From: Octopus sinensis
Taxonomy: Eukaryota
Length of the DNA: 64,000 nucleotides
Assembly (NCBI RefSeq): GCF_006345805.1
Contig: NC_043006.1
Span: 104,656,001-104,720,000, forward strand
Direction of reading: 5' to 3'
Position numbers and translations under genes: made by a program. The notes under the pieces are model-generated. The model searched no databases. It saw nothing but the letters and a program-made list of their open reading frames with translations, and was not told where the DNA came from. Of the stretch, positions 1 through 64,000 are shown one piece after another (the stretch's first letter is position 1; each line of letters opens with the position of its first letter).

Positions 1-70
1 TTCCCCTCGGAGTCAATAAAATAATTACCAGTTGACTACTGGGGTCGGTGTAATCGACTACGGCCCTCCT
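1..70 (+). mobile_element. 3' fragment of SINE family A (octopus OK-like, Meta/Sauria-like central domain)
   Basis: Matches the 'gtcgataaattaagtaccagtt..ctggggtcgatgtaatcgact' segment of the full copies at 35462 and 42358. Confidence 0.6.
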
Positions 71-249
71 CAGATATTACCTACCTTTTCCCAAAAATAC
101 AAACTAGTATTCATAAAAAAAGGCATCGGACGAGCGATGCATACACTGCGAACACACAAGGATAAAATAAAATTTAATTTAATAAATATATTTTCAGAAA
201 AATTCCTATTTCAACAAAATTACCAGAGTTATTTCCCCTGCTTATCATT

Positions 250-440
250 TATGCATATGTAGCAAAGAAAAATGATTCCCCTGTCCCCTAGTTTTGAAGA
301 TAATCAAACCAAAATTTTATGATTTCGAGCCATTAACCCTATGAGTATTTCTGCCAAACTTGGGTGAAAACCTGTCCTGCAGGTTCCCAGTAATTTTGCG
401 AACACACAGAAAACCTGACTAAGACGAGCGACTACTATAC
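250..440 (-). mobile_element. Degenerate Helitron/Helentron-type non-autonomous 5' module
   Basis: Reverse strand reads 'ctgtgtgttcgcaaaattactgg...ggttttcacccaagtttggcag', resembling the 5' modules at 34714 and 37691. Confidence 0.3.
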
Positions 441-811
441 TCTGCTTTCACTTATGCGCGCAGCGTAATAATGTTTGCAACTTTTAAAAAGCTTCAAACA
501 AAAACATTTTAATTTTCTTATCCTCGTGCGATATATTTTCACATCCCCAAATAGATTTAGAGCTATTTTTAATATATTCCTCCAGCTCGCCAAAACCAGT
601 CGTTTCGATAGTGAATGAGTGTATGGTACTGAGAGTGGAAATGACAGCGAGATACGGGTATTTATCACCTTCTTTAACTGATAGGGTAAAATCGTTTCGT
701 CTCGACTGGAGGTGTACTGCGCTTTTAAACACAATGCGTCTTCAAGACATATACCCTGAATGACGAAGCTCAGCTTCATAGAGTTTAACCACGGACATTA
801 AGTCTGTCATT

Positions 812-905
812 AATAAAGTACTAGGCTTACAAAGAATAAGTCCTGGGGTTGATTTGTTCGACTAAACATGGCCGCGGTCAAAAGACTGAAACAAATAAAA
901 GAAAG
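812..905 (+). mobile_element. 3' fragment of SINE family B (CORE-type, OR1-like)
   Basis: 'aagtactaggcttacaaagaataagtcctggggt...catggccgcggtcaaagactgaaaca' matches the tail of the copies at 16013 and 61597. Confidence 0.75.
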
Positions 906-1156
906 ATCCCAACCTACATTCCTATATGCATTTATACATATAGATACTTGCACGAAGCAAAGAATACTTGGCAAGTACATCCAAATTAGGCACACATACG
1001 ATCGCACACAAATATAAACAGACTCGAAAATGTAAACATGCGTAGTTATAGATATGGAAACCTAGCAATCTAGCAAGATTGGCAGAGAGGCGGTTAGTCA
1101 AATAGACAGATAAATAGATAGACAACTTGGTAGTTAGATAGCTTTATAGTCAGTAG

Positions 1157-1344
1157 ACTTGAGTCAACGTAATGGATTTACTCCGTCCCTCGAAATCGCA
1201 GCTTTGAGTCAAAATTTTTAAACCAAAATCCGTTTTGGACAATTTATCTCTTCTTGTGAGAGTGATTTATATTTGTTTTGAAGTAGAAAAATATTTATAA
1301 AACACACTCACCGGTAAAATTTCCATTCGTTTCCTTCTTTATTT
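1157..1344. repeat. 188-bp arm of a perfect inverted duplication (partner 5165-5352)
   Basis: Base-by-base reverse complement of 5165-5352, no mismatch seen. Confidence 0.9.
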
Positions 1345-1409
1345 TTCTGAAATTTTCGTTGCCTCTTGCAACCTTTTCAATAGTTTTGAGTCAAAACTAT
1401 TGAAAAGGT
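1303..1409 (-). mobile_element. Short PLE-terminus-like repeat with degenerate hammerhead motif and 19-bp fold-back
   Basis: Same family as 46475-46567 ('ctattgaaaaggttgc...gcaacgaaa...accggtgagtgtgtt'); hairpin 1371-1389/1391-1409. Confidence 0.55.
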
Positions 1410-1531
1410 CACGTCGCTTACATCAGGGAATGCGATAAATGCAGATTGTGCCACAAGACAGTTGTGAAACAAGTAATAACGTTGTATGCTTATGTGTATT
1501 TATGGGCACGCGTGCATGGGTGTGTATATAT

Positions 1532-1763
1532 ATTTCTTTACTACCCACAAGGGGCTAAACACAGTGGGGACAAACAAGGACAGACAAACGGATTAAGTCG
1601 ATTATATCGACCCCAGTGCGTAACCGGTACTTATTTAATCGACCCCGAAAGGATGAAAGGCAAAGTCGATCTCGGCGGAATTTGAACTCAGAACGTAGCG
1701 ACAGATGAAATACGGCTACGCATTTCGCCCGACGTGCTAACGTTTCTGCCAGCTCGCCACCTT
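1532..1763 (-). mobile_element. Full-length SINE family A monomer with 16-bp TSD
   Basis: Head 'aaggtggcgagctggcagaaacgttagc', B-box-like 'gagttcaaattcc'; TSD atgggtgtgtatatat at 1516-1531 and 1764-1779. Confidence 0.9.
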
Positions 1764-1784
1764 ATGGGTGTGTATATATGCACG

Positions 1785-2135
1785 TATTTACTCAGCAATG
1801 TCTAGCTCCACTGCTTTTCCGCATTGCGTGTCATCCCGTGAACATTTGTAAAAGGAAAGATTTTGAATTTTCCGTTGCTGCATATTTCCAGTTGCTTACT
1901 TAACGAAATCTTGTCGGATATGCTGTCTGTGTATTATTACTCGTTTGCAGAGCGAATAACTTGTTTCGCCAATGTAATTTTCTTTGCAGATTGGGCAGAT
2001 AATGCAGTATATGAGGTTCTGCGTTTTGCAGATCATATCTGTATTCATTTTGAACGAGAATCCACTCCTGAATTTTATGTGGGAACCAATTTCCAAGTAT
2101 TTAAAGTTGTTGCTGTTGCATGATCCACATTTATC
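1785..2135 (-). mobile_element. Penelope-like element GIY-YIG endonuclease remnant (Neptune-like Cys-rich linker)
   Basis: ORF 1896-2267 contains KCGSC...MICKTQNLIYCIICPICKENYIGETSYSLCKRVIIHRQHI (LIY...YIG, R, H motifs). Confidence 0.85.
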
Positions 2136-2395
2136 TCCACATTCTGATTCATTCATAGATTGTTGTTGTTGATATCGTTTCGGCCGTCTACGAAGTTGCG
2201 GTAACATCACAGACGGATGCAACAATAGCAACAACACGACTAACAACAATGGCAACAACAACAACAACTACTACTACCATGATAGCAACAGCGTGGGCAA
2301 AACACGCACAAACAGAGTGAATTACCAGAACAGTACAAAAAGTTGCTTTGAAAGGCAGCAGCAGCAACGGGGTAGGAACGTACACACACACACAC

Positions 2396-2445
<50 letters not shown>

Positions 2446-2808
2446 GCATGCAGATAAAAGATTACATATCATAGAAGAACAGAATGGAATAAGCAGGGCA
2501 TGAGGATAAACGAAGACGGAAAATGTCGCTGAGGAGGTGACGAAAGATTTCCGGTGAATGGACATGAATTAGAATAAAAATAGCAATGAATGAGTGAAGA
2601 ACGAATATATAATGCGTGTGCTTATTTGGAAAAAAAATGACCGTTCCGAAATACAACAATATATGTTTCAACACCCGATTTCACATCAGGAATTTTGCAA
2701 CACAAATTCATAAACGTATGTATATATATCTGTGTGTGTGTGTGCGTGTGCGTGCGTGCGTACGTGCGTACGTGTGTGTGTGTGTTTGTGTGTGTACATA
2801 CACGTATG

Positions 2809-3683
2809 CGCGGGGGTACCTAAAAGAAATCGGAATTTGCTTTACATGTTTGAATTTTTATCACTTTCAAAGTATTCTCCATTAGAAGCAATGAATCGGT
2901 TTTGGCCCGTTTTCCACTATTCGAAGCAGCGCTGGAACCCTTACGAAGTGAGGCCTTTTAAATCCTCTGTTGTTTGTATCTTCACCCCTTCCACATCTGC
3001 AAATTCTTTAGTATCAGCTTTCATCGCCAGTGATGACTTCCGAAAAAAGATCCGGATCAACTTCCAACTGTTCTTTCCGTTTACGACACGCATTCAGTCG
3101 TGACTGCTTTTGATGTCCTGTGAACAAGCAAGAGACAAATTTTGCTGCGGCTCTTTTCATTCGCAATTCTTTGCTCAAAATTCGTTAGCAGCAGCTCCAG
3201 GAAACACCAATCATATCAACAAGTTCGTCAAACGTTCTGTGGCTGTGCGCCACTTCATCAATTTTTGTGATGTTTTCATTCGTTCGGGAGATCGACGGTA
3301 GTCTTGAACGAGGTTTGTCTTCAAGCGACAAGTCACCATTTCTAATGCTTCAATAATACTCGTAATCTTGTGTTTTGCTCATGACAGCGCCCTTGTAAGT
3401 AGTTTGAAGCATGACAACTTTCGGCCGCTGTTTTCCCTTGCAGGAAACAGAATTTCACGGAAGCATGTTGTTGCTTCGTTTCAGCTATCGCAAAAAATCG
3501 ACGAACAGGGGAGAAGCACTGCAATACAAAGATGCACCACGTTGCAGAAGGACTTCAGTCGACGACGCCGGTCGGCAAACTGATGTCGGAGGTACGCATC
3601 AAGTGGCTTCTAGTAGCAGAACTCTGAACTACAGTAGACTGTTCCATAGAGAATGTTTCCGGTTACTTCTGGGTATCTCCTTG
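2809..3683 (-). mobile_element. Internally deleted mariner transposon
   Basis: Imperfect ~26-bp TIRs (ggggtacctaaaagaaatcggaa / ttccggttacttctgggtatctcc); fragments QHASVKFCFLQGKTAAE, AAAKFV, VITGDES (first catalytic D) and C-terminal FQRCFE..IASNGEYFE; frameshifts and stops. Confidence 0.85.
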
Positions 3684-3878
3684 TATGTATGAATATCTGT
3701 ATCTATCTATTAATGGCTTGAAAAGGTTTAACGAAAGCGCTCACACACTAGGAAAAAACGTCTTCCTAATTAAGGCTAAAACGTACTCATCTTCATCGCA
3801 TTTTTTTTAGATAATTTTTTTTCGAAAATTAACTTTACACTTCAAAAAATATATTAAGTAATCCTCATAGACTTTCAA

Positions 3879-4200
<322 letters not shown>

Positions 4201-4897
4201 CACTATCTCAGTATGTATATATATTTACTTATATGCCTCTTTGTGTGTGTGTGTCTGTGTGTGTGAGTGTGTGTGTGCGCGCGTGTGTGTGTGTGTCTGT
4301 GTCTGTGTGCACGTGTTGAATTTTGTGTTTGTAAAGAGAATGAATCCGATATAAAGGCCTAGGAAAAAAGAGGATGAGTGAAAGGCTGAAGTGAATACAG
4401 GAGAGGGACAAAGAACAGAAATAGAATTTACGTTATCAAGTGATACAACTAATTACAAAAAAAGAAATACAAATTTAATTACAAAAAAAAAAATATAATA
4501 AAATTCGGTCTGTAACAAATTTTAATTAATCCGTAACATTACAAAATGTCTCAAAGCTAAAATTTCTTAAGTTAATAATGTAAGAGGATACTTAAAAGTA
4601 TTGTGGTGCTGTTTACCTTTTTTTCTTTTCGCTTTTATATCTCAAAGATATGTGAGGGTATAGCATAAAGATGGAAAACCTGTTGATATTACACATCTAT
4701 TTAACTGTCTGTCTGTCTGTCCGTCCGTCTATTTATCTGTCTTCCCATCTCCCTGTCTGTCTATCTATCTATCTATCTGTCTGTCTATCCATTAATCAAG
4801 CTAATATCAAGCTATCTATCTCTTTATCTCTCTCTCTTCCCCTCTCTCTCTCTATATATATATATAGATATATATATTTATATATACATATATGATA

Positions 4898-5073
4898 GAT
4901 CGCTAGCCACTACACGCATTTTTCTCTCCTTGTTTCTTTCTGTGTTCCTTTCTGTAGAAGAGCGTAGGCTCGAAACGTTAAAGACTTTTTCAATTCCCGA
5001 GCGTTATAATACATCTGTTTGTTGTCTACACCACCTGTCTTCGTGTTTTTTTTATTTTTGTGAATTCTCTCTC

Positions 5074-5078
<5 letters not shown>
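4898..5078 (+). mobile_element. Short (TA)n-associated element (family H) with variant minimal hammerhead at 4947-4984
   Basis: Homologous copies at 30770, 47423, 59844; motif cttt-CTGTAGAA-gagc-gtag-gctc-GAAACGTT-aaaga; ends in (TA)n. Confidence 0.75.
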
Positions 5079-5137
<59 letters not shown>

Positions 5138-5164
5138 TATTTTTTCTATTACCACTGTATATAT

Positions 5165-5352
5165 AAATAAAGAAGGAAACGAATGGAAATTTTACCGGTG
5201 AGTGTGTTTTATAAATATTTTTCTACTTCAAAACAAATATAAATCACTCTCACAAGAAGAGATAAATTGTCCAAAACGGATTTTGGTTTAAAAATTTTGA
5301 CTCAAAGCTGCGATTTCGAGGGACGGAGTAAATCCATTACGTTGACTCAAGT
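5165..5352. repeat. 188-bp arm of inverted duplication (partner 1157-1344)
   Basis: Exact reverse complement of 1157-1344; runs on into a decayed family A SINE (to ~5472). Confidence 0.9.
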
Positions 5353-5967
5353 GCTTCAGAGATATTAAATTTATCGTCCTCGAAATGATGGAAGGCAAAG
5401 TTGAGGAAGATCGAGATGCCGCTAGATCATTTTGCCCGGCGTGCTTGCGATTCTGCCTGCTCGCCGACCTTTGACCAGCTCAGATATTACAAAGAAATGC
5501 CCCATGCTTTAATCTAAATACTTTTAGTGTGCCTCATTAGAACCCCCTGCGTCACAATATCGCATGTAATGGAGTGATTGTACTTGACTAGTAATTAGTA
5601 TTTCAGTATAGATTGAACCTTAGTCTTGTTTGTTGCATGGCTTGTGACTGGATGTATCGGACGTCTAGTTTTTGTGGGTTTGCAATCCTCTCTCTCTGTC
5701 TCTCTGTCTCTCTTTCTCTCTCGCTTCCCCCTCTCTCTCTCTCTCTATCCCTCTCCCATACACACCCTTTATAGACACATATATGAGAGAGTAAAATGAT
5801 GGAGGTGGCGGGCGACAGAATGAGTGAGAGAAAGAAAGAAAGACAGATATATGTGTGTGTGTGTGTGCGTACGCGCGCCCGCACGGGTGCATGTGCGTGC
5901 TTGTTTAAAAATTTCCTATTCAGCATTTCTCCCCCCTCTCTCTCTCTCTCCCCCTCTCTCTCTCCCC

Positions 5968-6002
<35 letters not shown>

Positions 6003-6542
6003 GAAAAATTCTAAAACGGAAATTATCTGAAACTTTCGAACATCTTATCAAGTGCTCCGAGCTATAACAGGAAAATAATTAATTATAATTCATTCGCATT
6101 TCATTCTACACTAAATTTATCAACATTATCATTTTGCTTTCTTCAAAATTAAACATAAAACAATACAATCAATAGAAAGTTTTTTTAAAAAAAAACACTG
6201 TTTGGACACAGTCGGTTGCCGATACGACTGTCTATGAATGAATATACATGGTGTGAAAAATTGAAAAATGATATCACATGCCATATGTCACACATCAAGA
6301 ACCTTGACTCCCGACCATATCCCGTTCCGTTAGCAGCGGTGTACGAGTCCAGTGTGGTCTCTATGTTCGAACATAATCCATTTCAGAGATGTGTACATTA
6401 AATTGTTCGTTACATGAGTATTTGAAATACAAATAAATAGGGGTAAAACTTCACATAAAGTCATGAAATAATGTTTTATTTGCTGTCTATCGATAGAAGA
6501 TATATAGTTATATGCAGTTATATACATACATACATACATACA

Positions 6543-6578
<36 letters not shown>

Positions 6579-6582
6579 TATA

Positions 6583-6849
6583 TCACCGTGACCGACCAGG
6601 CTATCAGATGTTGCTACACATCGCTGGTCACAATGCCCTTCGCATTGTTTTAGCCTTAAAATGACGCCACCACACTGGCTAAGCAAGCAGGCCAACAGAA
6701 GAAAGAGTGAGAGAAAGTTGTGGCGAAAGAGTACAGCAGGTATCGCCCCATTAGCCCTGCCGGATTCCCGGTCTGGGAATCGAAACCGCGATCCTACGAC
6801 TGCGAGTCCGCTTCCCTAGCCACTGGGCCACTGGGCCACTGTGCCTCCA
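6583..6849 (-). mobile_element. SINE family C (tRNA-like head)
   Basis: Reverse strand head 'tggaggcacagtggcccagtgg...gcggactcgcagtcgtaggatcgcggtttcgattcccagaccggg'; homologous to 20299 and 56975. Confidence 0.8.
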
Positions 6850-6917
6850 AACACACACACATACACACACACATATATATATATACACACACACACAAAT
6901 ATGTATGGCTATATATT

Positions 6918-7130
6918 TTTTTACTTGTTTCAGTCATTTGACTCTGCCCATGCTGGAGCACCGCCTTGAGTCGAACAAAGTGACCCTAAGACTTATTCTG
7001 TGTAAGCTTAGTACTTATTCTATCGGTCGCTTTTGCAGAGCCGCTATGTTACGGGGACGTAAACACACCAACATCGGTTGTCAGGCAATAGTATGCGGGG
7101 ACAAACACAGACACACAAACGACCGGCTTT
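6918..7130 (-). mobile_element. SINE family B, 3' half
   Basis: 'tttcagtcatttgact..ccatgctggagcaccgcc...acggggacgtaaacacacc' consensus. Confidence 0.85.
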
Positions 7131-7379
7131 TATACACGCTTTCCTAATCACGTCTATGCGTGCGTTGTCGTAATCTACACGTAATATATTGTAAAATTTT
7201 CAGCTCGCCATGCGAGTTAAATTTTCTTATTAACAAGTTTTCATTAATTTTTTTCGTAAAGAGAATCATTGGTATATGGGTACTTCATTATACTTTTCTT
7301 GAACTAACTGGGAGTGCCTAAACTTTTGTATTATTTATTTTATATTGTTTACCAGATTTCAATCTTATTGACTTGTAAA

Positions 7380-8125
7380 CACACAACGCAGAACTTCTGC
7401 TACGGCCTTATAGGAAATATGAAGAAGATCAAAGTTCTCAAACTGCTCGTTCAAAAAGACCAACTTCTCCGATTTCAATATTTCTGACATATTCTAAAAC
7501 AAGTAGACCACTCCTCTCTCTTGGATATATTCTTTCCAACAAGTGAACTTCCGAAAAGAATGTGGAACACAGAATTCGACTATTCTAGACAGAATTTGGA
7601 AACTGGCGAAAGTAGTCCTTAAGAACAAATTTGTCGTCCCTCATCAAAAGCTGATTGTCTATTAAGCTTTCATTATCTCAGAATTATTATTCTTCTGTAA
7701 AACTTGGGCACTTTCTCTTCGCGTCAGCTGAAGCAGACATTCCACCATCAAATTGTGTGATCTCAGTGAAGAAAGAAATTTCTTCGTGAAAACATTTTCA
7801 GGGAATTAACCAGCGAGTAAAGACCGCGCGGATGTTCTTTCTAGTACGAAGAAGACCCAAAGGTCAATTAGAATCAGCGCTCAAAATGGCTGGGATTGAG
7901 ATAAAATATTGGAAATACAAGACCAGGACTGTCTCAACTGGTGTCAAGTTATCACAGTAATAACTGAAGTAAAAAAAAGCGGAAGGAAAATTGACAGAAA
8001 AATCTAGCAATCAGAAGATGGACGTCTACGCTATGAACATATAGGAACTATTCAATCAAAAGAAAATTCTTGGATACGAGAAATAAACGTCGACGATGAC
8101 GACGGCGACCATGACCACGACGACG
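7380..8125 (+). mobile_element. Decayed RTE-clade LINE, RT C-terminal region
   Basis: Interrupted peptides KQVDH..LG, NVEHRI, LIVY*AF, LLFFCKTWA, TFHHQ resemble RTE 'F.YLGS..E..RI..A...LLY.CETW...FH'; ends in a (GAC/GAT)n tail. Confidence 0.6.
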
Positions 8126-8147
8126 ATGTATTCATACATTTAAATAT

Positions 8148-8562
<415 letters not shown>

Positions 8563-9078
8563 GTTGTAAATTAGGTCTTGTATTTGAAAATAAGAGAGTT
8601 GCAAATGTTCTTTGACTTTAATTGCTATATTTAATCAAGTTAATATTTCCCCCTCCTTATTGATAAAATATTTCCATCTATTTGGCAAATTGTTGATCCC
8701 TCGAGCATAAAATTATTCAGGCTTCGAAACAAAGAAACAATCAATATAGTTTAAAACTCTTTAAAGTTAATAAACTATTTTCACTTTGGGCTATGATCTA
8801 AAATGATAAATGTTAGATGAAGCGAAACGTCCGTATTTAGTGCTACAAACTTTTCCTGGGTGACATTTGGTCGGGTAAACAAAGAGGTGTAGGTTCGTGT
8901 TCTACACGTACGGGAAAACCTATCTTTTTCTTTTTGTCGAGGGCTTACATGTCCCATTATTAGAATAATTTCTTTAGTCATTGCGCGGTGATCGCTCATA
9001 AGCTTTAAGCTTATAAAATACTATTTCTATTAATTACAGAATTGTAAAAATTGACGCTGCTTAACAAAACCATCACAG

Positions 9079-9144
<66 letters not shown>

Positions 9145-9424
9145 GTATACGCATTAGCTTTTCGCTAAATCATCCATAAATTTTAATGGTATAAACATAT
9201 ATGCTGACAGAGGGAATTAGCCGACCATGCAACGATGTCTACAGTATAGGCGAAATTAGATCTAGTTTTGTGGCGATTGCCTTTCCTGTCAGCATGTGTG
9301 TATACATTTTATCCTCCTCCTACAGCATTGAGAATATTTTAACTCTTATTTCTATCGGCATGCTTAGTCTCACTTAGTGATGATTGAATTTTTTCCTTTA
9401 TGGTGTCACACTGCCCTGGCATTT

Positions 9425-10980
9425 TATATTAGATTACACACGGGACGACCTAGGTATGCTCAAATACCTTCCTGAAACAATTAGTAAAAAAAGCCACTAG
9501 TAACCTTCGATGTAATCAGCCTGTACTATAATATCCCTCATATCCTAGGAATAAAGGCAATCCAATTCTGGCTAGAGAATTACTCCAATGAACTCCCACA
9601 CCGCATCAAAAATGAAGTCGTAATAGAAGGGCTAAAAATCATCTTGAAGAATGGCTTCTTCGTATTCGATGAGAACTTCTATTGAGAAAAATCAGGGACT
9701 GCGATGGATAAGAGAATGGTCCCACCTAGAAATCACTCTATCGTAAGGTACTAGAAAAATACGAAAATTTATTCTCCCTTTACATAGGAAATAACTAGAA
9801 GAGATATCAAGATGGCTGCTTCATTCTTTGGTATGAAACTATAGAGACTTAACATATTTCAAGCACTTCGAAATGGACTTGACACAAGCATTCAATTTAC
9901 GATGGAATATAGCCATCAAAAATTTCCTTTCCTCGACATGCTCATTAAGAAATCCAAATAAAAACAGACATATACTATAAGCTCACGGATTCCAAGAAAT
10001 ATCTTCCGTTCAACTCATGCCACTCAAGACACATTAGAATGAACATCCCTTTCAATCTGACCAAAAGGATTTGCGCTGTAGTGTCGGATACAAGTACGAG
10101 GAATACACACCTACATGAGCTAAAGGATACACTCATCAGCAAGAATTACTCACCATCTCTAATTAATATAAGTTTTCAACGTGCCCTACAGCTTAACGTC
10201 CACGAACTCAGACATCCTAAACCAAAGAATGAATTACGACTAAAAGCCCTATCATACATATCCGCCCACAACCCCTAAACAATGAGGCCTTCGACACTAT
10301 CCTCCAGAATATCCCTTCACTAAAAAGGGGCCATTGAATCAAGGAAATCCTCCAAACGCGCACCATCATAAAAAGCAAAAGACAGCACAAGTCAATGGAA
10401 AGTATTCTAACACAAGCTCAAGTACAATGGTCGACAACATCGATACTGACAGTAAAAAAAATGTGGAAGACCTTACTGTTGTATTTGAGTCAACCTAATT
10501 GAGGGATCAGAGTTCTCCTTCAAAAAAGGTCGGAAAGCCTGGTATCTGTGTTTACTTGCTCAGGGTGTCGAGAGCAATATATTGGTCAAACTAAAAACAG
10601 TCTACGCCAGAAGATGATCGTACATAGATCCCGGATTAAAATACAGGAATATAGAAAAATAGCATTAAGTGAACACATCGACATTTGCGTCACTAACGAA
10701 CAACCCAACTTTAGAATTTTTCCCCTGCATAAATTTAGGGCCAATGCAACCTATGATCAACGCATTAGAAAAGAATTATATTTTATCGCAAATATAAACA
10801 TCTTTTGAATGCTTCCACTACAGATGACTCCACTACAGGATCGGAATAATACCCACGGAAATATTAAAACAATGGATATATTTAGAACAGTTACTATCCA
10901 CGAATTTATTTAGAACAGACCCTGCAGCTACTGCTACTACATCCGTGAGGCCACTTGACCATTAAAGCAGATTCCACAAA
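9425..10980 (+). mobile_element. Decayed Penelope-like retroelement, RT plus GIY-YIG (Neptune-like)
   Basis: FDVISLYYNIPH, GTAM, RYQDGCF (decayed RYIDD), PFLDMLI, NIPFNLTKRICAVVSD (ORF 10039), FTCSGCREQYIGQT..LRQKMIVHRS..ALSEHIDIC..RIRKELYFI (ORF 10548). Confidence 0.9.
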
Positions 10981-11010
10981 CATCCTGTACTACTGGTTAA
11001 TACCACTCCG

Positions 11011-11101
11011 TTCTTCTTCTTCTTCTTCTTCTTCTTCTTTTTCTTCTTCTTCTCTTCTTCTTCTTCTTCTTCTTCTACTTCTTCTTCTCTTCTTCTTCTT
11101 C
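11011..11101. repeat. (TTC)n microsatellite
   Basis: Direct reading. Confidence 0.9.
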
Positions 11102-11304
11102 TCCGCCCGCCCTTCGCCTTCTCCTTCTTCAGCTGCCGCTGCTTAAAACATCAGACTTCAGAGCCAAATATATCCTTACATCCATAAACACAATTTTTCA
11201 GATCTGCTACTACCTACCTTCATTACGAACCTTCCCGAAAGAAAAAAGAGAGAGACGCACGCACACAGGCAAAAAAAGGAAATGTCCCACCTTTTTGAAG
11301 ACTA

Positions 11305-11730
11305 TTCTTTTATGTGTTTCAGTTGTTTGACTGGGGCCATGCTGGAGTCACGCCTTTAGTCGACTTCATGACTTATTCTTTGTAAGCCTAGTACTTATTC
11401 TATCGATCGCTTTTACCCAACCACTAAGTTACGGGGAAGTAAACACACCAACATCGGTTGTCAAGCGATGGTGGGGACAAACACAGACGCACGAACTTAT
11501 ATATACATATATGGAGGGTTGAATTTACAACCCCTATCTAATTTTATATACATATATATATATATTCGACGGGCTTCTTTCAGTTTCTGTAAAGCAAATC
11601 TACACCTAAGGCATTAGTCGGCCCGAGGCTAGAGCAGAAGACACGTACCTAAGGTGCCATGCAATGGGACAGACACCGGAACCATGTGGTTGGGAAGCAA
11701 TCTTCATACTACACAGCCATGCCTACGCTT
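11305..11730 (-). mobile_element. Full-length SINE family B (CORE-type, OR1-like)
   Basis: tRNA-like head, CORE-like 'ggcaccttaggtacgtgtcttct', internal TA tract, family B tail. Confidence 0.85.
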
Positions 11731-12010
11731 ATATGGAAATATTTACAAAACATTTCATTTAATCTTTTCTGCAACTTAATTGTTTTTCTTAACTAGCCTT
11801 TGTTTTACTCTTAGCTGAAACGTCGAAAAGGCAGAAACCGGTACCAACCGTTAGAAAATGTATTTCAAGACAAAATTATTGTACGATTTTCTACCTTGTT
11901 TTATTTTCCTGATACATATCGACTCGTGCGTCACTTTCAACATCCGCGCGCACACACACACACACAACATTGCATTGTACTTACAAGTTTGTGTGTGTAT
12001 ACATATTTCT

Positions 12011-12158
12011 TATTTCTTTATTGCCTACAAGGGGCTAAACGTAAAAGGGACAAACAAGGACTGACAAAGGGATTAAATCGATTACATCAACCCCAGTGCG
12101 TAACTGGTACTTAATTTATCGACCCCGAAAGGATGAAAGGCAAAGTCGACCTCGGCGG
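12011..12158 (-). mobile_element. 5'-truncated SINE family A with 16-bp TSD
   Basis: TSD gtgtatacatatttct (11995-12010) / gtgtatacacatttct (12159-12174). Confidence 0.85.
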
Positions 12159-13824
12159 GTGTATACACATTTCTGTGTAGAGATAGAGCAAAGGACGAGT
12201 CATGATAATGATCATAATTTGTGCAATTAATATAGCGATACTAATGCTAGCAAATGACAACTTCCATGGATCGAAAACTGTTCACCTGATCTAAACGGTA
12301 GGAATACATTTTTACATTACTATGTTAGTACTTATTTTACAAAGACTTACAATCTATTTTGTTTGTTTTTTTTAGCTGTATTTTATTTTGTTTCTGTATA
12401 TGATGCAAGATATGGAAATGTCAGTTTTGTGTTTAAATGTTCCAAGATCTTCAGATCAATAGTTACAATTGCATTATTGTTATTTTCTTTTGCTCTACAT
12501 CCTGTTAAGTTTACGAGATAAATAGCTGCAGTCACATGTCAACAACCGCACTTCAATAACAAAAAAATATGAAGAAAAAATTGCCAACGACATCAATAAA
12601 AACGAACATTAGCTAATTTCAACTTGAATTTGTAGAAAAAATATTACATGTAAAATAAAAAAGAAATTTTTGTCTTCCAAATTATATTAAGGAGTGATGG
12701 AATTCACTTTAAGTAAGCGAAGCAGTAAATTAGTTATTCTGTTTACAATGTTATAAAGAACTAAATGGTTAATTATACTTCTCACCTAATTCATATCATT
12801 AGCCACTGCCGCATTTTTCAGCTGTTCTCTCTCTCTCTCTCTTTCCCACTTTTTCTCTTTTTCTCTCTGTCTCTTCCCCGCTCACTCTTTGGGTTGTTAT
12901 TTTAAAAATACTATTTGTTTACTTTTCTCTACACCTGGTATTCTCAGTCGTACATATCTCTGCTGTTGTAAATATCTCTGCTGCAATAATCAAGGAACAT
13001 CTTCAATGTCCGCTGTTAAAAGAAACAAAACAAATATATTAAATATTTCAAAGCAGCAAGAAAGGAAAATAAAGGGAATAAAAACCTAATTTTTCAAAAA
13101 GAAGAAAAAAAAACATCAACTCTTCTCTTTCTCTGTTTCTTCGTCCCCCTCTCTCAGACATCTGTCCTTTCACTCTCTTCCCAGGTATGTTTTGCATGGT
13201 TTCTGCTCATTCATTACCGATTTTTCGTTTTTCTTTTATTTTCGATAGATCTCTCTTACTTACATCTGGTGTTTATCGATATAATTCAGCTTCTTACTAA
13301 TAAACATCTAATAGTTAACACGCATTGTTTCATGTTGATATAATCCTTAAACTGATTAAATTGAAATAAGATTACAACCAACATATCGAAAATAACCATT
13401 GCATGTCTTATCTACAAGACAATGCAGTGGTATTGACCATGAAGCATCGATAACTAGATGCAATGAGAAATTTACAGATCGTTTTATTTGCATTAATTCA
13501 GTGACAAACAATAATTAATTTACGAAAGAAGAAGATGATAAATTGAGAGAAGAAAAAGATATAGTAAGTATACACAAGGTACAGAGGTATACACAACCAC
13601 CCACTCAGTTATGCATTGCTCTAAGGGAAACTCTTGTTGCACTCTAAAAATTTTTGTGACATACCAAATCACTTATGGCCTTACAGTGGGTGATTGCGTG
13701 GCTGAGGTACTGGAATAGACGGGTACTTTCCACAGCTTCATTTGATGCATCGGTGAGGCGCGAGGCAAAGGAAGTCAAAGGGTTCTTTCTCAACGGTGCA
13801 GTATATCGCAACGTATTGATTTCA

Positions 13825-14035
13825 ATTTTTGGCACAAGGCCTGCAATCTCGGAAAAAGGGATAAGTCGATTATATCGACCCCCAACACCCGTAGCAGTAT
13901 TGAACTGCTACTTACTTTTTTCGACCTCGAAAGGATGAAATGTAAAGTCAACTCCGACGGCATTTGAACTCAGAATTAAAAACGGACGAAATGTTGCTAA
14001 GAATGTTTCCTGGCGTGGTAACGATTACACCAGCT
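13825..14035 (-). mobile_element. Older SINE family A copy
   Basis: 'aagtcgattatatcgacccc...cgaaaggatgaaatgtaaagtcaactccgacggcatttgaactcagaa'. Confidence 0.75.
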
Positions 14036-14378
14036 AGCAACCTCAGTACCCCTGCAACGTATCAAAAGCCAAATGGAGAGCTCGCAGCATTTCTTTGCCT
14101 TTGTCTGAGAAACCCTTGGTCAGCATATAGAGATGCAACCGAATTCTGAATTAGTCGTGTGAGAAATCCTACAAGTCGTAGACTTATCTCTCACTGATGA
14201 TCGGCCACGGTGTTTTTATTTAGAAAAAAAAAAGATGATTAAGGACTGTCTTGATGAACCTTTATTAATTTATCCATTCATCTTAATATGAATGAAGCCG
14301 TACCTTTCTATGGAGTAATGATAAAACCCAGTTTTTGTACCTCGCTCAGATAAAATTGCAATACTGAGGAATTTATTT

Positions 14379-14595
14379 AAGGCGGCGAGCTGGCAGGATC
14401 GTTAGTGCGTCGAATAAATTTGCTTAGAGACATTCCGCTTGTCTTTACATTCTTAGTTCAAATGCAGCCGACGTCGACATGCCTTTCATCCTTTTGAAAT
14501 CGATAAAATAAGTACTAGTTGAGCACTGAGGTCGATGTAATCGGCATAAACCCTCCTCTGTACTTGCTACTCTTGTGACCAAATTTGAAACCAGT
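14379..14595 (+). mobile_element. Older SINE family A copy
   Basis: Starts 'aaggcggcgagctggcaggatcgttag'; central 'gcctttcatccttt..cgataaaataagtac'. Confidence 0.8.
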
Positions 14596-16012
14596 ATTGA
14601 CAAAAATTAAAATGTGATAAAGATATTGATGTATTTTCCTAGAATACTCTCCAAATTAAATTAATTAAATACTTTACAAATACAAACCAAGATAGAAAAT
14701 GTGCACATCTAAGAAGTTCTGTGGACATATATTTTTTAAATCTTGGTTTAGTGTTTAAAATGTAAATAATTTAATTTAGTAAAAGCTCGGATCCCCGTGG
14801 GTAAGTGTCCAGCTTACGATCTCACGTACCTGGTTTCAATTCTATGATCGAGCAGTGCGTTAAACCTTTTATTTTCTGTCGCCCCAATATACTTAAAGTG
14901 ACTACCAGTCAGGACTAGTGTTGCTCTGTCTCCCTCTTTCTCTCTCGCTCCCTCTCCTTTTCTTTCTCACTCTCCCTCTCTCTTCCTCTCCTTCTCTTTC
15001 CCTCTTTGCTTGCTTTCTCTCCCCTCCAGTTGTCGTATCTAGTGTATTCTCTTGGGTCAAGGGTAAAGTGGCCGGAAAAGCATGTGTGTGTGTGTGTGTG
15101 TGTATGTGTAGACAATATAGACAACTAAATCCATTAGTGAAAGAATGCTACACTTTACCAAACCATTCACCCGCTTTCAAGTAACAGCTGATTTAATTAT
15201 AATAAAGTATACTTAACCATTTTACTTTATCAGCTTTTGGTGAGTTTTCAGTTAAATCACAACTTCACACCAACATTTTTCCTTTAGGAGTTCGTACATT
15301 AATTTGAGAAGACGTATGGCCTAATGGATAGGGTGTTACACTCAAGACCCTAATATCGTGACTTCATTTCTCAATTCTGAGACCTGACTGGCTGGTGCGT
15401 TGTGTTGTTTAGCAAAACATTTCGTCTCACGTTGCTTTGCGATCAATTGCAAACCTGACGAGTGGCGCACTGAGCACCTCTACAGATAATGTGGATCTCC
15501 TGAAGGAAGCGAGCACAAGATTTGGACCACTATAAATAAATCATCAGTGCAGGTTGTTTGTTCATCATGAAATTGTAGAAACTTCTTTCTAGGAATCAAG
15601 AGACCACCATACATCCATTAATTCAAAATATCATATACCGCGACTGATGAAAGCACAAATACCACCAAAGCAATAACATCCGAAAAAATATACGCCACAG
15701 AAGAGAAGGGTCTGTATGTAATGTGTAAATGTGTATCGTTTGCACAACTAAAGAGCTTATGAACGAGCTTAGGGGACATCGGATCACTTACCAAGTGGTG
15801 TGTAGTTCAAATTCTGATAATAGCTTCTACTTCCTTTCCACCTAGGTCGACTTTGCTGTTCATCCTTTCGAGGTCGATAAATTAAGTAACAGTTGCCTCC
15901 TCAAAAATTTCTGGTTTTGTTCCTAGAGTAGAAAAGCATATCTGATACTTCGTAATACTTTTCTCAGAAAGATTCACATCACGAATAGCCACATCCTGTA
16001 GGTTAGTAGATT

Positions 16013-16396
16013 AGGCGCAGCAGTGGCTATGTGGTAAGTAGCTTGCCTACCAACGAAGGCCCCGGGTTCAGACCCACTGCGTGTCGCCTTGGGAAAGTGA
16101 CTTCTACTATAGCCTCGGGCTGATTAATGTTTTGTGGGTGGATTTGGTAGACGTTAAATGAAAGAAGCCCATTGTATATACATATGTGTGTGTGCGTGTG
16201 TGTCTGTGTTTCTTCCCCCACCATCACTTGACAACCAAAGTTGGTGTGTTTACGTGCCTGTAACTTTGCAGTTCGGCAAAAGCAACCGATAAAATAAGTA
16301 GTACGTTTAGAAAAAATAAGTGCTGAGGACGATTTACTCGACTAAAGGCGTTGCTCCAGCATGGCCGCAGTCAAACGACTCAAACAACGAAAAGAA
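16013..16396 (+). mobile_element. Full-length SINE family B
   Basis: 'aggcgcagcagtggctatgtggtaagtagcttgc...gggttcagacccactgcgtgtcgccttgggaaagtg...ccagcatggccgcagtcaaacgact'. Confidence 0.9.
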
Positions 16397-16680
16397 GCAA
16401 AAAATATAGCATAAAATGACTGCAGTATTAGATTCAGTTCTACAGATTCTTGAAGAACATGCAGCATAGATTAAAAGACAAGGAAGTGTTAAATGGATGG
16501 GCAGAGGTGTTTCTTTACAAGGCAGAGGAATATGGTATTCCTATGTTGTTGTTTTTTTAATATATTTGCTATTCATCTATTTCTGAATATTAAGAATATT
16601 CGATAAAATTCCTTTTAGCAGAAAATAAAAAGAAAAGGAAAAATGGAAATTGAATAAGGGAACATAAGAACTTATTTTAA

Positions 16681-17060
<380 letters not shown>

Positions 17061-17707
17061 CATACACGCGAGTGCGCACACACAGATACACACATAAACA
17101 AATGTTTACATATCAAGTGTAATATTTTACATTACGTTTGCTGAATTTATAAGGTATCACCAAGAAATATAGGCAGAGAGGGGGAGAGGGAAAAGGAAGG
17201 AGCGAGAAAGAGTGGGGAGACAGGGAGAGAAAGAGAGAAGAATCGAAACACAATGAAGGAAAAGACCACAATGACAAGAATACCCAGCAAGTTAGAATAT
17301 CTAGAAAAAGAAAAGAGTAAAATAAATACAGAAGAGAAAGAGAGGAAATGAAAGAGAGATAATGATAAATATATAAGCAAAATTACGTTGTCAATAAGCG
17401 TGTTGCTGCTGTTATTGGTGATGGTTTTGTTGGTATTAATAAGAAATGGGTTGACAAAGTGAAGTTATCAAGTTAGAAACGTGATTTAGTTGAGCGAAAT
17501 TGAAAAATCCATTACTTTACTCATGAAGTCATATATTGATATCAACAACTGAAGAGAGAGCGCGCGAGAGAGAGACAGAGAGAGCGAGGGAGAGAGAGAC
17601 AGGAAGAGAGAGAGAGAGAGGGGGAAGTGGGACATATTAGGACACATGTATGCATATGCATATATATATTGTAAGTGCGTTTATATATATATGCATATAT
17701 AAGGCAT

Positions 17708-18240
17708 ATCTACTACATATGTGGAAAAGCGGTCTGTGATTGTTTGTGGGGTTGTTAACTAACTCCTCCTACCTCGTTTTATTTCTTTTGATGAAGCTTG
17801 ACATGTGACTAGAACTCATGTCTGCAAACTTCGTGACATACTTAGACTGTTGAAGAAATCGATAATAGAGCCCCTGGAAGGTACCTTTATATCTACCTCA
17901 TATAACTAATTTCTTTTGACACCCAGGGGAAACAACCCATACCATCTGCACACTATTCTTCTTAAACACTCAAGGGAAATAACCCATTTCATTTTTTATG
18001 TCCGATTACTTTGAATATTGATATTTTTCTGTATTCTATTTCTGAATTTTGTAGAGAATATCACTTTTAAACTTTATTTGACAAGTGAGTAGAACTTATG
18101 TGTGGAAAACTCGTGACATACACTGTTGAAAAATATCGATAATAGGTCCCCTCCAATGGATCCTTCTATCTACTACATATTACTAATATTTTATTTAAAC
18201 CACCCAAGGGAAATAACTAATACCACCTGCAGTTTTTAGC
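17708..18240 (+). repeat. Diverged tandem modules, possibly Helitron-derived
   Basis: 17798-17950 and 18078-18231 align ('ttgaca.gtga.tagaact.atgt...cgtgacatac...actgttgaa...atcgataatag'). Confidence 0.45.
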
Positions 18241-18848
18241 GAAGCGGTCAATATTTGATTCTCACAATCTGCGGACCTAATTCTGCATTTCACTACTCAC
18301 AGTTTTGAACTACTAAACATTATTATTGCTCTTCCTTAATTTGAATTTTAAACATTAAATACTTCATTCATATGTTTCTATACATACACACTTTTCGAAT
18401 GCCCAGTTACCCCTTTTCCATAACAGTACATAAATTTGTTATTCCACAATGTATTTGTAGTGGGTTCATACAGGCATAGCATGGATTCGATCCTCGATTG
18501 CCAAATTTCACTTGCCACTTCAACAGCGCTTTTCTCACGGTAAAACAATAATTTTATGTGAATGACAGAAGTTATACATTTCCCAGTTGCTTCGCTAGGC
18601 AGAATAATGTCTTTGCCTCTTGACCCTTCTAACCTCTTCTAGGCCACCAGGGGCTGGAATGGAGTAACATACCTCCAACAAAATCATTTATTCCCAACAA
18701 TATATCTATCCTTCTGGCTAGTGTTCTGGTCAGTGGTCAGTCAAGATAAATTGATTGTTGGAAGGTGATAGACAGAGAAAAATATGAGAGTTTAACAGGA
18801 TGATAGGGTAAAGAGTAAAGGAGTGTCAGATAGAATTATTGGCATTGC

Positions 18849-19391
18849 CTAAGGGGTATTGTGGAAATATACTGTATGGTCATTTAGGTATATGGATTTG
18901 TGGTAGAATTTGAATGTGTGAAAAAAGCGGTGGTAGCATGTGCTTAGTACCTCATTATGTTTATTTAGCAGTGTTGGAGAGTTGTGCTTTAATATGTGAA
19001 GTGCCTCCTTCAGGCAAGGCTTGCAGGTTGAGCGTTGACGTCGGTAGGGAAGCCCTGAATCCAATATGGACCATGATAGAGTATAGGGTATATTTGTATT
19101 TTTGAGATGATGTATGTGGTTGGCGAGTGTTGTAGATTTACTATGTTTATCGTATCTAAAAGAAAGGAGATGAGCGGCATATCGTTGCTTAAAATTTTCG
19201 GTTGATCCTATGTATATGGCTGTAGAATTGTGCAATAGATTAAGGACAGTGCATTTGTAAATTACATTATATCTTCTGCAATGGGTTTGTAACGGGCAGA
19301 TGGTTCCAGGACGGCAGTTACAATGATATGAATTTGGGGGAATGGAGGAGGTAATATTGTCAGAGGAGAGTTTGAGAAAGGGGTAGAACAT
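18849..19391 (-). CDS. Uninterrupted GIY-YIG endonuclease domain of a Naiad-like Penelope element (3' fragment, about 18700-19620)
   Basis: CNCR..CPL..C..VIY..YIGST.NFKQRY..H..SF..STTLA.HI..LK..W.IL..Y..C..CLKE..I..LLNK..E..S.C.H, the typical Naiad-type EN signature; upstream 'ITYSS' linker motif. Confidence 0.85.
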   Translation of the reverse strand: MFYPFLKLSSDNITSSIPPNSYHCNCRPGTICPLQTHCRRYNVIYKCTVLNLLHNSTAIYIGSTENFKQRYAAHLLSFRYDKHSKSTTLANHIHHLKNTNIPYTLSWSILDSGLPYRRQRSTCKPCLKEALHILKHNSPTLLNKHNEVLSTCYHRFFHTFKFYHKSIYLNDHTVYFHNTP

Positions 19392-20298
19392 TCTAGATTA
19401 TTACTATTATTAACTTTATCATTACCATCATTGTTGTCATTACCATTGTAGTTATTAATTGTAGTATTTGTAAGTGGAAGTGATTGTGGTGGTGTTTCGG
19501 GCAGTGTCAGTAGGATGGGTTGGGTTGTGGTTGTGGTCTAATGTAAGGGTATCAGTGCTGGTGGTGTGTGTATGTTGAGTGTTCGTATGACTAGAGCTGT
19601 AAGTTATATTGCTATTTCATTTATTATCTTCGTTCTTGACTTGAAGATACAGAACAAAATTTTAGAGATATGCTCTTTATCAGGTTTTCAGTAATGCTTT
19701 TTGGATGGTTGGTTTGTGTATGTACATTGGGATACACACAAAATATTTCTAAGACATGTTCTATATCTACCTAAACATCTATGTAAAAAGCGTAAGGGTA
19801 CATAATGCTGGAATTAAATTTGAATTTTTGAACTTTATATTACTTTACATGTAAAAGCAAATGATTAAATCCAATAAGACCAAAGTAACAATACTAATTA
19901 CTGATCCACTACCCAAAAGCTTCTTCTACATATCTACTTTTGCAAACCATAACAGAATAATGACCTGAAACTAACACACATAAACATACGCAGGTGTTTA
20001 TAAAGTTTTATACGCATGAATAGATTCTGAACAAAATTATAACACCGGATTTAATGTATAAAATGTTCACCGTACCTCACCATCACAACACAATATACAA
20101 CCTACGATAATGTTAATCATTCGATTGAGCCTCACAAATACCCAGAAATATTTAACTCCATAGAGAAGATATAAATCCAAGATTAACTTAAAGCATCATA
20201 GTCCAATGATGGCTAAGATGGCCAAAACATCGAAGTAACTGTCAATACAATTCTTGTTAAAGAATAGTAAATACATACATGCACATATATGCATACAT

Positions 20299-20558
20299 GT
20301 GGAGGCATATGGTCTAGTGGTTAGAACAGCGGACTCGCGGTCGTGGGATCGCGGGTTCGAATCTCAGACCGGACGATATGTGTGTTTATGAGCGAAACAC
20401 CTAAGCTCCACGCGGCTCCGGCAGAAGGTAATGGCGAAACTTCTGCTGACTCTTCCGCCACAGCATTCTCTCACTCGTCCAGGTGGGGAACCTATACACC
20501 AAGAAACCGGGAAACCGGCCCTTATGAGCCAGGCATGGCTCGAGAAGGAACAAACAAA
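20299..20558 (+). mobile_element. SINE family C with 14-bp TSD
   Basis: A-box 'tggtctagtgg', B-box 'ggttcgaatct'; TSD atatatgcatacat at 20285-20298 and 20559-20572. Confidence 0.9.
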
Positions 20559-20829
20559 ATATATGCATACATACATATTAATACACACACATATGTGTAT
20601 ATATTATATACTAAAATGAATGGTTTATACCTGGTATTTTATACCCGGAAAAGCACGGTCACTTTCACAGTCTTCGTTACGTATCTGGTTAATGACAGAC
20701 GGAAGATGGAAAATATGAGTGTTTTTATTAATCACCAACATTGTTTCGACACATCTAGCATCCTATAAAACCAGAGCTATCCAGTGTAGCATGCTACTGT
20801 TCTCAATGAGAGCTTACTGCTACAGATTG

Positions 20830-21280
20830 ATAGAATATGCTCGGTAGAATGTTAACTTTTAACCAAAATCCAACAATTTAGTCTCTTCCAGGGGCTTTAC
20901 CGTCCAGGAGTTTCTGGATCACAGTTGCAAGGGTTTCACCATGAATGTTGTATGTCTTGGATGTAACGCAGGAGCAATACCTTTTTCGAATTTCTTCCAG
21001 CCACTGAGCATCTTGGTTAATTTCCTTCTCTTCACTCCAGATTATCCTCCAGAAGGGGTCTATGTCTTCATGTGAAGGAGCTTCCGTGATGTTTACTGCT
21101 CCTCCTCTCATGTCTCTGTGTACTGCTGCCTGTGGTTAATTTTTTTGTTTATTGTTCTTCTCTCAGTTATTCTCTTCCGATGTCGGAGTTTTTCACTGAG
21201 AGCTTTTAGCTCCTGCTTGGTTTGCAAGTGATTATCCTCCTTTTACTGTCTCCAAACATCATTTCTATCTCCTTCATGAA
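20830..21280 (-). mobile_element. R4/Dong-clade non-LTR retrotransposon fragment (pre-RT region)
   Basis: ORF 20878-21111: FWRIIWSE..INQDAQWLEEI...KAPGRD, typical of R4/Dong motif-0 region. Confidence 0.7.
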
Positions 21281-21288
21281 TATTATAG

Positions 21289-21319
<31 letters not shown>

Positions 21320-21376
21320 AACATACATACACAAACACACACACACACATATATATATATGCATGCATATATATAT

Positions 21377-21384
<8 letters not shown>

Positions 21385-21409
<25 letters not shown>

Positions 21410-21481
21410 TAGATAGATAGATAGAGAGATAGAGAGATAGATAGAGAGATAGATAGAGAGATAGATAGATAGATAGACAGT

Positions 21482-21569
<88 letters not shown>

Positions 21570-21570
21570 C
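21385..21570. repeat. (GATA)n microsatellite
   Basis: Direct reading. Confidence 0.95.
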
Positions 21571-22170
21571 AGACATACAGACAGAAAGACAGAGATGGAT
21601 TATATACGTAAATATGATGGAAGTCAACTGTTAACAGAGTAAAACCATTACTTAAACTCAGTGAGTTCTTGCAAATATTGTGAGATTCCAGGAAGTTCCT
21701 GTTTGTGATTTTGTTTTAAATGGAAGAGTTCTTGCACATCGTTGGACCCGCTTTTGAGTGCAATTAGCTGCTGGTACAACAGAGGCTGAGACGAACTTCA
21801 GCTTTCTTTTCATACGAGTTTACCTTCTCTTAGAATGAATTTCTAACAGGACCTTGGGATTCTTACGCTAATTAACTCATGGTTAGAACCTTTACAGGCG
21901 CTACTCACTACGGCACAGAGTAGACCTAAGACCAATGGTGGCTAAAGATATGACTCTACACTCTTCAAGACCATAAAACCCCTGTATCAGTGCCCCACCC
22001 ACGGATGAAGTCTGAAGTGATATACAGGGCATATGTATACCTACTTAATTATCTTCCTACCTACTTTTCTACCTACCTGCCTGCCTACCTACCTACCTAC
22101 CTACCTAACTACCTACCTACCTACATACATACATACATACACCCGTACGTATATATATATATATATATAT

Positions 22171-22523
22171 CAAAAATAAGGGTGAAAAAATTGGATATTA
22201 ATTTGATAACATCAATTTAACACCAAGTGGTTTAGCGCATAAAAACTGGGATTCAGTAAATATTAATATACAAATATAAGAGAGAATCCACTATGTGGAC
22301 GCTCTTGCGCTAAAAATAGATCCGCAATGGTCTCAACCATCAAGAATTGTTCTCAAGGAAAATTAGCACAACTATGAACGTAAGCGAGCATAGTTCATAG
22401 TTGTGCTAATTTTCCTTGAGAACAATTCTTGATGGTTGAGACAATTGCGGATCTATTTTTAGCGCAAGAGCGTCCACATAGTAGATTCTCTCTTATATTT
22501 GTGTATTAATATTTACTGAATCC

Positions 22524-22527
<4 letters not shown>
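22171..22527. mobile_element. (TA)n-anchored fold-back element, 135-bp arms
   Basis: Arms 22245-22379 / 22393-22527 (3 mismatches counted), 13-nt spacer, unpaired terminus 22171-22244. Confidence 0.8.
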
Positions 22528-22560
<33 letters not shown>

Positions 22561-23523
22561 GGGGGGAGTGTGTGTGTACGTGATCGCCAATGAAAATACT
22601 TTACAAATTTTCTCAGATTCTCAGATGCACTAATATGGCTGAAAACACACATGACTTAAAATATCTTGTTTCGTCTGTATACCTTAGAAGACGAACAAGT
22701 TATAATCATGGATTGAGTTCACGTCATTCGAGAATAGTTTTATTCCGATTTTTTTTCAAGGTAAAGCCTCGAACGGAAGAATCATCAACATTGGTATTAT
22801 AAACATGTAATAACAATATGAAAGCGTAAATGAAACAAATAACTTATTACTGATACGGTGATAAAATGACGAATATCAAGTCAGATTTCCTAAATATCAA
22901 CCGACTGGAATTGAAATTCTATATCATGTCTGCTACTGTCAGTTTTTCAGCTCTTTAATCAAATATATGACCTCGCATACTTGTCAGATATAATCAACAA
23001 ATGGTGACAATGGGGAAAGTAGATTTTTCAGACACACAGATACATACGGTATCTTTGTTAATAACAACATATAAGATTTCGTTTATATTGAAATTAACGT
23101 CTTTTAGTTTATGAGATTTTAGGGGAAAAAAACTGGATTACTGAGTGCTGAAAGAAATAATGGTAATTCTATGTATTTCCCTCGCGAATGTTAAAATAAA
23201 TGTTTGTGGTTTTTATCACTCTACCATAATGGTTATTTTTCATTCAATGCATATATATTTCAGAGAAGAAAAAATAACTACCATAAACCTATTAATAATT
23301 CTCTATGTATATAGAGTATAATAGTAAAATTGTTTATCTCTTATTTGAATTCCATAAGTGTCTATTAACATAACCATAGCATAAATACATATAGACACAC
23401 AACACAGTAATATATATTAACATATGTCTGTATAATTGTACACAAATATGAATGTGTACGTGTATGTATGTATATACTATAATATAATATATCTATCTAT
23501 CTATCTATCTATCTATTTATTTA

Positions 23524-23586
<63 letters not shown>

Positions 23587-23635
23587 CTTACGTGGAAGAG
23601 GATGCGTAGCATTCAGTCATATAATAATATAAATG

Positions 23636-23692
<57 letters not shown>

Positions 23693-23693
23693 A

Positions 23694-23748
<55 letters not shown>

Positions 23749-23954
23749 TATATACATATATGTGCTTAAGTGTTTGGGTAAAGTATAAATTCTACATTCT
23801 TTATACCAAACTAATTCTGAAACGCGTACATGGGTAATCAAATATCGATTGATTTTCGTTATTCTCTATCCCTGCCTGCGTGGATTGTTTCCGAGTATAT
23901 ACATACATATATACCTACATTTATACATATATATATATATATAATATATATATA

Positions 23955-23988
<34 letters not shown>

Positions 23989-24009
23989 TTGTATACATAA
24001 ATATATTTG

Positions 24010-24300
24010 TATATATTCCCACCGTAATTCTATGCGATACCCCGAGAATAGGACACCGACTAGTCTTGCAAAGCTTGTCTTGGAATTGAAAGGTAATGAC
24101 ACCCGTCCTTTCAATGTAATCTGGAAAAATACTAGAAAATGCATCATCATACAGACATTAAGCTTATGAAAGACCTATGAAATGTAATATTTGCCTCTCA
24201 GAAAAGTTCTTCATCTTGTTCCAGGAAACAAACGCTTTGAACAGAGACGCGTGCTCTTAAATTCCTGCAGGCACGCCACAAAATGTAAAATGTCAACTGA
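24010..24300 (+). mobile_element. Decayed Naiad-like PLE endonuclease 3' fragment
   Basis: Frameshifted peptides TSLAKLVLELK..NVIWK, ILENASSY, KCNICLSEKFFIL, LLNSCRHATK. Confidence 0.75.
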
Positions 24301-25075
24301 CAAAATGCCGTATGGGTAACATGTTTTGACTGTCGAAATATATATTTTAACTGTCGCATTTGACTTTAGACGGTGTAGTTATTTTGCATCGCAACGCTAA
24401 TATATATTTCGACTTCATTTTTAAGAAAGCCATCGACTGTTTTATTAATTTAATTTTAAGCTTAAGTTTCACCGTGGTTTATTTTTATTATCTTCCTTTT
24501 AATTTTTAGTCACGTATTTAATTATGTTACATCAAATTAATGTACAATTTCCTTATTTTACATTTTAATATTATACACACCGAACAGTTTTTAAAAATTG
24601 TTTGCATATATACGTTATACTGTAGATATGTCCCTATATATTTATGTGTATGTATGTATTGTAGGGATGAATATGTATCTATATGCATGTATGTGTGTGT
24701 ACGTATACATTGTACTTTTGTATATTTATTTGCGTATCCATATGCATGTATATTTGCATATATATTTATACTTATGTAGATATACATGTAACTTTATGTG
24801 TGCATTTTTATGCGATCGTTGCACAACCTTTACGAAGTATCCAAACGGTATTGTTCACATTCGAGCATCATAAGGTAGCACTGTCTGCCCCTCTCTAGTT
24901 TCCCCCTTTTCTCTCGCTACTTCTCTGTTCACCTTTCTTTTATTTTCGCTTTCATTCTTCTCCACTGTTTTCTTCCTCCTTCCCTTACTTAATATTTTCT
25001 GATTTTTCTTTCTCTTCCTTTCGCCTGTAACAACTAACTTGTATAAGCTTACGCCAGGAGATTTTATGCGCGTGC

Positions 25076-25115
<40 letters not shown>

Positions 25116-25368
25116 AACAAATTAAAAAATAAAACATATGCCTATATACATACATATATGTACGTATCTACAACTATATGTATATATACATGCATATATG
25201 GGTGCAGGACACCAAAAAACGTCGGACACAATGAGAAGCGAAAACATAAACACAAAACCAAGGAAATGGACATTTTTCTTAAACAACGAAAAAATAGAGT
25301 ACAGGACAAATAACAGAAGGAAAATTCCCCTTCTTCAGTCGCCTCTGTTTCATCTACTCTGCGTTTCG

Positions 25369-25507
<139 letters not shown>

Positions 25508-26010
25508 TTATTTATTTATGCCTCGCCTATATATGTCTGTATATGTATGTAGTTATGTTCATGCGTCTGTACTAGTGTATATATGTATATTGTAGATGGT
25601 TTGGTAGGTGCATATGCTGCTAAATGTATATGTAATCCAACGTGAAAAAAATTATAAACGTATATAACTTGAATGTATTAATTGATTAACTGTTTACATA
25701 TAATTATTTACCCTGGGTATTTAGACTCTGTCCTTCTTTATATGTTATTTTTGATTTAAGATTTTCTTCGATTTCATAAGTTGATTTTATACCCAAATTT
25801 GTTCATTACATGCAACCGGTCATTGTAAAGATCGTTATTTGAAAGGACCAATGAGACAAAACCATTTTCAAATGTGTATCCATTAAACTAATTGTATATG
25901 TTTGCTTATAACCTTATTTTTTTCCCATTCTAAACAAAACTGCCCGTCAAGCGTGAACGTGAAACTCTGAGTAACAGTTTTTGTGATATTTTTGCTGCTT
26001 TTTAATAAAG

Positions 26011-26049
<39 letters not shown>

Positions 26050-26266
26050 GTAAAATATGAAAAATCAACGAAAATGCATATTGCAAATAGAAAAAGGCTA
26101 TTTATGACAGGTAGTGACAAATATATACATTTAGATTGATTGAGGTAGTAATACGAGTCATTAAGGTCATTATTATGAGATGATTATAAGATGATAATAA
26201 AGTAAGAGAACAAAATGAACCAGCGGTTTACGCGAAGGCTATTCGTCGTTTGAACAACACCGGTTA

Positions 26267-26330
<64 letters not shown>

Positions 26331-26449
26331 TGTATGTATGTATGTATGTATGTATGTATGTATGTATGTACTTATGTATATACATTTGTATATATGCATG
26401 TATGACATATATCCACATATATATATGCCGATGTGTGGAGCTAGGTACA

Positions 26450-27201
26450 TCCAAGATCATTAAGAATGAAGTGTCCGATTATGAACTTTATCTCAACGAA
26501 AAGCAATGCAGTTAATCAATGTATGCACCTAAATTATCAACACAATTTTACTATTTTATCGGTAGCTTATTTATGCTGGCAGTGGAAAATTCTGCTCTGC
26601 AAGAGGTGATGAAATCACGAAAGGGTGTTTTTGCATCTTCTTCAGATTTGAAGTTGTTTCAGATTTGAACTTTGCATCTTCTTCAGATTTGAACTTGCAA
26701 AAAGTTGTCTAATGCCTGGAACAACATGATAGTTGGTGCAAGGTCTGGTGAATATGCTAATTCACGCGTAGTTTGTGAGGTATCCGCTTCCATTACAGTT
26801 TCCAGCTCATCATTATCCACCCTAGTCTCGGGTTTACTATGGGGCTGATTTTCAAGAGAAAAGTCACCAGACCGGAACCATCGATGTACAGTGCGCTCAT
26901 TCGCCACATCTTCATTAAGCATCTCACTGATGTTACAAGCTGTCTGGGATGCATTGGTTCTTGGACGGAATTTATATACATAAACAACACGTTTTTTTTT
27001 ATCTATCCATGGATACGCAAAAATTGATTTATAAGAAAAATCTCACAATATAATCAGGCACCATGAATCGCATTTCGGAAAGTGATGATGTGACGCTTCA
27101 ATGTTGTAAAACAAAGAATTGTCAGGATAAAACATTAGAGTTAGCGACTGTCAAACTTGGTGCAGAAGAAAATCGGACGTTTCATTCTTAATGAGCTGAT
27201 A
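26450..27201 (-). mobile_element. Internally deleted mariner (cecropia/Hsmar1-like)
   Basis: TIRs tcattaagaatgaagtgtccgatt / aatcggacgtttcattcttaatga; ORF 26683-26922 ANERTVHRWF..GDFSLENQP..DNDEL..EAD..TTRELA fused to YSPDLAPT..LFQALDNFL. Confidence 0.88.
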
Positions 27202-27914
27202 AAATGTTCGATAATGAAATAAAATTGAAATCAGTGATAAAATCAGTGAACGAATCTAATTGATAAATGAGGTGAATCCTTTTTCTTAATTGAACATATA
27301 ATTAATAAATTGCAAAAGGTGGGACAAAAAAATCTCCCACAGCAATAGCGAAAAGTTATAATTAATTGTGAGTAAATGACTTAAAATTATCACTTTCCAA
27401 CTTGTACATCATGATATTGATTCTACTGTTTACTTTGCTGCATTCGTCAGATTAAGTGGCAATTCCAGAACGTGTTGTAACCAGGCTTTGGATTTTCTCA
27501 ATCGTGAGAAATGTTCAGATGGAAAAGCTCGCCATTGCATTACGTGCAAGCAGTGTTGCAGGATTAGGTAACATTGATTCTTCTGTGAATCTTGTACCTC
27601 AAAGATTCGCTGTTGTGTTGGATTTTTTTGGTCGATTTTAATTAACTCCAAACAGTCGGATACGATAGGAATTCGATATTGCAATTTCGTATAACTATTT
27701 TTTAGGTGAAGGGGATAACAAAAAATGGGATTTGGATTTTGGAAAAAAACAAAAAACAAAAAATGTTTTGATAGTTTTCCTCGGCAACGACAGCAGCTCA
27801 TATTACTGTGCTCTGTGAGGAATGGAAAGAGCTGATGTTTTGAGGATGGTTGTGTGTTCCGTAGTTCGCTACGGAACAACATACAAGCAAGGCAAATTAT
27901 ATAATAATAATAAT

Positions 27915-28030
27915 AACGAAATTCATTGGAATAGAAGCCGGTAATGGCTGCAGAAAGGAGATTTAAAAGGGCCCACTGAGGCATTATTGTGCAGCACCCA
28001 AAAACAAACTACTCCAAATATCTTATTGGA
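27915..28030 (+). mobile_element. Tiny R4/Dong LINE fragment following (TAA)n
   Basis: Translates WLQKGDLKGPTEALLCA, resembling the R4 'WL..G.LK.ETE....AAQ' motif. Confidence 0.55.
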
Positions 28031-28364
28031 ATAATACTGGATTGAATGACTCAGTCGTACTCATTTCTCAGTGCTCAAATCAAATCGAGACTGAAACAAG
28101 AAGAACGAAATCAGATGAGTGTAGAGTCGGAAATATCGGCAGATCGTCATAATAACGTTCAGTGTTTGTTTAGTTTTGTTACATCATATACAATAATACC
28201 CCTACCAAATTGGAGAGGTCAAGGCGGTGAATTTACCTTGGCTTTATCACAGATATAAGGTATCAAAGTGAGTCATTTGCATGGGCAACTGCCGATCTTA
28301 GACAGCGTGGCACATATGTGTACCTGATAAGGGAAACAACGATGGACACTTTCCAATATAAATT

Positions 28365-28377
<13 letters not shown>

Positions 28378-28406
<29 letters not shown>

Positions 28407-28434
28407 GATAGATAGATAGATATATAAATAGATG

Positions 28435-28482
<48 letters not shown>
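28378..28482. repeat. (GATA)n microsatellite
   Basis: Direct reading. Confidence 0.9.
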
Positions 28483-28484
<2 letters not shown>

Positions 28485-28623
28485 ATATGAGGGATTTAGT
28501 CCACTGATGATCTAAACAAATACGTACGCTACGTAAGTGCTATAATTGGTTACACGTTATGTTCCAAGTTTACAGCTGAGGCTGGAGCTAAGGATCCATG
28601 GTAGGCTTCCGAGTTAACAGGTG

Positions 28624-29321
28624 TATATTAAAGGAAAATGGATAACATAACCAAGGCAGGACGAGTATCTCAGGTCATTTGGAGTATCTAATTAGAGTAA
28701 GATGAATCAAAAAAGTTGAATTAGAAGTAATTAATTAATTAAGATATCCCATGTAATGGATCAACATCTCCATAAACTGGGTATTCCGTCATCAGAGACA
28801 AGGTGTGTATGTAGCAAAGTTCCAGATAGAGAATTAACAGTGCATAAAAGAATAAAAGAGTAGACAGAAGAATAAAGACCAGAGAATAAAGTTCACGGCT
28901 CATCTTGTTCGAGGGTATGGAAGTTAGCCTGTACTTCCGTGAAGGTGTAGGTCCTTAAGTAGAATCTCAGGTAAATCCAAACAGTATTTTGAGTGTTGCG
29001 TTCATATGATAGGAATAGATTAAGTGAATAGCTTTTTAAAAACTGGTCCAAGTAGGTGTATAATGTGAGAGACAGACATCAAAATAGATGAGCCGTGAAC
29101 TTTATTCTCCTGCCTTTATCCTTCTCTCAAACGTTTTCTTCTTTTATGCACTGTGAATCTTCTGTCTGGAACTTTCCTACATACGCACATATCCCAGAAA
29201 CTACTGTTGGACATTAATTACCTCTACTTCTTTTCTTATTCAAATTGTACTAATTAAATACTCTAAATGACCTGAGATACTAGCCCTATATTGGTTTTGT
29301 TGTCCATTTTCCTTTAATATA
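28624..29321. repeat. Old diverged inverted repeat (28624-28905 / 29086-29321) with split hammerhead remnants
   Basis: Blocks such as gagtatctcaggtcattt/aaatgacctgagatac and gagaataaagttcacggctcatct/agatgagccgtgaactttattctc are reverse complements. Confidence 0.75.
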
Positions 29322-29329
29322 TATATATA

Positions 29330-29700
29330 AACTTTGGGTATGGTAGATGAGTTCATCAAAAATTTAGATTCAGATGAATATGGTACTTAAGTTGAGGCAC
29401 CAGAATTTAGTACGGTATTATCCATACAATTTCAAAGTAAGGTGATTAAAATCAAGATAAGCAACAAGGGTATCCAGATGTAATGCAGTACGATCGTTTC
29501 ATGCAACTCCATTTAATTGAACAATGCAATCATTACACCAATTTTAAATGAAGAGCAATCTTCAACTAAATTCTATGTCTTTGTGCAGCTGAAGATTGCT
29601 CTGCATTTTAAATTAATGTAATAATTGCATTGTCCAATTAAATGGAGTTGCTATAACGATCGTACTGCATTAACTCTGAATATCCTTTTTGCTTATTTCG

Positions 29701-29706
<6 letters not shown>
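29330..29706. mobile_element. (TA)n-flanked fold-back element carrying a hammerhead (29584-29669, +)
   Basis: Arms 29447-29567 / 29587-29706; stem I tgcag/ctgca, CTGAAGA, stem III ACGATCGT-A. Confidence 0.8.
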
Positions 29707-29791
<85 letters not shown>

Positions 29792-30079
29792 GTACAATAA
29801 ATGGTGACTGCAGTTTCAATAAACTTCGAGGTTTACTAGACGATGACAAAAAGGAATTATTACAGGTATATACGTTTAAATGTATGTGTGTGTGTATGTG
29901 TGCGCGCGCCTGTGTAGGTAATGACCTCATATGATTCTTATATATTATTCAAGATTTTCATCTACAGCTCTGGTAAAACAAGCACACACATACACACGCA
30001 GCCACACACATGCACACACGTGCACGGAAACACAAAACTTATATGAACATGTATGTATGTATGTATGTATGTATGTATG

Positions 30080-30121
<42 letters not shown>

Positions 30122-30161
30122 TGAAAGAGAGAGAAAAATGTACGTGGATGTATGCATACAT

Positions 30162-30193
<32 letters not shown>

Positions 30194-30240
30194 TTATATG
30201 TATATATACTTATATATATATATATAAGTATATATATATA

Positions 30241-30650
30241 TAGGTGAGAAAGTTGGTGTGTGAAGAAAGAGTTCCAGATGAGGGGAGGTAATAAGTGATT
30301 TCTTCCGGTGTAAGGGAGATAATCACTTAATATTTTTGCCTTTTTTTGGAGTGAGTTTCTCTGTATAAGAATGTGGGAATGGTTAAGTTTGGGCTTGTAT
30401 TTTTCAATTTACACCGGAAGAAATCACTTATTACCTCCCCTTATCTGGAACTCTTTCTTCACACTTCTCAGCGTAAACATAACGATGTAAGAAATTTGAA
30501 AAGCTGAACGCGAAACCGGCCATTTCTTCAAAAACTATGTCATTGTATGAAAAAAATTTATATCATTCTTCAGACATAATGACTCAAATATATATATTTT
30601 TAACCTTTTAAAACAAGCGTTCTGTAGTTTTTTCACTTTTTACTATTTTC
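30241..30650. mobile_element. PLE 3' end with 56-bp inverted repeat
   Basis: Arms 30258-30313 / 30409-30464 (1 mismatch); spacer on the minus strand encodes IEKYKPKLN (GIY-YIG C-terminus); GAAACCGGCC motif at 30512. Confidence 0.7.
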
Positions 30651-30664
30651 TATACATATATATA

Positions 30665-30695
<31 letters not shown>

Positions 30696-30702
30696 TTATA
30701 TA

Positions 30703-30759
<57 letters not shown>

Positions 30760-30769
30760 CGCCATGTTG

Positions 30770-30957
30770 GATCGCTAGCCCCTACACGCAATTTTTTTCT
30801 CTCCTTGTTTCTTTTCTGTGTATCTTTCTGTCGAAGAGCGGAGGCTCGAAACGTAAAAGACTTGTTTTATTTCTTTTCCTGAGCGCCATACTAACACATT
30901 GTTTGTTTGTACTCCACCTGCCTTCGTCTTTTGTTTATTTTCGTAAATCTTCCCTTT
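30770..30957 (+). mobile_element. Family H element with variant hammerhead (30823-30860)
   Basis: tcttt-CTGTCGAA-gagc-ggag-gctc-GAAACGTA-aaaga; (TA)n on both sides. Confidence 0.75.
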
Positions 30958-30966
30958 TATATATAT

Positions 30967-31009
<43 letters not shown>

Positions 31010-31040
31010 TTTATAGCTTGACATATGAAGGAACATTTCC

Positions 31041-31995
31041 CTAGACACTTAGCACGAGTAGGCTCTGCGGCACCGGCGGCTGAAGCTTATAATTCCAGTC
31101 ATTGAGGGGAAAGAACAGATAGAATACAAAAGAGCTCGTGGAAGTGTCACTTCTACGTTGCATCAAGAAACTACACCTGCTACTAATCAAGAACATGCAT
31201 TGTAGTCCACATGCGAGCCTGCCAGGGATAATCTCTATACCGAGTGGCAGCCCACACACCCAGGCTCTTGTCAACCCTCTAACGCCATAAGTAGGGAGAA
31301 ACAAAATTTTCTCCCCCTCCAAAGGCGTGGTCGCAAAATCACGAGCTTCCGCAGGCGTGTTAAAAAGTACACACACAGTTACATACTTCGCACCCCTGCG
31401 GATAAAATTTACAGTTGGCAAATATTCTACCAACTCCTTTTCAATTTCTTCCTCAGAGAAGACTTTGATGGTGTCAAGGACCCTGGAATAGGTCCTTAAC
31501 ACCACCGTTCTCTCCCTATAAATTTTCACCCATTCTTTGGGGGCCAGAATTTGCTACTCCAAAGCGGATTTCACTGTTGCGATGTTGATAGCCAAAACAA
31601 GAAAAAATCTTCAAAACAAAATGTTCAAATGAAAGTCTATAAAAAACTCAAAAAAGATCAGAAAGACAGACAAGAGAAGAAAAGGCGAACACAACACAAA
31701 ACTGCTACTGGTAATCCAAACTGGTAATCCACAAATGGTATTAATTCTTGCTGTCTTCGTACACTTGCCTGTGGTAAATCGAATGGAACTTCCAGGGCAC
31801 GAACACAGTCAAACAAAGACAATTTTCCCAAACAAAAAATTTGCGGAGGGAATACGCCTCCTCAAAAACAAAATTCTCACTGCAAAGTGAGTCGTTTCGC
31901 AAGACCACAGGCAGGCAAATGTCTGGAACAGAGTGGAGACTGTTGCTCTACAAATGTTATTAATTACAGAGCAACAAACTCCACTAATCCCCCCC
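31041..31995 (-). mobile_element. Probable LINE 5' portion (5'UTR plus ORF1/RRM-like remnant)
   Basis: ORF 31041-31529 (ERTVVLRTY..IEKEL..VNFIRRG..VCVLFNTPAEARDF..LFLPTY..AWVCGLP) has the layout of non-LTR ORF1 N-termini; clade not assignable by eye. Confidence 0.45.
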
Positions 31996-32214
31996 CCCAA
32001 TTAAACAAACATCTACCAGTAGTCGTGCTTCAAACGTTCAATATTTCACGTCGAAAGACGTGACTGCCAAGTAGCACGAATTCTCCTGTAGTAAGGTAAG
32101 CAAGCTACTTACCACACAGCCACTCCTGTGCCTATTATGTATGTCTATGTATGTATGCATGTATATGAATGTATGTATGTATTCATGTATGTATGTATGT
32201 ATGTATGTATGTAT

Positions 32215-32580
32215 GCAGTGTCTGTGCAAGACCCTGCCTCAGTAAAGCTGGACTCATGAGTCATCTTTGTAGTCATAAAGCGAGACAGATGAGTGACAAC
32301 CTGACCACTGGTGGTGGTGTAACACACCATACTAATCATATCTGTCGGGCATGTGGAAGAGAGTGTAATTCGGCAGGAGGACTTAAACGGCATGCAAAGG
32401 TACATGAAGCCCAGTTACAACTACAGCCGGCTATTACCGGTAAAGGTTTTAGTTGCCAATTCTGTACAAGACATTGCAGATCTTTAGCTGGGCTAAAAAG
32501 TCACATTCGATCACAGCACCAATAACAGTTAAGCTTCGTGCAATGGCCATACTCGATAACGAGGGGGCAGCCATCATGTA
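32215..32580 (+). mobile_element. 5'-truncated RTE-like LINE 3' end with three C2H2 zinc fingers
   Basis: CSVC..GLMSH..SH, CRAC..GLKRH..VH, CQFC..GLKSH..QH, stop, short 3'UTR hairpin ctcg-ataa-cgag, then ATGT repeat; preceded by (ATGT)n. Confidence 0.7.
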
Positions 32581-33020
32581 TGTGGGTGGGTGGGTGGTGT
32601 TAATTAAAAATTCATCCCTTCCAGTTACGTACTAAACTACCTCCCAGCATCAGGCCATGGGGCCAACACAGCCTCTGTTTCTTATACAGCTAATGGTCAC
32701 ATTATAAAGCTGAACTAATCAGCTATGATGACCTGAAATTTTCTGACCACTGAACATAAAATTCATTAAGATGGCAGTTCATTCGACAGTCATTACTTTG
32801 TATTAACGAGCAACTTCACCCGCTCCCCATCCCTTTCTCTATTTTCCCCTCCTCAGTGTACAGATACACACACACGCGCGGTCGCTCGGACACATATGCA
32901 AATAATCATACATGCATAACCACATAAATACACATATATACACACGCATATATATATATAAACACATATACATACATGCCTACATATATACGTACCCAAA
33001 CACACACACACACACACATA

Positions 33021-33071
<51 letters not shown>

Positions 33072-33214
33072 TACATACATACTGTTGAATATATATATAT
33101 GCTTCTGTATGTAAATCTAAGCGAGAAACAGTAAAAAGATAGCTGGTGAGAGAGATGAGGAGAGAGAAATTAAGAGATACACTCACATACAGTGGTAAGA
33201 GAGATAGAAATAGG

Positions 33215-33218
33215 TAGG

Positions 33219-33307
<89 letters not shown>
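33215..33307. repeat. (GATA)n microsatellite
   Basis: Direct reading. Confidence 0.95.
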
Positions 33308-34713
33308 CGTGTGAGAGAGAGAGAGAGAGGAGAAAGATACAGAGTGAAAGATAGAGAAAAAAGGGAGAGAAGGAGACACTTGGAAGAACAATTTAACGTC
33401 GACAGCTAATTTTACAGTAAATTAACACTCCAACACTAGACAAATTATCATTTTAATGACTAAGTGATGAAGCCCTTTAAAATAGTACCGTGTCTGATTG
33501 ACCAATTCCATCTATATCCTAGATTTTAATGACATGAATCAGTCTAGAATTGTACCAATCAGTTGTTGTAGAAGAGTGGTATCTGTAGATATTTCTTTAT
33601 TAAATCAATCTTCGTAATTTCGTAATTCAAAAGTTTTTCTCTCTGAATCTACCGAAACGTTCAACTTTGGTAAATTACCTAAAGTTTCATACGTATGTAT
33701 GCATGTATGTATGTATGTATGTATGAATGTATGTATGCATGTATGTATGTATGTATGTATGTATAAATGTATGTATGTATGTATGTATATATGTATGTAT
33801 GTATAGTGCTGTCATTTCTTTTATATATGAAGTTGTAAATGTCTTCAGAAGTAAGAGAGTTACTGGCGGATGTCCGAATCGATAATGTACCGGACAGAAG
33901 CACTACCCGAACAATACAACGAAGTAGCCACTAGTTCCTGGACATTTGAACCATTAGAAATAATAGTTACTGAAGTCTCTGATTAGGTTTGATATACTGT
34001 GTAATAAAAAGAATACTACAAAACAAAAAAAGAAGAGTGGGATGATCACGTGTACATCTTATCGCCCTAAGCTGATCTGGGCTAAAGATCCAGAACTATT
34101 ACCTATTGTCTAATAGAAGATGTGACAGTCAACTACTGCTAGAAATTCCAACTGACACACAGTGACTGTCATTGTATTCAGTCATACTGATTGTCTATAA
34201 GCCCTATCACAATAATGAACAAAAATCAGATTAAGCTGCAATATACTAGAACTGTAGTCTAACTCACAAGAACACTTGTATAATACCACGAGAAGACTAC
34301 TAAAATAGCCACCCAAAATAATGCTAAAGCACATTAGGACACTTCTATCACATAAAACTCTAGTATCACGTTACAGAACACTAGTATAACAACTGAGAAT
34401 ACAGTCATAACACAATTAAAATATCGTAGAAAATTATTTTAATACCACAAAGGAATATCATAGCTTCCCATAACACTGCTATAACACACGATAATGATAA
34501 CCCTGCTCCCAGAACACCCCCACAACACCCATGGATACTACTATAAACTGTAACAACCCTTCAGAAAACGGCTACAATATCTTAAGATACTACTCTAAAT
34601 GCAATACACTAGAACATTGCAATAATAAGACTAATTGCACTAAAATTATACACCAGAATAATAAAATAGTGTCTTAAAAACAAAATACTCTGCTTCCCAT
34701 ATTACTCAAACAA

Positions 34714-35147
34714 TCTCTTCTCTCTATATATAAACGGCAGTTTGTCTGTCTGTGTGTCTGTGTGTCTGTCAGGTTGTACCCTCACCCTGACCACGGCTTT
34801 CAACCGATTCTGATGAAACTTGACACACACATAGCCCAATGTCATAATTCAAAACTAACGCAGCGAAAATTATGAAAAGTTCCCCCAGTTCTGAAAATAA
34901 TCGATAAATTCGACATGGGGTCGAGAATCTAAGCTTTTTATATGCAACACATTTTCTGTCTAGAGGACACAACTCGACAGCTAGGGACAGCTAGGAACAT
35001 CGTATATACAGAAGTATTCGAGTGAAGAGAAGACATTGCAACCTACACATGCGCCTTCGTTCCCTAGAGGGAAAGGACTAGATTGGGATTAGTCGTTGCC
35101 TACTAGGGCCTCTTACATACCCGGGCAACGCCGGGCTATGCTGCTAG
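34714..35147 (+). mobile_element. Non-autonomous Helitron
   Basis: 5' TC after A, 'tatatataaa..gtctgtctgt..aaccgattctgatgaaactt' module, 3' GC-rich hairpin cccgggcaacgccggg followed by CTAG then T; no TSD. Confidence 0.85.
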
Positions 35148-35461
35148 TCATAAATACAACATTCACAGAGAGAATTGAGCAGAGTATTGTAAATATACTA
35201 GCGCAATATTGTCAGCAATAGGCACTGATCAGGTATGCATTTCTGCTTGCCCGGTTCAAGTGCAGCAGCCAACAGAATGGACATCATGACAGAACTCGAG
35301 TGGACGACAGACATAATAAACAAAGGGAAATAACATTGGAGCAAATATGAATAAGTATTGTCTGGTAGGAAATATAACTTATTTTCCAGGTGGAAATTGC
35401 AACTGCATTTTACAGTTAGTTTTACGAGAACAGCAACAGTAACATTGCATTGTTGGTAAGA

Positions 35462-36061
35462 AAACAGCGAACTGGCAGAAACGTTAGCACGCCGGGCGAA
35501 ATGCTTTGCGGTATTTCGTCTGCCGTTACATTCTGAGTTCAAATTCCGCCCAGGTCGACTTTGACTTTCATCATTTCGGGGTCGATTAAATAAGTACCAG
35601 TTACGCACTGGGGTCGATATAATCGACTTAATCCGTTTGTCTGTCATTGTTTGTCCTCTCTGTGAGTAGTCCCTTGTAGGTAGTAAAGAAATAGGTATTT
35701 CATCTGCCGTTACGTTCTGAGTTCAAATTCCGCCGAGGTCGACTTTACTTTTCATCCTTTCGGTGTCGATAAATTAAGTACCAGTTATGCACTGGAGTCC
35801 ATGTAATCGACTTAATCCGTTTGTCTGTCCTTGTTTGACCTCTCTATGTTTAGCCCCTTGTTGGTAATAAAGAAATAAGTATTTCGTCTGCCGGTACGTT
35901 CTGAGTTCAAATTCCGCCGAGGTCGACTTTGCCTTTCATCCTTTCGGGGTCGATAAATTAAGTACCAGTTACGCACTGGGGTCGATCTAATCGACTTAAT
36001 CCTTTTGTCTGTCCGTGTTTGTCCCTTCTATGTTTAGCCCCTTGTGGGCAATAAAGAAACA
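35462..36061 (+). mobile_element. Trimeric SINE family A with 24-bp TSD
   Basis: One head plus three ~180-bp bodies; TSD agtaacattgcattgttggtaaga at 35438-35461 and 36062-36085. Confidence 0.92.
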
Positions 36062-36294
36062 AGTAACATTGCATTGTTGGTAAGATAATAGCATTTAATG
36101 TCCTGTAGCAGCCATGCCTTCACTCTTTTTTTTATGGAATCTAAAGGAAGTGGCTGTGTTCATCAATTTGCAGACCTTCTGAATCTCGTGACATTGATGC
36201 CATGAATGTCCCTTGAAACATTTCCAGTGATGTCTTAAGTAGAGGTTCATGGAGAAAGGAATGGACATAATCTGCTCTGAGGATTACTATATTA

Positions 36295-36861
36295 TTTTCT
36301 ACTCTAGGTAAAAGGCCCAAAATATTTGGGGAGGGGGGGCCAGTCGATTAGATCGACCCCAGTACGCAACTTGTACTTAATTTATCGACTCCGAAAGGAT
36401 GAAAGACTAAGTCAACCACGACGGAATTTGAACTCAGAGCATAAAGACAAACGAAATACCTATTTCTTTACTACCTACAAGGGGCTAAAACAGAGAGGAC
36501 AAAAAAGGACAGACAAACGGATTAAGTCGATTATATCGACCCCAGTGCGTAACTGGTACTTATTTAATCGACCCGAAAAGATGAAAGGCAAAGTCGACCT
36601 CGGCGGAATTTGAACTCAGAGCGTAACGGCAGACGAAATACCTATTTCTTTACTACCCACAAGGGGCTAAACACAGAGAGGACGAACAAGGACAGACAAA
36701 TGGATTAAGTCGATTATATCGACCCCAATACGTAACTGGTACTTAATTTAATCGACTTCGAAAGGATGAAACGAAAAGTCAAACTCGGCGGAATTTGAAC
36801 TCAGAACGTAACGGCAAAGCATTTCGCCCGGCGTGCTAACGTTTCTGCCAGCTCGCTGCCT
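36295..36861 (-). mobile_element. Trimeric SINE family A with a different last tail; decayed TSD
   Basis: Three bodies; TSD-like tctgaggattactatatta (36276-36294) / tctgaggactaatatagta (36862-36880). Confidence 0.88.
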
Positions 36862-36986
36862 TCTGAGGACTAATATAGTATCGACAGAAAATGCAGGGAG
36901 GGAGAGAGAGAGAGAGAGAGAAAATACAGACAGAGGGAGAGAAGGAGAAAGAAAGAGATGTTGCTAATTATTCCGGAGCATATTCA

Positions 36987-37071
<85 letters not shown>

Positions 37072-37082
37072 TATATATATAG

Positions 37083-37680
37083 TCGTCTGGACTACTGCTT
37101 CTAGCTGTGGTCCCCTCTGAGTGTGAAACTAGTTGCGAAACTTGAAGCGATCCAACGCCACTTCACAAAGAAGATACACTCAGCAAAAGAGATGGGTTAC
37201 TGGGAGAGATTGAGGGACCTGAGACTCTACTCCCTTCAGAGAACACGTGAGAGGTATGCAGTGCTATACATGTGGAAAATAGTGTAAGGTTTGGCTCCAA
37301 ATTTCGGAATTGAAATCTACAACAATTCCCGAACTGGGCGGCAGTGCACAGTACCACAGTTCGCATCTTGTGCATCGAGGATACGAACCCAATATTGTAA
37401 TAGCTTTGGATTGAAGGGAGCACAACATTTCAATGCCCAACCACTGAACATAAGGGATCTGCAAGGTGTAGACATGGAATTCTTCAAAAAACGTCTAGAT
37501 AGCAGTTTATCTGCAATTTTGGATAAACCCACATCGCAGCAGAAGGCAGAAAGAAGAGCAGCAATGTCCAACTCGCTACCTCACCAGACGCTATACTGGA
37601 ACAATCCCCGGACGCAGTAGTAAAGTTGGTGCACCAGCATGGCCTCAGACTTTGGCTGAAACACATAAAATATAAAATAT
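37083..37680 (+). mobile_element. CR1-group LINE 3' end
   Basis: RLRDLRLYSLQRTRERYAVLYMWKI..GLAPN..RTGRQC..NSFGLKG..FN..P..IR..FFKKRLD..DKP; 3'UTR shares its tail with SINE family B. Confidence 0.8.
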
Positions 37681-37690
37681 ATATATATAT

Positions 37691-39173
37691 ATACCTTATA
37701 TAAAAATGGAAATTTCCGTCTGTGTGTTACCATCTTGCTGTTTAAACCAGCGAGCCAATCTTCACGAAACTTTGTTTACATGTTAAACTAACATCCAGTT
37801 CAACTATAGGCTAACTGGATAAAAATCGATAATGGGTCCTAAAATTCATAATGATCCCCCTATGGGGTTTGGTCTATTATATGATCAAACGAAAAGGGTG
37901 TATAAAGTGCTACGTTAAGGGAAATGTGGTGGCATAATGAGGGTGACTGATATCAGAGAAGAGGAGGAGCCACGAAGAGACAGAAAGACAGGGAACATGA
38001 GAGATAGATAGATAGATGGATAGAGAGAGAGAGAGAGAGAGGAGAAAGAGAGACAGGGACAGAACGGGAGAGAGAGAGAATGTGTTTACTGAAGGGAGTA
38101 GTTTGTTCTTAAATTGTTACCTACCACTTAACGAATACACTTTTGTGAATTAACTATCGTATGCTCAGTCAAAACTTTTACAATATTTCCAACAACAGAT
38201 TTTAAATTAACAAGTGAAAGGTAAGGTGTTTTTATATATTTGTTTTCAAATCACCGTATTAAGATTTATGAAAAATTTACCAACGTACTGCAACAATAAC
38301 ATTACAAGTAATGTCTTTCATTTTCTTCCATAGATGAATAGCTCGTCATTGTCGGGCAATTTTTACCATGCCTTCCCCGACAGACAGGCCTCTCCATAAG
38401 GACAGATTTGTGCAATGTTTCGCTAAAAATTCCTTGACGATCTTTATTCTTTTATAATTATTTACATGTATGTTCGACCGTTTCACATGACTTTATTCAT
38501 TAAAACTTATTAAATCTTCAGGAGTTATTACAACTTTGGTAGTCGTAATGCTTTGCTCTCGTTTCTTGAATAAACATTCCTCCTCTTAATGATTTTGCTT
38601 TCATTTTGTGATAGACAGCTATCATGCAGAAAATTCCAGCTTCCAAATCCTGTTTTCTGATTAGGTTGCAATAATTAAAATTTAAACCCCAGTAATATGT
38701 TTCTACTATTTTCTGGAACAATTATACAACAAAATCAGATTTAATGTGGAAAATTATTTCAGTAAACCAAATTGGAAAATTTTGACAAAATTTAAAATAA
38801 TTTTCAATGTGACAGCAACAGGGAAGACTCTACAAAAGTAGAGAGACAGGCAGTTACACGCGACAACACCAGCTACAATACGCGGATTTTCTTACGAGAA
38901 GTTTTCTTTAAAAGGTCAATCATGTTATGCTACCAACCATCCACCGATTCAACTTTGATATTACCTTACCATTGCGATCAATCAATTTTATGATTCTACA
39001 GTATTACTTGCCAGCATTTGTAAATCTATCCCACGTCACTGTGCATTTGTAAATATATTTGTAATTTAAACGGGAACTGATCCGGGAACGGAATAGGACA
39101 TGAAACAGTGGAGGGGAAACGGGAACTGGAAATAACCCCCGCTTTACCGGGTATTACCGGATAATTCCCCTAG
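37691..39173 (+). mobile_element. Helitron-type element
   Basis: 5' module 'tatataaaa..gtctgtgtgt..ccaatcttcacgaaactt'; 3' hairpin ccgggtattaccgg then CTAG-T at 39170-39174. Confidence 0.6.
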
Positions 39174-39178
39174 TATAA

Positions 39179-39232
<54 letters not shown>

Positions 39233-39733
39233 GCGTGAGTGTGTGTGTGTGTGTGTTTCATTCACTTTACACTACAGATTTCTCACTATCAGTCATTCTT
39301 CATTTATCGATTTAGTCTCCTTTTCTAAGTGTGAGTACGAACTAAAACAAGCTTGCAAATTATTATGACATGCGCACATGACCACCTCTCCCCACCCTCG
39401 TCATGCATATTGGGAAGCCTAGAGAAACACCCAAGTACCTCAATTTCATCTACTAATTACTTCAGTCCACTAGAGGGATGAAAGTAGTATGAGGTAGTTT
39501 TGCCGCTTGGCTGAAACAGCTGTAAGATATTATCCCAATCTCTATTGTTATATGTTATATATCTTAATAATTACTGATATTTTTTATATTTTCATATATT
39601 ATACATGTAAAGCATAATATTTTATACATGTATGTATATTGTTATAATTGTCCTATTAGTAAATAAATAAATTGACATAATATAATGTCTAAAAGCTGAT
39701 GAACCACCTATTGATCCCTCCATTTTCTTATTG

Positions 39734-39771
<38 letters not shown>

Positions 39772-40371
39772 GTATATATATATATATATATACGTACATA
39801 CATGCACCATTTTTGGGTCTGCTGTAGGCAACATGTGTTTTTTGTGGGTCCCAGGAGCTGCAAACGATGAGGCCGCCGCGCTGGCACATACTCTAGCTAC
39901 GCTAGTGTATAGAAGGTGTGCATAATATGCGATATGTCTTAAGCTAAATATGTTACCAAATTCCATTGTATTTTTGTTACATGGTTAACGAACAGAAACG
40001 TGATTAATACGTAGAACTCAGATATGATTTAACTTTTGTTATTCTTTGACTCAATATTGTATTGTGTGCATATATATTACATATATCAGTAAGTTGACAC
40101 ACACTCATATACACACACACACACACACATACACACACGCGCGCACATGTATGTATGTATATACTGCAATGTGACGACAAAGTTGCTTTTCCCGGAATGT
40201 TCTATTCTTTTCCTTGTCTCCGGACATTTTATTCTTTCTGCCGAAGAGAAATTTTCACATCGCCATCTTTTTCTCACCTTAAACTTTTTCTGTACATCAA
40301 TCTAATATATTCATTGCGTTCGTCATATGGAATTATGTTGTTTTTCCTGTTTTTGTTTTTATTCTTATATA

Positions 40372-40828
40372 CAGGGTTATTGAAAGAGAACGAACCGATT
40401 TCATTACGCAATACTTTTGTAAGGAAAGGCAATAGAAAACTCCTGCTGAGTCCCAAGTATTTACTCCCAATCATCTTTTATTTCCTATCTTACAAGTGTT
40501 CAATGTAGCCATGACATGCAGCACAGGCAACATCAGTGCGGTTGGAGAATTCCTCCCAGACGGGTATCAGCATATCACAAGCCACTGAGTTGATCGCTGT
40601 TGTTATTCGATGTTTAATGTCATCGACGTTAGGGGGTAACGGTGGAATGTAACGGCAATATTCTACATATCCCCACAAGAAAAAAATCACACAACATTGA
40701 ACACATGTAAGACAGGAAATAAAAGATTATTGTGACTAAATAGTTGTGACTTAGCTGGAGTTATCTAATGCTTTTCCATATTAAAATATCGCGTAATGAA
40801 ATCGGTTCATTATTTTTGAAATATCCTG
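40372..40828 (-). mobile_element. Deleted Tc1/mariner-superfamily element with ~115-bp TIRs (rosa/DD41D-like)
   Basis: TA TSD; TIRs 40372-40485 / 40714-40828; ORF FFLWGYV..Y.PPLP..DDIKHRITTAINSV..DML..VWEEF..R......GYIEHL. Confidence 0.85.
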
Positions 40829-40858
40829 TATATATATATATCTATATACCTATATACG

Positions 40859-41258
40859 TAAACATAGTCAAAATGCGATAAAATAAATTATTATCGCCGG
40901 TGATCTAGCACAAAAGACATTTTAGCCATAGGCCATATGTTATTCATATATAAGTACATTAAAAGGCTTCCAGAAGAAGAAGTGAGTACTAGTTACACAA
41001 AAGTTGGATAAATTTAGTGAAATGAAAATTAGAAACCTTTACAAACTCGGTTCATCTTATACTGCAGTTTCGTCTTTTTCAGCATTATATATAATTGCCT
41101 GAGCAATAAATTATATTTAATGCTGAAAAAGACGAAACTGCAGTATAAGATGAACCGAGTTTGTAAAGGTTTTTAATTTTCATTTCACTAAATTTATCCA
41201 ACTTTTGTGTATCTAGTACTCACTTCTTCTTCTGGAAGCCTTTTAATGTACTTATATA
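40859..41258. mobile_element. (TA)n-flanked fold-back element, 150-bp arms
   Basis: Arms 40947-41096 / 41109-41258 nearly identical; GAAACTGCAGTA hammerhead 3' half at 41134-41145. Confidence 0.85.
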
Positions 41259-41305
41259 CCTATATATATACCTATATATACATATATACCTATATATACG
41301 TATAT

Positions 41306-41366
<61 letters not shown>

Positions 41367-41387
41367 CATATATATACCTATATATAC

Positions 41388-41456
<69 letters not shown>

Positions 41457-41569
41457 ATATATATATATATATATACATATATATACATATATATATGTGT
41501 GTGTGCGTATGTATATGTGTATATAAATCTCTCACTCTCTCTCTCTCTCTCAATATATATATATATATT

Positions 41570-41637
<68 letters not shown>

Positions 41638-41700
41638 GTATATACGTATTAGTATGTATGTATGTATGTATGTAGTATGTATGTATGTATGTATGTATAC
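41259..41700. repeat. Compound (TA)n/(TATG)n microsatellite
   Basis: Direct reading. Confidence 0.9.
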
Positions 41701-42357
41701 ACACACAGAGTCCAGACTGAAACTTCGAAGTCACTGTAATTCTTCGGTTTACTCGATATAAAAATACCTTCTTGATTTCCTGAAATGCGTTGCTCCTGGA
41801 GTAGGAGAGAGTGAGTGAGAGAGAGACAGAGAGAGACAGAGAGACAGAGAAAGAGAGAGACAGATAGACAGACAGACAGCCAAAAACAGACAGAAACAGA
41901 GAGAGAGAGATACTGAGAGCGTGTGTGGAGAAGGGGAGAGAGAGAGAGAGAATGTCTGTAAATAATAAACTGGCTTGATTCTCGACTAATTGCAATTTAA
42001 AAGGAGGTAACCTTATGCGAGACACAATTCTCTGGAATCAAAATTCCAACAAAGACGGAAAAGGATGTTTAATTAGTTTCTTTCTGGAAACAGGGACAGT
42101 TAAAAAACAGTTCTTTCTACAATGTTGGGCGTCATCACCACACCGCTGTTTTTTTAAATTTGGCTACTGCCAGACATGTACTACAGCCGTATACGAAGTA
42201 ATTTAAGTAATTTAAGTTGCGGACATTTATCGCTTACATTGATTGATGCAATTACAGAAAGAAAATTAAAACAAAAAATAAATCAAACGACAAAATATGC
42301 CAGAATTGCCACTAGCACGAATTTGAGTATGAAGGACAAAGAAATGTATGCTGGATA

Positions 42358-42946
42358 AGGCGGCGAGCTGGCAGAAACGTTAACACGCCGGGCGAAATGC
42401 TTAGCAGTATTTCATCTGCCGTTACATTCTCAGTTCAAATTCCGCCGAGGACGACTTTGCTTTCATTCTTTCGGGGTCGATTAAATAAGTACCAGTTACG
42501 CACTGGGGTCGATTTAATCCGTTTGTCTGTCCTTGTTTGTCCCCTCTGTGTTTAGCCCCTTGTGGGTAGTAAAGAAATAGGTATTGCGTCTGCCGTCACG
42601 TTCTGAGTTCAAATTCCGCCGAGGTCGACTTTGCCTTTCATCCTTTTGGGGTCGCTTAAATATGTACCAGATACGCACTGGAGTCAATATAATCGACTTA
42701 ATCCGTTTGTCTGTCCTTGTTCGTCCCCTATGTGTTTAGCCCCTTGTGGGTTGTAAAGAAATAGGTATTTCGTCCGCCGCTGCGTTCTGAGTTCAAATTC
42801 CGCCGAAGTCGACTTTGCCTTTCATCCTTTCGGGATCGATTAAATAAGTACCAGTTACGCACTGGGGTCGATATAATCGACTTAATCCGTTTGTCTGTCC
42901 CTGTTCGTCCCCTCTATGTTTAGCCCCTTGTGGGTAGTAAAGAAAC
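42358..42946 (+). mobile_element. Trimeric SINE family A with 19-bp TSD
   Basis: TSD aagaaatgtatgctggata at 42339-42357 and 42947-42965. Confidence 0.92.
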
Positions 42947-43543
42947 AAGAAATGTATGCTGGATACCATTTAAGATAAATATATCGTAAAAGAACATACA
43001 ACAAAAATAATAACAACACCTACATACACCTATATTAAAGTGTAAGCGACGGCAATTATCAGTTATCTTTCAAAACTTGATAATGGCATTAAACTTTCAG
43101 TTCCAGACTAGCAATGCAATTAATTATTTGATAATACACAACACTACTAAATACTTTACATGTTTTAATTAATTTTAGAGTTTAATTTGCTATGATTTAG
43201 GCAACGATCATGTGAATTAACTTTTAGCATTTTCTGCAGATTTCAAGTTGTTGCCAACATTGAACCAATAAAAATATGTCTGATCGTCTGTGAATGAATT
43301 AGAAGTGTTTGAGTATCTGTCTGTCTTTCATATGCTTTGCGGTCCTTCAATGACCGGTGACATGAAACTCTAGGAAACTGGGTGAATATTTTCTTAAATT
43401 TTCACGTCAATACCTTTCAATTTTCTTTGGCATTAAATAGTCTGTTCTCTATCATTTTTATTCTATTTATGTGCATATCAATGTATTAAATACATATTTA
43501 AGATTCTGTGAATAACAATATGCACACACAAACGCACACACAA

Positions 43544-43585
<42 letters not shown>

Positions 43586-43723
43586 TTACATAACAGGCTT
43601 CTTTCAGTTTCCGTCTACCAAATTCACTCACAAGGCTTCGGTCGGCCCGAAGTTATAGTGAACCTGAAACCATAAGATTGGGAAGCGAACGCCTATATAT
43701 ACATATGTATATATATGTATATG

Positions 43724-43767
<44 letters not shown>

Positions 43768-43889
43768 TTTTATTTGTTTTAGTCATTTGACTTAGGCCAT
43801 GATGGAGCACTGCCTTTACATATATTTACATATATATATATATATATATTATATATATAACTGAACACCTAATTTTTACATCTTTATCT

Positions 43890-43970
43890 GCTTCTGAAGA
43901 GATTCGACATTCAAATATTTTTTTATTTTTAATTAATTTTCTGAGGGCCTGAATTGAAACAGCTGCAAGT
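43890..43970 (+). ncRNA. Hammerhead-like motif (probably inactivated at the cleavage triplet)
   Basis: gctt-CTGAAGA-gattc...gaatt-GAAACAGCTGCA-agt; GCA in place of GUA. Confidence 0.5.
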
Positions 43971-44017
43971 GATACTTGTCAATTTTTCAATTAATAAATA
44001 ATTTATTAATTACCTCT

Positions 44018-44222
44018 ATTCTTCTTCTTCTTCTTCTTCTTCTCCTTCTTCTTCTTCTCTTTCTTCTCTTCTCTTCTTCTTCGTCTTCTCTTCTTTCTTC
44101 TTCTTCTTCTTCTTCTTCTTCTTTCTTCTTCTTCTTTTCTCTTCTTCTTCTTCTTCTTCTCTTCTTCTTCTTCTTCTTCTTCTTCTTCTTCTCTCTCCTC
44201 TCTCTCTCTCTCTCTCTCCTCT
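44018..44222. repeat. (TTC)n/(CT)n microsatellite
   Basis: Direct reading. Confidence 0.95.
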
Positions 44223-44223
44223 A

Positions 44224-44279
<56 letters not shown>

Positions 44280-44439
44280 CCTCGAAACTTAAACAACAAC
44301 CTTTCTCCAAGCCACATTTGTTTGACTTTTTTTTCTTCTCTTCCTGTGTTTTTTTTATATTGACTATATATAGATGTGTGTTACTGAAGTGTGATATATA
44401 TGCCTCTAAAGTGACAGAAGGTACTAAGTGCGATGCTAG

Positions 44440-44665
44440 GTTTTCGTCCGACGTCTTTTAGTCCAACGCCATATTCAACGACAAATCCATAAAATTCTCA
44501 ATGATTCTTTGATTTTGATGTTCATCTTGTTTTCTAAAGAGTTTATTTCAGATTCGACCAAAAGTCGTTGGGCGAAAAAGTTCGTCGGTCAAGAAGACGT
44601 CGGACCAAAACACGTGGACGAAGTGACGTTGAACAAAGTGACATCAGACGAACAGTCAGATCATG
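44440..44665. mobile_element. Decayed MITE with short subterminal tandem repeats
   Basis: gttttcgtccgacgtctt mirrored by aagacgtcggaccaaaac; repeated ~15-bp 'gtNggacNaaa' units. Confidence 0.4.
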
Positions 44666-44992
44666 ACTAAGTGGCATCGGCATTGCTAGAAATAAGATTC
44701 AAACCGACTCACTCGTCACAAGAGCATTATCTTAATGATTATGGGTATGTCCGTAAGGGAGCTATCTCCCTCGCCAGTCATTATGATAGTGTTCGTGTGT
44801 CAGTTTGACTCCTATTTCTATGAATGCCTGTACCACTTAGTACCCACTGAAAAACTAAACCCCTTATGAGTGAAAAACGCAGGGTAACGCCATAAACTGG
44901 CCAACCCCAATATAATATTAACTGTCCTACATCTTAGAGTGTGCTTCTCCTCCAAATTTATGTAATCATATATATATATGTGTGTGTGTGTG

Positions 44993-45032
<40 letters not shown>

Positions 45033-45329
45033 TGTGTCTGTGCTTGTCACCCCACCATCGCTTCACAACCGATGTTGTGTGTTTACGTCCCAACAATAGA
45101 CTCCCTGTCCTTGATACTGAACTTTGGTTAGAGACTGTGAACAACAGAGTGCAGCTCCTCCGCTCCTGTCATATGAAACCCTTAACTTCGAAATATGTTG
45201 TTCACAAGAACTCAGCTTTGTCCCACAACATGAAAATTAACATACTGATAGCAGACTTAGGATAACGAACAACGTGTCCCCATTATGCAACCACTATGAA
45301 ACGAAAAGTCATGTACATAACTTCATGCA

Positions 45330-46060
45330 CCGCATGCAGTTCTACTGATATAATCAGAAAGATAGGGTTTGAGTATACAGGGGTGTTATAAAGAAGTTAT
45401 ATAATATTAAATGTAATGAAACCAGTGGTACCTGCCCTAGATATATAAGCAATGACTGGAATAGGATACAAAGAGCTTGGGACAAAGCAAACAGGGTGAA
45501 CACGTGGTATAAAACCGACAAATATCAAGGAGTGATGTTTGTAGAATCCACAGCCCATAGAGAATTAGCCCGTAGATTTAAGAAAGCTCTGAAGGAGACC
45601 GAACTCAACATTAAAATTGTTGGAAAACCAGGGAACTCCATTAGATCACAACTATGTAGGACGTACCCCTTTGAGAATACCATATGCACCAATGATAACG
45701 ACATGGTATGTAGGATTAGCCCTGGCGTTAACTGTAGAAGTGAAAATGTAGTCTACTGCGTAAGATGCATAGAAGGTGCTTGTAAAGACATGAACATGAC
45801 GTACATAGAAGAGACATCTAGGAGCATTGCGGAAAGACTAAATGAACATTCGAGACAATATGACGACAAAACAACAGTCCTCCATACTCCTCCAACATGC
45901 CAAGGACCAACATAGAGGCAACCTGGATCAACTTCACACCCGCATTTTATCCAAGCACCCAAAGGACCCAACACTCAGACAAATGCAGGAGTAGGTTCTC
46001 ATAAATGAAACATCCCCAGAACTGTATAGGAAATATACATAGCAGATAATCACATCCCCA
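45330..46060 (+). mobile_element. Penelope-like remnant, Nematis-like linker plus GIY-YIG
   Basis: ORF 45496-45915: WYK..YQGVMFVEST..ELA..NIKIVGKPG.S..QL.RT.PF...C...C...NC..ENVVYCVRC..YIEETSRS..ERLNEH. Confidence 0.8.
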
Positions 46061-46474
46061 TACCTTCAGTTTATATTTATATACAGGCAGAATAGAAAGG
46101 GAGCTGTTATGTAGGTAGTTGTATGCATGTATGTGTGTGTGTATATATGTATATGTATATGCACCTGTATGTAGGCATATGGATACGAAAGTAAACAGAT
46201 AGACATACAGACGGATAGGTACATAGGTCCTATGAACAGACTAACACACATACACACGCATACACAAATGAAGACTGAAACACATATATACAAACATACA
46301 CACATAGATATATACATATGCGAACACGCACACACATACATGAATACACACACTTACATGCATGCATACATACATGCATACACATATACATACATACATG
46401 TGTATGCCCATACACACTGACTCACACGCATGCGCACAAACAAAGGAAAAGAACGCAGCTTCAATAACGGACCG

Positions 46475-46567
46475 AGTCAACAACTATTGAAAAGGTTGCA
46501 AAATGCAACGAAACTTTTAGAAAAATAAATAAGTAAATGAGTGGAAAATATTACCGGTGAGTGTGTT
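46475..46567 (+). mobile_element. PLE-terminus-like repeat with degenerate hammerhead
   Basis: TTGAAAAG-gttgc-aaaat-gcaac-GAAAC; homologous to 1303-1409. Confidence 0.5.
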
Positions 46568-46599
46568 AAATGAGAATGACTCACCCCAGACACAACAGT

Positions 46600-46658
<59 letters not shown>

Positions 46659-46666
46659 ATATATAT

Positions 46667-46700
<34 letters not shown>

Positions 46701-46731
46701 ATATAATATACTGTTGTGTCTGGGGTGAGTC

Positions 46732-46787
<56 letters not shown>

Positions 46788-46859
46788 TGTGTGTGTGTTG
46801 TGGTGTGCGTGTGTGTGTATATATATAAATATGTAAGGGCATGTGTGTGTGTATGTATG

Positions 46860-47015
46860 CGATGGACTGTTTTCGGTTTCCGTCGACCACATTTACTCAA
46901 AAGGCTTCGTTGACCCAGGGCTACAGTAGAAGGCGTTTCCCAAGGTCCCACTCAGTGGCACTAAGACCGGAACGGTACGGTTGGGGATGTTCTTACCACG
47001 TACCTACGTCGCCTA
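46860..47015 (-). mobile_element. SINE family B, 5' half
   Basis: 'gtttccgtcgaccacatttactcaaaaggct...ctacagtagaaggcgtttcccaaggt'. Confidence 0.7.
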
Positions 47016-47422
47016 TAAAACATTGAAACCTCGACCGATACAGAAATATTAAACCAAGAATATGAATATTTATTTCTGGTTATGAATTATGTATGATACT
47101 CATAAGTATAAATATTTCCTATCTTGTTGAGTTCTTTAGAGAAGTTATTACTAGAAGATTATGCTATCGCTGTATCTACAAAATGTCTATTTATCTTCAT
47201 TATATTTAGACATGTATTCGTGTGGCTGTGTGTTCGTGTTTGCATATGTGTGCGTGAGTGTTGCTGTGTCTATGTGGGTATACGTATGTGTCTCGCTTTC
47301 TGTCACTCGCTATAAACAGACATAAATGTACACGCACACAAACACACGTTTATATCTTTCTATCTATCTATCTATCTATTATCTTTCTTTCTTTCTATCT
47401 TTCTACACACACACACACACAC

Positions 47423-47600
47423 ATCGTTAGCCACTACACACATTTTTTCTCTCCTTGTTTTTTCTGTGTCCCTTTCTGTAGAAGAGCGTAGGCTCGAAAC
47501 GTAAAAGACTTTTTCTATTCCTTAGCGTTATACTAATACATCTGTTTCTTTTCTACACCACCTGTCTTCGTCTTTTGTTTTTTTTCGTAAAACTCTCCCT
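47423..47600 (+). mobile_element. Family H element with variant hammerhead (47471-47508)
   Basis: cttt-CTGTAGAA-gagc-gtag-gctc-GAAACGTA-aaaga, followed by (TA)n. Confidence 0.75.
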
Positions 47601-47689
47601 ATATATATAATATAAATATATATATACACGCACACAAGAAAACACACATGCGCGCGCGTGCTCATATACAGGCGCCAACTTGGCTATAA

Positions 47690-48130
47690 GCGGCGGCGTA
47701 GCTCTATACGGAAGTGTAGCTATATGGTTAAGAGGTTTGCTCTCAAACCATGTGATTTTTGGTTCAGTTTCATAGCATACAACCTTGGGCGAGTATCCTC
47801 TACTATAAAGCTCCGAGCCAATCAAAGACTTGTAAGTCGATTTAATAGCAGAAAACTGAAAGAAGCCCGTCGTATACGCATATACATATCTGTGTGTGTT
47901 TGTGAGTTCCTTTGCACTTGTACTCTGTTGTTTCCCCAGCACTTCTTGATAACTGCTGTAGGTTTGTTTAAGACCCAGTAATTTTGCGCCTCGACATAAA
48001 ATAACGATATTATAAATATCAGAATTCGAAACAAAGTGAAGATATATTCTGGGGCTTATTTGATTAAAACTGTGAAGGCGGTGCGCCACATTAGCTGCAG
48101 TCAGACGGCTGAAACATGCAAATGATAAGA
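47690..48130 (+). mobile_element. Old SINE family B copy
   Basis: Head and CORE-like 'ccttgggcgagtatcctctactata', tail 'aaggcggtgcgcca..gcagtcagacggctgaaaca'. Confidence 0.7.
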
Positions 48131-49334
48131 CATAAACATATATAGATATATGGGATTTGTGTATGTATGTTTGTGAATGCATTTAGTGACAGCTAAAATT
48201 GTTTTACCGTTTGTTGTGATTTTCCTCTGCTCGGACGTTGACTGTACCGCTCACCTTATCGGCGTTGGATTCATTGAACTGGTAGACTGCTGGATGCAAT
48301 GTTTTACGGTATTCCTATTCCATCTCTTCGCTTGCTCTTTGTCTTGATTAGTTTCTAACTCCCTTCACAGTTCCTTTAGAATTACATTGGAAACTTCTTG
48401 AATGGACGCGCATAGTGTAAGTCACGGAATCAATAAATAGTGGGTGCTACGTTGGCGTGTGATCAACAACGTAAAGGGCGATTACTTTAGGATTACCTTT
48501 CAGTTAGTTTTAAATTTGTAAATCCCCTTAACATGATGGCTAATGATTTTCTACAAGAAATTATTTTGTATATACCCAGGATTGAAAATGTATTTTTTTC
48601 AAATTCTTACTATTTTAATAATGAGAAAACTATGTTTCATTTATGTCTTAATAAATAATAGGAAGAAATCAAGAATAAACAATACAATAATCAAAATAAG
48701 CGTGTAGATCACACGAGTTTGACAGTAGTGAGTTTTGCAACGTAAAGAAATTAAAATCTAGCCTAAAGTAATCGCTCTTGAAGTTGTAGATAACACGCCA
48801 CAGCAGCACCAAATATTTTGTGTATGATTGTTTAACGTCATGTGAAAGAATGCTTAAATGTTTCTTGTACACGATACTGATTAAACGGCAAATTAAAACA
48901 AATGGTTTTATAAATTGGGAGACATCACGAGTCTATCAAACAGGTTGCCAGGTGGGCGACAGATAAAGAAAATTGAATTCATGTATGATCACTAACTCTC
49001 AGGTACATTATCAGGAATTGTTATGTGTATATACATATACATACACACACACACACATATATATATACATATACACACACATATACATACATACTACATA
49101 CATACATACATACATACATATATACATACATACATATACATACATATATTTTATAACATATTATTATTAATATCAAGAAATCAATATTAGAAAATTCTTT
49201 AGAAAGATATATACGTGTGTAAAATAAATGTTGTATTAAAAATATAAATATGTATAAAAATATACGTAAATATGTATAAATATAAATATATAATGTATAT
49301 AACAGTTTAAAAGTTTTGAATTAAGTTTTAAAGC

Positions 49335-49424
49335 ATCTTACGATCGTTTCACAGAAGTGCTATCCCTATAATGGAATCCTATATTGATAAGCATTTATAG
49401 ACAACTCTTCTGCTCTTCAGAGAT
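49335..49424 (-). ncRNA. Type I hammerhead ribozyme with intact core
   Basis: Reverse strand: atct-CTGAAGA-gcagaag...cttctgt-GAAAC-gatc-GTA-agat; stems I, II and palindromic III all form. Confidence 0.75.
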
Positions 49425-49900
49425 ATAAAATTTGAATTTTGTACAACATATCGAACGGTAATTTTTTTTTTTAAATTGAAGTAAAACTATAAAATGGTGT
49501 TTGTTTGAAATATAAATTAAAAATTAAAAATTACTGCTTTTGATTTTGGTAGGTACACGTAAGTATGAGAATCCTTAAATCCATACATACTTCCTTGGTT
49601 AGTCTTTTGTAATAATCCATAATATTCATATGTATAATCCGTTATATTGTCTTGTATTCAAAATATAATTCATATACTTAGATAATATAGAATAACGGAA
49701 TCCTATATAGATAACTCTTCATCTCTTCAGTAATATCAAATGCGAAATTTGTATAATTTAACGAATGTTAGTTTTTAAATAAAATTATGAAGTAAAATGG
49801 GGAAATGATTGAAATATAAATTAAAAATTACTGCTTTTGATTTTGGTAAGTACAATTTAGCATGAGAATCTTGAAATTCATATGTCTCCTTGGTAATTCT
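49371..49900. repeat. Two diverged direct repeats (~325-bp period) of the hammerhead-bearing unit
   Basis: 49371-49608 aligns with 49695-49900 ('ggaatcctatat..ctcttcag..aaattactgcttttgattttggta..atgagaatc..ccttggt'). Confidence 0.75.
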
Positions 49901-49915
49901 TATATATATATATAC

Positions 49916-50085
49916 TTTAATTTAGAGATAGTATACCCCTACTTCTCATCAAATAAAAAGAATATTTATTTTTATTTGGTGAGAAGTAGGGGTATACTAT
50001 CTCTAAATTAAAATATATTTCTTCATTGAGAATAATTTGAACTTGTGTTATGCCGGAATTGTTATTCCCTAAAAAATAATATTTA
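49916..50085. repeat. 44-bp-arm hairpin plus unpaired terminus between (TA)n tracts
   Basis: Arms 49916-49959 / 49969-50012, one mismatch. Confidence 0.8.
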
Positions 50086-51009
50086 AATATATATATATAT
50101 TTATATATATATATATGCATATATATTCTTAGACCAACAAGCGATACCTCTGCTTGTGGGCTACAAATAGCCACATGCCATCTCAAAGCACACATTTCAG
50201 AGCCATGATTCTTTGGTTCAATACCTGCCTGCGTATCATCGAATAAATCCATCGCTAACTGCACACACATGGTTAACCATGAAACTACTGATGCAACACA
50301 CACGACGACATAATCCCATACAAAAGGGATATTTTAATGTCTTATAATTTGAGAAGGAGCAGGAGAGAAGGCAGTGCACATAACCATTTGCGGGGATCGA
50401 TGATTAATTGGAAGGAGAAAGGATGTGATCGTGAAACCGGATACTTGACCCGCATCCTTCCTAAGGGAATGGGATCCTCTAAAGCACTCAGAGTGAAGAG
50501 GGTGGTAGTGTTAAAATACTACATATAGCCATGTGGTTGCCTTGTATTTCAACTATTAATTTTATATATCTTGTAATTCACATAATCACGGAAGGCAACG
50601 TATCATCTGATTTGCTAAAAACACTTGCTGTTAGCAGTGATTTCTAATACGTTGTCACAGGTGTCGACTGGTAATTATCGTTAGAGTATAGCTAAGTTAC
50701 AATAAATGACATAAATTTGGAATTCCGTTAAAGAACTCTGGGGAAAATAACGTAATCTTTTCTGTAATTGCTCCTGCTTTAATTTAAGTAGAGACAAAGT
50801 AGGTATCTGGAAAAAATAGAATGAATGTAATAGGATAATTTTCGTATTTTCTTACATTTAGATATATCTATACACACGTGCAATATTGCATTGTTAAACG
50901 CATACTTTCGTCCGGCTGAAAGAGGCAGCTAAAGTAGCCCGAATATTCGAAGTCTCTGATTACATTTTCCTTGCAAAAGTACATACTGTGCTCAAAGGGT
51001 TTACGTTAA

Positions 51010-51350
51010 TCATCTATATACATATAAAGCTGAAGTTGCCTGTGTATGGCAGGTTTGGTAGCCTTCAACTAACACTATCTCCACCGAGACCCTGCGGCGC
51101 AAGTTGACCAAAATTGAGAGTATGATAGAAGAAGGCTTGCTCTTCTTTAAATTGAAGAGAAAATTCAAATCGGACCATGTTAACACCAAAGATTATTTAC
51201 ATCAAAAGGGTGCTTTTTTTTCTATGAAAATCCCTATTTTTTACGATTTTTTGACTGCTGTGTCGCGATGTTTGGTGTAATTATCAACGACATCGCTAAT
51301 TGACATATTTTACGTATTGTTAATTAGCATAGTAGCATAACCCGGAGGAA
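51010..51350 (+). mobile_element. Helitron-type 5' module (3' end not evident)
   Basis: TC start, 'tatatacatataaagctgaagttg..gtgtatg..gaccaaaattg..aaattcaaatcggacc'. Confidence 0.5.
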
Positions 51351-51366
51351 ACATAGATTACATTGA

Positions 51367-52688
51367 AAAATGCGAGCAAGAGAAATAATATTCGTAAGAT
51401 TATTAACCTGGAAAATTACAGGGAAAGTTATTACACTTGGATAAAATTTGAATATAAAAAAATTATTTGATTTTGATTTACAAAGTAACAGTATAATTAA
51501 AACAGGTACCATCATTTTGTTAAAACCTTGACACACTAAAATACTTTAAAAATGAGAGCCAGAATTACCAATATAGCTAAAGTGTTATGCAAAGTAGAAT
51601 AGTATATATGGCAGGCAAATTCATTATGTCAAAAATAGGTATTGGATCAAGACTAAAAATGTGAAGACTTGGCAATATTTTAGGCAAGAACTCAAGCAAA
51701 TTTTGCTGTGAATTTATTGTTATAGGTAGATTTTACTGTAATATATAATAATTTTTGTATTATTCTATTTATTGTACTATCTAATTAAGTATTGCTATTA
51801 CTTTTATAACCTATTTTCAAATTTCTCATTATTAATTAATAATTTTTTAAAAATGAATTTTAGGAAAGTGCAACATATATTTTTATTGAGTTATTTTAAA
51901 TTTTTAATAGAAACAACAAATAGAAGTAATAACTTGGTATCTTTTCGGTTTGAACGGCAGTTTTTAACATAATTTCTAGGTAACTAAAAATTTTTTAACT
52001 TCGTATACTAGTAGAATGTGTTTATAAAACATCTTTTTCTCTTGGTTTTATTGAGAAAATTCTATAGTTTATAAGATATTTGGTCTTTGATTTCTTGCAT
52101 TTCTGTAATTTCAACCAATCAATGACCGTCTATTGAGGTGAAAACATTCTGTGCCGTATGAATATGTCCCTCGTTTAAGAAACAGATTGGGTTTATTTAC
52201 ATTTGTGAAGAAAAAGATACCCTTTCCCCACCCCTAACCCTAACATATTCATACGGCACAGAATGCTTTTTAACTCAATAGACGCCAGTGATTGGTTGAA
52301 ATTGCAGAAATTGACGAAATTAAAGACCAAATGTGTTACAGACTATAGAATTTTCTCAATAAAGCCAAGAGAAAAAGATGTTTTATAAACACATTCTACC
52401 AGTATACCAAGTTTAAATTTGTTAGTTACCTGGAAATTATGTTAAAAACTGCCGTTCAAACCGAAAAGATTCATAACTTGTAATAAGATTTTAATTTTGA
52501 TAAAATCTATTTTCTAAATCTAAATATTTTATTTGAAATGTTATCCTTAGTTGCAATATTTTAAGTCAAAGTTTTCTTGTTCTGTACTTTACCAATAAGT
52601 TGTCCTGAACTTTTCCATGTGTAATAACTTGTTCTGTAATTTTCCAGGTTTATTATCTTAGGAATATTATTTCTGTTGCTCGCATTTT
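51367..52688. mobile_element. Non-autonomous DNA transposon with ~75-bp TIRs (host of nested MITE)
   Basis: 51367-51441 is the reverse complement of 52614-52688 with scattered mismatches. Confidence 0.75.
51937..52472. mobile_element. MITE with ~230-bp TIRs and 8-bp TSD (Merlin-like)
   Basis: TSD ataacttg at 51929-51936 and 52473-52480; TIRs 51937-52167 / 52243-52472; CCCTAACCCTAA in the spacer. Confidence 0.88.
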
Positions 52689-53039
52689 GCTATCCTAAAT
52701 ATTTTTGACACAGACATACACGCGCGTGCATGCTAAGGTATGTGTTTAAAATCTATAATTGTTATATGTAGACCACCCGGTTTAATATTATCACTTTGTT
52801 GTTGCGTATCATTTATTGAATTTCATTTATGGTTTGAGAATAAGATTTTTCTCTTCCGCGCAAGGCCTTGAGAAAAATAAGCTCATATGTGCTGTTCTCC
52901 TATCCCTATCTAACCAATAAAAAATGAATTACCACTGGCTAAGCTTCGAAAATGTTTAGTACATTTTCACAATTCTATTAGTGGACTTGGTTGGTAGAAA
53001 TTTTACAACATGAGACAATATATTAAACCATTTCCTCCA

Positions 53040-53750
53040 GTTTTTTGTTCTGCGGTCAGCTTTTTCTTTCATCCGGATTTTTATGTTCGAGGTCAACTTT
53101 TTCTTTCATCCTTTCGTGGTCGTTAAAATATAAAATCAGTCAAGTACTGAGATCGACGAAATCGACTATTTACCTTACCCTAAAAAATATTGACCTTATT
53201 CCTAAATCATGAACCGTTATTGATAACGCTTTGTTCATTTATTTATTTATTTGTTTTAGCCATCTCCTGTCCGTTTTGCAAATCTCGGTGTCTCAAAACC
53301 AATACTCAGTCAGTTCCATAACTAAAGATCTTAATAATCGCAAATATTCTCATTAGTAAAGCGGTAGCCGTTTTCGTCTTTGATATTTTAACGACAGTTA
53401 AGGCGACGAGCCGGCATTGTCGTCAGCACGCTGGGTAAAATACTTAGCGGCATTCCGTCCGTCTTTACATTCTGCGTTCAAATTCCGCCGAGGACACATT
53501 GCCGTCCATTATTTACAGGTCAATAAAATGAGTACTAGTTGAGTACTTGGCTCAATGTAGTAGACTATCTCCTCCTCCAAAATTGTGAACCGTGTGCCAA
53601 CATTTGAAATCAATATGCTAACGACTGTTAAGGCGGCGAACTTGGCCAAATGCTTTGCGGCATTTCATCGGTCTTTGTTTTCTGAGTCCACATTCCGCCG
53701 AGCTCAACTTTGCCTTTCGGAGTTAATGAATTAAGTGCTAATTGAAGACT
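53040..53750 (+). mobile_element. Cluster of three old SINE family A copies/fragments
   Basis: Fragments at about 53040-53215, 53399-53610 and 53629-53750 with 'aaggcg.cga' heads and 'ttcaaattccgccgagg'. Confidence 0.7.
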
Positions 53751-54894
53751 GATTTCAAAGAACCAGTCCACTATATTATTCATTCATTCGTATAATGTAA
53801 TATCATTCAATGATATTTGATCGTTGATGTGAGGTCTATTCGAAGATAATGTTGGATTTTTGAAACGCGATTGGTGCAAATACAAAATTTCTGTCTCTAG
53901 GCTTACGAATAAGATCGTGTGGAAATAAATTCAGAGACTTTGACGCCTGCATTTATTGAGGTTACAACAGCATAGAATGGAATTTCGCTAGGTTCCTGCA
54001 GTAATCTAATATACAACATTATGAATAGAAAACCATTTACTAACACGTTGTTTGGTACCGATTAAAAATATATTTCATCAAATTTGTCCAAGAAATAACA
54101 AAATAAATACTCAAAATTTCTGTCCGTTTTTAACTGGTCTCCTATGTATTAAACAAGAAAGGGTTTAGGAATAAAATAGATATGAAAATAAATTCGGAGA
54201 CTTTGATGTATAAAATCATTGATACAAAAATACAGGGATTTACAATGTGAAAACATTTCTCTAGATAAAGTAAAATCTTTCTATCTTCCGCAGTTTCTAA
54301 TTTGGTTTAAATGGTTTTCGGGAAAATAATTAGCACGATTAGTGTAGTAATTGGTTCACAAGCGAAAACTGTAATTTTTTTTCCTCTTTTAAGACATTGA
54401 TTTTGGTTAGCTCCAAATTCTGACAATAATTGTATTAAATATACAACTATAGATTAGAAGCTAAGATATTGGCTCTTAAGAGCTGAAGTTGACTTTGATG
54501 TCATTATATATTTATATTTTTATTCTTTTTAACCACTGATTGTTACTTTATCTAGTTTACAGAACTGAGGGAAAGTTCCACTTTTCAGAGACAGAATTAA
54601 ATTGGATTTGTCCAATTTAAAGAAATTAATTCTCTGTGGAACCGAATTATTCGTAAATCAGGTAATGCGTGTGTATTTATGTATTTATTATAGTTATGTT
54701 TCACTGCTTTATTGTACTTTCTAGATTGCATACATTTTTTTATCACTCGAAATAGCTTGATGACTTTATTGATTTTTAACTTAGGTATTCATTAAAATAT
54801 TTGGTACAGTGGGCAATTTCAAAATTTGATCATATATTCATCAACTAGCTGTAAAGTCATTACCAAGAAAAAATATTAGTTATCATCATCATCA

Positions 54895-54947
<53 letters not shown>

Positions 54948-55030
54948 GTTGTTGTTGTTGTTGAAATATAATTTTTATTGATGTTTTCGTTGTTATTATT
55001 ATAATAATAATAATATTTATCATTATTATT

Positions 55031-55700
55031 CAGTAGTTTTATTTTTATAGCGTGCTTTCACTTCACTACCGAGCGCAGCTCTCTGTGCCTTGGGTATGTG
55101 CTGTAGTTTGTTTTGCTGCCCTTTTGGTTACTGTATTGAAAGTCTTTTGCGTAGGATGTGTGCAGTGCCTAGTAGTCCAATTTTCTGTATGTCACATATA
55201 TTTGTAAGTCCCAGTGTTTTTGTTATATATTTGTCTGACTATTTTTTTATCATGCCTAATGCACCTACTATGATAGGAATTGTTTCTGTTTTCAGATTCC
55301 ACATTCTAGTTACCTCTATTTCCAGGTCTTTGTATTTTGAAAGATTCTCCATTTCTTTTAGAGAAACGTTGTCATCTGCTGGTATTGATACATCAATTAG
55401 AAAGCATTATTTTTCTTCATGATCTCTGACAACTATATCGGGCATATTGGCCTTAATTTCTCTATCTGTGTGTATTGGCATATCCCAGAGTATGGTTGCT
55501 TTCTCGTTTTCTGTGACCTTTTCTGGCGTCTGCCTATACCATTTTTTTTCTTTTGTTATTCCATAGTGTTGGCATAGCTTCCAGTATATATAGGTCCCAA
55601 CTATGCCGTGACTGTGAATATATTCCTTCTTAGCCAGGACTGGGCAGCCAGAGATAATATGATTTACTGTTTCTTGTCCATCTCCACATATTCTGCAGTT
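55031..55700 (-). mobile_element. 5'-truncated R4/Dong non-LTR retrotransposon (CCHC + restriction-like endonuclease) in (TAA)n
   Basis: CRICGDGQETVNHIISGC..EY..H...ILWD.PIHTDREIKAN.PDIVV..CFLIDVSIP..KYKDLEIEV.RMW..IPIIVGALG; (ATT)n at 54898-55030 and (TTC)n/(TTA)n at 55700-55830. Confidence 0.92.
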
Positions 55701-55743
55701 TCTTCTTCTTCTTCTTCTTCTTCTTCTTCTTCTTCTTCTTCTT

Positions 55744-55832
<89 letters not shown>

Positions 55833-56436
55833 ATGATTTTTGTGTATCAGAATGGCGCCCATTCGAATCGGTGGTAAGTTTTTGTTATCAACTGTGTTTT
55901 ACAATGTCTACAGTTATAAGTTTTGTTTACTTTTGCCGATAAACTAACCAGGATCGTGAGTAACTCATCAACACTTAAATCCCACTTTTTTTAAAGAAAC
56001 CCTTAAAATATGGTGTTGAAATGTTCGAAGGGATACAAGAGGTTGATAAATAGTATTTAGCATGGGTAGTGCGAACACCTCATTGTCCCAGCTTAACAGT
56101 GTAATCCAAAGTACCACCATCTGTCTTCATCAATGCTCATGGCAATAACAATGAACACCAACGACAACATGGCATGCAAAATACTGCTTAACACCAGGAA
56201 CAAAAAAATCCAAAAAATCAACTCCACCACCTCAAAAGGAATTCCATGTTTCCACACGGCTATACAAGGATATCGCAATCACCACTATGTCGATTATAGC
56301 TGCTCACCCCATCAGCGTTCAAAGTGATAACAACCAACTATGTGAAAAGAACTGGCTCCTATGTCACTGTAGCAAGGACATCAGAAAAGACTGAAAAGGG
56401 AATCTCATGATAGTAGAAATTGCTATGGAGCGAGCC

Positions 56437-56616
56437 AAGAGTTGTACTGTAATCTATCGTAACATAGGGTAAAATATTTGGCTGGTGGAAAGAGCAAACC
56501 ATACTCTCATACAAAGGTGCTTCAAATCCGTTGAGAATGAAAAGGCTTTCATTCACTCATGGCAGAAACTACAATGCGGCCAATGTCAGTTTGCTGATAA
56601 GAAATCATTCTATAAC
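56437..56616. repeat. 180-bp direct duplication (partner 58828-59007)
   Basis: Near-identical copies, only a handful of substitutions. Confidence 0.85.
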
Positions 56617-56974
56617 TTCAAAAAGGAAGAATTGAACCTGCAACGTCTGTATTGCTGCCCATGCATGTCTAATGCATCACCAGCCTGATTCACTTGTCAA
56701 ATGTAAGGCTTGTATGTGACAGTAGAAGATCGGAGAGCAAGGTGTCATATGAATGGCGTTACCACCCTCCGAAGGGCTGTTTTCCCACAACAATGTGGAA
56801 ATGAAAGAAGCCCTCACTACTGTCAGCTCTACAACCTGATAACGAGAACAGCAAAAGCACTACGCAGCCACAACAACAACGCACAAGCACAACGGCAAGC
56901 AACAGCAACTACAACAAAGCAGCAAAACCAGTAGAAGCAGTTACTTCAGCAGATGTTGAAGTAACAACAGCAGA

Positions 56975-57162
56975 GTGGAGGTGCAATGGCCCAGTGGTTA
57001 TGGTAGCAGACTCGCGATCGTAAGAACACGGTTTCAATTCCCAGACCGGGTATTGTGAGGGTTTATTAAGCAAAAACACCTAAGTTCCACGAGGCTCCAG
57101 CGGGGCTGGGTAGTGAACCCCGCTGTACTCTTTCCCCTCAACTTTCTCTCACTCTTTCTTCC
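56975..57162 (+). mobile_element. SINE family C, 5' part
   Basis: 'gtggaggtgcaatggcccagtggtt..gactcgcgatcg..ggtttcaattcccagaccggg'. Confidence 0.8.
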
Positions 57163-58357
57163 TACTTCTGCCACAAAGCAGAGGAACCATGGTTTAACCC
57201 ACTATGGTGTGGTCAAATTTCAGACCCTAGTCTAGATTGCGAATCCTCTGAACCCCAGGATGGTTCACCTCCCCACCCGTTAAAAGCCACCGTTTACGGA
57301 ATGAGGATAACAACGTAGCTTTCGCGCCCGTGCAACCGCCAGTCTATCGCGTGTGGTGGGTGGATCTTGAAGTTGCCACACGCATTCTTAGTAGCTTAGA
57401 ATAGGCTCGAATTAGAGATTATTCTTTGTGGCTAATGGTGTGAGTCCTGAATTGAAGAAGAAGAAGAAGAAGAAGAAGAGAAGAAGAAGAAGAAGAAGAA
57501 GAAGAAGAAGACAGCAGGAGAAGCAGCAATAACAACAGAAACAGAAACACCATCCAAAAGAGCAACAGAGCCCCCACGACGAGAACAACAACAGCAATAG
57601 AATCAAGCGGAATAGTTATCGCAGCTTCAGGTCATAGAAGTGTTCTGTAATGAGGGCGACAAAGATGTAAAATGGAGAACTGCAAGAAGGAATAGAAAAG
57701 AGGAAGGGATCAGAACAAATTGGTGTATACATGTATATACAGGGTTCTATATCTCTTGTATAACAAAGGATATGAATCGGGAAAGACCTTTCGCAGATAC
57801 AGGCCTGGTTAAAATTTTCGTAGAAGACTATCTGTTGTCCTACACCGCATTTGAATATGTTTTATGCCCCAATGCGTTATATTCTACACTTGAGTATAAT
57901 GCAATCTGGAATACATTGAACCTGAACTATTTTCATCATAAAATCAGTAATACAATTCCATCACCTATGTCTCCCCCACCACTTTTGCGTAATGCTAGGC
58001 AGCAACATTTTCGCATTATATGCGAGTTAATACAGTAATAGTGGAATGTCTCTGAAATCGATATCTAATAATTTACAAACATCTGCAACTCACAAAATTG
58101 ATAAACAAAGAAATTGTCTACACCTGCAATTTGTTTTTCATATTTTTAGACTAATATATACACATCCAGTACTTAGAATACAATTCTGGAAAACAAAAGA
58201 AGCAAATGTATAATGCTTACAAATAACGATAAATGCTCAATTCTATCGGAAAATGTATGTGTGTGTGTGTGTGTATACATACAGATATATGTGTGTGTGT
58301 GTGTATGCATATGTACGTATGTATAAGCACATACAAACTCATGTATTTATACGTACC

Positions 58358-58470
58358 TATTCTTTGTAAGCTTAGTACTTATTCTATCGTTTCTTTTTGC
58401 CGAACCACTAGGTTACGGGGGCGTAAATACACCAACATCGGTTGTCGAGCGATGAGCTGGACAAACGCAG

Positions 58471-58537
<67 letters not shown>

Positions 58538-58701
58538 CGGCGGGCTTCCTTCAATTTCCGGCTACCAAATCCATTCACAAGGTTTTGTTCAGCCTGAGGC
58601 TATTGTAAAAGACACTTGCCCAAGGTGCCAAACAGTGGGACTGAACCCGGAACCATGATGCTGGTAAGCAAGCTACTTACCACGCTGTCACTCCTTCGCT
58701 T
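58358..58701 (-). mobile_element. SINE family B
   Basis: Consensus match including the internal (CA)n(TA)n. Confidence 0.85.
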
Positions 58702-59709
58702 AGGTGTGTGCGTGTGTATATATATATATATAATAAAATTTAGTTTTCATTCCTTTCGAGAATTTATCCCTAATTAGTGGTTTTAGTTTTCTACTGCTCT
58801 TTCTAGCACAAGGCGTTCCTATTTGGAAAGAGTTGTATTGTAATCTATCGTAACACAGGGTAAAATATTTGGCTGGTGGAAAGAGCAAACCATACTCTCA
58901 TACAAAGGTGCTTTAAATCCGTTGAGAATTAAAAGGCTTTCATCCACTCATGGCAGAAACTACGATGCGGCCAATGTCAGTTTGCTGATAAGAAATCATT
59001 CTATAACATTCTATAACCTTATATATATATATATATGACTGTGTGTATGCTGGTGTGTGTGTGTGTGTGTCTATATGTTTGTGTCTTTATGATTATGTTC
59101 CTTTTTCCCTCTATCTCCTCTCAACAGTCACTGATGGTTTGTTTACGTTACCGTTATCGAGCATCTTGGCAAAAGAAAACCAACAGAATAAGTATCACGC
59201 TTAAACATAAATAATGGATTCGATTTGTTCGACATGTACCCTTCGATGTGTGCCATAACATGTCCGGAGTCCGGAGACATTAACAAGTAAAATGTAAAAG
59301 ATGTGTGTGTGTGTGTGTATCTGTTTGTGTAAATGCACGCGCGCGGACACACCCACCCACACACACATACAAACCTCTCTCCTAGCTTTCTCTTAATTAC
59401 CTCCCTTCCTTTTCAATCTCACCATGTCAAACGTGATCTCAAATAAACACCAATCTCTAGAAGGCAATTTGCTACCTTTTGCACACAGAGGAGCCCCAAT
59501 TCTTGGCGGCAATTTAAAAACTAAGTTGAACCCTCCTACGTATAATGTAGATATTATGAAAACAAAAATACACTTCGGTTAGGAACAATTGTTCAAAGAA
59601 AGCTAAAAGAAAGGAAAACTGATAAACACGATGAATATCATGTTATTTAATCCAAAGACAGAGCTCCAAATATTTTAGGAATGATTATAAGGACATACAA
59701 CATTGGTCT

Positions 59710-59835
59710 GAAGCTTTGGCACAAGGCCAGCAATTTCGGGGGTGTGGGTAAGTCGATTACATCGACCCTGGTATTCAACTGGTATTTATTTTGTCGACCT
59801 CGAAAGGATGAGAGACAAAGCTAACCTCGACAGAA
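59710..59835 (-). mobile_element. SINE family A, 3' part
   Basis: 'ggcacaaggccagcaatttc..aagtcgattacatcgaccc..cgaaaggatga'. Confidence 0.75.
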
Positions 59836-59843
59836 TAATGATA

Positions 59844-60020
59844 GACCGCTAGCCACTACACATTCTTTACTTTCTCTCCTTGTTTCTTTCTCTGTGCCTG
59901 TCTGTGGAAGAGCGTCGGCTCGGAACGTTAAAGACCTTTTCACCTCCCGAGCATTATACTAATACATCTGTTTGTTGTCTACAACACCTATCTTCGTCTT
60001 TTTTTTTGTGAAATCTCCCT
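59844..60020 (+). mobile_element. Family H element with variant hammerhead (59897-59934)
   Basis: CTGTGGAA-gagc-gtcg-gctc-GGAACGTT-aaaga. Confidence 0.7.
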
Positions 60021-60437
60021 ATAATATTAATGGTTAATCTTTAAAATGTGATAATTTCTTTAATATTTGAATTATTCCGCAACTAATATACATTTAAAAT
60101 ATCCATAACTAAAAGCTAAATGGATCTGAAAGATTATAAGTTTTGAAATCAACTGATGTGATTATAAAGATCGCGTTTACTTGGGGAAAATAATGATTAT
60201 ATTTAGAATCCACCACACAAAGGGCAACAGTAAATATATATTTTCCACGGCAATAATTCATATATTTATTCATTTTCTTACTAAAAGTCTTTTTATAGAA
60301 AATATCTAGCAATAACTACAGGGAAACTAAGTTGTTTAAAAACATCAGCAAAGACTGAATTAGAAATACACCGAAGTTGGGGGATTCGAAAACAGAAACG
60401 CCACAGGATATGTAACCATATTCTTTTATTCATTAAT

Positions 60438-60793
60438 TTGTTTCAGTCATTTGACTGCGGCCATGCTGGAACACCGACTTTAGTCGAACAAATCGAGCAC
60501 AGGGCTTATTCTTTGTAAGCCTAGTACTTATTCTAGCAGTCTCTTTTGCCAAACCGCTAAGTTACGAGGACGTAAACACACCAGCATCGGTTGTCAAGCG
60601 ACGGTGGTGGAAGAACATAGACACACACACACGTACACACGCACATATATACACACATACACACATATATAAGGCTTTGGTTGGGCTGAGGCTATATTAG
60701 AAGACGCTTGACCAAGGTGCAACGCAATGGGACTGAACCCGGAACTATGTTGCTGGTAAGCAAGCTACTTACCACACAGCCACTCCTGCGCCT
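60438..60793 (-). mobile_element. SINE family B
   Basis: Head to tail consensus match. Confidence 0.88.
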
Positions 60794-61596
60794 ATGAAGA
60801 CTAATTTGTAAACAAAATTTTGAGTTATAGAAGATTCAGTGATGAAAATCTTTGTAAATCCTTTCGACCTACAAGATATTGCAACCCTGAATCCCTCAAA
60901 GCAACACCCTACTATCTTGGTAAACAGCAAATATCACAGGCGCTGTGGCAGGAATGTTTGAAGGGAAGGTACAAGGTCGGAAGGAAATACGATTCCAGGA
61001 AAAAGGGCGTAATGACATTTAGAAGAGCCTACTTCTTTTCTTGAAGGGGACAATGCCTTTCAGAACCCAACCCCCACCCTGTGTGCGCTTCTGTGTTACA
61101 TTCAATGCCTCTGTGGCACTAAAAAGAGAAAAGATAATTTTCGATATATTTTGACAAAGAAGCCACTGGATATTCGTCAGTAAAACGTTCAGCATAAATG
61201 GTTTTTAAAAATACAACACACAAAGTATTTAAGACATATTAAACTTTTCTGGGTTATTCAGTAAATTTATACAATATATAATAACGATTAAAAAAAATAC
61301 AATTTGAAGTTATTTATATCTGTCACGGAGGTGTTGAAAATATAACGTTACGAGGAAAATAAAATAGACTGACACATGACAGTGGATTGAAAAACAATAA
61401 CTCACAAATTGTGTCAAATATCGATTAATGATATCATGGAAATGATAAATATACACAGATGCACAAACAAATGCAGACACATTATGCAAACACACGCTAA
61501 AAATTACATGCGAGTGATGACACATATGCATACACATATGATATCCACGTTCATCTCTCTCTCCTCCCTTCCTCCCCCTCTCTCTCCATTCTTTCT

Positions 61597-61763
61597 CTGT
61601 GTGGTAAGTGGCTTGCTTACCAACTACATGGTTCTGGATTCAGTCCCACTGCGTGGCATCTTGGGCAAGTGTTTTCTACTATAGCCTGGGGCCAACCAAA
61701 GCCTTGTGAGTGGATTCGGGAGACGGAAACTGAAAGAAGCCCGTCGTATATATGTATATGTAA

Positions 61764-61819
<56 letters not shown>

Positions 61820-61986
61820 TTGTGTGTCTGTGTTTGTCCGCTCCCAACATCGCTCGACAACCGATGCTGGTGTATTTACGTCCCCGTAACTTAGCGGTTC
61901 GGCAAAAGAGATTTGCTCGACTAAAGGCGGTGGTCCAGCATGGTCACAGTCAAATGACTGAAACAAGTAAATGAGAGTAAAAGAGA

Positions 61987-62029
<43 letters not shown>

Positions 62030-62218
62030 TATATATATGCTTGTGTGTGTGTGACCACCATCGGTTGACAACTGAGGTCGGTGTGTTTACGCCCCGGTAA
62101 CGTAGCAGTTCGACAAAAGTGACCGATAGGATAAGTACGAGGCTTATGTTCTCCGGAAGGCAGCGGTCCAGCAGGGCCGTAGTCAAATGACTGAGTCAAA
62201 GGAATTATAGAATAAAAG
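61597..62218 (+). mobile_element. SINE family B plus a second 3' half in tandem
   Basis: 61597-61985 near-full copy; 62041-62218 repeats the 3' half. Confidence 0.85.
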
Positions 62219-62239
62219 ACTATATATATAGATAAATAA

Positions 62240-62306
<67 letters not shown>

Positions 62307-62523
62307 TCAATTTAGGGTAGCAAAAAATTCAATAGAAATTTATCGCTACCAGCGGCCTAGTGGAAAAGAGAAAATAGTCAAAGACTAAACTATATAAATA
62401 TAACAATTAAGGAGTGGCCTTAACAGGCCATTCGTCCACTAGAGAGAGCAGCCAGAACACAAACCGCCAAGCAGTATTAATTCAGAAATTAGGTGAAAAT
62501 TTAAAAACGTTTACCCTAATTCA

Positions 62524-62625
62524 TCTTTTAGACGATGCATCGTTTCTGTGTTTTTAAATGATAAACTAGCTTAATTAAATTAAATTAAGCTAATCTACCA
62601 TAGGTCACACTTCATCAGTAAAAGA
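62524..62625 (-). ncRNA. Type I hammerhead ribozyme (left-arm copy)
   Basis: Reverse complement of 63025-63126. Confidence 0.75.
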
Positions 62626-63024
62626 CCTGGGAGAGACAAATATACACGAGGCGTCTGTATCAATGCCTCCGGAATATCTGTCTTAACATTTTCAAGACCA
62701 ACGTGTTCGCGCCAACCCATCAGCAGTAAATATAAACTGCCGATTCAATCTCAGAATTAGTCAGAAAATTATCAATTAATCAAGTTAGGGTAGCAAAAAA
62801 TTCAATAGAAATTTATCGCAATAGAAATTTATGGAAATTTTCTATTGAATTTTTTGCTACCCTAAATTGATTAATTGATAATTTTCTGACTAATTCTGAG
62901 ATTGAATCGGCAGTTTATATTTACTGCGGATGGGTTGGCGCGAACACGTTGGTCTTGAAAATTTTAAGACAGATATTCCGGAGGCATTGATACAGACGCC
63001 TCGTGTATATTTGTCTCTCCCAGG

Positions 63025-63126
63025 TCTTTTACTGATGAAGTGTGACCTATGGTAGATTAGCTTAATTTAATTTAATTAAGCTAGTTTATCATTTAAAAAC
63101 ACAGAAACGATGCATCGTCTAAAAGA
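63025..63126 (+). ncRNA. Type I hammerhead ribozyme (right-arm copy)
   Basis: Stem I tctttta/taaaaga, CTGATGA, stem II gtgt/acac extended by a 19-bp G-U-containing hairpin, GAAAC, palindromic stem III ACGATGCATCGT, GUC triplet at 63117-63119. Confidence 0.78.
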
Positions 63127-63246
63127 TGAATTAGGGTAAACGTTTTTAAATTTTCACCTAATTTCTGAATTAATACTGCTTGGCGGTTTGAGTTCTGGCT
63201 GCTCTCTCTAGTGGACGAATGGCCTGTCAAGGCCACTCCTAAATTG

Positions 63247-63293
<47 letters not shown>

Positions 63294-63714
63294 AATACAA
63301 AAAATGGGTCAAGAACGCGGCAGGCAACAACAAAGCATCCAAAGAGTGGGATGATTCAAAAAGGGACATGAAAAAACAAGGACGTGTCGTTCGGTGTTTT
63401 CTTTCGTCAGTCGAGTTCCAGATTATTTTTGCAATTTCCGCTGGTTATACACTGGACTGCTCCAATCTGACTAGCCCCAAGGAAAATCTAAGCTAAGAAC
63501 ACTAGATTTCTTGGAAGAAAGGGAGAAAAAAAAACGGAGAAATGTTATACAAACACAAATGTAAACGTCAGGACATTAACAACAGGTGACTTTCGACTAA
63601 GGAGGAATTAAATTAAGCTGGCGTGTGTAGAATTGAAACCTTATAGCAGGGACATAAGAGATGACAGGTATGGAAAGGAATAGATATGTTGCACGGATAT
63701 ACATATATAGCGTG

Positions 63715-63775
<61 letters not shown>

Positions 63776-63805
63776 TATGTATATGTATATACATATACAT
63801 ATATA

Positions 63806-63864
<59 letters not shown>

Positions 63865-64000
63865 ATATATATATGTGTATATATATATATAATATATATA
63901 TACACCCTATGTATGTATATATGCATATATGTATACTATATATGTTTATATAATAAATAATATATATACATACATGCATATATGGGTACATGACGACACC

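Follow-up and report, generated by a model that had tools for sequence, protein, structure and literature searches.

The window, i.e. the whole 64,000-nt stretch of DNA analyzed here, contains between two (TA)n tracts a mirrored insertion (62302–63252) that is quite probably a recent copy of a non-LTR retrozyme, inserted in trans at (TA)n by the enzymes of Penelope-like elements (PLEs), which likely built its mirror arm as well. Judged from its sequence, the repeat represents a novel family within the non-LTR retrozymes (non-autonomous PLEs) and the present copy an ordinary PLE-type insertion. Since both the element class and the palindromic layout have already been described, the gain is incremental: this is a family of known type and not a new system. 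Literature searches on cephalopod or octopus hammerheads and on head-to-head insertions brought up no account of such a family; a consensus may already exist in Dfam, in Repbase or in the repeat library of O. vulgaris. The published case for a mobilization of animal retrozymes by PLEs draws on hammerheads common to both, on co-occurrence and on phylogeny (PMC7229834; 10.64898/2026.07.22.740005). A retrozyme unit bearing the marks of PLE insertion adds support of a different, structural kind to this hypothesis. Furthermore, a family with many copies permits counting of start sites, stop sites and arm identity, which bears on the formation of head-to-head PLE repeats.

The features of the insertion are collected in Table 1. 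It had been predicted that the first 45 bp of an ORF-less unit located between two (TA)n tracts recur 473 bp later, and all coordinates of this claim check out: the direct repeat (62302–62346 and 62775–62819, offset 473 bp) contains one mismatch. The proposed fold-back with arms of 414 bp was recovered at 62398–62811 and 62839–63252, the arms being identical at 408 of 414 positions (six mismatches), and the second sequence copy expected inside the 27-nt spacer is a duplication of 62803–62816 at 62819–62832. The longest stop-free frame lying wholly within the element comprises 58 aa, in agreement with an ORF-less unit, and three short frames scanned against Pfam gave no match. The hammerhead-sense strand runs outward on both arms, and the 5′ ends meet at the center. 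Read in this sense, the long arm consists of segment A, the remainder of the unit and segment A again (518 nt in total); the short arm (414 nt) starts 8 nt into segment A and stops 96 nt before the end of the long arm. Measured from the predicted cleavage site, the arm ends are located 133 and 229 nt downstream, and the outer ends of both lie a few bases beyond the shared 9-mer CCTAAATTG. In a post hoc test on pairs of positions drawn at random from the unit, a 9-mer placed in this way was shared in 2.2e-4 of the draws. The right arm ends at a TA-like stretch of the unit (62389–62401); a target-site duplication, if there is one, is unreadable inside the flanking (TA)n. For the circular monomer we calculated a fold of -131.6 kcal/mol (z = -6.3, 40 shuffles), with z = -5.5 for the antisense strand.

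Table 1. Coordinates of the mirrored insertion, its hammerhead motifs and the PLE coding remnants in the window
Feature	Position	Strand	Remark
Left (TA)n tract	62221-62303	n/a	putative insertion target; repeat scan
Right (TA)n tract	63248-63291	n/a	repeat scan
Segment A′, 45-bp terminal repeat	62302-62346	-	3′ end of long arm in hammerhead sense; 44/45 identical to 62775-62819
Segment A	62775-62819	-	5′ end of long arm
96-bp extension	62302-62397	-	left arm only; possible equivalent of PLE 'tail'
9-nt motif CCTAAATTG	62308-62316	-	just within left end
9-nt motif CCTAAATTG	63238-63246	+	just within right end
Monomer, 473 bp	62347-62819	-	36% G+C, without ORF, strong self-pairing predicted
Palindrome, left arm, 414 bp	62398-62811	-	
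Palindrome, right arm, 414 bp	62839-63252	+	inverted, 5′-truncated copy without extension
Copy-specific junction (spacer), 27 nt	62812-62838	n/a	carries 14-nt templated duplication
Type I hammerhead, left copy	62523-62626	-	predicted cleavage after 62531; CUGAUGA at -62618
Type I hammerhead, right copy	63024-63127	+	predicted cleavage after C63119
Right copy, stem I	63024-63031/63120-63127	+	7 Watson-Crick pairs + 1 G-U
Right copy, core CUGAUGA	63032-63038	+	
Right copy, A·A opposition	A63039/A63103	+	base of stem II
Right copy, stem II, 4 bp	63040-63043/63099-63102	+	bears 19-bp hairpin
19-bp hairpin within stem II	63049-63092	+	3 G-U pairs; fold -20.3 kcal/mol sense, -9.6 kcal/mol antisense
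Right copy, GAAA	63104-63107	+	
Right copy, palindromic stem III, 12 nt	63107-63118	+	followed by GUC ending 63119
Decayed PLE coding remnant, GIY-YIG-like	1899-2267	-	translation reading, as for 45373-45912
Decayed PLE coding remnant (RT/GIY-YIG)	9949-10805	+	homology searches
Decayed PLE coding remnant, resembles GIY-YIG	18852-19397	-	homology searches
Decayed PLE coding remnant, GIY-YIG-like	45373-45912	+	translation reading

Each arm had been predicted to hold a complete type I hammerhead, and this layout was confirmed, with an additional G-U pair in stem I. The 19-bp hairpin in stem II was also recovered, with three G-U pairs where four had been counted. A strict motif descriptor, one of the checks proposed with the original prediction, matched three times in the 64-kb window (both arms and -49420) and not once in 60 local block shuffles. 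Covariance models had been proposed as well, and here Rfam returned no hammerhead match, even at E up to 10 on a 151-nt stretch; on the element it gave nothing beyond hairpin and microsatellite matches below the gathering scores. What carries the ribozyme call is therefore the descriptor together with covariation, the third check, for which compensatory changes in stems II and III were found among public contigs (see below). Stem III folds with -1.0 kcal/mol as a monomer versus -18.7 kcal/mol as a dimer; a marginal monomer and a strong dimer are typical of dimer-acting hammerheads (PMC4209133), and the predicted ribozyme likely cleaves best as a dimer via its palindromic stem III, in tandem source arrays. 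The active hammerhead shape was absent from the minimum-energy folds, both local and circular. A full read-through transcript of this copy is predicted to form a single long duplex (-736 kcal/mol) in which both hammerheads are locked, and it should therefore give no active ribozyme. Hence, of the dsRNA and the ribozyme that transcription had been expected to deliver, the model retains the duplex and loses the ribozyme; the read-through RNA is probably an inert long duplex and the copy a dead end.

In order to place the unit among public data, we used contigs of sequencing runs. Parts of the sequence were contained in 20 of 24 listed public runs (nine studies, four organism labels), with a maximum of 0.39 of its words. 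Four of the runs (X1, X3, X6 and X7; organism labels A, B and D) were compared with 62302–62880 at 80% likeness; the RNA origin of X6 is a guess, no RNA run being listed among those with a match, and label C, which contains the sequence too, lies outside the four runs compared in detail. The listed items cover 40 of the 67 variant rows, 12 of the 20 indel rows, 24 of the 130 loose ends and 32 of the 1,878 pieces, and statements on them have this scope. Matching contigs were found in all four runs (887, 26, 833 and 126). Summed depth across the unit, which is not to be equated with copy number, ranged from 9,462 to 242,477 in X1 and from 44,116 to 562,544 in X3. In the spacer bin (62822–62841) the four runs reached 129, 5.8, 115 and 2.6 (129 in X1, 115 in X3). 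From the great depth over the unit and its collapse in this bin, we regard the unit as a high-copy family and the center of the palindrome as private to this copy. The share of matching contigs that continue into unlike sequence is 0–0.04. A head-to-tail junction is present in X7 (record 32, depth 118.5), where 62740–62817 is followed by 14 letters matching 62345–62358; in X6 a loose end ahead of 62311 resembles 62756–62785, agreeing with such a junction. The head-to-tail evidence in the contigs thus consists of one contig, reaching 14 letters beyond the repeat, and one loose end. The longest listed piece on the unit measures 247 nt, and no contig covers the whole unit or two hammerheads. The search for tandem copies suggested earlier accordingly yielded a high-copy family and a head-to-tail junction, the palindrome center being nearly absent from the contigs.

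Two other inversion joints were observed, both of which read as head-to-head copies: one in X1 connects 62454 to 62853, and one in X3 connects 62593 to 62847 with 31 intervening letters that resemble 62591–62619. In both of them one arm begins in segment A, and these two joints hint that the cDNA may often stop there. None of the joints listed in the contig comparison was a strand-change joint. A contig of X6 (depth 5.8) matches 62792–62828 (37 nt) and carries 255 unrelated letters on each side; it may reflect chance or belong to a related element. When the unit was compared with the 64-kb window by BLAST, no second copy was revealed. Exact-pattern scans were negative for metagenome contigs (0 loci) as well as for viral contigs (0), and a sigma-70 scan, which has no relevance to a eukaryote, remained at chance level.

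Ten of the listed variants fall inside the hammerhead. Record 31 of X7, for which 20 of 21 substitutions are readable from the variant table by depth, accounts for six of them, and all six are structure-neutral: a U-A to C-G exchange is compensated on both sides of stem II, three further one-sided changes keep the pairing, and one change affects the free core position N7. The other four comprise two at unpaired positions, one A11.1 to C exchange and one at 62599, which disrupts a hairpin pair unless the partner changes too. A loose end of X7 (four contigs) is altered on both sides of stem III with the palindrome preserved, and indels in stem I occur among the family variants. No listed variants hit the 12 invariant core positions; with ~0.9 expected (39 listed positions in 518 nt) this is not significant alone. 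At position 11.1, A is the majority letter, C making up ~6% of the depth in X1 and X3, 0 in X6 and 46% in X7. A sister form was seen in loose ends and one joint, with G10.1 and C11.1 never both on one contig.

The mismatch at the base of stem II had been noted as an oddity. The mismatch itself was confirmed; as A at 11.1 predominates in the public contigs, however, the sequences identify it as a family trait, the majority form, and not as damage to this copy. The 10.1/11.1 pair is the most conserved one of stem II (PMC3088659), and an A·A at this position could lower hammerhead activity. A mismatch precedent is the U·U of axolotl HHR_Amex2 (PMC7229834, PMC3088659); our literature search found no A·A precedent for this pair. 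The majority A·A variant also offers a straightforward way of testing what a hammerhead tolerates. Eight of nine predicted Xenopus retrozymes failed to cleave in vitro (10.64898/2026.07.22.740005). The motif resembles the minimal PLE hammerheads of PMC4209133, which are also of type I, possess a palindromic stem/loop III favoring the dimer and carry an A right after CUGANGA. In those hammerheads, however, stem II is closed by G10.1-C11.1 and the additional nucleotide stays unpaired, whereas here a second A precedes GAAA in most copies, and the element differs from the minimal form by its full palindromic stem III and long stem II. Pairs of hammerheads 100–700 bp apart on opposite strands are noted in the same paper.

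Like the metazoan non-LTR retrozymes of PMC7229834 and 10.64898/2026.07.22.740005, the element is a short, non-coding unit of low G+C content with a type I hammerhead of intact core and a head-to-tail junction; it is multicopy, its monomer RNA is predicted to be highly self-paired, and PLEs coexist with it. The unit of 473 bp slightly exceeds the 150–450 bp given in the former paper and lies within the 51–972 bp of the latter, where a retrozyme counts as 'active' if at least two full tandem units each bear a hammerhead. Unlike the published metazoan retrozymes it has a long stem II (65 nt between the core halves) with the A·A at its base. According to this literature, solo (monomer) copies are frequent. 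In its main text, the 2020 retrozyme paper (PMC7229834) uses the word 'inverted' 0 times, and the abstract-to-discussion text of 10.64898/2026.07.22.740005 describes no head-to-head retrozyme insertion; supplements may list related families.

This layout is instead found among PLEs. Published PLE insertions form partial tandems with an inverted 5′-truncated copy at the 5′ end, bear a 30–40 bp tail at one end and show a bias for microsatellites (PMC8557442, PMC3846280). As in EN+ PLE insertions (PMC3846280, PMC8557442, PMC11167929), we found a head-to-head inverted, 5′-truncated copy, an extension at one end, a partial tandem, a hammerhead within the repeat and an AT-rich target, here (TA)n on both sides. 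Unlike in EN+ PLEs, the extension measures 96 bp and the element is devoid of the ORF for RT and GIY-YIG endonuclease that characterizes an autonomous PLE. The non-autonomous PLE MRC1 of Chlamydomonas (PMC8557442) is likewise non-coding, pLTR-forming and often head-to-tail, with mobilization in trans inferred; most Chlamys elements are without canonical hammerheads (PMC8557442), whereas one is predicted here. The proposal of a young, ORF-less element of retrozyme type is thus upheld by high copy number, junction and covariation. The palindrome had been taken to define a special 'hairpin' class, and this part did not hold: published PLE insertions are alike, the center is copy-specific and fold-backs recur in the window, which is why we consider the copy a typical PLE insertion.

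For the insertion we propose the following course. Tandem copies would be transcribed into a multimeric RNA, or into a circle after hammerhead cleavage and ligation. The GIY-YIG endonuclease of a PLE would nick both (TA)n strands, and its reverse transcriptase would start at two sites 96 nt apart, each just beyond CCTAAATTG. This would yield two cDNAs, one of 518 nt (a full unit plus 45 nt) and one of 414 nt; as both traverse the hammerhead, the template would have been uncut or re-ligated. Finally, the 3′ ends of the two cDNAs would be end-joined head-to-head, leaving the 14-nt duplication. A length of 473 + 45 suits one turn of a circle with a short overrun, and a tandem transcript fits equally. 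In vitro, the PLE protein of Anolis nicks and extends both strands of AT-rich DNA, and reverse transcription begins inside the RNA at two sites bounding the tail, the template RNA being uncleaved (PMC11167929). The short motif at which either arm ends is consistent with priming of this sort on the two nicked strands. We give about an even chance to a mirror arm derived from two cDNAs that were primed on both nicked strands and joined at their 3′ ends. It is possible but doubtful that the family combines the full PLE signature, with two motif-defined starts, a cDNA stop at about one turn plus 45 nt, a circular ribozyme RNA template inserted by PLE enzymes from both strands and an active A·A hammerhead. 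If so, the insertion would directly document, within the genome, the copying and insertion of such an RNA.

Double priming is only slightly favored over self-primed fold-back, which the original prediction had put forward and which now stands as one of two comparable models. Here, a 518-nt cDNA would have slipped and folded back, copied itself over 414 nt and joined the target via the TA-like stretch at 62389–62401; we assign this course somewhat less than an even chance, and a later rearrangement would be quite unlikely. The slipped duplication in the spacer and the end of the right arm at the TA-like stretch agree with fold-back, and PMC3846280 prefers self-priming where PLE junctions are palindromic, albeit with a template in antisense. 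The arms provide further evidence. At four of the six mismatches the near-fixed letter of the family stands in the right arm and a private letter in the left, the remaining two positions being outside the listed rows. Some letters that are in the minority among matching contigs, e.g. at 62705, are present in both arms. By these sequences the arms were probably identical at insertion, to which a subsequent change of ~0.7% per arm fits, and a recent insertion is supported. Under double priming or fold-back, identical arms imply one template molecule or one source locus, and the shared alleles suit fold-back at least as well as double priming. However, fold-back alone does not explain why the two outer ends lie immediately beyond one and the same 9-mer, a motif that fits double priming, and the two-strand activity of the Anolis enzyme, with its tail between two reverse-transcription start sites (PMC11167929), speaks against it.

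It would alter the identity of the element if the unit were only the terminal repeat (pLTR) of a coding PLE, the copy being a 5′-truncated stump that includes a 45-bp partial tandem. Coding PLEs typically show truncated partial tandems as well as inverted pairs of pLTRs, PLE coding remnants occur in the window, and a rare coding parent could hide among short contigs, with 24 of 130 loose ends listed. Nevertheless we consider this reading rather unlikely: the contigs close a 473-bp circle and cover the unit over its entire length, no more than 4 in 100 matching contigs run on into unlike sequence, and no frame of at least 30 aa extends from the hammerhead out through the extension, unlike in Anolis and rotifer pLTRs. 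Far less probable is a hammerhead-like motif that arose by chance in a MITE-like DNA element of fold-back type or in an assembly chimera. The window is rich in long inverted repeats, and among the listed contigs no independent one spans the center of this copy. However, the six substitutions between the arms argue against a fresh assembly chimera, as does the templated spacer; the 45-bp direct repeat and the one-sided extension do not suit a MITE; two more inversion joints come from independent runs; and a chance motif is at odds with the covariation and with a descriptor that is silent in shuffled sequence. We therefore retain the retrozyme inserted by PLE enzymes as the preferred reading.

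PLEs make up 6.83% of the O. vulgaris genome, with 190 families of which 31 were recently active (PMC13282606). The landscape of microsatellites and repeats in the window gives the impression of an octopus host; atlas and homology searches bore out the PLE domains and named no cephalopod. In the remnant with RT/GIY-YIG likeness (Table 1), frame 10503–10805 matches two of 48 candidate proteins, each of which has an RT domain and one of which has GIY-YIG; frame 9949–10275 is RT-associated and resembles HTH_animal clusters. BLAST of the unit against the window gave no link to the remnants, and inspection of the 3′ flanks of the four by eye gave no likeness to the unit. The hammerhead 3′ half followed by a palindromic stem III occurs nine times at seven loci in the window, versus 0.49 expected (100 shuffles, maximum 3). 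The long-stem-II hammerheads of the window align poorly; they share the layout, without clear homology to the 473-bp family.

A second, unrelated retrozyme-like element is located at 49200–50018. It contains two head-to-tail units of ~310 bp (49396–49901, 73% identical), the upstream hammerhead being decayed, a complete type I hammerhead at 49420 (minus strand) with CUGAAGA, a 7-bp stem II and a palindromic stem III, and a 109-bp hairpin (49910–50018) adjoining a TA run. An older head-to-head fold-back (29447–29706, 82% arm identity) ends in (TA)n and has one long-stem-II hammerhead per arm, with one core half damaged. At 40947–41258 a 312-bp head-to-head fold-back with TA flanks carries only the hammerhead 3′ half in each arm (GAAAC, palindrome, GUA), cut at the center. 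The 283-bp near-perfect fold-back at 22245–22527 ends at (GT)n, and a pattern search detected no hammerhead core in it. Nested, MITE-like inverted repeats occupy 51367–52688 (51939–52470 inside 51367–51444/52611–52688), with a short CCCTAA run at the center.

A repeat of ~180 bp is present in four copies that are 83–88% identical (4899–5074, 30771–30955, 47420–47600 and 59847–60007); three of the four contain a motif like a minimal hammerhead in which the first half of the core is altered, and a similar motif was observed on the minus strand near 8411. Arrays with a unit of 183–184 bp and about three copies, two of them mutually inverted, are located at 35510–36818 and 42407–42945. Other frames include a Mos1-type transposase HTH fragment (26686–27042, minus strand) and a C2H2 zinc-finger frame (32169–32522, plus strand). 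The right flank of the insertion (63292–63715) occurs once in the window, has a CGAAAGUC motif near 63595 on its minus strand and contains a 14-nt match to the inner hairpin of the element; it is possibly another decayed retroelement end.
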